In this document: one piece after another, positions 1 through 64,000 of the stretch
Layout of the letters: every line of letters begins with the position of its first letter
How positions within the stretch are numbered: the stretch's first letter is position 1
Assembly: GCA_951406725.2 (NCBI GenBank)
Contig: OX597831.1
Coordinates: 59,210,001 to 59,274,000, forward strand
Reading direction: 5' to 3'
From: Octopus vulgaris
Lineage: Eukaryota
Length of the DNA: 64,000 nucleotides
The notes under the pieces: model-generated
The model's database searches: none
Told to the model about the DNA's origin: nothing
The model's input: the letters and a program-made list of their open reading frames with translations, nothing else
Position numbers and translations under genes: made by a program

Positions 1-830
1 CAAGTATATATATGAGCTTTATATATAACTTATAGAGCAGAAAATGGAAGTATATCCGTTTTAAACATCGTTTGGCACCCCTTTCCGATGACCCATGGTA
101 ATACTTTTCTCGATAGATATTTACTAACATCAACGTTGGTGCTAATCTGATACAAACTGTGTATCCCATCTTTCTCTGCTTTATAAATATACATATTTCT
201 TTCGTACTGACATAAACATGCATCCAACCAAATATACATAAAGTACTAAACGCTCGCATACATACAAAACCACATTAGCACACACATACACTAATATTTA
301 TGTACAAATACATTTTTAAATGTCAGCAACCGACATAAAATTTCTTTTAAAATTTACAGTGATATTGTTGAAATGTAGAGAAATAGATCGAGCAATCAAA
401 ATTATTTATTACCAAATTACGAAACGATGAAAAAATAGAAATTCAAAAACCAAAGATTAAATGTGTTTCTTGATGCTAAAAATATATATTCATTAATAAA
501 TCATTTAAAATTTATTTTAGGATTATAGATTTATCGTAAAGATGTAACGCAGATAATATTAGTGTGTATAAACAAGTGGTTGAACTACTGAAATCGAATT
601 ACCCGAGAAAAAAGCCAAGTAATTTAACAATTCTTAAAAATACCATTTATCAACTGTATATATGAAATGGGCTGTTAGTCTTTGTGTATTTTTGCATATC
701 AATAGATGTATGATTATATATATATATTGGGGTGTTAATAGAGGTAGTCCTATATCAAAAAATAAAAACAACAACGATATGTACAATCTGTCGTAATGAG
801 TGGAGTTTACAATGCATATCCTATATATAT

Positions 831-1233
831 GGAGTGGCTGTGTGGTAAGTAGCTTGCTAACCAACCACATGGTTCCGGGTTCAGTCTCACTGCGTGGCAT
901 CTTGGGCAAGTGTCTTCTACTATAGCCACGGGCCGACCAATGCTTTGTGAGTGGATTTGGTAGACGGAAACTGAAAGAAGCCTGTCGTATATATGTGTAT
1001 ATATATGTATGTGTGTGTTTGTGTGTCTGTGTTTGTCCCCCTACCATTGCTTGACAACCGATGTTGGTGTGTTTACGTCCCCGTCACTTAGCGGTTCGGC
1101 AAAAGAAACCGATAGAATAAGTACTGGGCTTACAGAAGAATAAGTCCCGGGGTCGAGTTGTTCGACTAAAGGTGGTGCTCCAGCATTGCCGCAGTCAAAT
1201 GACTGAAACAAGTAAAAGAGTAAAAGAGTAAAG
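831..1233 (+). mobile_element. tRNA-derived SINE family A, full-length (Pol III head, internal TA/TG microsatellite, conserved 3' half, (AAAGAGT)n tail)
   Basis: A-box-like TGGCTGTGTGGTAAG, B-box-like GGTTCAGTC; about 10 further whole or partial copies in the window. Confidence 0.85.
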
Positions 1234-1294
1234 TGTATATATATATATATGCATGTGCGTGTGCGCCTCTGTGTGTGTCTGTGTGTGTCTGTGG

Positions 1295-1362
<68 letters not shown>

Positions 1363-2970
1363 GAAGAAATTATTAAGGCTAAGTTGAATTAGGTATTAAA
1401 TCTGAGGCCCCATGATTGTCCGGTATTATACAAACAGTTGGCCATTGAGTTGAATAAAATGCAAACAAGTAACAAGGATTTCAAGGGTTAGTGCATTTCT
1501 CCCTAAGTTCATCCTGCTACTATAATAGCAATAAACATGTAATTCGTTTCTTCTCCAGTTCAGATGAGAAGTTTTCTTAAAATTTTATATCGGAGTATTC
1601 CCTATCATGAAAACATATATGGTCTTATAAATATGAGAAAGGTGGTGAATTTCAAATTGATGTAATGCTCGAGTTGTTCGATTATATGGAATCGCCTGAA
1701 ACATCCGTAATTCATTAATAACATGGCATCTATGATACTTATAGGCTTTATATATATATATATATGAAAGAAGGTTTGAAAATGCAATTTCAAAATATGT
1801 TTATTCACTTGACCGGTTTCACTTTTTAGAAAAAGATTGTCAAGCGTAACATGTATAAGCTTTATTGTGTTAGGTACTGGTTGTCACAAAATATTACAAT
1901 ACATATAAACATTCTTTGATAATAACCAAAAAAGGTTACAAACAGTTTAGAAGGAAAAAATCTTGAGAACTTATTAAAAAGTTCATTAAAATATTGTGCA
2001 CAAAAAATTAAAATACATATAAACATGCTTTGATAATAATAAGAAAAGTTAAAAAACGGTTTACAGAAAAAAATCTTGAGAGATATAAGGATTTCATTAG
2101 AAGTCATGTTTGTTTGGAAGGATCTGTATATATATACAGAAAATATAAGTTCGAAAGGTCATATTTTGGTAGTATATATATACACAGAAGGAGATATATT
2201 TAGTTTACAAAGAATTTGGGATGAACTGACCTGTTTCACCATTTTATAGTAAAAGACTATTTTCTATTTCAAGGGACAGTTTAGGAGGTGTGTTTGGGTG
2301 GGGGAAAAGAAGAGCAATGTGGAATTGAACAGAAGTTTTTCTTTTTTCAAGATTCAGTGGTTTTGGGGATCGGTCTTTAGAGTGAGAATGGTGTGAGTGT
2401 GTGTCTCTGTGTGTGTGTATTTATATATACATGTGTTTGTGTTTGTCTGTGTGGGCCATTTTTTATTGGTCCCAGGGTTTATTGTGGTGTATGTAAATGA
2501 GTCTGTGGGTGTTTAATATTTGGTAGGATGGTGTGTGTATATGTGTGTGCATGTTTGTGTGTGTGTATATGTGTGGTTAATATTTGTCAGGGTGTTGTGT
2601 GTGCGCTAGTGTGTGTATATGTTTCTTCGCATGTGTGTATATGTGCGTCTGTGGGTCGTGTGTATGCTTGTGTATTTTAGTGTTGGTAGGGATGTTGTGT
2701 GTGTGTGTATGAATGTGTGTGTGTATCTCTGTCTTAATATGTTTGTGCTGTTATGATTGTCTTGGTGTTGTGTGTGTATTTATGAGTGTGATTGATATTT
2801 GTTATAGTGTTGTGTGTGCCCATGTGTGTGCTTATGTGTTTGTTCGCGTGTGTGTATGTGTGCGCCTGTATGTGCGCGCGTGTATGCTTAAGTGTTTTTT
2901 GTGTTGGTGGGGATGTTATGTGTCTGTATGTGTGTTTTGTGTCTGTGTATATATGTGTGTGTGCATATGC

Positions 2971-3517
<547 letters not shown>

Positions 3518-3530
3518 GTTTAAATATTTG

Positions 3531-4018
3531 TTGTGCAAGATTTTTTATGTGAAGTCGTGTGTTGAAACAGATATTGTTATATTTCGGAATGGTCATATTG
3601 CCAGTTTAGCCAATAAAAACACACGCACTATATATTTGGTGTTATTTTTTGCTTCAGTGATATTTATTTTTTACATTAATCTTAATCTTATTTCGGCCAA
3701 AGTTCTTTCGTCACACTCCTGTGACCGCATCAGTGGTCCTTTGTTTTCTTCTCACTTACTTGTGTCTCTCCTTACTAACCGTCAGCCATTTTGTATTTCT
3801 ATTGTCTGACGGTTAGTAAGGAGAGACACAAGTAAGTGAGAAGAAAACAAAGGATCACTGATGCGGTCACAGGAGTGTGACGAAAGAACTTTGGCCGAAA
3901 TAAGATTAAGATTAATGTAAAAAATAAATATCACTGAAGCAAAATAACACCAAATATATAGTGCGTGTGTTTTTATTGGCTAAACTGGCAATATGACCAT
4001 TCCGAAATATAACAATAT
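3531..4018. mobile_element. Penelope-type pLTR-like repeat (family F) forming a 215-bp inverted repeat, with an HHR-like motif in each arm
   Basis: Arms 3571-3785 and 3806-4018 are near-perfect reverse complements with a 20-nt spacer; CTGATGC-G-GTCAC..GTGAC-GAA motif. Confidence 0.65.
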
Positions 4019-4039
4019 ATATATATATATATATATATA

Positions 4040-4243
4040 GGGAGATGTACTCGCATAGCAAGTAATTTGATCTGAGATCGTGTGCTGAAACGAAAACAAT
4101 TGCAGCGTGGAAGGTGTTTATAAGCCATTTAAGAAACACACAAAAGCCGTTCGATTCACTTCAACATTTAAGTTTAATTTGTCAAAATATTTTCGTCGCT
4201 AAAATCCGCGACCTGTTCACTGACAAAAATCTGTGCTGCATCT
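4040..4243 (-). mobile_element. Penelope-type pLTR-like repeat (family E)
   Basis: Copies at 18583-18788, 52415-52610 and 62250-62545; contains an HHR-like fold. Confidence 0.65.
4179..4226 (-). ncRNA. Minimal type-I hammerhead-like motif, G3-C8 core variant
   Basis: ttgtca-GTGAACA-G-GTCGC(ggatttta)GCGAC-GAA-AATATT-T-tgacaa. Confidence 0.6.
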
Positions 4244-4284
4244 GAAAAAGTAACAGTTAGTTCGTCATATATATGTACGTATGT

Positions 4285-5450
4285 ATGTGTGTATGTATGG
4301 ATACATGTGTTTATGTATGTACGTATGCATGTACGTACATACGCCTGTGTATGCATGTATGTATGTATGTATGTATATATGTATGTGTGTGTATATGCAC
4401 GCGCATACACTCTATAAACATAAAGCTATAAACCTGTAGCGATGGATAGATGTAGAGTGACCACTCATCACAATACTATCAAATTTCAACTTCCTCCGGC
4501 CGAAGCTTGGAAGTGATTTACGACCCTTACTCCCAAAACTATACCCTAAAACCTATTATCAGATCTTTATCTCTATATCACAGAACTTTTGTTTTACTAT
4601 TGTGCGTATGTATGTATGTATGTGCGTATGTATGTATGTATGTATGTATGTATGCGTGTATGTATGTGTGTATGTACATACGTACGCATGCGCGTATGCA
4701 TGTATACGCACACGTATGCGTGTGCCCATGTATGTGTGTGCGTACATGTACGTGCGTATGTACCTGTGTATGCCCATACGTAGGTATGTATGTATGTTTG
4801 TACTCATGTGCTACGTATGTATGTGAGTGTCTAGGAGAATGGGCAGACGTGTCTGTGAGAGTGTGTACATGTGTATGTGTATGTGAACGTATGTCCGTGT
4901 ACTGGCATGTAACGATAACAGGAGATTTCACGGAGTAATGTTCGTTGACGCCACACCTAAGAACGAGCTAAGTAAGGCATTCAAGAAAATCCTGCGCACT
5001 ACGGGCCTAAAAATTAAAGTTGTAGAAAAGACAGGTAGGACAATCAAATCGGCTTTATGCAGATCATATCCATTTGTCAAAGTAATAGTGCAGTATGTTC
5101 GACAAATCCACATGTAAATTGTAAAACCAAGGGCACTGTATTCCAGATTAAGTGCCAGGAGGGAGCTTGCGCGACTAACCTAGAGTCATACATAGGTGAG
5201 ACTTCTAGAAGCATCAATGATAGGTTCAAAGCTTCGGCCGGAGGAAGTTGAAATTTGATAGTATTGTGATGAGTGGTCACTCTACATCTATCCATCGCTA
5301 CAGGTTTATAGCTTTATGTTTATAGAGTGTATGTGCGTGCATATACACACACATACATATATACATACATACATACATACATGCATACACAGGCGTATGT
5401 ACGTACATGTATACGTACATACATACACACATGTATCCATACATACACAC
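4285..5450. repeat. ~225-bp inverted repeats (4285-4508 and 5229-5450) flanking the GIY-YIG fragment
   Basis: Reverse-complement identity with about 3 mismatches, including the degenerate microsatellite part. Confidence 0.9.
4925..5230 (+). mobile_element. Penelope-like element fragment: Cys-rich linker and GIY-YIG endonuclease N-terminus (frameshifted)
   Basis: VMFVDATPKNELSKAFKKILRTTGLKIKVVEKTGRTIKSAL / NCKTKGTVFQIKC..YIGETSRSINDRFK. Confidence 0.8.
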
Positions 5451-5721
5451 ATTGTTATTGGTTGTTATTATTGTTATTGTTGTCTGTAAGGGAGGTAACT
5501 GTTTAGGTTTTGGGTGGGGAAAAATATGTGTACAGAAAGGAGACCGGTTTTAAAAAAAGGGGGCCTTGTTTAGTAGGGGATTTATGTACAGTGATGTAAT
5601 ATGTAAGAATATAAAAATTGGTTATGCGTGCTTATTCAGACGGGTTTTGTATTTTTCAATGAAAAAGTTTCTTTATTTAAGCAAGTGTGCGTATATTTCG
5701 TTATATATTTTTGAAAATGAA

Positions 5722-5758
<37 letters not shown>

Positions 5759-5989
5759 ATGAATGAGAGAAAAACGATGGGGAAGAAAACAGTATAGAGT
5801 AGAGGCGCATCAAAATATTAAGATAAACTTATTGGGAAAGGAAGCGTGGCGTTCACTCAAATAATAAAATAAATAATATATATGTATATATTTATATGCA
5901 TATATAAATATAATCGCTGCTGCTAGGTGTCAATTCCTTATTGCTAGCGCTATTATTATTATTTTTTTAGGTCCTTTGGTTGAGCTGTA

Positions 5990-6250
5990 ATTCTTGTTGT
6001 TGTTTCTATGTCTTACTGCTTGGTCTTTCGTTACTAGTTCTCTTCTGATCTGCTCCAAATCAATCATCCACTTACTCCTCCTAACAGCATTACCTTAATT
6101 TATTAATCTCTGCTCAGTCACTTTTAACACTCCCTTCTCTAACCAATGTATGAACAATCGTTTTCTATAGTCCTTTCTTTTCGGTTCACTTTCTAATTAG
6201 CACTGCGTCACCATCCGGTTTTTTTCGCTGGTCCACTCCCTGCTCCTTAC
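5990..6250 (-). mobile_element. R4/Dong-like LINE N-terminal fragment (degenerate)
   Basis: KDYRKRLFIHWLEKGVLKVTEQRLIN*GNAVRRSKWMIDLEQIRRE resembles the Dong ORF N-terminus. Confidence 0.55.
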
Positions 6251-6379
6251 TCTATTATTTGCTGATTCTGTATTGGAATTACAGCTGAGGTTATTCTGCA
6301 TCTTTACTGAAGCACTGTCGAAGGAGAGGCCGTGTCATGTGGGTGAGCAGCACTTGTCTAGTCGTCATTATGCGACTGC

Positions 6380-8190
6380 CAGAACAATATGGCAAAGAAT
6401 ATAGCTGTCGTGGAATGCTATCTTTTGGGCAGAACCGTTGATGATGACAGGAAGTCCATAAGAGTGTATAGAAAGAGACTGCAGGGCATCGAGATAGAGA
6501 CTCAGGGCTTAGGTGGAACAGAGACTGTGTGGCCAGGCAACGATAATATTGTTAGAACTTGAAGAATAGGTTACGAATTAAAACACAGTGATTGAAGATA
6601 AAATGGATGGGGAGAATGCTGAGGAGATTATGTTGAATGAAGCTATCCAGGAGAATGAATTTGGTTTTAGTGTTGAGAATGTAAAATGACTGAGTAATGA
6701 CCATAGAGGAATGATCGAACAGATCACTGGTAACATTGAGAAAAGTCTAGATATGGAAGTAAATAAATTCAAGAACGTAGATAGAATTTTGCACAGGGGA
6801 TGGACTCGCAAAGTGAATAAAATACTGAGGACATTAAGACGGATAATATCACTGGAATGGTTAGCTTGATTAAATCTTGTATGATTTACATAGGAAAGAA
6901 AGTAGGCCTTCAACCAAATCTTAACAGAGTAAATGTAGCAAAATAATTTTTGTTGAAAAGAAGGATAAAGCAATCAATGAACGAAATATAAAAACATATC
7001 GACATCCTGGAAACAAAGAAACAAGGTGAAATCAGGAAGAAGGAGAGCTATCAGCAACTAAAACATAGATATAGGATAAAGGAAATGGAGTCAAATATAA
7101 AGCTAAGATATAAAGCTGTCGGCTAAGATGAAGAGATATGATCGTAAAATTGAACACTATAAGATCAATAAATTGTTCCAAAGGATCAGAAAAGCGTTTA
7201 TCGGCATCTGAACAGAAAAATTTAACAGCATTCAGAAACCTCACCGAAGGAAATAAGAGGTTTTGGAGTAAAATTTGGGATAACGAAAGGAAGCATAAGA
7301 AATAAGATGAATGGTTGAAGGAATTCACATTGGGGATAATTGAAATGAAACCGAACAATAAAAAGGATATCAATTTAATTACTGACCGAGTTAGCAACAA
7401 AGGTACCAAACTGGAAATGGCAAGGTCCGACGGCGAGCCAGGGTTGTGGCTGAAACGTTTTCCATCATAACCCGAAAGAATAATTGCACAAAGGGATGAA
7501 ATGATTAACAACAGAGTGGAAATCACAAAGTAGGTGACCATTGGGAAAATGGTCCTTTGCCAAAAGGAACTCGATTAAGGTAATGCAGTGGATATTCACC
7601 AGTCAATCTCCTGGTGGAGGCACATGGCCTGGTGGTTAGAGCAGCGGACTTCCGATCGAGGGTTCGCGGGTTCGAATCCCAGACCGGGCGATGTGTGTGT
7701 TTATGAGTGAAACACCTAAGCTCCACTCGGCTCCGGCAGAAGGTAATGACGAACTTCTGCTGAATCCTTCGCTACAACTTTCTCTCACTCTTTCCTCCTG
7801 CATCTTGCAGCTCACTGCAACGGACCAGCGTCCCGTCCAGGTGGGGAACCTATACGCCGAGGAAACCGGAAAACTGGCCCTTATGAGACAGGAATTGGAT
7901 CGAGAAGGAACGAACAAAAAAAAGTCAATTTCCTGTCTACCCTTGATGTAGAAGCTGGTGACAATAATAATGTCTAATTTTTTGTATGAATAATTGAAAT
8001 GAATGACAGGGTACCAGTGGAAGGGAAGGGTGCAGGAGAAAGAACCAAGAGACAACTTCTGATAGGCTTTAAGTAAAGACACACTAATCTGGATATGACA
8101 TCGATCAGTTACATGAAAGTTTATGACATGATTCCCCGTTCCTGGATCTTAGATGAAGTCTTGAATGGATGAGATAGACTACAAAATAAT
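6380..8190 (+). mobile_element. Degenerate R4/Dong-like LINE (N-terminus to the start of RT), interrupted by a SINE
   Basis: VVECYLLG...VYRKRL; FWSKIWD; NWKWQGP..GLWLKRF; YSP/ISCLPLM*KLVT; YMKVYDMIPRSWIL. Confidence 0.65.
7614..7922 (+). mobile_element. tRNA-derived SINE family B, full-length with a 13-bp TSD
   Basis: TGGCCTGGTGGTTAGAGC / GGTTCGAATCC boxes; TSD AGTCAAT(C/T)TCCTG at 7601-7613 and 7923-7935; A-rich tail. Confidence 0.88.
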
Positions 8191-9202
8191 ACTTACAGAT
8201 AAAGAAAAATCATCGCTATAAAGAAAACTTGCTGGAAATGCGTGAATATTGTGTAAGTTACTTTTTTTCCATTCCCGACATAAATGACATTTTAGTTTTA
8301 ATTCTTATTTGTCATGATGAAACGGATGTATTTTATACCGTAGAAAAACAATCGGTATGTTGGGAAACAGTTGTATCAGTAATCACAAATTTATGCAGTG
8401 TAAATTATATACCATAATATTTCAATTTCCAAAGTGTAATGAAATAAAGGTTTAGAATCGGCATTTAGTTAAACGCTTTAGTTGAAAATGCGATATGATA
8501 TCTACACAAAAATGCTGCTATATATTTAATGTAGTTTCCCTTTATAGACTAACAGTTAATGAAGTATCGTTAAGAATATGAGTGTTTTATGTACTATTTT
8601 CGATGGTATATTGGTACTGTTTTAAAAGCTTACCTGTTAGAGTAACCTTTAGCATTCGGATGTCAAACATTTATATAATCTGTGTGTAACGGTTAAAAAA
8701 GCTGGTGTGCTGTTAAACAAAGATAACGTAGTAAAGAAAATTCCCATCATATAGTTTTGTAGTTCGCATTTGCTCCCAATGTTATTCTATTTTAGTGTGT
8801 ATAAATTACTTATAATCATAAAAACCAATTCTTTCTCATAAAAGAACTTTCCATTCAGTTTATTCAGGACGTCTTCATAAAGCACCTACAATAACATGTT
8901 AAATAACCACTATTCTATAATAGATTTCTTTACTGATGTACAGGAAAACATTTAGTATCTATATAAACATATTCGGACAGCTAGCTAGATTATCCCTCTT
9001 ACAGAATTAATTGAAAAGAACATAGACCTTTGATGTGTCTGTTTTACATATTTTATATTTTCTAGAGTATACCTAAAGGGTATTTATTCAAAATAACATG
9101 AAACTTCTATCTCTTCTAAACTTTACCGCTAAAACATATCAGCATATTCTTTTGATTTTAATTTATTCACAACAGCAACACTTGCTCATGTTTACTTTTA
9201 TA

Positions 9203-10737
9203 TAAATAAACTTAGATAAACTTAGATATGTTTCGACCAAAGATTGGTCCAGGCCATGTCTAACTTAATAGCACCACCTGATAGGATTATTCGAATATTG
9301 TTTAAGTCAAGTTTTGTTTAAGTCAAGTTTTGTTTTGTTCAAGTAGTGAGTTCTTGTTGGGTTGAGTTGTATCAAGTTTTGTTCAAGTAGTGAGTTCTTG
9401 TTGGGTGAGTTGTATCCAATTATGGGTGGCTTATCTGGTATTCTTTGAAGGAATCTATCCACACTCCGTTTAAAGTTGATGGGATCCTTTTCCTCTTTGA
9501 TCTCCCTCGGGACAATATTAAATAGGGCAGGGCCTGTTGAGGAAAATAAATTATGTTGCAGTGTACATGTATGTTGTGATCTTGAATTGGGCAGGGACGT
9601 ATGGCCCGTGGTCCCAGTCTTAGATGAACCTTGAAGCTAATGTTAAGGTCGTTTGGGCAAAGTTGGCGGTATATTCTCCACATCGTACAGATGATGTACC
9701 GCTCACGGTGACGCTGGAGGGAGTAAAGTTTCAAGGCTTTAAGGCGATCCCAATAATCGAGAGCAGCCATGCCTTCAATTCGTTTAGTGAGTGCCCTCTG
9801 GGGTGACTCAATTCTGGAGATGTTTTGTCTTGTATGGGGAGACCACATTGGGCAGCAGTATTCAAGGTGTGGCCGTACAAAGGAGGAAAAAAGTGGTATG
9901 ATGACACCTTGTTCTCTGGACCGGAAAGTTCTTAAGATCCAGGAAGTCATCCTACGAGCTATATCGACCTTCTTGTTGATGTGTGCACTCCAACTGAGAT
10001 CGTCATCAACAATTACACCCAGGTCTCTGATATTGTTAGAGGCTGTGAGCGGTTCCCCTGAAGGAAGAGAGTATGGTTGTTTTAGTGAGGAATTTCTTCC
10101 AAAATGCATCAGCTCAAATTTTCCCTCATTCAGTTTCATTTTGTTTCTGTCTGCCCATTGACTCACAGCATATAGATCAGACTGGAGTTGAGTTCGGTCT
10201 GCTTCTTCATTGACGATTTGCTGGAGCTTAGTGTCATCAGCAAATATTTTCTCTTTGCAGTAATGTACGACACTGGAAAGGTCGTTTATGTAAATTATGA
10301 AGAGTAGCGGACCCAAAACAGTCCCCTGGGGAACACCGCTGGTGACTTCTACTGAGCTTGAGTGGACTTCATCAACCAGGAAATACTTAATCCAGTGTAG
10401 AACTTATCCACGGATTCCAACATTTGCCAATTTTGAGAGTAGGATATTATGGTCTACCCTGTCGAGCGCTTTACTGAAATCAAGGTATATGATGTCAGAG
10501 TTCGAACCTGTTCCCAAGGCTTTGAGTACATCTTCAATGTGATGTAAGAGCTGTGTTAGACAGCCCCTGCCACAGCGAAAGCCATGCTGATTTGCATTTA
10601 GGAGTTTGTGGGTCTCCAGGAAGTCAGCTATCCTTGATCTTACCACTCTTTCAAACACTTTAATGATGTGGGAGGTGAGTGAGATTGGGCGATAGTTGAC
10701 TGCGAGGGATCTGTTTCCCTGTTTGAAAACCGGGATA
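9203..10737 (-). mobile_element. 5'-truncated CR1-type (Jockey group) LINE: reverse transcriptase pseudogene and 3' UTR
   Basis: NYRPISLTS, QHGF, YLDFSKALDRVDH, SGVPQGTVLGPLLFIIYIND, FADDTK, RDLGV, VRPHLEYC; 3' stem-loop GACCAA-TCT-TTGGTC and (ATCTAAGTTT)2 tail; in-frame stop and deletion near 10380-10405. Confidence 0.92.
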
Positions 10738-11689
10738 GACAGTTGATTTGCACTGTACGATGTCTTACATATACTTGGTCTCGCATTTCATACATTATAA
10801 CTTACCAATGCTGAAGGGAGCGAATTTATCAATTCATTCACATTTTGCGGTAAGCTCAAATAAAATTGTCATTAAAAGTTTTCCCCTTAAACCAGAAAGC
10901 ACGTCATCGAATTACTGAGATGGATGGCAAAAAAGTCTTACTAAAAATGATAGAAAATGAAAATATTGCTTTTAATACAAATTACGTGTCTCAAAACAGA
11001 TTTTGTTCTGTTACTCGAATATGGTCTGCGTATGATAATTGTATATAAAATATTAGTTGCAAAAAAATGTAAAAAATAAAACATTTAGAATTCACAGTAA
11101 TTATTCCATCAATGTCTAAATCCCAAAAGAAGTGAAAAATCAAAATAAGATTAAAATATCGTTCCATCAAATAAGACCAAAATCACGATGAAGCTCAGAA
11201 ACATTCCTGCCACAATTTTCTACATTATAATATGACAAAAACCTACAGTTAGAAATAGGAATATTTTTAATAGCATTTGCACTTAAAAAAAAAAGTCACC
11301 GGTTCTTGAAATTGACGTAAGAGCTGAAATAATGGTGCCCATTAACTGTAATTTCACCTTGAAGAAAAATGCAAGATTGCAATTAACATATAACTAATCT
11401 CATTGATTTGTCACGGTTTTTCAAACCCACTTAGCTGGTGTAGAAAACATAATTACTTGTAATTATGAGAATTGTTTACACTTCAAGGTGATTCTAATTT
11501 ATCATTATGAAGTATCGACTACAAAGTTTTCATATCTATACAGTTTAAAACTAAGTGGAGTAACTAAACTTTTCCTATTTGTGATTTTTATACAAAAATC
11601 TTTAGACTTTTCTTTAATATACTATGAATACAAATTCTTCGCCTTCTCACGTTCTAGACCATTATAATTCATATAATATTGCGTTGTTT

Positions 11690-11915
11690 CAAAATTATTT
11701 GCAATATTTTGGTAATTCATTTGCTTTTTCGTCAAAATCAACATAACATTCAAAATAGAGCCTTAAAATCGTACCGTCCGAGTCACCTTTTTAAACAGTT
11801 CTTTGATCCCAATCTGATACCAGTTCTTGTCTTTCGATGTGGAAAATTTCTTTACACAAGCTTCCGCTTCCTCTTGATTGATGAAGCGTCGTGAGCGCAG
11901 GAAGTGAGCCATGAG
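11690..11915 (-). mobile_element. mariner transposon right end (transposase C-terminus and subterminal sequence)
   Basis: MAHFLRSRRFINQEEAEACVKKFSTSKDKNWYQIGIKEL. Confidence 0.75.
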
Positions 11916-11984
11916 TTAGAACAAGTAATAGTTCGAGGGAAATAATTTTCCGCAAACCTAATGTGCATAAGTAATGGTGAAACA

Positions 11985-12920
11985 AGGGCCGACTTCCAGA
12001 AGCTCTTGCCAATCATGGGCGCTTCAAACACGAGATGATGCTTCATAGTGAATTTATGAGGGGATAATTCACTTTGAGTTTGTTCCAGACTGTCGAACCA
12101 TCATGTCAACCAGTGCTCCAAACAATTGGAGCAGTTATTATGCTATTGTGCAGCAAAAGTATCCAGTATTATTTAACACAAACCGAGATCTTCTGTAGTG
12201 TTCCAGTTGATCCGATCAACGGAACAGCCTTCTCGTAATATTAACGGGCAAGTGGCTGAGCACTCCACACACACGTGTACCCTTAACGTAGTTCTCGGGA
12301 TATTCAGCGTGACACAGAGTGTGACAAGGCTGGCCCTTTGAATTACAGACAAAACAGAAGCAGGAAATAAGAGTGACAGAAAGTTGTGGCGAAGGAGTAC
12401 AGCAAGGTTCACCACCCACCCCTACCGGAGCATCGTGGAGCTTTAGGTGTTTTCGCCCAATAAACACTCACAACTCCCGGTCTGGGAATCGAAACCGCAA
12501 TCCTATGGCCGCGAGTCCGCTACCCTAACAACTGGGCCATTGCACCTCTTCTGCAGCAAGACATCGCCAAATCTCATACTATTCGAACGACTCGGAATAA
12601 GTTCCAAAGATCAGAGGAAATCGATCTGATGCCACACTGAGAATATTGTCGGATTTTGTTCCTCGGGATTAACGTTCCGATCCATGGCACATTTCCCGCG
12701 CGCGCGACGATTCATACATCAAGCGGAAGTTGAAGCTTGTGTAAATGAATTATTTTCTTCGAAAGACATGAACTGGTAACTGCGCGGGGTCAAGAACTGG
12801 CAGAAAGGAGGCTTCAGGCAGTGTGACACAATGGTCTGTACTTTGAATGCTAGACTACCTGATTTTCTTGTAATTTGATGAATACAGCAAATAAATTACA
12901 AAATATTGCAATACATTGGA
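11985..12920 (+). mobile_element. mariner transposase catalytic and C-terminal remnant, interrupted by a SINE
   Basis: GIIHFEFVP; LLQQDIAKSHT; FRSMAHFPRARRF...VNELFSSKDMNW...HNGLYFE. Confidence 0.75.
12178..12548 (-). mobile_element. tRNA-derived SINE: family-B-like head with a different 3' body
   Basis: TGGCCCAGTTGTTAGGG..GTTTCGATTCCCAGACCGGG..AAACACCTAAAGCTCCAC head is shared with 7614-7922; distinct 3' domain. Confidence 0.8.
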
Positions 12921-13001
12921 CTCAAAACAATAAAGTACATTTATTAACAAGGATAAGAAAAATTCCATTCACACTCATAAAATAAAGCTTACCCAGTTAT
13001 T

Positions 13002-13229
13002 TATTTCTTTATTGCCCACAAGGGGCTAAACATAGAGGGGACAAACAAGGGAAAGACAAAGGGATTAAGTCGATTACATCGACCCCAGTGCGTAACTGGT
13101 ACTTAATTTATCGACCCACAAAGGATAAAAGGCCAAGTCGGCGGAATTTGAACTCGCAACGTAACGGCACGCGAAATACGGCTACGCATTTCGCCCAGCG
13201 TGCTAACGATTCTGCCAGCTCGCCGCCTT
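13002..13229 (-). mobile_element. tRNA-derived SINE family D with TSD
   Basis: GGCGGCGAGCTGGCAGAATCGTTAG..GAGTTCAAATTCC head; TSD CTTAC(C/A)CAGTTATT at 12988-13001 and 13236-13249. Confidence 0.85.
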
Positions 13230-13904
13230 TTAAGTCTTACACAGTTATTGCTTTATCGACACCCAAGCAAGCCCGCATTGAAAATCAAATGATGACATTC
13301 GTTTCTGTTCATATTCTATGTAAGTGTACGTAGTTTAACACAACCTACATTTGCTTGCATTATCACTGAACTAAAGCTTACTGCTACATAATAAATCTAA
13401 TATCCACAAGATATACCCACAATCTTTCAACTAACGTACGTAGCTCTTTATTTCAATTACATTTAATTAGATTCTACACAATAATACTCTTAATAAGATT
13501 TCATATTTATCCTGATAAACACACATTCCGATAAATATATAAAATTAGTTAAGACAATTACACGTTTATCAACTTGGAGATTTAAGTAGACGTATGCATT
13601 TCTACGTATATTTGTTTCAAAATTTTATTACGCTTTTATATACGCTATAACAAAACGGCTGTGTCCAGTATATGTCTATTCACTTCTAATCTCATTGCAT
13701 TTTCCAGTGTGTTATGCTTCCTTGTACTCATAAAATCTACTTTGTTCTATAAGAATGATTCATTCAATTGTATTCAAAATATTGTCTCCTACTCTATAGT
13801 CACTTAAACTTCCATAATAATAGTCAATGATACAAAGCAATTATTTTTCTATAGCAAGTACAATCCTAGATATATGTTTACAATTGCTATTTATACAAAA
13901 TTCC

Positions 13905-14485
13905 TTTCTCATTTCAGTTGCCTCAACTTCTGGAGCGACATTAGTGAAAGGTATGGTCGAGCACTCTTCTGAAGTGTGATTGGTCCTCTTCTGTTGTCCA
14001 GTCATGGACGGATTAGTAGCGGTTTTTCTTTTATTTTGACAATTTCATGGCAACATGTTTTAACAGTAATGGTTTTTCCGGATTTTAAATAGTTATAACG
14101 GAAAAATCCAGCAGTACACCACCAAACAGTCACCATAACTTTCTTTTTGAAGTGCTCTGCTTTATGGAAGGTTTCCGGTGCTTCATTTTGATCCAGCCAC
14201 TGCGAAGAACGTTTGATATTATTGTACAGCATCCACTTTTCATCGGAAGTTAAAATACAATCGAGAAATGGATCGGTCAATGTACGGAGGAGAAGCGATA
14301 CGCAAATTACATATCTGCGCATTTTCTGAATTTCATTCAAATCGTGTGTTACTCATTTGTCCAGCATTTTTTTGATTTTCCATTACTATGCAAATGGTTT
14401 CAGTCAGTTTTCTGGCTAACGTGAAGGAATGTTGCTAGTTCTCGGGTGGTTTTACGTGGATCTTTCTCAATGACGGTTTTGAATT
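13905..14485 (-). mobile_element. mariner transposase pseudogene fragment
   Basis: DPRKTTRELA...FLDCILTSDEKWMLYNN...KKVMVTVWW...KSGKTIT...SARP. Confidence 0.9.
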
Positions 14486-14846
14486 GCTAGGGTGTATTAC
14501 ACAGAAAACACAAATTACGAATTCTAAGCAACGCTACTAAAGTAAATATTATCGGTCGCAGATACATATTGTATGTGATGGGGCTGGTTTTTATTCATAA
14601 TTTAGTTTTCATTCATGTGCTACCCCCACCCCCAGTACATCATCGCTCAAGACTTTACTCTATTACATGTAAATCCCAAACGAGCGATTCACTCCGTTTG
14701 GAGGAGATGCGAGTACATGTTAATGATCAGCTACAACAATGGCGAAAGTTTCTGTCCATAGAGGCGTGTCGTCTCGCCCGGTCGGGGACATTCGTTGTTC
14801 ATAAACTTTCGGTGTCGAAATATGGGAATACAAATATGTATGTATG

Positions 14847-14917
<71 letters not shown>

Positions 14918-14922
<5 letters not shown>

Positions 14923-15126
14923 TTGTATACTGTCAACATAACGTGACAGTCCCGTAAGGGAATTACACCACCGCTGTTTAGCCCTAGGACGTATCGACGC
15001 TTCCTGTCGGCTTTGACAAATTTCCTGTGTCCTTATAATTGCGAAGGGGAGGCAAGCACCCCCACCAACTAGGATTCACACCTGAAGACATGCCTGTTTC
15101 TGGGTCTTACCCGTCATCAGTCCAGG
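14918..15126 (-). repeat. HHR-bearing direct repeat, copy 1 (retrozyme/pLTR-like)
   Basis: Roughly 85-90% identical by eye to 16968-17168. Confidence 0.85.
15081..15126 (-). ncRNA. Minimal type-I hammerhead ribozyme
   Basis: cctgga-CTGATGA-CGGGT(aag)ACCCA-GAA-ACAGGCATGT-C-ttcagg; predicted GUC cleavage between 15087 and 15086. Confidence 0.75.
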
Positions 15127-15140
15127 ATAGTGAGCCCTGC

Positions 15141-16832
15141 TTGTTAAAATCTTTATTATAGGCACAATGGCCAGAATGAAGAGGGGGCATAACAATACAA
15201 TACAGGACATGGGGTACATATAACACAAATACAGAAAGGATGATATGAAATGAAATATTAATAATGAATTAAATGAAATTGCTTACGAGCCCCCCAAAGC
15301 TCACAGTTTCATTTACAATTACAGTTGTACTATCTGGGGTGTTCGTCAGTAATGTAAACGAGTAATTCATCCTGTTCTATAACGCCGGGAAAACTGTCAT
15401 ATCGAACGTAGTGCGCTATGCACGCAGCTGTATTTGAAAACAAATTTATTAATTTATTTACCTTCTTTTATCCACAATTGCAGCCTTTATTTGGTTATCG
15501 TATATCATCGGGTTCAATTTCACTCTCGTTAGATTTTTCATTATCGCTAATTTTTTCTCAATTTCTTTATCCTTTTTGTACAACATTACAGCTTTGAGAT
15601 TTTTTCCTTTCGGTCTTCCTCCTTCCTTGCATGTTTTCAGACATTCTTCCTCTTTTGTTGACCATTTATTCGTTTCATCCCACGTTGAACCTTCACTCAC
15701 TTTAGTTGCTGTATCTCTCCCTTCGTGCGTTCGAGCCTCCGTCTCGTCGACAGACTTCTCTTTAGTTTATTTCTTTTTCTGGTCTTTGGGTGGTGATTCC
15801 ACCCGTGTTCGCTTTCTATCCTCTTTTTCTTCCGTTCTTTCCTTTTCTTCCTCCTTCACCAACTCGTCGCCACATTCCACATTATCTGTTGTCACGATTT
15901 CTTCTTCCGCTTGCAATTCCACATTCTCCTTTTAAAACTCCTCTGTCAAATCCCCCATTCCTTCCTCCAGTGTTATCCTCTTCTCTTGTATTTCTCTTTG
16001 AGGACACACATCCTTCATGCTCCCTCGGCTCTTACATTTATAACACATTGGAGGTCTCTCCTCCACCACGACTCTCAGTCGTGTCTCGTCGGGGAACGCC
16101 AACTCCTCCGGGATGTTATAGAAATCTGGCATTGCCATGTGGACTGAAGCTTGCACCGCATAACCCCACCAGTTTACTCCATTCGACCCCTCCACCCCAA
16201 GTATATCCACGCTGTCCTTGCAGTTGCACATCACTGCAGCTACCATTTTTCGGTATCAAGTTCCGGTGGGATTCCGCTTATTCGCATCCTCACTGCTCCT
16301 CTTCCACAATAACCAGGAAGCAAAACCCATTTTTCCGATCTCAACACTGTCGCTGCGCTCCTCCTCGCTTCGTCTTCATTTTCAAAACGAACGTCCACCG
16401 TAGCGCATTTTCCACCTCTACTGCAGAAGGCAGTTCTTCCTTCAACTTCCTGCAAACACTTCCCAATCTCCTCCACCTCTGCTACTTCTATTCTCCTTGA
16501 GACCACATTCCATGTTCTGTATGTTATGGTTCCCCTCTCCGCCCCTTTCAGTTCGTCCTCAGGTGGCGCAACCCTCAGACAGTCTCCTTCCTTCTTGAAG
16601 CCGTCGAAGCACTTCCTCAAACTTCCCTTCTCGACAACCACTTCTTCCAACTGTAATTCGTTCGCAGCCAGGCCCTTGCCTGCCGCTCCCGCATACGTTT
16701 GGGCTTGCATACCCAACAAAAGATCCAACAATTCAACACGACGCAACAGTTACCAACAACAACAATCAATAAATCCAACTCACAACCGAAAATCCGACAA
16801 CCTGACACAAACACTTCCAAGTAGCGAGACCT
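15141..16832 (-). mobile_element. ORF1-only (gag-like) non-LTR cassette resembling Tx1/L1 ORF1, with 5' UTR and 3' UTR; no RT
   Basis: GT-rich 5' leader, ORF1 remnant, 3' UTR with AATAAA at 15152-15157. Confidence 0.6.
15458..16710 (-). pseudogene. Tx1/L1-type ORF1 (RRM-like region, CCHC-type zinc knuckle, E/K-rich tail), with one frameshift and two in-frame stops
   Basis: MQAQTYAGAAG...VDVRFENEDEARR...VRMRISGIPPELD / NIPEELAF..RVVVEERPPM-CYKCKSRGSMKDVC (CX2CX4[H>S]X4C). Confidence 0.7.
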
Positions 16833-16967
16833 GATAGTTGAGATGCCTGCCCAGCCTTCGTAAATATATATATATTTACAGTGAAATCTATTCACTGGTC
16901 ACCGTAATTAGAAATACTGAATTTCTAAATGTCTCAAAGAGACATGAGCGGTGGTAGAGCGATAGAG

Positions 16968-17168
16968 AGGTGGTATACTGTCACCGTTACGTGACAGTCC
17001 CGTAAGGGAATTACTCACTGCTGTTTAGCCCTAGGAAGCATCGACGCTTCCTGTCAGCTTTGACACATTTCTTGTGTTCTTATATTTGCGAAGGGGAGGC
17101 AAGCACCCACACCAGCTAGGATTCACACCTGAAAGACATGCATGTTTCTGGGTCTTACCCATCATCAG
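16968..17168 (-). repeat. HHR-bearing direct repeat, copy 2
   Basis: Direct repeat of 14918-15120; its minus-strand 5' end is truncated by the TA/TACA microsatellite at the HHR core. Confidence 0.85.
17128..17168 (-). ncRNA. Hammerhead ribozyme motif lacking the 5' arm of stem I
   Basis: CTGATGA-TGGGT(aag)ACCCA-GAA-ACATGCATGT-C; perfect palindromic stem III. Confidence 0.65.
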
Positions 17169-17170
17169 GT

Positions 17171-17282
<112 letters not shown>

Positions 17283-17283
17283 G

Positions 17284-17332
<49 letters not shown>

Positions 17333-18135
17333 CAGAAGTCACATATGTGGTACTTTTCTACTTTTCTGTTTATACATATATTTACTCATGTACACGCACA
17401 CACACACACACACTCACACGCAGATTCAGATTTGTGTGCGCGTGTGTCTATGTGTCCATATAGGTGTGTATCTAGAAGTGTGAACAAGCATTATTTATTA
17501 GGAATTTGCCATCCACTTTATATATATGTTTTTGATAGATGTTTTTTTGTGAATCACCTTTCAGCAGTGTCTCGCAACACTCTTTATGATTGATTTGTTT
17601 GTAATCTTAAAATCATATTAATGGTTATTATATTTGCGTACAAATTTTCTTCAATTTTGTTTATATTTGTTTTCGGTTTCATAGAATAGTAATAATATAA
17701 CGTATTTCTAATGGACTGCTTGTTCATCGCTCTTCGAGCTATCATATTTCAGCAAAGAAATTAAAGCTATATAATGCATTTGTTTTTTTTGCTAATACAT
17801 TTTCAGTTATCGGAATATAAGAAAAAACGGAAAAGCTCATCAATTTCTGATTAGTCGCATCGCTAGCCGATTAATATGAAGTACTAATAGAGTATATTTT
17901 ATTAAATTTTAGTTATTATATGAATGCGTCTACTATATTCCCTCTAAAATATTATTTACGCTGTACTTCATTAACTCACCATTTAAATGCATTTCCGGGT
18001 TAATTATCATTTATCGGTCATTAATATAGTATTTTGTTAAATTTGCATTGTCTAAATGCTCCTTTTCACGTATTTTTAAAGTTTAAATAAACGAAATAGT
18101 ATTAATACATTTTTAAGTTTGTTGTTATAGTGATG

Positions 18136-18195
<60 letters not shown>

Positions 18196-18201
18196 TTAAT
18201 A

Positions 18202-18534
18202 ATGGGAATGATAGCGAAAGGGACTGATTGCTACCTAACTCAGATACCAGGAAACCCCAAAATGGCAGAAATTCAAAAGATAGTGCTCATGGGATCTGCT
18301 CATATCCTACGCAAAATACTCTATGTAATCCCAAGGTTTAAAACAAACTTTTTTTTTATTTTTTTTTTATTTTTTATTTTTTTATTTTTTTATGTATTAG
18401 ACATTCACTAGTACAACACAAAAAAAAAACAAAAAAAAAAACCCAAATATATGGCACAGAACTTCCAACCTGTTGTCTCTTGGGTGAGACTTGGAGCCAA
18501 CTTGTACAGACATAAAGCAAAAGTCAAACATAGA
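18202..18534 (+). mobile_element. 3' end of an R4/Dong-like LINE (second subfamily) within (TAA)n
   Basis: GMIAKG..IPGNPKMAEIQKIVLMGSAHILRKIL matches the C-terminus at 60400-60530; (AAT)n on both flanks. Confidence 0.85.
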
Positions 18535-18582
18535 ATAATAATAATAATAATAATAATAGTAATGATATTAATTATTATTAAA

Positions 18583-18788
18583 CAGTTGCAGCGTGGAAGG
18601 TGTTTGTAAGCCATTTAAGAAACACACAAAAGCCGTTCGATTCACTTTAACATTTAAGTTTAATTTGTCAAAATATTTTCGTCGCTAAAATCCGCGACCT
18701 GTTCACTGACAAAAATCCGCGCAGCAATTGTTTTCGTTCCAGCACACGATCTCAGATCAAATCACTTGCTATGCGAGTACATCTCCGT
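18583..18788. mobile_element. pLTR-like family E copy with an inverted terminal segment; G3-C8 HHR motif at 18665-18712 (-)
   Basis: Near-identical to 4097-4230; segment 18724-18788 is the reverse complement of 4040-4104. Confidence 0.75.
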
Positions 18789-18789
18789 A

Positions 18790-18817
18790 ATTATTATTAC
18801 CATTATTATTATTATTA

Positions 18818-18863
<46 letters not shown>

Positions 18864-18911
18864 CATTATTATTATTATTATTATTGTTATTATTATTATT
18901 ATTATTATTAA

Positions 18912-18954
<43 letters not shown>
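18790..18954. repeat. (ATT)n microsatellite
   Basis: Direct reading. Confidence 0.97.
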
Positions 18955-19126
18955 GTGATATCCCTAATGTTATATTTAATCTAATAATTGATTCAATTAC
19001 TTAGACGTTTGTGGAAGCATTCTACATTATACATACGAACAAGCATTGTATTCACGATGCATACATGCATAAGTACATGCATACTTGCTTATATAAAAGT
19101 ATGTATATATGTATATGTATATCTAA

Positions 19127-19167
<41 letters not shown>

Positions 19168-19547
19168 GAGAGAGAGAGATTTGATTGAATATGCCATGTG
19201 TTAACATGTACCTCCTTGTAAGAATGTAAACTTTCATTTAATCACGATATCATTGACGTGGATATTAGCCTGCGATATACACCTCGCTTGAATATTTATC
19301 ATTTCCGAGGTTCCACTCGCTATGAAATATATGTACCCCGCATCCCGTCTACTCCATTTCTTAATTCTTGTATTCTTATTCGCATACCCGGCAGCCCTGG
19401 TTGCCTACCGTGAAATATAAAGAACTGTTTTTCAATTGATCTTACTTCTATCAAAAACATTTCACAATCTTCCGTCCCAATAGACTTGAGTTTTAGGCTT
19501 ATTACCGGTTGCTTGAAACTAACTTTCTTTGTACGCTTCACTCCTCG

Positions 19548-19613
<66 letters not shown>

Positions 19614-20925
19614 TTGTGTGTATGTGTGTGTGTGTGTGTGTGTATTTATGTATATATATATATACATACACAAACACACAAACAAACACGAAGACAGACA
19701 CACGAACTAGTATTCACGCACACACATCTATATAAACATGCATTTCGAAAATAAGTAGACAACCTTTTTATCCTAATGACTCTGCACATACTGCTTGGTA
19801 ATTGAAACAGCTAATAAATCACTTTTTATTTCAGATTACAGAGTTTCAATTCTTTATAGCAACTATCTATACCTCTAACACGAGAAGCGAAATTTATTTT
19901 TGATTTTTAGACAGGTTATATTTTATTTCAATCTGGTAGTCATATTAATCGCAGTAAGAATGCACAAAACCTTGGTGTCCTTTACCACAAAGAAAAGGGG
20001 GATTGTACAACTAAACAGTAAAGAAAAGAATCAACAATATCCCTCTTACATCCACCCGGTCTACCTGACGGATACTGTATGTCAGCCGATGTTAAAGAGC
20101 AACTCCAAATGTGTCTGAGTACTTTTTGAACGTTGTTCATGAGCATAACTGCAGAGGCTGAGAAGCGAGTATTAAAATTCTTCTTAGACAATCAAATATC
20201 TAAAGAAGGGAGAAATATTACTTTCAAAAATAGTGTCTCTTTATATATGCCTATATATAACATATTTACAAAATTGAACGGGAATGTCTATTCTTATAGA
20301 TTTTCGACTTTAATAATTAGATATCTGTAGATTAAAGACAAACAGCACCGACGAAGTCAGTGTGAATTCTGTTTAAGATGATTCGAGGAGGTTTTTCCAG
20401 CAACGGAAAGCAGCGGTATGCCACAATGATTGTTACTTTCACATTTATTACCTTTATACTTATATAGATGTACAATCGTTGCATCTTTAAATTACTGAGA
20501 GACAGTTCTTATTTGCCACATTTGGACAATACGCTCCGTCAATTTATGAACAAGTAAACACCTAATGATTTACGAACTCCTGATAACATATAAACAAATT
20601 GGTGGCATGTTCACTAAAGAACAATGGTACAGATTTTTATCTGGTTTACAAATTAACAGTAAATAGCTGAATGTATTTCTAATTATTAATTAGGTTGATG
20701 TTGTACATGCTGCAAAAATTAGCACGTAATCGTCTTTCTTCTTTCCAAAATAGAGAACACAATTGAACTGTACTAACCTGACCAGGTTCATTGGAAATTT
20801 AAGAGATAGAAACAACAAATGTGACAGTAAATGCTCGATTATAATTATTTATAGTGCTTCTCTATATAGTAATGGGAATAACAATTGACATCTCTGCATG
20901 GAAGACGTTTAACTGGAAAATATTA

Positions 20926-21195
20926 AACGAATTAATGATAAAATATATACATTCATTTTAAAGTTTTAAAATAATTTTCCGAATAAGTAATTTTAATTTG
21001 AACCCAAATAGAAGGGCACATTGTTTAACCTAATAAAATATGTTTGTGAGTATTTTATTAGGTTAACCAAAATGCCCTTCTATTTGAGTTCAAATTACAA
21101 TTATTTATTCGGAAAATTCTTTTAAATATTTATATGAATGTGCATATTTGATCATTAATTCATTTAAAATAAAATACTCACAAGCATATTTTATA
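20926..21195. repeat. Imperfect ~115-bp inverted repeat plus a re-inverted copy of its loop region
   Basis: TTTGAACCCAAATAGAAGGGCA..AACCTAATAAAATA versus TATTTTATTAGGTT..TGCCCTTCTATTTGAGTTCAAA. Confidence 0.8.
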
Positions 21196-24039
21196 TAGAT
21201 TTTAACTAATTTACTCTGGTCTACTGCCTCAAATGCAAGGATACTCTCTCAATTATATTCTTTATTCTACTAAATGAATGATAAAGCGGGAATATATTAG
21301 CTTATTTCATTCAGTTAAATTAATATTCGAAGTAGTATAAAATATATTGATATGGACAAATAAAATCAAGTAAAAAATTATTAATATTTTCTTTATTTAG
21401 TCATCCTTAAAATTGTTCTTTTACTTATTTTATATTATATTTTCATATCATCTTTAAAGTGAAACAGTGTATGGTGTGAATGTATCCTGACTTAATTAAG
21501 ATACCTTCAACAGACATGGCTGTGTGGTAAAAGTTTGCTCCTCAAACCACACTAATGTAGTATATGAAGCGCGTTCAAAATTTTATCCGATTTTATTTTT
21601 TCCCACCGAAGCTAATGCTGAATGGGCAAAAGAATCTGGGTGAGACGTGACAACACTCTTTCTGACAACACTTTTCATTTATTAAATTCTTAAAATACAT
21701 AAGGTATAAGGCATACCATATTAACTAAATAAGCCTTAAAGCACTCACCAATTTTTTTTTTTGTTTTGGTTTTTGTATAATCCTATAAATTGCCGTGTGT
21801 AGAATACAAATTCGCAAGCATTTTCTGAAAATTCCAAGAACTAAAAGTGTTGTGAGGGGCTATATGGTGCCCGTAGTGCCAGATTCCGTCAATATTTCAA
21901 TTCTTTATATTTGACAAAACATGCAGTCTTGTACAAAATGACAGCTTCCGAATCCTGTTTTCTGACTTGATAAGAAATATTACACTTTAAACCTCTGTGA
22001 CTTGAAAACAAAAATTATGTGGGCAACATTGGATCAGTCCCTCAAATCCACCGTTGAATATTACATTAATACCCCAAATTTGAAAATTTCAACAAAATTA
22101 AAAATTTCTACAGGTGCAGCCAAATACAAAAGATCCCTGTCTATAATGATAAAGATGATGATAATGAAGTTGATGAGGATGTTGATGATGATCAATATGG
22201 TGACGATCACGACGAAGAAGACAACGGTGATGACGACGACGATGATGATGATGATGCCACGCAATAAAACCATGTACAGTATGTAAAAACCTGAACTCAC
22301 GGAACTATCATCATGGAAGATTAAGTTCAATGTATTGATTTTAATTTATTTCCCCCCTCTCTAAAAAAAGTATGCTTAAATCGTGTTACATAACGATGGA
22401 CACTGGTTGCAATTTTCGATAAAATATCAATATTTTCTTTTCATGTCAATAATAATGTATTCAATACAATCTGTTCTTTTGTGTGATTAATATAAATGTG
22501 CTTCTGTTTAAGCTCTGAACCATTTTAATACACACACAGAGCCACATGCGCGGCCGATACAAACACACACACACACACAAATATATGTATATAACTTAAC
22601 CCACATTGCCATATTTTCATCTTCTTAAGCAATTACCCAATTTATATTTCATAACTATTATTTGTGTTAATATGTTCTTGTGAATACCATTAACATGGCC
22701 TATCATTTCTATTTGAATTATTTGTTAATGATTGAGTTTTCTAAATGTATTCGTTAACCCCTGCAAAACCTGACAATATACACCACCTTGAAATTTCAAA
22801 GGAAAAGCATGATTCTTCCTACATATTTGTTATATGAATTAAATTATAATTTTATATATTTTCGTTAGCTTCTTATTGATATATGTGCAATCTTTATTCG
22901 ATCATCGTACACAACTAAATCTGTTGTGGGCAACATTGACAGAAGTGCTCTGAAAAGCATTTACATCATTTCTTACCCGTTGAACGGTAGTCGTGTCGTA
23001 TTTTTCACTACTGTTAAAAGAAAATATACATAAACCTCAATTTATGTGTTTCCAAACATTTTGTCGCTAAAGCAGAAAAATAGGACTGAATTAAAATAAT
23101 GCGATACCCCGCTTTACTGTTTAGATTTCGTAGAGATTTAAACGTACTATTTGCTCCTTATTATCCATGTGAGAAAAACGTACTGGATATAATTATATAA
23201 TAATCTATTTTCAGCAAATACATTCATAAAATTTGAAAGTTTGTCCTACTCTAATGGTCCAATAATTTCCTGAATAAAGAATACTATATTAGTTAATGTT
23301 TATTGCATTAGTTATTTACAGTATACTAAATTTAAGATTTATAATCGTTCTTAAAATAACGGTTTGATAATACTCAGTGTGATGTTGTTGGAAATAAATG
23401 CTGTCATCATAACCGCCCCGAAATTTAGTACTGTGTTACAATACATATTTAGTTATCATCTGCATCCTCTTAGTCATCTACCCATCCCTCACTGAAACCT
23501 TTTATCTGTCAGTTCACACATTCATATATTTTTAATCATTCTCCTATTTGTGTATAGAAATTTACAGTTATATTCAATATTACTGTTAAGATGTTTCACT
23601 AAATAAAATGTTAAAAACTACGCCTTCTCCTTTACATATTCGTTTATTCATGTTTTGATATTTCTCCATGTATTTACATACTTTAATTTAGGTACATATC
23701 TGCAAAAAGCTTACATTCTTTTCCTCTCTCTTCTATCTGACATTGTTTTCTTTTGAATTACAGAATAATCTTAAGTGCAAGGTCTTTTAAAGTTCCCTCT
23801 ATCTATTATGGGGAGAATGACCAGACAAATGGCATCACATCTACCAATGAAGAAATTCCATCTTATTCAAATCTATCAAATGAATCGTAAAACACAAATT
23901 CCTCTTGTTTTGATAGATTTTGATACTAAGGAAAAAGCGTTTTTACTTTGAAATATATATGTGCATCCACAGTTGTCTGCTTATCTCCAGAATGACTTGT
24001 GGATTTCGGATAATTATTGTTTTGAGATTGTCTATACTT

Positions 24040-24345
24040 TACTTGTCCAACTTCATTACCTTGCTGAGTTAGAATCAAAACATCAAACCTTGCTGCTAAC
24101 ACATGCATAGTTTGAGATGCTATCGCTTCCATTACAGTTTCTGGCTTATCATTATCCACCTTGGTCTCACTCTATCACAGGGTTGATTTTCAAAAGTAAA
24201 GTCACCAGGCTGGATCTTCTTCAAACATACATGTACAATGCTCTCATTCGCCACATCTTCACCAAACACCTAATTGATGTTTCGAGCTGTCTGGGATGAA
24301 TTGGTTCCACGACCGTACTCATATTCATAAACAACTCGAAATTAA
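24040..24345 (-). mobile_element. mariner transposase N-terminal (HTH) remnant
   Basis: YEYGRGTNSSQTARNIN*VFGEDVANE...GDFTFENQP...VDNDKPETVMEA..SQTMHVLAARFDV. Confidence 0.8.
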
Positions 24346-24529
24346 TTTAAAGGAGTAAACTCAATGCATAATCAGACACCATGAATTGCATTTCGAAACG
24401 TGATGATGTAACTCTTCGATGATGTAAAATATTGAACTGCCTGAATAAAATATTAGAGTTAAAGACTTTTCATTCTTAATGACTTGATACTTAACCATAT
24501 ATTGATTTCATCGAACTACAAATTCCTAA

Positions 24530-24830
24530 TATCTTTCAAAGTAGAATCCTCTTACTTCGATGCAGTTGTAGCGTTTCATCCACTTCGTAAAAGCACCGTA
24601 TAAGCCACCAAAATGAAGGTGCCCATCCTTAACACAGCGTCTATTTCCTCAATGTCTTCAAACCCTCTGACACTGGAGTTCTCCTTCAGCGTGGGGCAAA
24701 CGGAAAGTCGCTGGGAGTAATGGCTGTACAGTAATAAGCATGAAAGACAGTTGTGACGCCAAACTCTTTGACGTAGTTGTGTACCAGAAAGAATCGTGAC
24801 AATCAAAATTTGGTAGGTCAAGTCATTAAA
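24530..24830 (-). mobile_element. mariner transposase C-terminal remnant
   Basis: PSDF..LKEN..RGFEDIEEI...YGAFTKWMKRYNCIEVRGFYFE. Confidence 0.7.
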
Positions 24831-24932
24831 TGTATAAAAATGATATACTAAAATTAGAATTATCTAGGAAAGTCATAACTGCCTCTCCTAAAATTGTTTC
24901 AAAGCTTCTGAAATGCACCTCTTTCATATAAG

Positions 24933-25060
24933 CCTACCTACCTACCTACCTACCTACCTACCTACCTACCTACCTACCTACCTACCTACCTACCTACCTA
25001 CCTACCTACCTACCTACATACATACATACATACATACATACATACACGCATACATACATA
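24933..25060. repeat. (CCTA)n/(CATA)n tetranucleotide microsatellite
   Basis: Direct reading. Confidence 0.97.
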
Positions 25061-26364
25061 CAGGCATGCATAATTGTATATGTAAATATGTTAAGTGTGA
25101 ATGGATGCGGGTGTATGTATACAATATTAAACTTAGATGCATACACCACATAGATACGTCTCCCCAATTTCATTTCCATTCCCCTCTTCTTTACTAATAA
25201 TAAACATTTCCAATAACTCCTTCCCAAGTATGTAAGATTTGAATCATTATGCGTTTTAGAAGAGTAACAACTGACAGTTCTCACTTTTAATACTTACATA
25301 TTTCCGAAGCTATTAACTATTTTCTTCTGTTATTACTCATCATCATACTGCTTGGTATTTCAATTTGGCGGTTTATTATAAAATTCCGCAAGAGTAAACC
25401 ATGTTTATATCTCAAGTATTGATATACTACCACGACTATAGCGTCGATTCGAACAATTGTCTTGTGTTAGTGGCAATCAATATTAATGAAAGTAAAATAT
25501 ACTTTGTTTTTATTTTAGAAATATTTTGTAACTAACCTTTTATCATTTCAATTTTTCAATTATTTAAGTAACAGTGAATTAAAAACATCAAGCGTCCGTT
25601 ATATATTACATTCGTCTCAGCTAACTTTCTCTAAGCCTTACATTAAAGCCATTGTTTTATATTTAAATTGTTTGATATCAAAAAGTGTATTTTACACAAT
25701 ACATTCTTTTGTACTGGCTAAAATTATGCTTCATCATTCATCATTTTAAGTGAATTAATGGGAAATATCTTAATTGTTGTTCAGTATTAATTAACAACAA
25801 AATTGCTTTACGCATACATTGTCAAAGTAATAAATTTTGTTTAATGCACCTGAACTCCTATTTATTAATCTAAGCCAAATCATCATCACTTTGTCCTTCT
25901 GTGTTTTCCGTACTAAATGAATGGCCGTAGCTTGTATAACACTGATGTAATTTATACGTTAGCCTAAGATTGAAAATGAATATGCATGGATCTCTCAATT
26001 CATTTTATTTATGACGACGCCATCATTGTAATGTGTAAATGCTGAATTTTAAAATTAATCAGTTGCTTTTATATATACGGTATTTAACACAACATCGTCT
26101 CTTATATAATGGATAATATCCAGTTGTGTGACATGGCTAAGTATATTAGCATTCTAATAAGCGTTGCCAGAACAGTGAAACCGTCGTTATATTTTAAAAT
26201 TATTGAATTTTAACTTTCATAACGTGCTTTAGCAAAATAAGCCATTCTGCAACAAATGCTATTTTATATAAGGTTCAAATGCATCGAAAATATTCTCCAT
26301 ATTTTATTCCTGAATATAACAGGTTTAGCTATTTTGTATTAATGCACTATTTATTATCCATAGT

Positions 26365-26631
26365 CTTTACTCTTTACTTTTTTACTTGTTTCAGTCATTT
26401 GACTGCGCCCATGCTGGAGCACCGCCTTTAATCGAGCAACTCGACCCCGGGACTTATTCTTTTGTAAGCTCAGTACTTATTCTATCGGTCTCGTTTGCCG
26501 AACCGCTAAGTAACGGGGACATAAACACACCAGCATCGGTTGTCAAGCAATGCTAGGGGACAAGCACAGACACACAAGCACACACACACATATATACATA
26601 CACACGCGTATATATATATATATACACACGC

Positions 26632-26664
<33 letters not shown>

Positions 26665-26845
26665 TACGACGGGCTTCTTTCAGTTTCCGTCTACCAAATC
26701 CACTCACAAGGCTTTGGTCGGCCCGAGGCTATAGTAGAAGACACTTGCCCAAGGTGCCACGCAGTGGGACTGAACCCGGAACCATGTGGTTGGTAGACAA
26801 GCTACTTACCATACAGCCACTCCTGTGCCCTAGCCACTCCTGCGC
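26365..26845 (-). mobile_element. SINE family A, full-length
   Basis: Reverse complement of 831-1233. Confidence 0.88.
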
Positions 26846-27252
26846 ATATTTGACTTTTTTTTTAAATCAAAGGGCTGGAGAAAATATGAATAATCCAACT
26901 AATATCAACGGAATGAAAATATTTGCCTGCTTATTCTGCTATAAAAAGAAATTTATTCGGGGAATTTTTAGGCAAATACTGAATAGATTAGATTTCATAC
27001 GTAAACTTTCCTGACAAACGTCATATTTGCATTGTACGTAACAGAGTAATAATCTGCCAAACATATACAGTCTCACTAACACGTGCACCGTCTCGCTCTT
27101 TGTTCTTCTTTGGTGCACATTGCTAGAGGGGCGGCCATGCTTACACTGTAAAACCACAAAGAAAAATGGTGTGATCAGGCTCAAACTTCGACCATGTGAC
27201 CAGAATAGTACCAACTACACTCACGACTAAATAAGTAGACATTTGTATATAC

Positions 27253-27442
<190 letters not shown>

Positions 27443-28306
27443 ATAATTCATGGATAGGTATATATCTAGATAAATACATATAAACACATATAAATGTAAT
27501 GGACATTTTCAACACAAACAAAACTCTATATAATAGTCCATTTCATATCGTCTAGGAACGTTTCAATTTCTTCCCTTCATTCATATTTTGCAATTAAGAT
27601 TGCAAAATGCATTTTAAAGGTAATGCTCTCTACAATCGTCATGGCAAAAATTGACAAATATTCGTTCACATCTTAATGGATGTAGAGTTTCTAACAGACT
27701 GAGATACCAGCATGCTAATGTATATTTTATGTATGTGATTATGTGCTCCTTTTGAATACCTTTCTAAAAATAGCTTGAGGTTAAACTACGACCACAGTGG
27801 TCAGTTGTACTCATGAGGAACTAGCTCATGCTACCATTCTCCTTATATCGGTTTTGTAAAGACTCGCTATCATTTTTACTTCTACTCACTTTTGAAAAGA
27901 ATTAAAAGAAAATATATTTTGTATATTAGCAGGAATCCAAATCAATATATTTATGTAACGTCTACGTATTTAGTCGCGAGAATTTTAATCCTTATTACGA
28001 TTTTCATTTATTTAGATATATCAGTCATATATTTTGATAGTGTATGTTATTATATATATTTTTAATTAAATCAGTTTTTATAATTAATCGGGTCATAATT
28101 CACTATGTATTACATGAATTGAGTTGGGCTATTTTCCAGTGGTGAGGGTACATTTCATTTTAAGGTTTCACTCTACGTTCCCCTCAATTTCTATCAATAC
28201 TGGAGTGTTTATTTAAATATGATTTATTACTTAAAAATTTATTATTGACGGAATCCAGAACCATGTGTTTGAGAAGCAAATTTCTGACCACAAAACCACT
28301 CCTGCG

Positions 28307-28402
<96 letters not shown>

Positions 28403-28553
28403 AATTAAGGACTGAACACGAAAAGTGGACAGTCAACATGCTAGATATAGACGTCAAATCGTCATTCACCACAAAAGATTATGTTCTCAGATCAAACTCA
28501 ACACAAAACCATAGCAATAAACAAGTGAAAAATATACGAAATAAAATAATTAC

Positions 28554-28618
28554 CCATGTACTAACTTAGTTTCAGCTGTTATTTTCCGCAAGGAAAACTG
28601 CAGCCATCATCAGCATGG
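28554..28618 (-). ncRNA. Type-I hammerhead ribozyme in a Penelope pLTR-like segment
   Basis: ccatg-CTGATGA-T-GGCTG..TTTTCC(ttgc)GGAAAA..CAGCT-GAA-ACTAAGTTAGT-A-catgg. Confidence 0.75.
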
Positions 28619-28856
28619 TCCGTTGTAAATGTAATTTGCTGGACTAGATGCAAACACGATACCGAAATATCCCGTGCATGGAGTTCAGCCTATTACATTT
28701 GAATATATCTTTCAAATGCCTTTACTTTGGCGCGTTGAAACCCGAGAAAACTAGCCTGCAGCTAATAATTAGCAGCAGTTAATTTATCGGTTAGAGAACA
28801 TATTTATTTATATAAAATTAATTAAGGGTAGAAATTGATATTTATCAATTAAGACC

Positions 28857-28907
<51 letters not shown>

Positions 28908-28961
28908 CATACATATGTGTGTGGGGATTTGTTAGCGTGCATTTGTGTGTGTATGTTTGTG

Positions 28962-29006
<45 letters not shown>

Positions 29007-29229
29007 ATACATACATATATCCCTAATTTGTTTAATGTAATTCTTAAATTCTATATTTTGATCCATCAGCAGATAGTAAGGGTTTCAATGGGTATTCCTC
29101 TATTTTATTAGTATAGTTCTACATAGGTATTTATTCCCATAATGCCTATTTAATTATAATTAATTGGAATTACTATACTTATACCTCTTCCTATAATGAA
29201 TAAGTTTATCTATTTATATTTATTAGACA

Positions 29230-29785
29230 TATATTTAATACTATATCGGCAACAAATAACTCTGTCTCTTATTGTTGATTAATTTGTGCTTGGATGTAAT
29301 GAACTGGAAATTTTTCCTCAACAACTTTTGCTTCGAATGCTATAACGCTTCGCTCTGACAATTACTTCCCTCTTCAGTGTATATACATTATTTTTGTAAT
29401 CAATTACCTAAAGTAATCTATTTAAACTAGGGCCAGTTTTTAGTTCTCAAAGTCCTTTCATGGTTGGTTACCCGGCTTTTTCTATAATTTGTCTTGGAGC
29501 CTATATAGCAGTAATCATATTCCACTGATGTTACATTACACCTATATCTTAAACTTGTTTCTCTACAATAATTTCGTATGTTCCCTTTTGTTGGCACAGT
29601 CACAGGTTTTCTTTTCAGGACAGTTCGCTGTTTCCTTACTTTAGCTAATGAGTCAAATTCCTTTCCTTTCCTGTTCTTATATATCTTAGAATGGATATTC
29701 TCACATATTTTATGTTCGCTGTTGCTACTATAAGTATTAGCATATATATTTTAGATTATTTGCATTGCTGTTATTATTATTATTA

Positions 29786-29852
<67 letters not shown>

Positions 29853-31440
29853 CCTCATCATCATCATCCTCATCATCATCATTATCATCCTCATCCTCAT
29901 CATCATCATCATCATCATTATTTTTATTTTTATTATTACATTTATCTATTCTAAATTTTGTAGGCTGCAAGTTTACATTTTTCGACCTTCGTGGGGTAAA
30001 CATTAAGGGTTACTTCTCTTCCGTCCCCTGTTGTGTATTTCTTACTATCGTTATGATCTTCGTCCTTTTGATCGTTTTGTAAATCATTTGTATTTGCCTT
30101 ATTCCTGTTATTACAAAATTCATTTAATTACTTTAGTGTATAGTGCATGTATAATTTGTGCAATGATTTTTGAAACGCAGAAACCCGCTCTTAATTTATG
30201 TGAATTTATTATTTTGTGAATTTTTCTTTGCTTTTAAAAGTGTTTGGTTACCGCTTTGTAAAGTAATTTCACTATATCGGTTCTAATTTGTTCTGGAAAT
30301 GGTATTATGAACCGTGATATATTACCTTCATAGCAATTATTTTTAGAGTAATTATTCTGGATGTTAATTACTTTTCTACATGAGGTATAATGTTATACAC
30401 AATTGTCATGCATATTAACGTTGAGGCTCTCAATTACTACCTTCTTATTATTTCTTATCCTATTTAGGATGTGATTTAAGTAGTCAGAATCTTTATTATT
30501 ATAATGATTTGTGTTAGGCCATCTTTCTATTGTGTTATCTTAAATAGTTATTAGTTCCTCACTGTTTCTATCTATATCTCTTTGTTTTTGGTTTATTTAG
30601 GCTTTCTATTATTTCTTGGTGTTTATTCTTATATTATTCTCATCTATTTTACATCGAATTCCATATGTAATCATGTTTTACTTAGGTTTAATTTAATTCT
30701 ATTATTGTGAATATCGTTTGGTGTAGAGTTCTCATTAGAATTTACGTTTAGTTCATAATATTTTAACTTTCGTTTGGATCTTACTTCATGAGTATAGTTC
30801 TTATTATTATAGTTATCCTTTAGTCCATAGTATTTCAATGTTTGCTTATGTTTTACTTTATTTAGTTCTATATGATAATAGTCCACATTCTATTTCACAA
30901 TTTCCTCATTCTTCGAGAGACTCGAAATCCGTTTTGATATATTTTCAACTAGATTTCGTGTAATGCTTCTTGGTAGGTTACTGTTGGTGCCATTGTATCG
31001 TAGGTTGGTATTCTGCTTCTGTTAGTTTTTATACACCCCTGTTTCTAGATGGCGGGCTTGTGTTCATTTTCGATATGGATAGTCCTATATTCTAGAAGAA
31101 TTTATACATTTTTCGTATATATTTCTAATCTCCTATTAGATAAGTCATCTATTGCAAAAAATGCATCATCCCTGTATAGACCGCCCCCTAGCTCCGGGAA
31201 TTCCTTAAGTTAAATAATATATATATTCCCAATAACTCTGTGGCCTGTGGTAATATAGAAGATTTCAATGTAATATCAAAGCTATCGCTAGTGTCCCTTC
31301 TTACACAATATTTGCTATCAAATTTTATGATGGTTTTTCTACCTGCTAATATTATGTTGATTTCACTCATAGTTAGATTAGAATTGCTTTTTGCAAACAA
31401 GGGAGCCTTATTTAGTAGCATCAGGTTCATTCATGAATAT
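29230..31440 (-). mobile_element. Degenerate Penelope-like retroelement (RT, N-rich linker, GIY-YIG)
   Basis: SFDITL..ELLGIYIL; YRDDAF; ISKRISSLSKNEE; CRETSLRYRCNV..CYIGSKTNYRKSRVTNH. Confidence 0.8.
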
Positions 31441-31443
31441 TAG

Positions 31444-31510
<67 letters not shown>

Positions 31511-31785
31511 TTTGTATAAGTCTTTACTCTTTTTGTTGTCTAATTTATTTAACCAATATATTACTTCTTATGTGTTGAATATGTTATTCAAATTCTGTTC
31601 TTCTTTATAGAATGGTATGAAAACATCTATAATGACGACTGGAACATATTAAGTGTTAATACAAATACTAACAAGAATTAATGAAATCGATATGGAGCTA
31701 AGCTGGTGTACAATTGGATAAATACATCCCTGTAACAGACCAACCCCTTTACATTCAAATATATATATTGTACAAGAGCTTCGGG

Positions 31786-31836
31786 TTACCAAAGCCATGT
31801 GAGCGGATTTAGTTGACAGGAACTGAAAGAAGCCTG

Positions 31837-31929
<93 letters not shown>

Positions 31930-32172
31930 CGTGTGCGTGTGTGTGTATGTGTGTGAGTGTGTGTGTGTTTGTGTGTTTGGGCTTGTCCCCTACTATTGCT
32001 TGACAACCGATGTTGGTATGGTTAAATCACCGACAATTAGCGGTTCGGCAATAGCGACCGATCGTATAAGTACTAAACTTGCAAAAAATAATTCCTGGAA
32101 TCGATTCGTTCGTTTAAAGGTGGTATTCGAGCGTCGACGCAGAGGTAACTGAAACAAGTAAAAGAGTAAAAG
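31786..32172 (+). mobile_element. SINE family A, 5'-truncated
   Basis: Matches 935-1233. Confidence 0.8.
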
Positions 32173-35100
32173 AATACATACATACATACACACACATATC
32201 TATATCTATCTATCTATATATCTATCTATCTATCTATCTATTTATCTAACTATCTATAAATATATATATATATATATGAAGAGATTTTAGTCTAAATCAC
32301 TCCCGTTAGCCAATACCCGTAGCGAGCTATATATAGATGTGAATGCGTCGGTGTGTATGTGCATGTGGATGTAGCTACACACACATATATCCTCATTTAT
32401 ATACTACGCTTATACATACACACACAGGCACACACACTTACGCACATGTTTATACACAATCTCAGGTTTAAATCTCTGATGAATTATAATTTAACGTATA
32501 AGGAAATTATGGCATCCGGGATAAAATGTTTAGTTAGGATTTACAAGAACGCAATGCAATTTGAATTTATACCATCTGCTATGGAATGTAGCTGTCTTGA
32601 CTTCTAAAATTCCTATGGTTTTTCAATTTATTTAAAAGTCAGGCAGTTTCAAATATGACACATTCCACGTGTTACAGACCTGATATTCCGCACATCTACA
32701 AGCACAAATGTTGTATTGCTTCAAATCCTGAACGACATCATGATGTATTTTCATCTGCGGAATATCTAATACGTACATATGAACAATACCCTGCCAAAAT
32801 CTTTCTAATTTGACCAACGATATATCTAATCGTTATAATATAGTTATAGATAAAATAGTTAGAACGTGGAAAGTCTGTCTTTCTCTGTAGATTACGTTAT
32901 ACAAGAAGCATATCCATTCACTTAACGTATTAAGGTGTGAACTTAGTGATTTGGTTGCATTTCTTGAATGCAATTTGTTCAAACTGAGGCTATGAACTAG
33001 ATGAAGTAACGCTACATGTTTAATCTACTTGTGTGCCTTGTTGGTTCTAACATTCTGAAGGACCGAGAATTCATTAAAAATTTTCCTTTAAGAATAGCTA
33101 TCGTATTGTAATAAATTTGTAAAGGGTGATAAATTTTGCGCTATGAGAAAGTAACACATCACGCACTTTCAAATGTATACAATTCTCTTAAATGTTTCTT
33201 TGCAACTAATTGAAAAGGGTTAGTGAATGACATCGGCAATAGTAGTTAGTAATGTTACAATTTATTGCAGCTAGATAACACAAGTATCCGAAGATCACAA
33301 TATCAGTCAGAGGTGTGGAGTAGCGACTGAAAGAAGAAAAGCACCTATTCCACAGCAAAATTTCCTCTGCTACTTATATTCTCTCTAATGCATAAAATCA
33401 AGCGAGTTATGTGTCTTAAGTTTAGTGAAATACAGTTGCAATATTACTGGATCGTTTGGAACAACTGAAATAGAATAAAATTGGGGTTTCCTAATTGTTG
33501 ATGAGATGCCCCTCCTTCATTCTGTTTGTTAGTAAAATACTTAAAGTGTAACACTAACTGTATACTTTTGCAGTAGGACAACTGTATTTAGACATATCCA
33601 AATCACTGGAATTTTATTGTGTTGTAATACAGTATATAAGGTTTCTAATTTAATAGACGAGAAATAGCTGGATGTCTCTTTCTGGATTTATTTTTAATAA
33701 TCGAGTAATCCATCAAGAGAGTGTGTATAATCCAATTTACAATATTAATGCATTCAATTTATAAATTGCATCTATTTTCAGCAAATATATTTCAAAGACA
33801 TGACAAATAATTTTTATTGATTAATTCAAAGCAAAACAATTTGATGATTACTCTAATTTAGTTTATCTTTTTTTATAACACAATTCATAATACATTAAAT
33901 ATAACGAGACTATCAACACATTATTCAAATTATACATTTATAATCATACAACCGCCGCAAAGAAAAGAATCGCATAGAAAGAGATGTAATCAGAGACCAA
34001 ACGTTTGAATATGTATGTGAATGAATTCCTATGCGTGTACTTATGTGAGTATGTTTGTGAATGTTTGCGTATGTTTGTGTGCATTTGTTTGCTTAAGGCG
34101 TCACATATATCGCCTTGCGAGATTCAGGCGAATATTATACTTCATACTTTCAGATTCATTAAAGTTCATGGACAATCTGTTGTAGTTGTGGTTGTTGTTG
34201 TTCTCGTTGCTAGTGATCTTCTTATTCTTGTTCTTGTTCTCCTCCTCTATTTATATTTTCTCTGGATGAAATAAACTTTGTTTAGACTTGAAGACTCCAT
34301 CAATTTCAAAATGCCCCAGAGTAGACATCAGCATCGACAACACATCTTCTTTCATAGTTCCCCAGTGCAGCAAGATCTTTTAAAATCAATTGAATGAGCC
34401 AAGTCATTTTGCATGAGTTTAGTACCCTATTACTACTTTATCAGGATTTAAGCCTTTAAGGAAGAGAAAATGTATATGTATGTATTTATGGGCATAAGCA
34501 CAAATTCCTAAGATGTCGAAAATGATGCGAGGCCAAAATAGTTTGTCTTTATATGATAATGAATTGAATTATCTTCTTTTAAACTGTTTAGTTTCTATGT
34601 GAAAATTCATTCGGAGTATTTCTTTCATAAATGCATCAAAAACACAATATAATCTTCGGGGTACAGTTAGTAAGGTTAATGTATTAATTCGATCGCGCAT
34701 AAAAGAATATGTCCAAAGAGCAATTATTTATTTTAAAATCTCGCACATACGGGTTTTATAACACACGTTTGACTGTCAATCTACTTAATTAGGGACGTTG
34801 CCCTTAGGGACTAACTAATATCAACATCTGCAGCCGATGCCACTTTTTAGGGTGATTTCCATACTTCCTTTTTGGAACATATTGAAGTGGGCAAATCGAT
34901 TGGTAACTGTGACACAATAGAAAATACAGTAACTGTATATAATCTGGTGAAATAAATTTATGCTAATATAAATAGATATATCATCCCTACTTGAATTTAT
35001 TTCATATCACCTAGGAATGACTCAACCATCAAAGGTAGTGAGATGTAGGATATATATATATATATAAGATTTTACAATGCATAAACTGCGAGTATGACAT

Positions 35101-36117
35101 TGTATCAGTCCTCACTAAAATAAAAAGAAACAAATATGGGAAAATGATTGAATTCACACAGGCAGATAGGTTTCTCTAGAGAAACTTCAAGTATACCATA
35201 GCAAAGATAGAATGTTCATTTCATGCGAAAATATTTTAAAGATGTATTTACCTTTATCGACAAAATTTTACTATTACTTAAAATGAATAACTGTCGTATT
35301 TAAAAAGATAAAAAAGGAATTTCGAAACGCAATTAGCTACGATTGGCTGTATATCGACACTCTTAACAGATGCAGGATCTTTCTTAGCATCCAAATCCGA
35401 GAAGTGTAAAGTTTACTCTCAAAATATTCTCAGATGTTTTAGTGATTAAAATCTGGTGCTTCTTTTATAAAACTGAGAGACGTAAACGTGAGTGAATCTT
35501 TTCCAATATAACTTATGTATTCAATGGGAGAAAATGCAGAGTTATGGAATAGATTATTCAATATATTTTCCAACTAATACATCATATTATGTTCTTGACC
35601 TAGAATTATAGAGCATATTCGTATTTTATTAATAACAGCATGAGATTAGTGTTAATCATCTTAATATAAAATGGCTGATATCTTTGTAATTAACACCACA
35701 CGTCAACCTTTTCTTTTCTAGCCGCAAGAACAAGTAATCATTAGAATCTATCAAAAAACGAAACAAAATGTCGACGACGGGGAAATATTTAACCTCCTAT
35801 AACGAATCTCTTAATCTAAGGAATATTATCAAGTAGCTCATGCTTTTACGTACGAAATATATATTTTTAAAATCTGAAATAAGGTTTGGGTGAAAATAAA
35901 GAAGTGCAGTTATCTAAGCATCATCGATTTCCATTAAACCCTATGCAAATAACTTTGCCTTATGAAAGAGTAATTTGACTATAGTGGAAATATAAAATTG
36001 TAGAAAGTTTCAAATACTAACACACACACGCACACACATATATACATTTGTATTCATGTGCTATCTGAGTGTATTCCACTGATGAAGGCAAAGCATTTCT
36101 TATGCAAAGCCAGATCT

Positions 36118-36192
<75 letters not shown>

Positions 36193-36194
<2 letters not shown>

Positions 36195-36302
36195 GGCCAG
36201 CTTCTTTCAGTTTCCGCTACCAAATCCACTCACACATCTTTGGTCAGCCCGAAGCTATAGTAGAAGACACTTGCCTAAGGTGACACGAAGTGAGACTGGA
36301 CC

Positions 36303-36303
<1 letters not shown>
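36193..36303 (-). mobile_element. SINE family A 5' half (inverted relative to the adjacent 3' half)
   Basis: Reverse complement of 877-990. Confidence 0.8.
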
Positions 36304-36334
<31 letters not shown>

Positions 36335-36340
36335 TTCTCC

Positions 36341-36377
<37 letters not shown>

Positions 36378-36429
36378 AATATATATATATATGTGTGTGT
36401 GTGTGTGTATGTCTAGGTATACATATTTC

Positions 36430-36636
36430 TGAGTCTGTGTTTGTTCCTCCACCATGGCTTGACAGCTGATGTTGATGTGTTTACATACCCTTAAGCAAGC
36501 GGTTCTGCAAATGAGACCGATAGAATAAGTACTAAATTTACAAAGACTAAGTCTTCAGTTCGAGTTTTTCGACGAAAGGCCGTGCTCCAGCATGGCCGCA
36601 GTCAAATAACTAAAATATTTAAAAGAATAAAAGAAG
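36430..36636 (+). mobile_element. SINE family A 3' half
   Basis: Matches 1024-1225. Confidence 0.8.
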
Positions 36637-36989
36637 AATATATATAAAGTGAACAGGTGATATGCATTGTGGTACCTGGATGTATTAAGGCCTGAACAGA
36701 AAGAATACAATAAGAAAAGTCAGGCAAAAGAAGAGTAAACTGAAGAGTAGACGAAAACTAAACAGACGGGAAATAATCAATAAGACACATGGAATATTTT
36801 CAGCTGAGTTTTCCTCTTCAGTCAAAGATACAAAGTGCCATAACAGTTTCACGTCAATTACCGTTGATACTGTTCAATTTTGCTGGCGCGAGTACTTTTA
36901 CGAAGCAATTAGGTAAAAGACTTATATCGATACAACAGGCAACGTATTATGCATATATAACAGCACGAAGCCTTATGGTTATATACAAA

Positions 36990-38360
36990 CGAGGAAAAAC
37001 GCAGTAGTTATTATACATATATCATAAATGCAACAGAAAGATCTTTGCAGCTGTCGAACGGACTAAGTGGGGTTGCGCAAAGAGAAAACAGAGTAAGTCC
37101 TAGAGGACAATACAGACATAGCAAGAGCGTGACCAGTATAGTCAAAGGGAGGGCGTAAATCGACACCGCTTTTACCGGGAACTAATTATGTGGTTTGGAA
37201 GAGGAAATGTTGAGAGAGGGAATGAGGGGGCGACAGAGAGAGAGAGAGCGAGGGAGAGAGAGAGAACGAAAGAGCAGAGGCTGAAAGAGAGGGAAAATGA
37301 CAAAGAGAAAGAGAAAGAGAGTGAGAACGAATGAGTAGAGTGAGAATGGGAGAGGGAAGGTGTCCAAGAGGCAAGAAAGGGCGGAAAGAGAGAATGCGGA
37401 TGGAGAAAGAAAGAGTAAGATTAAGGGTGGAAAAAGATAGAATAAGAATGAAAGAGGGGAGAGAGAGAGAACGAACATAAAAGGGTGACAGAAGAAAGAA
37501 GGGGATAGAGGTGAGTGGTACAAAAGTAATGAAGAAGCAAAGAGAGGGAGACAGAGAGAGAAAGATTATGGGTGGAAAGAGGGGAGAGAGAGAACGAAAA
37601 TGAAGGAGAGAGAGAGGATGTAGGCTTGAGTGGCACAAAAACAATCAAGGAATGCTGAAACTCTCTTCGGTCATGACTGACCATAAGATTACACCTAGAA
37701 AGTTACCCTCCCAGGCCCAAGTCTGGGCAAGGTTGTTTATGGAAGACCAGCAGTCACCGATGCATACGGGCCTCCCCTCTCCACACCACCGATGTTATCC
37801 AAGGGAAAGGCAAAGGCTGATACTTTTTGCCACCTGTGACGTCGCAACTCATTTCTACAGCTGAGTGAAATGGAGCAACGTGAAATAAAGTGTCTTGCTC
37901 AAGACAGAGCACAAAACGCTTTTGTCTAACTTTTCTCCTTGTTATATTCTCTCTGTTCAACCCTTGATACATCCATGTAGCGCAAGGCACGTCATTTGTT
38001 TATTTTATTGTAAATATTCCTTCAAAATGTGTGTATCACTCTTAACACGAACTCCACCCTTTCTCCCTCTGTCCCCCTTTCTTTTTCGTTCCTTCTCTCT
38101 CTGTCTTCCCCTCCTTCCCTCTTACTTTAACCTTTTCAACCCCTAATCTTGCTCATTCTATCTCCCACTCTTTCCCTTTTACTCTATTTTCCCACCCCTA
38201 ATCTTACTCTCTTTCTCCATCCTTACCCTCTCTTCCCGCCCTCGTTTGACTTTCCCCCCTCTCTCTCACGTTCTTACTCTGCTCATTCGTTCTCTCTTTC
38301 TCTCACCCTTTGTCATTTCCGCTCTTTCTCTCTATTTCTTTCTTTTTTTCTTTCTTTCTT

Positions 38361-38398
<38 letters not shown>

Positions 38399-38600
38399 CT
38401 CCTATCTCCCTCTCTCAAAAAGCGGTGTCGTTCTTTTTTCGCTCTACCCTTGACAACACTGGTCACGCTTCTGCTACGTCCGTTCTGTGCTCTAGCGCTT
38501 ACTCTATTTTCTCTTTGTGCAACACCACTTAGATCGTTCGACAGATGCAAAACTATTTCTGTTGTATTTGCGATATATGTAAAATTATTACATCTTTTCT
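36990..38600. repeat. Large imperfect foldback: unique arms plus purine-rich and pyrimidine-rich inner arms
   Basis: 37010-37175 is an imperfect reverse complement of 38417-38590; GA-rich 37200-37620 mirrors CT-rich 38050-38415. Confidence 0.75.
37660..37905 (-). mobile_element. SINE family C, 5'-truncated
   Basis: Reverse complement of 3205-3455. Confidence 0.85.
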
Positions 38601-39616
38601 TCTTTATATATATTTTTACTGTTAGCGATCCCATTGTTTACATATACGTGTTTGACTACGAAAAGTCGTAACTTACAGTGATTGCTCTGAATTTTGTAGG
38701 AAATCTACAAAAATTAATTATTCTCTGGGCCCAATATCTTCAATAAGGCATGTGAAAATATGCAATTGATGCACTAACAGCAAATCGAAATGCATTAACG
38801 TATTAGATTATTGTTAAGATATTTCTTGCTTATATATAAATATGTCTACAAATATCTCAGATAATCTTTGTACCCACAAAAAAATACCACAGTAAATCCG
38901 GTCACAACAGTGGGGGTGTAACAGAACAAAAGAAAAATTACATAAAAAGAAACTCTATTTCTTGTTCCATTTTCCCCAAATCAAAATCGAGATTGCCTTA
39001 TTTCTCCTATAACTAGACTAACATATATTGCCCTTTCGTTTACAATCGAGTTCACACAGGTATTATTAAAAATATTACTTAGAGATTTATTGTGTGAATT
39101 CCATCCAACGTTATAATAGCTTTCTAAAAGCATTTAGCATCGGGATAGAAGACAAGGAAAATACAAAATCTGTTCAGGATGAAAAATGGTTTATTTTCAA
39201 CACAAATCTTACTGTTAATTACAAACAATGCCTCCAGTAAAATGCAGTTATATCTGAAAAATAGAAACGAAGCATATTATTTTGTAGTAATACATCTCAT
39301 GCAAGACAACTCACACAAACATGTACATACATATAAAGACATACAGACGTTTGTACGAAAGCACATGAAGCACACTCATAAGGACACAGTCACGAATATG
39401 CACACGATCTAACTGGCATACACACACACACACATATGTACACGTATTTAGTTTGTTATATTCATATATATAAAAACTTTACATATATGAATATAATAAG
39501 GGCGTATGTGTACATACACATATGCGTATAGTGTAGATAACAGAATCTATGTGCATGAATTTCATGCATATCTGTAAGTGTAAAGAAATGTGTATGTCTA
39601 TTCAGAAACACACACA

Positions 39617-39647
<31 letters not shown>

Positions 39648-39649
39648 TC

Positions 39650-40025
39650 TTTCCTCTTTACTCTTTCCTCTTTTACTCTTTTGCTTGTTTCAATCATTTC
39701 ACTGCGACCGTGCTGGAGCACCGACTTTAGTCGAGCAAATCGACCCTAGGACTTATTTTTTGTAAGCCTAGTGCTTATTCTATCGGTGTCTTTTGCCGAA
39801 CCGCTAAGTTACGGGGACATAAACACATCACCATGGGTGGTCAAGCAATGTTAGGGTCCCAATACAGACACACACATATATACACATACATACATATACA
39901 TATATACATATACGACAGGCTACTTTCAGTTTCCCTCTACCAAATCCACTCACAAGGCTTTGGACGACCCGAGGCTATAGTAGAAGACACTTGCCCAAGG
40001 TGCCACGCAGTGGTTATGAACCTGG
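39650..40025 (-). mobile_element. SINE family A
   Basis: Reverse complement match. Confidence 0.85.
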
Positions 40026-41494
40026 TTTACCGAAACTTTTTGTCCTCTGCGGTTTGTACATATTGTTCTATATAATACGTTACAAATCCAGTTCAAATAG
40101 TTTCATTAAAATCTCAATTTGTTTGAACAAAATTTCATGGAGCAAGAATAATGTGGAATGTGTTCCGAGAAATAAAGTTTGGTATATCACCAATAGTGTT
40201 TCTTCAAGTCGTAGACATGTCGCCTGGCATGTGCTAGTTGCTATTTATTTTATCTAACATAACAGGGGATATTTATCTCCCAAAGTATGTATGATTTGGT
40301 ATGTACAATGTTCTTGAATGCACTATCACTAATTTAGATGGTATTTGTCTTCTATAGGCACTCAGCTTTATCTCATTCTTCCTTCAGCATCGAATACACC
40401 AACAAGAGTTTGCACTCAAACAACTCTCTCTCCATTTCATTCTTTAACTAAATCATAAAAATGTCACATTCCCCGGGATGGACCGTTTATGACAAACGAA
40501 AGGCAAGTGTGCTATATTTAATATTGTCACTTTTACCGAAGAAACAGATAAATCCATTTGAAATTGATTTACCCTTAACTGTGAAATGCAGATTTTTATA
40601 CGTTTTATTGAGGAATGTCATTGTTGCGAATATTTTCCGAGATATCTCATGTTTATTTCGCAGCTTGACTTTCAAAATTTTATTGAAAATACAAGGAAAT
40701 TTAATCTTGCTCTGAAAGGGTTAAGGCGTCTTCCTTAAACAATGGTTGATACCATAGCTTCCTAGTAATGTAAAGTTCACATATCGTAGATAAGCAATCT
40801 GTGTGTGTATAAGAAATTTTCTACAAAGCTCTTATCTGTTTACAGTCTAACGTGTCTTTAAAAGTTATCAGTGTTTAACAAATAAATTTCACACCAAAAA
40901 TGACAAAAGATGAAATACCTATTTTCGTGTTTAATGTACAGACCAGTACCAACCCAGCTCCATTCAGATTAGTCGAATTGGTGATAGCTCGAAATGAAAG
41001 AAGTGATATATCTCAAATCGCACTATTGTGTTTAACAAAATGGACATTTTGTTCTAAGTAGGCCATTAGAAACTCTGTGAAAGGATATAAGCTCGAGTTG
41101 AGTGCAGCTAATCATACGACTCTTCGATTAATATGACAATAACTAAACATATTTAAATACCGTTAATATTATATCATCAATACAGTACTAAAGCAAACAT
41201 AATTACTATTTATTAACTTATTTAGAGTAATGGATTAGTAATTCATAAAATATATAATTTATATTCAAACATTTATAATGTACAAAGGTACTGGAAATAT
41301 ATTCATTATATGTTTTCAATGTTCAAACGAATTTGCTTCAAAGTCTCACACTTAAGTTTGAGTAAGTCGTCTCTAATTATTCTGACTTAACACACATTCG
41401 GAGGCGTTTTAGTGCATTATTTCCAATATATAATATTAGAAATTATTTCTAATATCTATCTATATAAACACACACACATATATTTATATACATA

Positions 41495-41557
<63 letters not shown>

Positions 41558-41582
41558 GTATATATATATGTATATATATATG

Positions 41583-41613
<31 letters not shown>

Positions 41614-41756
41614 GTATATATGTATATACATATATATATATACACACACACACATACACACACACTCACACACATGCACACATACACACATATATATATG
41701 ACTGAGTGGGCAAACGAAACAAAGAGGCATTCAACACATTTATTGGGAGGTACATG

Positions 41757-42015
41757 TATTGTTCAAAACAGTTTAATTCGGAATCTTTACTATTCCAAGT
41801 TTCGAAACCCCATGCCGGTCAGAATTTGAATGAAAGGGGGGATGTGGGAAGTCGATGATGGCTACTGGTCAGTGATTATGGCGGTGGTTGTCTCTCCATT
41901 GCAAACTGCATCTCCCTCTTCATTCGAACTCTCACCAGCCTTGACAAGAGGTTCCGTTAAGGGCTTCGAATTTCGAAGTAGTACGGAATCCAAACTAAAT
42001 TGTTTTGAACAATAT
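41757..42015. repeat. ~55-bp imperfect inverted repeats (pLTR-like) with a degenerate HHR-like motif
   Basis: TATTGTTCAAAACAGTTTAATTCGGAATC.. versus ..GGAATCCAAACTAAATTGTTTTGAACAATA. Confidence 0.6.
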
Positions 42016-42062
42016 AAATATAAATACATGCACACAGGCGCTCGCATACACACACACACACA

Positions 42063-42104
<42 letters not shown>

Positions 42105-44011
42105 CGCGCACGCACACACACCTACACATAGCGTTTCACTAAACTTTATTCGCTTTGTGTATATATATATATATTTAGCCACAAATATGCAAATTCGTTT
42201 CTAAAAGTAGATGTCTATGAAATAAATCATTCCGGCATCATATTCGATGCACGAAAAAATTAATTAAAATAATTAAAACAGATTCATTGTAAATATGAAT
42301 AAATTCTATATTTCATTTTCGTAACTACTTTTTATTTCATAATGTAATTATGTTCAACTACTGTATTTCTGTGCTAGTGTGCATATATTGGGATGATAAT
42401 TTATCCTGATAGATTATTCCGGCTTATATAAATATACAAACTTCAAAATGCAATTGATGAATTAATTTGGTATTATAAATAGAGATAATTTAATGAAATG
42501 CATCCCCACTTGAAGATTGGCAAATCAATTGAAGACATTTACTTCGCAATTATTTTTCTTTAATTATTAATTTATAATTAATAGAAATCAACAAAAATAC
42601 TCATACATGTTTTCCATAATTATTTCTTACTGAATTTGAATAACACAAACTAATGAGAAATACATGTGATTGCTTAAAAGATAAAATTCATGGACGCATG
42701 ATATATTCTTGTTTTGAATCTACATATTATATGGAGACTGTAACAACAGTAGCAAATCTCCACGTGAAATGTAGATTAGATAGAAGCACAAAATTTGATT
42801 TTAAGCGAAACTATAACCTTCAAGTTAAATTTAAACGGGATCATTCTTCTGAAAGTTAGGCGAATATTATAAAGGAATCTCCGTTTGTAGTATTTGCAAT
42901 TTTCCTACTACGAACATTGAATTAATTGATATATGCATAGGCAATTTAGAGCAATGTTACATAGAAATGAACTTAGAAATTTGCATTTGACAGGTAATGG
43001 AGTGTTTAAACTTAAAACCCTATGCTTTGAAACGATGGACGTAAGAATGCCATGATATTTATATAATTATCAGTTTGCTTATGAAATAATGGATACGCTA
43101 ACTATAATGTACTATGCAACCATAAGGCATTTAACTGGGTGTAGAATATTTACAAAGCTTCTTACAAAAAACAAAGGATCGAAGCAAAATAATGGAAATA
43201 TCAGTGTAGCACGCTTGCTATAATTAATATGACTAATTAAGTGCAAATCATCTCACTAACCGCTTTCTTTCTTAGGTTGAAAGGCATAGTTTGTGACCAC
43301 TTATAACACTACTACATGGCCCTTCGGTACCTTTTGTAAAGTCTCTCATTTCGAAGCAACCCAGACTGCTCTGTGATATGAAGGCAAGTTCCATAACTCC
43401 TGCAGCAGACTTGGTGAACATGAAGAGCCATGAACTATAACAAAAAGTTATCTTATCTAAAAGCAGACTGGATAATATAACATATTAATTAAGAGTAATT
43501 TAATTACGAATTCTATATTTCATAAGGAATATTTATTTGTATATGTAAAAATACAAAAAGTATGTTGGAAATTATATTATGGATATCATTTGATTTCCAG
43601 CATTTAACACATAAATGATAATCATATCTCATGATGCTCATTGATTGTGATATACTGTGATATACTAAATATATCACACTTGTTTTTTTATAACCATTGT
43701 AAAAGGAAATACATCCATTCTACTAAGCGTCTTAAAACTTACACAATTTATTCTGCAATTTTTCAGCTCTAGCTTAATTATCGATAAGCTCTGATAATTT
43801 ACTTCTACCTTATCACAATTATATTCACAGGATTCAAAACTATTGTATAATACCAGTTAATTTAATTAAATTCACTGATAACATCCAGCAGATTATTTTG
43901 TGAATTGATATTTTAGAGTGCTACAAAAATTTAATATCTCAATCCCCAGTATTAAGTTTTTGTGTGTGTGTATGTGTGTGTGTGTGTAAATATATATATG
44001 TATATATGTGT

Positions 44012-44460
44012 ACAGGCGTTGCGATATGGTAACAAGCTTCTTTTTAATTGCATGGTACCTGGTTGCGTCGCACTGTGTGGCAGGTTCATTAAGTGGTTTC
44101 CACTATAGATACGTGCGAAACAATGTTTCGTATGTATGTATACATATACATGCATACACACACACACACGCACACACACACACGCACACACATATATACT
44201 TATATGTATGTATATATATGTATGTATGCATTTGCGTGTACGTGTGTGTCTCTTTCAGGCTGTGTTTAACTTGATCAACGCTTGACAGTCAGTATTGGAG
44301 GACCTGCAACCCCGTTGCTTAGCGTTTCGTCTTGAGAGCCGACAGAGGACGCAACAAAAGAAAAAATAAATCAGTACTCGGGAGATTCGTTCGAGTAAAA
44401 TAATTAAAGGCGGTGCTCCAGATAGACTGCAGTTAAATGACAGCAGTAAGTAAAAAAAAA
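44012..44460 (+). mobile_element. Degenerate SINE family A
   Basis: Head CAGGCGTTGCGATATGGTAAC.. and tail AAAGGCGGTGCTCCAG..GCAGTTAAATGAC. Confidence 0.6.
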
Positions 44461-44913
44461 AACTTATACCGGCCATGTTTCCGTGTATTCGAATATGTGC
44501 TTTCGTTAAATTTCACACTGATGCATTTAATATATCACATGACACAATGTAGTTTACCCACAGCCTATATAAATATAGTGATACTATGCCAGCAGAATCT
44601 GTCGAAGTAAACATCGGAAAGAGTCGACCTGAAAGAGGTAACAGTCCTTGCTCTGTACAGAATGGGTTAGATAACGTCGTGAAGAGGCCTTGTACCCGAC
44701 ACACCTCTAAACGGAATGCACCTTCGGTCTCGAAGATATATCCAAATAGCGTGAGAGAAAATTATATTACGAATTAAAAGCAGATCTAATGATATCAGTC
44801 GTACGTATATGGTGTCTGTCTGTCTCTCTGTCTATCTATCATTCTATCTATCATTCTATCTATCTATCTATCTATCTATCTATCCATCTATCTATCTATC
44901 AATCCATTCATCC

Positions 44914-44975
<62 letters not shown>

Positions 44976-45300
44976 ATATCTATATATATATATATATATC
45001 TGTCTATTTATCTATATTACCAATATGGTTAGGTGTATAGACCTATATCAAGCACACTGCAATTGGCTACTGTCTGTTATACAATCCTGATATGCAACAG
45101 TGTACGGCATTTAACCGCAAAGAAGATATATATATAGTGACGTCAACCATATTGCGGAAATAAGATCAACACATATTGACGTCAATTTCATGGCAGTGAG
45201 TGATCCGTCATTATTTATTGTGTTTTAACAGACCTCCCACCGACACAGGCAAACACGCACAAACTTTTATTTCTATATATATACATATTTATATATATAC

Positions 45301-45334
<34 letters not shown>

Positions 45335-45394
45335 ATGCTTTTGTATGTGTTTGTGTGTGCATATCAATCTATCTATCTATTTATCTATCTATTA

Positions 45395-45600
45395 GCCACT
45401 ACACACATTTTCTTCTCTCCTTTTTTTCTCTCCATTTTTACTCTCCTTGTTTCTCTCCTTGTATTTTCTGTGTACCTTTCTGTAGAAGAGCGTAGGCTCG
45501 AAACGTAAGACTTTTTCTATTCCTGAGCGCTATACTCATACATCTGTTTGTTTATACACCACCTGCCTTCGTCTTTTGTTTATTTTCGTAAACTTTCCCT
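45395..45600 (+). mobile_element. pLTR-like repeat with a degenerate HHR motif at 45476-45512
   Basis: CTGTAGA-A-GAGC(gtag)GCTC-GAA-ACGT-A; lies next to a PLE endonuclease fragment. Confidence 0.45.
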
Positions 45601-45601
45601 T

Positions 45602-45677
<76 letters not shown>

Positions 45678-45784
45678 CCAAAATTCAGGGTGAATACTTG
45701 ATAATTGTAAGCACCAGTATATACCTTTTGGTGGTGTAGGTGGTAGAGTATATTAATCAAAATATAAACAGCTATGTTGAAATC

Positions 45785-45971
45785 TTCCTGGAAATCCAGG
45801 TACTACAACCACCGGTACTCATTCAGGTATAGACAGAAGGCTAGCAGCACCTCCCTAACTAAAAAAATTTGGGGATTAAAAGACAATAGCATATTTTTCA
45901 ACCTCAGGTGGTCCATCATCGGATCAGCTGCACCTTATTTAAATAATAGAACAGGATTCCAGCTATGTTGA
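45785..45971 (+). mobile_element. Penelope-like GIY-YIG C-terminal fragment
   Basis: WKSRYYNHRYSFR..STSLTKKIWGLKD..LRWSII..AAPY..QLC. Confidence 0.75.
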
Positions 45972-46021
45972 AACCCACTGAATCCTTGGCATCATGTTTT
46001 TATTTTTTAATTAATATATAT

Positions 46022-46538
<517 letters not shown>

Positions 46539-47994
46539 AAACTGAATAATAGACATTAGCAACCCTGTGAATTAGAGTGGATTCCTTAGAGATGTGAACA
46601 TATATAGAAGATATCACAATATAGACTATGAAACACCAAGCGTGGGAGCAAACTATACAAATAATTATAGATATTGCGAAATGAGAAAAAGAATTTGGGC
46701 ACGCAATTGGAGCAGACTTGAAATAAAGTGTATGTGTAAAGACTGATATTGAGCTCTGTGAGAACCAACTAAGTAAATACAGAAAGAATTACTTGAAAAT
46801 AAATGTGGCATAGAATTTTGCTTTCTCACACACAAAAAAACTGTATGAAGATAATGAAATTGGTCGTTTTCCACTTTCTTAGCAAAGGCCATTTTAATTT
46901 ATCTTACAAAATTCAGTAGCCTAATATTAGTTTAACGCTATTGCAAGCAAAAATAGCGTTGTGTATTTGGAATAATGATCAACTATATAATATAATAGCT
47001 AATGCCTATTTCAAAGAAGAAAAGGAAGATACACTAACTTTTAACTTGGGTTAACTTCAGATGAAGCCATGCTGTTATTAGTGGAACATATAGTGAGAAT
47101 TAGTGGTGTATTGGCTCCTTTTAGAGTTATAATAGATAATATTTTTATCATTAAATTTCGATGAGGACTCTTGATACTATATTACAGCTTTTAGTGTTAC
47201 ATTTGTTGCTTTCGATTCTGAAATCATTTCATTCCTGCTTGATCATTACTCTCATAAGAAGCCTTTTCCGTGTAACATACTTCTTCTTTCCTACAGAAAA
47301 AATATTTATAGAAGTTAATTATCAATTGTATTCTCCTTTATAGAGAGAGTCTATTTCTAATATTTAAAGTGAGATATCTGTGAAATATCTGTTAATTATA
47401 ACAAATTTAATCCGAGGGCAGAAGCATTTCACCCTTTACTCAATAGAACTTGCTTAATATGATTCATCGCCCGAATAATTTCTGAAAAGTTAGAAAATGC
47501 CTCGTGTGTGCTTCAGTATAAGATATAGGTCAGAGTTGAGATTTCTATCAAAAGTTATCGTCGTGTCCATAATGCTTGCATTTGTAACACCTAAATTATT
47601 TCCACTATATCTTGTTAGTAAAACCCATTGACATCTCATGGTATATCTCTTACAATATTGTTTGAGTCTGCAATAACGTAAGTCAACGTAGTTGCTGAAC
47701 ACGTGACAGCATTCCTCAACTTAAAATATAATACAAAGCTAACCAACAGCAAGATTATGTACAATGAATTTAAGTAATTTGGTACAATCTATGATTTGGT
47801 AGAATTGAAATGAACCAACGAGTGTGCAAGAAGCCCCAGCTGTAAGACTGATAACAGCATTTAGTAGTAACAATAAAATATATAATAAAAAGGACTGAGT
47901 CCTTTCAAATTCAGTAATATTGTCCAGCGTATATCTTCTGGTGTCGTTAGATACACATGTGTAAACTTTTTCTTTTCAGATATACAGCCTGGCG

Positions 47995-48397
47995 AGGGGT
48001 GGCTGTGTGGTAAGTAGCCTGCTAACCAACCGCATGGTTCCGGGTTCAGTCCCACTGCGTGGCACCTTGGGCAAGTGTCTTCTACTATAGCCTCGGGCCG
48101 ACCAAAGCCTTGTGAGTGGATTTGGTAGACGGAAACTGAAAGAAGCCCGTCGTATATATATATGTATGTGTGTATGTGTTTGTGTGTCTGCGTTTGTCCC
48201 CTCAACATCGATTGACAACCGATGCTGGTGTGTTTACATCTCCGTAACTTAGCGGTTCAGCAAAAATTGACCGATGTAATAAGTACTAGGTTTACAAAGA
48301 ATAAGTCCTGGGGGCGATTTGCTCGACTAAAGGCGGTGCTCCAGCATGGCCACAGTCAAATGACTGAAACAAGTAAAGGAGTAAAAGAGTAAAAGAG
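47995..48397 (+). mobile_element. SINE family A, full-length
   Basis: Matches 831-1233. Confidence 0.88.
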
Positions 48398-49177
48398 CCT
48401 ACTGCAATTTGTATTTCAATTTGCATGATAATATTTTGATACTGAATCTGTATAACATACAGAAATATGTTTCAGAACTTTACATCACAATGTATTTTTA
48501 TATATTCGTTTATATATTCGTTTATGGTATTTTAACACAGATAACGTTTCATCATATATTGTTCATGTGCCTGGAATTGTATACAGATCATCTGTCAGTT
48601 TTAAGTCAGAATATTTAATTTATGCTGACATATTGTAATAACATTTAATCGCTTTAAGTAACAGATTATATCTCTGTCATTTACGTAAAAAAATGTATAA
48701 ATACAAATTTTGGAGCCCAATAAAAAGTTTATATTTATAAACGCCACTTCTTATCCTTTTCGTCCGCTGTACATTAACCACGACCCGCCCATTGTCGCAA
48801 CCAGGCATTGTACGATGATTTGAATTAATTTTTGCAATCCAGCTGTCCTTTCCAGACCTGATTTCGTCTTTCTGAACCGATTTACTCTGAGGTGAATTAT
48901 ATATAATTGAAATGTAATTATGTATATCAGAAAAAATATATGTAAGTAGAAACAATTTGTTGAACTTTTATACGGTTTTTATAATTATTAATACAGTATT
49001 ATGGCATATTATATATTATAGTCATAGTATTTAATGTAATAATGTAATATAAATAAATTATTGAATGTCAATAGAACATTTCCATATTTAATTTATCTTT
49101 ACTATTTAATTATACCAATATTTATATGATATCCAACAGACACAGCTGCATACATAGACACATGTATATATACATGT

Positions 49178-49692
49178 AGCAAATCCACGCACAAGGCTTC
49201 GGTTGGGCAGATATTGTAGTAGAGGACAATTACCGAAGTAGTGGAAGGCACTTACCTGCGCAGTGGTACTAAACGCAGAACCCTGTGTGTGAGAATCAAG
49301 CTTCTTACAAAACAACCACGCCTGCGCCTATATACAAACTTATATACATTAACCAGTGACTTATATACATTAACACACCACCTTGAAGGATTTCTTTTCC
49401 CCAGTTTGTCGCTTTATATGCATACGTTTGTATATACATATATATATATGTGTGTGTGTGTGTGTGTATACATACAAACATATATGTGTGTATGTGTGTG
49501 TATTTGAGCGTCTGTGTTTGTCCCGCACCATTGCTTGAAAACCGATACTGGTATGTTTACGTCCCCCTTAAATTAACGGTTCGGCAAAAGAGAACGATAG
49601 AATAAGTATTAGGCTTAGAAAGAATAAGAACTAGGTTCGATTTTTTCGATTTAAGGTGGTTTTCCAGCATGACCTCATTCATATCACTGAAA
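49178..49692. mobile_element. SINE family A, diverged: 5' half on - (49178-49330), 3' half on + (49508-49692)
   Basis: Recognisable head and tail motifs in opposite orientations. Confidence 0.65.
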
Positions 49693-49724
49693 AAAAAAGC
49701 ATATCTTTTTATGCATCTAACTAT

Positions 49725-49947
49725 ATACATAATTTCCATTATTTACACGAATTACATTTGGCAGAAATTTGTCTTCATCTTGCTTATTGTTTACACAACG
49801 TTTCAGCTGGTCATCCAGGCGTTTCCAGCCTTCTGTGTTTTCATTCCTAAGGTATTTTTCGATGTTACCATTACCATCTTCCTCTTCCTCCTCCTCGTCA
49901 TCATCATCATCATCATCATTATAATAATAATAATAATAATAAAAACA

Positions 49948-50000
<53 letters not shown>

Positions 50001-50054
50001 CATTATTTTTATTTTTATTCAGGTCAATGCCTGGTATCGATCTTGGGATCTTGG
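49725..50054 (-). mobile_element. tRNA-headed / (AAT)n / HHR-tailed short element, left copy
   Basis: Minus strand: ..GATCGATACCAGGCATTGACCTGAA-(AAT)n-CATCGAAAAATACCTTAGG..GAAGGCTGG..CCAGCTGAAACGTTGTGT.. Confidence 0.7.
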
Positions 50055-50057
50055 ATT

Positions 50058-50158
50058 CCGGTTAAGAGCGCGGGCTACTAACCCCACGATTCCGAATTTG
50101 ATTCCAGGCAGTGACCTGAATTATAATAATAATAATAATGATAATAATAATAATAATG

Positions 50159-50252
<94 letters not shown>

Positions 50253-50746
50253 GGAAGCGTTATCATGTACATTGTTTTGTCTTGGTATAAAAGATGGGCT
50301 ACAGCAAATATTCTGCTCAATACCACAGATTTGCTTGTCAGTTGTTTGACCGTAACCAGTTGAGCATGTCCCTTAGTGGCTGACGATATGTGCATCTCTG
50401 ATCACGAGCAGAAGTAGTGGGGGAGCATCATAGCCATGTGTTGAGAGGGATTCTTTGGGGTTTGAATAGTTCACCTCTTGAAACATGGGTGGTTCTTTCA
50501 ACATCCTTAAACAACTCTTATTCAGGGACCGTTTGAGCGGGATGGGCTACTCAACCTGAAGAAAATTCTAACTGCAAGGTCATGTGCTGTTTATCATGAT
50601 ATGAGATCACCATGTCGCGCACATATGGTTGTGATGCATGTGCCTGATGTACCTTTATCAGACGGGTAGTCATGATGGGTATATTGGGCTTCGTGTATTT
50701 CACACCAGTGTCACTTTGATAGCATGAACTGCTCTCTCACTCAATG

Positions 50747-50809
<63 letters not shown>

Positions 50810-50838
50810 GCATCAGCAACAGCATCAGCAGCAGCAGC

Positions 50839-50886
<48 letters not shown>

Positions 50887-50913
50887 AATAATAATAACAA
50901 CAACAACAACAAA

Positions 50914-50989
<76 letters not shown>

Positions 50990-51175
50990 CAATATCGAAA
51001 AATACCTTAATAATAAAAACTCATGTTCGAAATTTCTCGAAGACACATGATGAAGGCTGGTGGGTATATTAACCAAAACGTTGTGTTAAAACAACCAAGA
51101 TGACGACAAAGATCCGTCAAATGTAAATAATGTAAATAATGTACATAATACCTCATCTCTTAAATATAGAACTGA
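50058..51175 (+). mobile_element. tRNA-headed / (AAT)n / HHR-tailed short element, right copy (interrupted)
   Basis: CCGGTTAAGAGCGCGGGCTACTAACCCC..GATTCC head resembling tRNA-Ile(AAT); tail gacac-ATGATGA-AGGCTGG..AACC-AAA-ACGT-T-gtgtt. Confidence 0.7.
50252..50743. mobile_element. ~490-bp non-coding insertion within (AAT)n, probably a non-autonomous retroelement
   Basis: Relatively GC-rich unique block bounded on both sides by AAT repeats, splitting the element above. Confidence 0.5.
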
Positions 51176-51278
51176 GTTAAGTTTATGTCAGCTCCTAGTG
51201 CGACCAATGGTTTCGCATCCATAAAAGGCCTTGCCGGATGGACGACTCGTTAGACTATAAAGCCTGAACCTTATAATT

Positions 51279-51394
51279 CTTCAACTCTGAGAAGTAGGAG
51301 TCATTTACGGACAGTTAGTGAGTAACCAAAGATTTTTCTTTGGATACTTATTAACTGACTAGCTGTAAGTGTTTCCTACTTCTCAGAGTTGAAG
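51279..51394. repeat. 116-nt hairpin (MITE-like)
   Basis: CTTCAACTCTGAGAAGTAGGA / TCCTACTTCTCAGAGTTGAAG 21-bp perfect terminal stem, with inner pairing. Confidence 0.8.
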
Positions 51395-52033
51395 GTTTAT
51401 ATGCATAGATATGCTTAAGCACACGCACACATAAACACATTTCACTATATGTAGTAGCACATGCAATACAATTGTGCATACATTCCTAAAATATACACGT
51501 TATCACTCGCAGAAATATAAAATATGGCGGCTTCCTGATATCAACTGGAAAGTTTGAAGCCACCATAAGAAAAGTATTCGGGTATTTAGGTTTGAATGAT
51601 AGGGTGGCAATTCAATATTAATAGCATATTTCCATTTTCATATTGACAAATGGTAATGCACGAAAAATTTATCCAGCGAGAGTCTCTAGAGATAGGCAGC
51701 AGAAAATGCATGTTGACGTCTACACTCCTTCAGAACATTAGGCACTTTATTGGTGCGAAATCACTGGTCTCACTATGACCGGACATTGACTTAACGGCAT
51801 ATAAATACATTACTGTGCTAGGATTTAGAATGTGCTTCCTTCTTTAGAAATATGATACACTGTCGATATATACTTATATATAAGCATATTCTATCAATTA
51901 CTATGTAAGCTGATCTTAAATGCAAACATACATATTTAAAATGTTTACATATTTGTGCGTATTATTTTATATATATTCACGTTTTGAAATAATAGAGTTG
52001 TTTGTTTTTTTACCTATCACATGACGGTTTTGA

Positions 52034-52088
<55 letters not shown>

Positions 52089-52097
52089 TATATATGT

Positions 52098-52136
<39 letters not shown>

Positions 52137-52254
52137 TACATATACACACACACACACATATATATTCGTATACATGTGCACACATGCACACACATTACAC
52201 TCACATACCGTAAGTGTATCGATTATATATATATATATATACATATATATATGT

Positions 52255-52303
<49 letters not shown>

Positions 52304-52414
52304 CATATATACATATACACACACACACATATATATATTCGTATACATGTGCACACATGCACACACATTACACTCACATACCGTAAGTGTATCGTATATC
52401 TGAAAAAGAAGAAG

Positions 52415-52610
52415 CACGAAATTTTGTCAGTGAACAGGTCGTGGTTTCGGTGCGACGAAATTATTTTGACAAGTTCAATTTAAATTTTGAAGTGAACCTA
52501 ATGGTTTTTTGTATATTTTTAAATGGGTTATAATCACCTTCCATGCTGTAATTGTTTCTATTTTAGCACACGTTCTCAGAACAGGTCATTTGCTATGCAA
52601 GTATATCTCT
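52415..52610 (+). mobile_element. pLTR-like family E, diverged copy; G3-C8 HHR motif at 52424-52472
   Basis: ttgtca-GTGAACA-G-GTCGT..GCGAC-GAA-ATTATT-T-tgacaa. Confidence 0.7.
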
Positions 52611-52620
52611 GTTTTGCAAG

Positions 52621-52663
<43 letters not shown>

Positions 52664-52922
52664 GCATATACACACAAACATATATAGATATATATAGATA
52701 TGCATTCATATCTATCTATATATATAGATAGATAAATAGATATAGGTATGAACGAATGCAGATTTCTATTGCATATTCATGTACACATACATATCTATGT
52801 ATGGTGTGTGTATACATATAAATGTGTTTGTAGGCATATATATATATATGTATACACACATACAATCAGATACACAATATATATACGTACGTGTGTGCAA
52901 GAGAGTACAGGTATACGAAAAT

Positions 52923-53015
<93 letters not shown>

Positions 53016-54547
53016 AAAGGCAAAGCGACCAAACGACTCTATTATTTCCAAACGCGAATACATAAAAAAAAAATAGTACGCACACAGATATAAACAAGTA
53101 TATTTCAGCGTACATAGGAATTGATTGAATATGTTTCTCATATTTTTTCAAGTTAAAAAGCATACAATCAATGGCATTATCAAACTGGGCATTTTCTTAA
53201 TCCTTTTCCACAAAAATTCATGGGTTATTTTCCAGTTTGCACAAAATGTTTTTCATGGGCTGTTTTCTGTTTTATTGCGACATTTTCCACGATAGTTCTT
53301 AAGCATTCTGAATCTTCATCCAACAGAAACATTAATACCGAACGGATATAAAACTTCTGTGGATTTGGATTATTATAAAAAATAATCGTACATTTTCCCG
53401 TATATTTTTTTTCAATTGTGACATTTAGTTTTCAGTGTATTTTTACGAAAGCAATTGTTTTATATTTCCAATGTACATTGCAAAATTTCAGGTAATATAT
53501 ATCAACTGGCATCATACCATAAATATCAATGTTTTTATTTCTATTATGAAAATCAGTTTCTGCAGTCATAGCATATTTTCTGGATGCATTTCCAATACAT
53601 ATCTGATATTTTAATATAATATTCAGTATAGCTTTATTGTTAAAATGTGTTTATTTCATAAATATAAACGTAAATCTTTCTTGCTTTTTTTTCTCTGGCA
53701 GACTTACGCTCAGATATATTAAATAAAACTTTTTTGACAGCTAAAGGCTTTTCACTGAAAAATTCATACACAAATTAAAAGCAAAACATTTGGCATTTTC
53801 AAAGTGACTAAAAAATATAAGTTATAAAGATTTCGACAAAATTCAATCAGCTGTAATTTCCCAATATTTTTTACATTTGAATTTCTTTAACTTCTTTATT
53901 ACTGAAGTTAATGCAAGGTGTTCTTGTTCGTCATTATTAAACATGACATCTACACAAACTAGCTTGTTGGAGAAAATTTATTTAAAGATACATTACCATT
54001 ACCATTAGCATACATAGTACGGAATATGTATTAAAGTTTGCATGGATAGAACACAATATATTCAAACAGATAAGGTCACGACAAAAATAGTTATATCAAA
54101 AGAAAAAATAACGAAAAAGCGACAAAAACACAAAATAACAAATTAAATTATAATGCACTGCCCTATGTAACAGAAGATAGTGCAGAATAATTGTTTATAT
54201 CTTAATTATGACCATAGTAAAATAGTATTGTAGGAGGAGTAAGAAAGCAGCTCTTACAAGTCTGTACTATGTACAATTTCATGGCACAGAAACTGGCGAT
54301 AATTTTGCAATATATTCTGTCTAAACATCATATTTAAGGCAGGAGGCTCAACAATTATCGAGTTATGTGCAGTGGAATAAGAATCCGATTTTGTAGTAAG
54401 CTTTCAATTTAGTAAAATTCTTGCTTCAAAAGAATTAATTATTAAGTATTAATTATGATGGCTCAAATTTCATTGAAAATGGTTAATGAATGAGTGACAT
54501 TATATATACAGTTCTATTAATATTGTATGTACATACAAATATATATA

Positions 54548-54687
<140 letters not shown>

Positions 54688-55689
54688 CGCACGCACACAT
54701 ACTGACTCACATATATGAGCAGCTTCCCCCAGCTTTTATATTATGAGTTTAAATGCTGCCACACTTGAGTCCACCTTTCATAACTCTATGTACCAGCTAT
54801 GCATTAGTGTCATTGTAAACGACAAGCTCCCTACCCTAAATTCAAGGTCATGAGCGTATAGTAGAAAGCATTATAAATGTGTGTGTGTGTGTATCAATAT
54901 TTAGTTAATTATATGTGTATATATAAAAGCACATATCATTCGTAATAGTATGAAGGATCAGAATCAAGGCCGATCAACGTATAGGAGGTCATAAATGGCT
55001 AGGTACAATAATATAGGATTCGCTGTGCGGTAAAACGACTAGGAAGTTATGTGTTGGTAGTTTATTGTAGATATGATTGTAATTTAAACCTCCGGGTCCG
55101 TTTCAGTGATTTCACTTTAACATTGGCTCCAATTCAGTGATTGTTCTAGATGTGGTGTAGTTAACAAAAAGGATAGAAATTGTGTTACAGGTTTCTGTAG
55201 AATTTTATTGATGTACTCATCTGCAGGTGAAATTTTGAATAATTGTAAACAGATGAGATGTTACATGAATTATGATAAACCCAACCAACGAATTGAATAA
55301 CTGGTAATCTAAAAAATAGGATTCGAATTCATAGAGAAATTTAAGGAATGGCTACAATGCACACTCAAATATAATAGAGACCAAACGAATCTATTATTTC
55401 AAAAGAGTTATCGTAATTAATATATACCCAAAACTGGTTATGAGAACGTGCAACAAACATATACATGCTGCAGCCAAGATATTTAAGATCATTAAAATTA
55501 AGAATATATCTTGTCAGGTAAGTGAGATAAAGGAAAGGCATGCTCATGCCAGCAGGAAGTCATCAAACTGACATCGAACTTTCCGGCAAGAACAGGCAGA
55601 CCTATAGGCTCGCAGTCATATACACGTATACATATGTATATATACATGCACACAGAAACGTACACACACACACAAACACACACTCACAG

Positions 55690-55768
<79 letters not shown>

Positions 55769-55995
55769 TATTTCTTTACTACCCACAAGGGGTTAAACAC
55801 AGAGGACAAACAAGGACAGGCAAACGGATTAAGTCGATTATATCGACCCCAGTGCGTAACTGGTGCTTATTTAATCGACCCCGAAAGGATGAATGGCAAA
55901 GTCGACCTCGGCGGAATTTGAACTCAGAACGTAGCGTCAGACGAAATACTGCTAAGCATTTCGCCCGGCATGCTAACGATCCTGCCAGCTCGCCG

Positions 55996-55998
<3 letters not shown>
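55769..55998 (-). mobile_element. SINE family D inserted in (TA)n
   Basis: Matches 13002-13229. Confidence 0.88.
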
Positions 55999-56084
<86 letters not shown>

Positions 56085-56491
56085 CATAGCCTACATTTAT
56101 ATACATCTATAATATATAGATATAAACCAAATAATATAAAATAAAAAAAAGATAGGTAAGAAAACTATGCAGGAAAGTATATAAGTAAGCGTAGACGAAT
56201 AATAGACAGTTAGGAAGTTATGCAACAGATGTAACATATTTCACTATTTTGACTGTACACAGGTTGCAAACAAATATAATGAATATGTGTAACGAGAAAG
56301 CTGATGAATTAACATAACATATCAATCGAATAGTATTTACAGATTTAAATAATATTTCAATGGGAAGAGTATGTTTAACTAAGTTACAGAGTATACTAGT
56401 TCTACAGTTGTAGATTTTGTGGGAAAATTATGAACTAGAAATGGACGGTAGGCCGAACAATTTCGATATCATAATGAGACCTAGTCATTCT

Positions 56492-56904
56492 TATTTCATT
56501 ACTGCCTACAAGGGGCTACACATAGAGGGGACACACAAGAACAGACAAACGGATTAAGTCGATTATATCGACCCCAGTGTGTAACTGGTACTAATTTATC
56601 GACCGGGAAATGATGGAAGGCAAAGTCAATCTCGGCGGAATTTGAACTCAGAATGTAGCGGCAGACGAAATACCTATTTCTTTACTACCCACAAGGGGCT
56701 AAACACAGAGGGGACAAACAAGGGCAGACAGACGGATTAAGTCGATTATATCAACTCCAGTGTGTAACTGGTACTTATTTTATCGACCCCGAAAGGATGA
56801 AAGGCAAAGTCAACCTTGGCGGAATTTGAACTCAGAACGTAGCGGCAGACGAAATACTAAACATCTCGCCCGGCGTGCTAACGTTTCTGCCAGGTCACCG
56901 CCTT
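56492..56904 (-). mobile_element. SINE family D head-to-tail dimer inside a single 14-bp TSD
   Basis: TSD GACCTAGTCATTCT at 56478-56491 and 56908-56921. Confidence 0.85.
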
Positions 56905-56974
56905 AATGACCTAGTCATTCTGCCCGCGTCAGTGATCACGTTGGTATCTATTCGTTATATAGCTTGAATCTATC

Positions 56975-57335
56975 TCTTCTTAACTTGGTTGGAGGTCTAC
57001 ATAAGCACGACCCCCTTTTTTTTAACTATTCCTAGTAAAAGAAAGGTATTTATTGAGAGACGTAGGAAGGAACTAAGTCAATGCTGGAAAGACTATAATC
57101 TTGATATTACTTCGGATTACAATTTTAAGGTTGCAAACTTATTTGATGTTGCTCTGTATCTCAAATATGGGCTATTTTACCCCTATCATAAACCAGCCGA
57201 AAATACGCCTTATGTAAGCCGCCTTTGAAACCACCACGCGAATGTCATAAACTCATTAGTAAATGACGTCTTAAATAGAATATAACACCTCTCTGCTAAC
57301 GAGAATATCATTGACGCCTATGCTACGAAGCCTTA
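56975..57335 (+). mobile_element. Penelope-like RT C-terminal/thumb fragment
   Basis: IERRRKEL..KDYNLDIT..KVANLFDVAL..FYPYHKP..YVSRL*NH..NRI*HLSANE. Confidence 0.75.
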
Positions 57336-57578
57336 ATAAAAGCGGGATGTAAATAAACTATTAGCTATTTCTTCGCGACTACTAAAATGAGACATCTTGC
57401 AATGTAGGGTAGTACGAACAAAATATAACGAAATATAAATTCCCACAGATATACAATTAAGTGCAATAGTAAAAACAACTGTAAAATCTACGAAGTACTG
57501 AATAATGAAAATCGTAAATATCATAAACGTTATGATCCAGCTTCTTGTAATATCATCTCGTACATAGTAGATTGTAGT

Positions 57579-57884
57579 TTTGTTTGTTCCTTCTCGAGCC
57601 TTGCCTGGCTCATAAGGGCCGGTTTCCCGATTTCTTGGCGTATAGGTCCTCCACCTGGACGGGACGCCGGTCCGTCGCAGGTGAGCTGCAAGATGCAGGA
57701 GGAAAGACTGAGAGAAAGTTGTGGTGTAAGAGTCAGCAGAAGTTTGCCATTACCTTCTGCCAGATCCACATGGAGCTTAGGTGTTTTCGCTCATAAACAC
57801 ACACATCACCCGGTCTGAGATCCGAACCCTCGATCCCTCGACCGCGAGTCCGCTTCTCTAACCACTAGGTCATTGTGCCTTCAC
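57579..57884 (-). mobile_element. SINE family B, full-length with a 10-bp TSD
   Basis: Reverse complement of 7614-7922; TSD AGATTGTAGT at 57569-57578 and 57885-57894. Confidence 0.88.
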
Positions 57885-58451
57885 AGATTGTAGTGTAAAT
57901 AGTAGTATTACTAATCACTATCAGATTCTTTATAATAATACATAGATAAGGAAGTTATCGATGAAAGTAAAACGGTGAGTAATTGTGCAACTATTAATAT
58001 TGCCAGTAACAGTTCTGTGGTAAATATTAATAATAATGATAATACTGATAAATTTGCAAACAATAATTTTACTGAAATGTACGGTAATAAGAAGATAAAA
58101 ACACAACCGAGAATACTGAGGAAGCATAGCAATTCCGATGCACTCGATTGAAGATTGAAGCATGGAAGTATAAATACGGCAAAAGGAAAAGACGACTAAA
58201 CTTACGTAATTATGACGTCATCTGGTTTAATCTACTTTGGAAGGTTATTACAGCACATTCTAGAAAGTTATTTGCCTAAATAATAAATATAAGCCTCTCT
58301 TTACTACACGTGGTGTGTTTGATTTCATATTGAACTTTTACTGACCGAGTTAGAATATTAGTGGGTATAACTAGGCCTAATAACAACATAGCCCATAATA
58401 ATAACAATGATAATAATAAAAATGATAATGATGATGATAATGATGATGTTA

Positions 58452-58526
<75 letters not shown>

Positions 58527-58529
<3 letters not shown>

Positions 58530-60626
58530 GACGAAAACAACCTGTTTCAAGAAGAGCAGAAAGGATGCTGCAAAGGCTCATATGGCTGTAAAGATCAACT
58601 AATGATTAATAAAGCCATAACTGAAGACAGCCACAGAAAGAAGAAAGGCCTCAGTATGGCCTGGATCGATTACAAAAAGGCGTTTGATAGCATCCCCCAC
58701 ACATGGATCCTCGAAACACTAGCCGTTATCAAAGTAGCACCAACCCTTATAAAATTCATAGGGCACTCTATGAATAAATGGCAAACCGTGCTACAGCTCC
58801 AAACAAAAGAAGGACTCATGAAAACCAAAGCCATCCCCATTAGAAGAGGAATATTCCAGGGATACACGCTCTCTCCACTCCTTTTCTGCTTTGCACTGTC
58901 ACCTCTATCTGATATGCTAAATAGAACTAGATGCGGATATAAATGTTACGGCAAAACGATCAGCCACCTTTTATATATGGATGACCTAAAACTATACGCT
59001 GCAAATGACAGACAGCTGGAAACACTATTAAAGACAGTTCATGGATTTACCAAAGAAATAGAAATGAAGTTTGGATTAGAAAAATGCGCCAAAGTAACCA
59101 TGAAAAGAGGAAAACTAGTTCAGAGTAGTAACATCACACTAGATAAAACCAATGAAATAAAAGAATTAGACCAAAGCCAAACTTACAAATACTTAGGAAT
59201 CCATGAACTAGATAAGACACAACACACAAATGTAAGAGAAAATAAAAAAGAATATTATAGACGAGTTAGATCAATACTAAAAACAGAGCTCAATGCTAAA
59301 AACAAGATAATAGGTATTAACACTTTAGCTGTCCCAGTTATAAGTTACAGCTACAATATCCTTAACTGGACACTAAATGAACTGACCATAATAGATAGGA
59401 AAACAAGAAAAATAATGACAGGGTCTAGGATGCATCACCAAAATCTGACATAGAAAGACTATATATACAACGTATAGAAGGTGGTAGAGGCCTTATACAG
59501 CTGGAAACTACTATAAAATAACCACCATAGGACTGCAAAAATATCTACTTCAGAAGGAAGGAAAACTGATACAAATAGCGGCAAAACACGAGCAAAACAA
59601 AAAACTGTTCTCAGTATTTAAGGAAGCTGACAAATACAAACAAGAAATCATACCACCCAATAAATATGAAGAAGAAGAAGAAGAAAACAAAGAAACAACA
59701 AAAGCTATAAAACAAATGAAATCCAAACTAAAAACAGAACAGCAACGAACCATGATAAAACGATGGCAAGAAAAGCCCCTTCATGGTAAATACTGGACTA
59801 AACTAAACGCAAAAGAAATAGACAAAGAAAAAATCCCAGCAATGGTTGAGAAGCTCAGGACTCAAAGCAGAGACAGAGGGATTTTTAATTGCAGCACAAG
59901 ACCAAAGCCTCCCCACCAGAAATTACCAAAGACATATAATGAAAAGAAATATAACAAGTAACTGCAGAATATGTGGACATGGACAAGAAACAATAAATCA
60001 TATTATCTCTGGCTGCCCAGTCCTAGCTAAGAAGGAATATATCCACAGACATGACAAAGTTGGAACCTACATACACTGGAATCTATGCCAACATTATGGA
60101 ATAACAACAGAAAAAAAGATGGTATAGGCACACACCAGAAAAGGTCACAGAAAACAAGAAAGCAACCATACTCTGGGATATGCCGATACCCACAGATAGA
60201 GAAATTAAGGCCAACAGACCAGATACAGTTGTCAGAGATCACGAAGAAAAAAATGCTTTCTAATTGATGTATCAATACCGGCAGATGACAACGTGTCTCT
60301 AAAAGAAATGGAGAAACTTTCAAAATACAAAGACCTGGAAATAGAGGTAACCAGAATGTGGAATCTAAAAACAGAAACAATTCCTATCATAGTAGGTGCA
60401 TTAGGCATGATAAAAAAATATTCAGACAAATACATAACAAAAACACCAGGACTTACAAACACATATAACATACAGAAAATTGCACTACTAGGCACTGCAC
60501 ACATCCTACGCAGAACACTTTACATACAATAACCATCAGAGCATCACAACAAATCACAGCACATACCTAAGGCACACAGAGCTGCACTCGGTAGTGAAGT
60601 GAAAGCATGATATAAAAATAAAACTA

Positions 60627-60630
<4 letters not shown>
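58527..60630 (+). mobile_element. 5'-truncated R4/Dong-clade non-LTR retrotransposon (RT, CCHC, restriction-like endonuclease) in (TAA)n, frameshifted
   Basis: EQKG, WIDYKKAFDSIPH, RGIFQG..LSPLLF, HLLYMDDLKL, YKYLG, GGRGL, CRICGHGQETINHIISGC, RHD, NRPD..IDVSIP..KEMEKLSKY; AAT repeats on both sides. Confidence 0.93.
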
Positions 60631-60657
<27 letters not shown>

Positions 60658-60699
60658 TTAATAATAATAACAATAATCATAGTAATAGTAATAATAATT

Positions 60700-60932
60700 A
60701 TTTTACTTTCTTTTATTTTATTCGTTTCAATCACTTGACTGCAGCCAGGCTGGAGCACCGCCTTTAGTCGAAGAAGACCACTCCAGTACTTATTCTTTGT
60801 AAACTTGGTACTTATTATAGCGGTCTCTTTTCGTAAACCGCTAAGTTACGGGGACGTGAACACACCAGCATCGGTTGTCAAGCGATGCAAGGGGGGACAA
60901 ACACAGGCACACAAACGTACACACACATACAG
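60700..60932 (-). mobile_element. SINE family A 3' half
   Basis: Reverse complement of 1024-1225. Confidence 0.8.
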
Positions 60933-60941
60933 ACAATAATG

Positions 60942-61014
<73 letters not shown>

Positions 61015-61399
61015 TAATAATAGTAAATATCAGAAATATAAATAGAGCACTTAAAATGAAACATGCTTCAGGGAAATGTAGACATCAACCACATAGCAAT
61101 GCCACATAATATCATAAGCACTGGGACTGTAAAACACGAAAACGACATAACATGTCCAACAAAAACGAAGTAAGCAACGAAAGACAACAAACCCAGGTCT
61201 TAGGAATATATACTGATAAGTAAAATGCATCAAACTAGTACACCACAGACAAAACTATGAATGGGCAGGAATACCAAACAAATCTAAAACCTGGAAACCG
61301 TGAAGGTGAAACAAATGATTATGAGATTCTAAAAAATGAGCATAGTGAAAGAATTTAAAGACACAGATCTCAGTATGCACCGCCGATCGTACCTCTCGA

Positions 61400-62015
61400 A
61401 AACTAAATAGGTAATAAAACATCAGAACTAATAGCCACAGAAACAAATGTCAATATGACCAGGGCAAATGATATAATATATGCAGCAGTCTTTGTGGCCA
61501 CAAAAGAAGCTGCACACCCACTAAAACCCATCAAGGCATGATTATCACTACTCACACGGTTCTGTGGATAAATATCACGAAAGAAACAGAAAATAAGAGA
61601 AAGGATTTGCTAATCCTTAATGAAACTAGTTGACAATTAACACTATTAAGCAACCAGAAGAGAAGAACAATACTACGAAAATATAAAATTATAGAACAAG
61701 GTAAACATGAGGTAGAAGAACACCTAAATCAAGATATCCTCACCAAAGCACAAAGAATCCTCCTGTATGAGAAACGTCTCGTTTCTTTGAACACAACAAA
61801 CAGCTCAACTCCAAACCGAAAAGTTTCTACCAAGAACTTAGCAAAATAGAATAGAGATCAATGCAGCACCAACAGCAGGAAAAGTGGAAGAACTTTGGAA
61901 TGAAATATGGTCGGCAAAAGAACAACTTCACAAAAGGTCTATCAAAACAACGAATACACCACCTGAACAACTCTAGACACATATAACAAAACTGCATGAC
62001 CTAAGCAACCGGAAG
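61400..62015 (+). mobile_element. Degenerate R4/Dong-like LINE, pre-RT region
   Basis: NDIIYAAVFV..RKDL..LRKYKI..KAQRILLYEKR..FYQELSK..PTAGKVEELWNEIWS. Confidence 0.65.
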
Positions 62016-62249
62016 GATCACGAGATCGATTTCCTGCGGTTCAATTTCTCAAAAAAATTCATTTTTGAAGGAGAGGCGCGATTCTGCATTAGCCCCAATT
62101 TTTCGATATACATAAGACAACGTCTTGATCTCATATGTATTTCATCCATGGAACCTGAATTGCTATTTTTCACAAGGATTGTTGTGGTTTCATTACAATG
62201 TAGCAAATGCAGCTTCGAAGATAGCAGTTGCTGCTTCGAAGATATTTAT

Positions 62250-62545
62250 TAGCCATTCAAAGAGAACAAAAACCGTTAGATTCACATTCGCATTTAATTT
62301 TTAAAGAAAATTGCAGCGTGAAAGATGTTTATAAGCCATTTCAGAACATTTTGAACAATACTTTGACACAAATTATATTTTGAAGTGAATCTATCGCTTT
62401 TGTTTGTTTGTTTATTTTTTTTTTATTTTTTTTTATTTTATTTTTTTAGTTTTTAAATGGTTTACAGTCATCCTCCAGGTGCAATTGCTTTTGTTTCAGC
62501 ACACGATCTCAGATCAAATCACTTGCTTTGCAAGTACATCTCCGT
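62250..62545. mobile_element. Rearranged, diverged pLTR-like family E copy
   Basis: Segments of family E in both orientations; ends with CAGCACACGATCTCAGATCAAATCACTTGCT..GTACATCTCC. Confidence 0.65.
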
Positions 62546-62559
62546 AATTTAATTTTCAT

Positions 62560-63830
62560 TTATGTCAGAACTGTCGTTGCTCGACCGGTATCATAGACGA
62601 ACTTTATCCAGGGCAGACAGCAGCTTACAGACCAGATTTAACTGAAAAAGCATTTAACATGAACCTTAGTGTCACTTGCAAGATATTTTAGGGGAATAAT
62701 TTTGGAGGGAGAGGTTACAGGGTACATGTAGACTATAAAGTTTCAAAAGCGTGGACTACCCCATTGTCATATGTTATTCATATTGAAAAATAGATCCAGA
62801 ATATTATGATAAATTTTGTTTATGCAGAATATCTAAATCCAAAAACGCCAACCAATTCTGTTTCATTATATCACCCAAAAGCATGCTACGTGGTCCATGT
62901 GGAAGATGTAACATGTATGGTTGATGGGAAATGTAAAAAGCATTTCCCTAAAGCCTTTACGAGAAAGTACGTTACGTATTTATAATGGCCACCTACTTTA
63001 CCGACATGAAATATTGGTTTTACAGTTACAAAGTCTAATGTTGGTTTATATAATCGCTCAGTAGTATCCTATTCCCAGCTCCTTTTTAGTCAAATATGGA
63101 GTTCATTATAATGTAGAAATATGTGAACGTGTAAAACCAGTTAAATATATTAGCAAGTATATTCACAAAGGTCATGATCGGACGACAGTCAATATTAGAG
63201 GACAAACTAATGCACGAAATACACGACGAAGATGAAATTGAAAATTATATCAATGGCCGCTATGTATCCTCATAAGACGTAGTCTGGAGGATTTTAGGGT
63301 TCAAAGTACACGGTTTATATCCTGCAGTCTAACAGTTTACAGTTCATTTACCCCAACAGCAATATATTTACTTTAATGATGATGATGATGATATTGAATA
63401 TATTATCCACACATGACAAGTCCACTCTTACTGATTGGATGCGAGTCAACCGGGTATCACCAGTCAATTCATTTGCACGTACATTACACTATACTGATTT
63501 CCCTCAATTTTACAAATGGAATAATAGTGAGAAAATGTGGCATCTCAGGAACATAATACACACTCAATTGAGCATATCTACTTTGTTTCATCAAAGGAAC
63601 AAGAGCTATTCTTTCTGAGAGCTTTACTATATCATACTCCCGGAGCTACATCATTTGAAGATATAAGGACTATTGATGATGTAGTTCGGCATTGATACAA
63701 AGATGCAATGAAACTGGGTTTAGCATATGATGACCGTAAATACTATTGGACTATGAAGTTTGCAAATATTTCAGCTACTCCATATCAGATGTGAAAACTT
63801 TTTCTGTGCCATTCTTAATTGCTGCAATCT
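62560..63830 (+). mobile_element. Helitron Rep/helicase pseudogene (Rep domain region)
   Basis: FQKRGLPHCHML (HUH motif), GPCG, CMVDGKCKKHFPK, HYNVEIC..VKYISKYIHKGHD, DEIENYINGRYVS, VHLPQQQ, YTDFP, GATSFEDIRTID. Confidence 0.9.
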
Positions 63831-63946
63831 ATATGTATAATTGTGTATATATATTACACAAATATGGGATACGATTGTAAAATACTCTAATACTCTCTCT
63901 TAAAGGTAGCGTGTTGGCACTAGTATGTGTATATATATATATATGT

Positions 63947-64000
<54 letters not shown>

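What the first reader, a model, noticed from the sequence alone, without database searches (positions are those of the whole stretch)
4179..4226. Multicopy hammerhead with a swapped G3-C8 core pair (GUGAACA instead of CUGANGA)
Seen: three copies (4179-4226 -, 18665-18712 -, 52424-52472 +) have exact type-I minimal HHR geometry: 6-bp stem I ttgtca/tgacaa, 7-nt core, stem II GTCGY/GCGAC, GAA, palindromic AATATT (ATTATT in the diverged copy) and a UUU site. The core reads G3-U-G-A-A-C8-A, and the diverged copy keeps this core while its loop II has changed. Known: C3-G8 is a tertiary Watson-Crick pair, and the double swap can restore some activity. Inference: a natural compensatory variant that CUGANGA-based searches would miss.
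Basis: partly seen in the sequence, partly recalled or inferred. Interest (0 to 1): 0.75.

Follow-up and report, generated by a model that had tools for sequence, protein, structure and literature searches.

The report
Swapped-core hammerhead in a Penelope retrotransposon
A jumping gene with about 7,000 copies in this animal genome carries a small hammerhead-shaped RNA whose two paired core letters are swapped relative to the same RNA in its sister families; it is likely a weak, conditional self-cutter, and it is a natural version of a swap I found in print only as a lab mutant, but cutting is untested.

Summary
The three copies are real and are ends of a Penelope-like retrotransposon (RT + GIY-YIG). 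The motif lies in the pseudo-LTR, 56 nt before the start codon. 7,079 genomic sites read G3..C8, with 0 for the reversed pattern. Two corrections: the core has 8 nt (an extra G before stem II), and copy 3's ATTATT is not a palindrome.

The swap is true covariation. Sister lineages have the same stems with C3-G8. An old and a young G3-C8 lineage agree at 14 of 14 core positions but only 3 of 13 free positions.

Several results argue against strong activity. Of 97 copies, 0 begin at the cut site and 31 begin at a likely capped start 23 nt before G3. G3 is predicted to pair with U17. About 230 copies are G3-G8, and the young sister family has C at position 9.

Best reading: an attenuated, dimer- or protein-dependent hammerhead (0.55). 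Natural U3-A8 and engineered G3-C8 are in print; ten searches found no natural G3-C8, but a key paper (Lünse 2017) was unavailable. The scan noted similar swaps in two other genomes, which I did not check.

The parts
4179..4226 (-). Hammerhead copy 1. Stem I 5' arm 4226-4221; G3 4220; C8 4215; A9 4214; extra G 4213; stem II 4212-4208 with 4199-4195; GAAA 4194-4191; palindrome 4191-4186; U17 4185; predicted cut between 4185 and 4184.
4243..4243 (-). Inferred capped transcription start (A in TC[A]GAT), 23 nt upstream of G3
   Evidence: 31 of 97 copy 5' ends at -61..-56 from the cut; extra 5' G in 22 of 45 copies ending there; inference
4041..4128 (-). Start of the PLE ORF inside the pseudo-LTR (first ATG at 4128, 56 nt 3' of the cut), including the roughly 55-nt optional tail, followed by (TA)n
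   Evidence: the frame continues into the full ORF in L303, L305 and L494
4041..4910 (-). 3' end of the Penelope-like element that carries copy 1
   Evidence: blastn against natural copy L099, 90% over 855 nt
4912..5452 (+). Inverted 5' piece of the same insertion: GIY-YIG-region ORF fragment (4914-5230) and part of the 3' UTR
18665..18712 (-). Hammerhead copy 2 (G3 18706, C8 18701, U17 18671) in a short copy 18580-18726, with an inverted tail at 18716-18789
52424..52472 (+). Hammerhead copy 3 (G3 52430, C8 52435, U17 52466): a decayed mid-age copy (about 52407-52612) with a broken palindrome and a predicted misfold
3465..4018 (.). Inverted pair of ends of the sister PLE family. Each arm has the homologous hammerhead with C3-G8 but C9 (cores at 3733-3726 minus and 3858-3865 plus). 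This is a comparison family, not part of the G3-C8 element.

Best explanation
It is the minimal type-I hammerhead of a Penelope-like retrotransposon whose lineage swapped the core pair from C3-G8 to G3-C8, and it likely works as a slow, conditional self-cutter. Shown: it lies in the pseudo-LTR, 56 nt before the first ATG; a complete unit has two copies 4,261 nt apart; core and stems are kept between lineages while N7 and the loops change. Inferred: transcription starts 23 nt before G3, so efficient cutting would remove the cap from the mRNA. The monomer would stay off, because it has no stable stem III and G3 is predicted to pair with U17. Cutting after U17 would need two motifs to pair through AAUAUU, probably helped by the element's own protein, and would trim read-through tandem transcripts to unit length. 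Reverse transcription uses mostly uncut RNA.
For: PLE context. Covariation: G3-C8 in 6 and C3-G8 in 4 of 10 hand-picked homologues, plus a G-C/A-U change in stem II. Young versus old G3-C8 lineage, commonest letter per column, one 2-nt indel re-registered by hand: core 14 of 14 same; stems 22 of 24 same, the two changes forming one compensatory pair; free positions 3 of 13; flanks 118 of 156 (Fisher p 3e-5 and 0.025). Stem III stays palindromic when shortened from AAUAUU to AAUU. No core variant reaches 5% at 4213-4220 in 4 of 4 laid runs. In a lizard PLE hammerhead, C3G/G8C partly rescues cleavage, cleavage needs the protein, and uncut RNA is the main insertion substrate (PMC11167929).
Against: No cleavage data. 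0 of 97 copies start at the cut and 3 lie within 3 nt of it, though the C3-G8 sister family also shows 0 of 30. G3-U17 pairing probability is 0.63-0.67, and the AAUAUU duplex is only -0.2 kcal/mol. The extra nucleotide is G, against the published H consensus. 244 sites have G8, and 93 of the first 100 are G3-G8, with both arms G8 in 3 of 5 inverted pairs. The young sister family has C9 (18 of 20 cores), so core constraint in these elements is loose.
Confidence: 0.55

Rival explanations
1. It is a hammerhead-derived fold kept for a job other than cutting (protein binding, leader structure, translation control), or a nearly dead relic. The swap keeps the shape but cleavage no longer matters.
For: No copies start at the cut; G3-G8 templates appear to have been copied; the sister family expanded with C9; a predicted G3-U17 trap; cleavage is dispensable for insertion in vitro in another PLE.
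Against: The 3-8 pair is a feature of the active core conformation (PMC3884650 passage), and it was restored and then held across old and young lineages, 14 of 14 core positions.
Confidence: 0.33
2. G3 and its neighbours are fixed by an overlapping DNA signal (internal promoter or splice acceptor), and C8 changed afterwards to rescue the pair, so the swap was forced from outside the ribozyme.
For: The motif lies 24-60 nt behind the inferred start. Penelope has an internal promoter with a downstream element (PMC2377424 passages). TTTTGTCAG ends at G3 and resembles an acceptor. G3 varies less than C8 (251 versus 464 sites).
Against: The distance from the start to G3 differs between lineages (+24 in 86, +23 in 46, +22 in 2 of 134). 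No joint at this site was among those shown (contigs only, list cut). This rival can coexist with the best explanation.
Confidence: 0.1
3. Chance resemblance in an AT-rich repeat, or conservation due to protein coding.
For: Folding z-scores are modest (-1.0 to -2.1) and Rfam finds nothing.
Against: Sister lineages carry a canonical core in the same place and stems. The motif lies upstream of the first ATG, with stops between them and frame-breaking indels between subfamilies.
Confidence: 0.02

Closest known systems
Minimal type-I hammerheads (min-HHR) of metazoan Penelope-like elements (Cervera and de la Peña 2014, PMC4209133)
   Same: pLTR position, one extra nucleotide between A9 and G10.1, G10.1-C11.1, palindromic rudimentary stem III, frequent U17 (about 24 of 56 listed, my count)
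   Different: 0 of 56 motifs in their Fig. S3 have G3; the only 3-8 covariation reported is U3-A8; their extra nucleotide is H in the consensus, here G
Hammerhead of PAc (Poseidon, Anolis; Frangieh 2024, PMC11167929) and its engineered C3G/G8C double mutant
   Same: PLE hammerhead near the ORF start; G3-C8 partly active; uncut RNA used for insertion; two internal reverse-transcription starts give a tail (here short and long 3' ends, 40 and 99)
   Different: There G3-C8 is man-made; here it is the natural state of about 7,000 copies, and the motif is upstream of the ORF rather than overlapping it
Natural U3-A8 core variants (Perreault 2011, PMC3088659; Schistosoma Cercyon PLEs)
   Same: Natural covariation of the 3-8 pair
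   Different: U3-A8 is reached by transitions, with a U3-G8 wobble on the way; G3-C8 needs two transversions through an unpaired state (inference)
Neptune-type EN+ Penelope-like elements (described in PMC8557442)
   Same: Single ORF with YVDD RT, Cys-rich linker and C-terminal GIY-YIG; pLTR tandem; 5' inversions; tail; (TA)n targets
   Different: The clade assignment rests on architecture; no tree with reference PLEs was built

Membership tests
Canonical hammerhead core | C3-U-G-A-N-G8-A9 by letter | tested here: not met
   G3 and C8 in 7,079 sites; no C3 among the first 100 of 244 G8 sites
Canonical hammerhead core | Watson-Crick complementarity of positions 3 and 8 | tested here: met
   G-C in 6 and C-G in 4 of 10 homologues
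Canonical hammerhead core | U4 G5 A6 A9, G12 A13 A14, A15.1-U16.1, H17 | tested here: met
Canonical hammerhead core | Self-cleavage 3' of H17 | not testable with these tools
   Only contigs were available; the genomic proxy shows no ends at the site
Rfam hammerhead models | Match to a curated model | tested here: not met
   No hammerhead hit at E up to 10 on 4100-4260; none among the 150 of 183 rows shown for the window
PLE min-HHR | Located in the pLTR of a PLE | tested here: met
   (L494: two copies 4,261 nt apart around the ORF)
PLE min-HHR | Extra nucleotide between 9 and 10.1 (consensus H) | tested here: inconclusive
   The extra nucleotide is present but is G, as in the C3-G8 sister lineages
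PLE min-HHR | Palindromic stem III | tested here: met
   AAUAUU (young, mid) and AAUU (old); broken in copy 3
PLE min-HHR | Cleavage as a dimer | not testable with these tools
   Cofolding did not give the intermolecular stem III; it cannot model tertiary structure
EN+ Penelope-like element | One ORF with RT then GIY-YIG | tested here: met
   985-aa open frame in L099; GIY-YIG above Pfam cut-off; RT by the YVDD motif and homologue labels; Pfam RVT_1 is only weak, on the sister protein
EN+ Penelope-like element | pLTR tandem, 5' inversions, tail, microsatellite targets | tested here: met
Neptune clade | Phylogenetic placement | not tested
   Cys linker seen; no tree built
Non-LTR retrozyme | Non-coding head-to-tail tandem monomers | tested here: not met
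   Only 5 held loci have two same-strand motifs, 0.4-4.3 kb apart; the motif is tied to an ORF

The most novel reading that the evidence does not exclude
The G3-C8 swap is an adaptive brake. It leaves a hammerhead 23 nt from the cap that cannot decap its own mRNA as a monomer (G3-U17 trap) and fires only in tandem transcripts or when bound by the element's protein. It has arisen repeatedly in Penelope-like elements and forms a class that CUGANGA searches miss.
Probability: 0.2. Interest if true: 0.7.

Novelty: new variant of a known kind. Interest (0 to 1): 0.5.

Why it matters
If it cuts, it is a natural confirmation of the third Watson-Crick version of the 3-8 core pair, and hammerhead searches need a relaxed descriptor; this may bear on PLE families reported to lack hammerheads. 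One genome holds a graded series of homologues (C3-G8-A9, C3-G8-C9, old and young G3-C8, G3-G8). That makes the open question of whether PLEs need hammerhead cleavage at all directly testable. The copy ends also map a likely start site and show that uncut RNA is what gets inserted.

Tried and rejected
Rfam scans gave no hammerhead at these sites. RF00163 on the genome gave 6 unrelated C3-G8 hits from 73 scored candidates.

Searches for unrelated G3-C8 families with other stem II sequences gave counts equal to the reversed controls (250 versus 289; 669 versus 692). One hit led to the old lineage.

I first read GUUGC/GCAAC in the old lineage as covariation and withdrew this; it is CpG decay.

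U17 as a special adaptation to G3 was rejected, because U17 is common in published min-HHRs and in C3-G8 sisters.

The automatic alignment misplaced a 2-nt indel; uncorrected, core versus flank is 13 of 14, p=0.12. One search used wrong columns and was redone.

A splice-acceptor reading of 4243-4241 is disfavoured, because copies ending there share no upstream exon, only an extra G.

No RNA holder was listed, and contigs give no RNA ends, so there is no evidence on expression.

Lünse 2017 and Przybilski and Hammann 2007 could not be read. One supplement of PMC4209133 was not searchable. For PMC8557442 only the metadata file was held, so its hammerhead alignment was not seen.

Full report
Observation. 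The three stretches are at the stated places. Copies 1 and 2 read TTGTCA GTGAACAG GTCGC GGATTTTA GCGAC GAAA ATAT TT TGACAA. The 19-nt G3..C8 pattern occurs 7,079 times in G000, against 0 for the reversed control. Sites with another base at 3 number 251, and with another base at 8, 464.

What it belongs to. [quoted passage not shown] Homologues run to 54% identity. The best hit is labelled Octopus vulgaris and matches this genome's sister family at 99.6%, so the host is probably an octopus. The motif lies about 1 kb after the stop codon, on the sense strand. In tandem units it lies 56 nt before the first ATG. L494 is a complete pLTR-ORF-pLTR unit with two G3-C8 motifs 4,261 nt apart and a frameshifted ORF. 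Copies have 5' inversions, (TA)n flanks and two 3' ends (99 long and 40 short), all Penelope traits (PMC8557442 passages). Window copy 1 has an inverted endonuclease-region fragment at 4914-5230. Neptune is my label from architecture; no tree was built.

Is the swap real covariation? A sister family (46% identical over 194 C-terminal residues) has a hammerhead at the same place, and two copies sit next to copy 1 in the window. Its older lineages read CUGAAGAG or CUGAUGAG with matching stems. L455 has stem I GUCA/UGAC and stem II GUCGCA/UGUGAC behind an endonuclease remnant. In 10 hand-picked homologues, pair 3-8 is G-C in 6 and C-G in 4, and one stem II pair switches G-C to A-U. These reflect few events, not ten. 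Since 0 of 56 published PLE motifs have G3 (PMC4209133 supplement 2, parts 1-2 read), C3-G8 is ancestral and G3-C8 derived (inference).

Is the G3-C8 form under selection? An old lineage of the same pLTR exists, about 75-80% identical to its query. I compared the commonest letter per column in 20 young and 27 old copies; three old copies and one mid-age copy that did not span the motif were left out. After re-registering one 2-nt indel by hand, the core agrees at 14 of 14 positions. Stems agree at 22 of 24, the two differences being one U-A to G-C pair in stem I. Free positions (N7, the extra base, loops) agree at 3 of 13 and flanks at 118 of 156 (Fisher p 3e-5 and 0.025). Uncorrected, the flank test is not significant (p 0.12), and the flank is partly coding. 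Stem III shortens from AAUAUU to AAUU and stays palindromic. Four laid runs show variants of 5% or more in loop II, CpG sites and outer stem I, and none at 4213-4220.

What the copies say about the RNA. I mapped the 5' ends of 97 copies taken from the first 100 of 7,162 places found with an anchor downstream of the motif. None starts at the predicted cut, 3 lie within 3 nt of it, 62 contain the whole motif, and 31 end at -61 to -56, around the A at window 4243. Eight others share one inversion junction and are not independent. Among all held copies ending there, 22 of 45 have an extra G in front (background 30 of 270, p 3e-10); a few could come from inversion microhomology. An untemplated 5' G is read as a cap trace in L1 insertions (PMC9341517 passages). 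I infer a capped start 23 nt before G3, and that inserted copies come from uncut RNA. The sister family also shows no ends at its cut site (0 of 30), so this is not specific to the swap.

Mechanism. The most likely reading is an attenuated hammerhead. Stems I and II fold stably, stem III does not, and G3 is predicted to pair with U17 (0.63-0.67). That would be analogous to the inhibitory C3-G17 pair (PMC3884650 passages). A monomer beside the cap would stay uncut, which protects translation. Two motifs in a read-through tandem transcript could pair through AAUAUU, probably with help from the element's protein, and cut after U17 to give unit-length RNA. All of this is inferred. Its support is a tested PLE hammerhead in which C3G/G8C partly rescues cutting, protein is required, and uncut RNA is the main substrate (PMC11167929, parts 1-2 of 4 read), and the low dimer activity of min-HHRs (PMC4209133, parts 1-2 of 4 read).

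Against. No cleavage was observed. 244 sites have G8, 93 of the first 100 being G3-G8, whereas only 11 of the first 100 non-G3 sites are C3 (my count). The G8 copies examined are mid-age, and both arms carry G8 in 3 of 5 inverted pairs, so unpaired templates were probably copied. The young sister family has C at position 9 (18 of 20). The extra base is G rather than the consensus H. These keep a non-cutting role at about 0.33. An overlapping promoter or splice signal forcing G3 gets about 0.1, because the spacing to the start varies.

Novelty. Natural U3-A8 is published (PMC3088659 passages; PMC4209133), and G3-C8 is known as an engineered rescue (PMC8495972 passage). Ten literature searches (seven aimed at hammerhead core variants or this taxon) showed no natural G3-C8. 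Lünse 2017, a large survey of PLE hammerhead variants, could not be read, nor could the alignment file of PMC8557442, so prior description is not excluded. Hammerhead numbering and the CpG-decay reading rest on my own knowledge. Two unchecked scan notes report similar swaps behind PLE RTs in other genomes. Verdict: a real, well-supported new variant of a known ribozyme, activity untested; interest 0.5.

Noticed in passing
window 3465-4018; L149-L178, L414-L460: The sister PLE family (4,597 matches to a 33-nt anchor) shows a series of cores: older CUGAAGAG and CUGAUGAG, young CUGAUGCG (C at 9), with C17 or U17. The apparent MIR6426 hairpin at 3739-3852 is just its inverted pair.
   Followed up: partly
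window 28560-28620 (-): Another hammerhead candidate with a CUGAUGA core, a long loop II and stem I CCAUG/CAUGG; its family was not traced.
   Followed up: no
L340, L375, L376, L380, L381, L384, L402: Seven of the eight copies ending at -53 share one inversion junction, suggesting a non-autonomous palindromic derivative that amplified on its own.
   Followed up: no
L464-L493: G3-G8 copies are over-represented (244 G8 sites), mid-age, spread over several subtypes; 6 of the first 100 are U3-G8 and none C3-G8. Unexplained.
   Followed up: partly
window 4260-4241 (-): The sequence just upstream of the inferred start looks like a branch point, pyrimidine tract and AG; copy ends favour a start site, but splicing of read-through RNA was not excluded.
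   Followed up: partly
window 62225-62549: Decayed pieces of the same pLTR without the hammerhead.
   Followed up: no
window 9307-10787 (-), 58392-60532 (+), 14002-14352 (-): Two broken LINE-like RT regions and a mariner-like transposase fragment (labels from my reading of the translations, not scanned).
   Followed up: no
L228-L233: Six C3-G8 hammerheads over the RF00163 cut-off elsewhere in the genome, three of one family with a long loop II.
   Followed up: no

Follow-up and report, generated by a model that had tools for sequence, protein, structure and literature searches.

An ORF1-only LINE nested in a hammerhead repeat of Octopus vulgaris, likely at the repeat's snRNA-type start

Two hammerhead-bearing repeats flank a broken ORF1

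The window, a 64,000-nucleotide stretch of Octopus vulgaris contig OX597831.1, harbors two direct repeats (14918-15126 and 16968-17168) that are ~90% identical to each other, in agreement with an original prediction made from the letters of this DNA. Homology of the upstream repeat extends beyond the limits given there, on to 16822, as part of a 352-bp unit (Table 1). A minus-strand CUGAUGA core, a stem II of GGGU/ACCC, the GAAA and a GUC site are seen in both repeats, and the predicted cleavage residues could be located in each, with 2048 nt between the putative cuts. As had been noticed before, the upstream hammerhead has lost the 5' arm of stem I, the copy starting directly at the core.

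In a table of 57 hammerhead motifs, which includes a few false ones and for which 4 of 6 stem I pairs were required (so that its pairing counts are partly circular), the stem III palindrome CAUGCAUG is present in 26. The palindromic or near-palindromic stem III noticed earlier is a property of the family; in the downstream window copy, a U-to-G change breaks the palindrome. The hammerhead consensus at positions 10.1/11.1 is G-C. Neither window copy has this pair, the downstream one displaying C.A and the upstream one U-A; the atypical C.A recurs in 30 of the 57 motifs. An Rfam search found no hammerhead in the window at E<=1, and neither copy folded better than shuffled sequences (z 0.95 and 0.31). 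Because these two approaches give no independent support, the assignment relies on the letters of the core together with stem changes that compensate each other when families are compared: an A-U pair of stem I is replaced by G-C within the family, and sister families have wholly different paired stems. The unit hammerheads are presumed to self-cleave; the window copies of both, and of the ORF, are damaged.

The ORF between the repeats begins with the ATG at 16710 and comprises ~460 codons, interrupted by frameshifts near 16248 and 15463 and by stops at 15932-15934 and 15767-15769. Neither an endonuclease (EN) nor a reverse transcriptase (RT) was found between the repeats, and the 3' UTR contains AATAAA; the lack of RT and the AATAAA agree with the prediction.

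Table 1 Features of the nested elements in the window
Feature	Positions	Strand	Remarks
Upstream unit copy (352-bp hammerhead unit), its 5' truncation falling at the ribozyme core	16822-17168	-	Core, body, stem-loop, tail, promoter-like region, +1
Hammerhead 1	17120-17168	-	Core 17168-17162; putative cleavage C 17135; stem I 5' arm missing
PSE-like motif (CAGTG)	16888-16899	-	58 nt upstream of TSD start; putative promoter function
5' TSD copy	16822-16839	-	14/18 identical to 3' copy; starts with the probable +1 of the unit
ORF1-only non-autonomous LINE module	15150-16818	-	5' UTR, ORF1, 3' UTR ending in AATAAAGA plus a few bases; sharp ends common to many loci
Broken ORF1	15312-16710	-	RRM, RRM-like domain, CCHC knuckle (~16045-16000), charged tail; 2 frameshifts, 2 stops; domains taken from natural unbroken copies
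3' TSD copy	15128-15145	-	
Hammerhead 2	15078-15128	-	6-bp stem I; core 15120-15114; putative cleavage C 15087; broken stem III palindrome
Downstream unit copy	14918-15145	-	Stops at the first of two 3' ends that recur among unit copies; (TC)n(TA)n follows
(TA)n/(GA)n microsatellite	14848-14917		At 3' junction

A (TA)n tract also adjoins the 5' side of the element, from 17171, and a repeat search of the whole window was dominated by microsatellites. Elsewhere on the minus strand lie a Mariner-type transposase fragment (14005-14352; Pfam Transposase_1, E 1e-17) and a broken RT fragment (10389-10697) that is 31% identical to the ORF2 of the partner LINE described below, at a position unrelated to the nested element. 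Two pairs of young inverted repeats are also present, at 4285-4512 and 5225-5452 (228 nt at 98%) and at 3617-3788 and 3803-3974 (172 nt at 92%, with a 14-nt spacer).

The 352-bp unit is an element of its own

A genome search with the repeat returned 2102 first-look candidates. The ORF module is absent from 24 of the 29 best-matching other unit loci; in such empty loci, for example L003, the repeat is followed by ~135 nt and then directly by the next hammerhead, giving a period of 352 bp. By this comparison, the two repeats of the window follow one another as copies of a non-coding hammerhead unit of 352 bp. Since most of these loci lack the ORF, the proposal that its protein is the ribonucleoprotein component of a retrozyme is not supported; it is best read as a passenger rather than as the ribozyme repeat's own gene.

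The unit occurs as dispersed partial tandems of 1.1-1.9 copies. Its insertions end at two fixed 3' points ~55 nt apart (18/29 and 11/29), adjoin (TA)n or (TC)n in 15/29 cases and include inverted parts in 8/29. A type I hammerhead in each head-to-tail repeat of 150-450 bp characterizes retrozymes, and the unit shows this arrangement, with the atypical pair at 10.1/11.1. Partial tandem or inverted insertions, a preference for (TA)n and two 3' ends, as expected of sequences mobilized by Penelope-like elements (PLEs), are found as well. Tandem or inverted insertion and a (TA)n bias are described as PLE traits (PMC8557442), and a Penelope-like RT used two adjacent internal start points in vitro, separated by a 'tail' (PMC11167929); because the two 3' ends, the (TA)n tracts and the inversions match these descriptions, we read the footprints of the unit as PLE-type. 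Animal retrozymes have been argued to be non-autonomous PLE derivatives (bioRxiv 10.64898/2026.07.22.740005). No autonomous PLE sharing sequence with the unit was present in 30 of 6136 GIY-YIG candidate loci or in 326 other loci.

An abundant PLE with 781-aa frames (L166, L168, L171, L178 and L185) has a 3' end that joins (TA)n and bears a hammerhead-like motif of the U3-A8 kind, whose CAUG stem III is also that of one unit family. At least five further hammerhead unit families (L134, L136, L192, L195, L197, L201, L204, L207 and L208) display the core variants UUGACGA, UUGAUAA and CCGAUGA and different paired stems.

Assembled RNA contigs cover unit and module with far lower depth over the 5' half of the hammerhead, contig depth being unable to show ends or levels; nothing in the analysis revealed a trace of a 2.05-kb circle. 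Back-junction reads are not diagnostic of a circle, ligation at the GUC regenerating the genomic hammerhead sequence.

The module has its own ends and target site duplications

The 1.67-kb module is flanked in the window by an 18-bp target site duplication (TSD) of unit sequence just 5' of the hammerhead. A genome protein search with ORF1 gave 12363 first-look candidates, many of them with open frames of 450-480 aa. Modules are often stacked head to tail at ~1.8-kb spacing, with no hammerhead between them, and also occur without hammerheads at unrelated sites with TSDs of their own. ORF copies at unrelated loci without hammerhead flanks are the very observation that had been named as speaking against a coding retrozyme.

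A census independent of hammerheads took the first 100 of 229 overlapping matches to the module 3' end, which collapse into 72 distinct ends located on C1-C7; excluded from these were 3 matches due to chance and 32 ends from other families, in which only the last 40-130 nt are shared. Of the 23 full-length copies in the window's clade, 20 are flanked by a TSD, and a hammerhead lies directly downstream in 17 of the 23 by script and in 20 or 21 by eye. The truncated or interrupted class shrank from 49 script rows to 14 ends at 13 loci after exclusions; six of these loci have a flush TSD of 12-20 bp (two in units, four elsewhere), five are composites of module and unit, and two are unclassifiable. 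L086, considered as a TSD-bearing insertion, was rejected as a composite with template jumps.

The module has a single ORF homologous to a LINE ORF1, no ORF2 before an AATAAA-type 3' end, TSDs (20/23 full-length copies) and TSD-bearing 5'-truncated copies (6/13). A tblastn search of the window and L031-L127 with the ORF2 of the partner LINE gave no match inside an intact module, the one match at L088 lying within an inserted piece. On these features the module is an ORF1-only (HAL1-like) non-autonomous LINE, a second element separate from the unit. The whole 2.25-kb composite does not behave as a retrozyme, whose interior would always lie between two hammerheads without ends of its own: the module has its own TSDs and hammerhead-free copies. 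In a tree of 49 unit bodies, weakly resolved with 4 starred branches of 46, the 23 filled units are scattered among the 26 empty ones (14 changes versus 16.4-16.8 in shuffled data).

The 32 excluded ends (among L287-L356) represent further families, several of them ORF1-only at 30-38% identity and many directly 5' of hammerheads. Stacks of up to seven ORF1-only modules from families 30-70% alike were seen at L128-L131, L135 and L140-L146, ~25-30 nt behind the TATA boxes of two repeats, one of which has CCAAT boxes. At L038/L050 (C10:65.406-65.411 Mb), three modules are stacked at one unit site, the middle one showing an internal deletion of ~130 bp that joins 5' and 3' ends.

ORF1 encodes a selected RRM and zinc-knuckle protein

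The original prediction of a decayed RRM and zinc-knuckle ORF agrees with the broken window copy and with a natural unbroken copy. Pfam gave nothing above cut-off for the pieces of the window ORF; the unbroken copy scores above the cut-off for zf-CCHC, and its structure model (pLDDT 84) displays an RRM (Z 9.4, rmsd 2.3, 78 aligned) and a second RRM-like domain, with tandem-RRM proteins as best matches. Its look-alikes in the Atlas are proteins with ZCCHC3-type RNA-binding domains (score 0.90). By sequence, the zinc knuckle was the one part of ORF1 matched among solved structures; a word-index protein search found no relative, and a full HMMER search found 487 at E<=0.001. These features are those of a type I LINE ORF1p, in agreement with the Tx1 group (PMC5203782).

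An ORF1-only cassette had been proposed, and this part of the prediction is real: ORF1 is under purifying selection, with dN/dS of 0.21, 0.15 and 0.12 in bins of rising dS (dS>0.3) among 34 unbroken copies. At dS<0.1 the ratio is 0.65; all these values come from stop-free copies only.

An autonomous L1/Tx1-type LINE uses the same site

Within one module stack lay an element whose ORF1 precedes an endonuclease; the genome yielded 611 first-look candidates for it. Intact copies of its ORF2 are 1134-1140 aa long and contain Exo_endo_phos, RVT_1 and zf-RVT domains; the best solved-structure match is human L1 ORF2p (E 7e-63), and the nearest named relative is from Argonauta hians. [quoted passage not shown] The element ends in TAATAAAGA, resembling the 3' end of the module. 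A direct autonomous parent of the module did not emerge: module ORF1 is only 27-31% identical to the ORF1 of this element, and the nearest autonomous ORF1 found sits on a separate long branch.

In hammerheads of several families, the autonomous element is inserted immediately 5' of the core, with TSDs of 14-21 bp and stacked with modules. This use of the same site by an EN/RT-bearing relative, together with the module's own TSDs and its copies away from hammerheads, speaks against the earlier view that the hammerheads delimit the element. The autonomous LINE also sits at +1 to +14 of U2 snRNA genes, where L198 (6623-6816) and L199-L200 (C3:20.81-20.84 Mb) hold full-length copies at +1 with a 14-bp TSD, including one tandem pair. 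A second autonomous LINE family, with an ORF2 42-56% identical to that of L207, is stacked at a hammerhead unit at L343.

CAGT[GC] lies 55-59 nt upstream of +1 in 15/15 distinct U1 and 14/16 distinct U2 upstream regions, one more U2 region being occupied by the autonomous element; the CAGTG of the window unit is at a corresponding 58 nt from the TSD start. Within a preset window 54-68 nt upstream, the motif is present at 24 of 55 insertion sites, a set that includes TATA-type sites and some mis-called rows, versus 4.8% of random positions. Some module stacks begin ~25-30 nt behind a TATA box. Some off-site copies (L047 and L198) carry an extra 5' piece resembling the start of the unit, as expected if their RNA began there. 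The insertion spot in the unit is likely a snRNA-type transcription start site, and insertion at about +1 would entail promoter capture. The upstream regions of U6 (6 of 12 loci parsed) shared no promoter and look like pseudogenes. An empty unit has no T run over 3. About 28 U1 snRNA genes are clustered at C18:48.97-49.21 Mb, on the same contig as the window.

Module and unit are sometimes copied together

Among the 13 module copies that are truncated or interrupted, five arose by joint copying with the unit, starting at the unit's 3' end and leaving Penelope-like footprints. These copies (L313, L314, L317, L328 and L352 of the census), as well as L073, L089, L122 and L126, begin inside the module, have neither a TSD nor an upstream unit, and run through the hammerhead to one of the unit's two 3' ends; some lie in (TA)n or contain inversions. 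The copied part of the module reaches 1425 nt at L313. L317 differs in form, its forward copy stopping earlier and its inverted copy reaching the end. Because these copies cross the hammerhead to the unit's 3' ends, we infer that a module-plus-unit RNA, uncut or re-ligated at the hammerhead, was copied by the unit's machinery. The joint mobility implied by the earlier proposal is supported as one-piece retrotransposition from the unit's 3' end; a 2.05-kb circle running from hammerhead to hammerhead is improbable.

The upstream unit's own +1 site is empty at all five near-family loci that reach back to it (L032, L039, L055, L058 and L093); L132 has a filled site, occupied by a module of another lineage. 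Empty upstream sites argue against rolling copies of a composite circle and are compatible with a linear read-through RNA; a circle is not required for the composite copies. Target choice is not strict: TSD-bearing truncated copies are on target in 2/6 cases versus 20-21/23 for full-length copies (Fisher p 0.008-0.018), a full-length share that may be inflated by hitchhiking. More upstream unit sequence is kept at filled than at empty loci (median 177 nt, n=15, versus 66 nt, n=25; p 3e-5), reflecting either a need for the whole promoter or hitchhiking by many full-length copies, made from read-through RNA.

Discussion

We consider it very probable that the locus consists of two nested elements, an ORF1-only non-autonomous LINE with its TSD lying within a non-coding hammerhead repeat of 352 bp, at what is probably the snRNA-type start of that repeat. 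The copy in the window is a dead one: an L1/Tx1-type element reduced to ORF1 within a retrozyme of the PLE type. Such an element resembles HAL1 placed in a Tx1-style target, with hitchhiking as an additional route.

In the mechanism we propose, a Penelope-like RT/GIY-YIG enzyme would start at either of two fixed 3' points and place 1.1-1.9 copies of the unit in (TA)n tracts; the footprints of this step are visible. ORF2 of an autonomous L1/Tx1-type element would then use target-primed reverse transcription to insert the module near +1 of the unit, as the TSDs and the shared site suggest; the module would thereby gain a promoter and supply its own ORF1p in cis. Finally, RNA that starts in the module, crosses a hammerhead left uncut or ligated again, and reaches the 3' end of the unit could be copied by the unit's machinery, so that the module hitchhikes, as other copies demonstrate. 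The start site, a circle, hammerhead cleavage and both enzymes are conjectural in this scheme, and the borrowing of RT in trans that was suggested earlier gains support as the presumed arrangement. Since the upstream unit stops at the core, the route taken in the window is unreadable from its sequence; insertion by the LINE machinery into an existing 1.6-mer is the more probable origin, with hitchhiking a lesser but substantial possibility.

The principal rival is a coding retrozyme, in which the 2.05-kb hammerhead-to-hammerhead RNA is the replicon, circularized, encoding its own ribonucleoprotein component and copied by a Penelope-like RT. The composite copies that cross the hammerhead into the module, the location of 20-21 of the 23 full-length copies within units and the purifying selection on ORF1 are all in keeping with it. 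Rolling circle copies would, however, show a filled upstream +1 site, and all five informative loci show an empty one, while the single filled site holds another module lineage. Modules with their own TSDs, stacks without hammerheads, and insertions at unrelated and TATA-type sites also oppose it, and in the in vitro experiments reported in PMC11167929, hammerhead cleavage was not needed by the PLE, uncut RNA being the main substrate. We therefore regard a coding retrozyme as improbable. Still less credible, to the point of being nearly dismissed, is a degenerate PLE of pLTR-ORF-pLTR layout with a gag-like upstream ORF that has lost its RT/EN, as in Chlamys-2_cBra. Its pLTR-like geometry, (TA)n flanks and minimal hammerheads would suit, and a PLE combining a 3' hammerhead with a zf-CCHC ORF upstream is on record (PMC8557442), but the ORF has its homologue in the ORF1 of an APE-type LINE found at the same site, the module is bounded by a TSD, and the window lacks PLE protein similarity.

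A different question, compatible with the nested elements, is whether the site is chosen through the hammerhead sequence or its flanks, or through pairing of the RNA end with the target, the promoter link being incidental. A hammerhead motif lies within 95 nt of 44 of the 72 module-type 3' ends, off-target TSDs often start with 3-4 bases like the unit's target, and TSD starts vary from ~+1 to +10 between subfamilies, all of which would fit such recognition. Target sequences, however, have little in common from one unit family to the next, although their distance from the upstream motif is conserved, and the U2 +1 and TATA-type sites lack any hammerhead; we hold this alternative to be possible but rather unlikely. 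Returning to the nested elements, one may go further and suppose a LINE lineage that finds its targets via the Pol II start complex at promoters of the snRNA and TATA types, with ORF1-only offspring riding two unrelated RTs and, once within a retrozyme, yielding a composite RNA that is cut by both hammerheads, circularized and copied by the Penelope enzyme as a facultative protein-coding retrozyme. This extended model is speculative and, taken as a whole, unlikely.

Every part of this nested system is of a known kind, and the combination is what is new. Non-autonomous LINEs with ORF1 only are exemplified by HAL1, HeT-A and Ag-Sponge, from the L1, Jockey and CR1 clades (PMC5786205), and the module resembles them in having one ORF1-type protein, no EN/RT, a LINE-type 3' end, TSDs, 5' truncation and a selected ORF. 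Unlike them, it has a type I ORF1 (RRM and CCHC) related to that of an L1/Tx1-type partner, strongly prefers start-site-like positions in other repeats and is also copied by a second, Penelope-like machinery. Target-preferring LINEs of the Tx1 clade include Tx1L in Tx1D, Keno in U2 genes, and the crocodilian Tx1-Mar with SINEU in Mariner-N4 (PMC4494074). Here too, an APE-RT LINE and a non-autonomous partner share a site in another repeat, stack and gain snRNA-like 5' pieces, whereas the octopus targets are hammerhead retrozyme units and base +1 of U2. For SINEU-3, truncated copies argued against hitchhiking (PMC4494074); for the octopus module, both independent insertion and hitchhiking are seen.

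The 352-bp unit shares with animal non-LTR retrozymes its type I hammerhead, palindromic stem III, size of 150-450 bp and PLE-like behaviour (PMC7229834; bioRxiv 10.64898/2026.07.22.740005), and its likely snRNA-type promoter resembles the one reported for newt satellite 2 (cited in PMC2220036). It differs from them in that the loci examined hold scattered 1-2-mers instead of long arrays, in the atypical C.A at 10.1/11.1, and in carrying a protein-coding passenger, retrozymes being described as non-coding. Partial tandem and inverted insertions, (TA)n targets and two 3' ends separated by a 'tail' are shared with hammerhead pLTR PLEs (PMC4209133, PMC8557442, PMC11167929), but the unit is without an RT/GIY-YIG ORF. 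A literature search, which covered sources other than Repbase and subscription journals, returned no paper combining retrozymes with Tx1 and nothing on this target class.

If LINE targets have in common a position relative to a promoter, and not a sequence, the L1/Tx1 group would acquire a targeting rule that is new to it. That the same RNA leaves both LINE-type and Penelope-type footprints shows one way in which a non-coding retrozyme can acquire and disseminate a protein gene, and module insertions mark a likely start site for animal retrozymes. Intact ORF2 copies of the autonomous LINE exist at L207 and L204.
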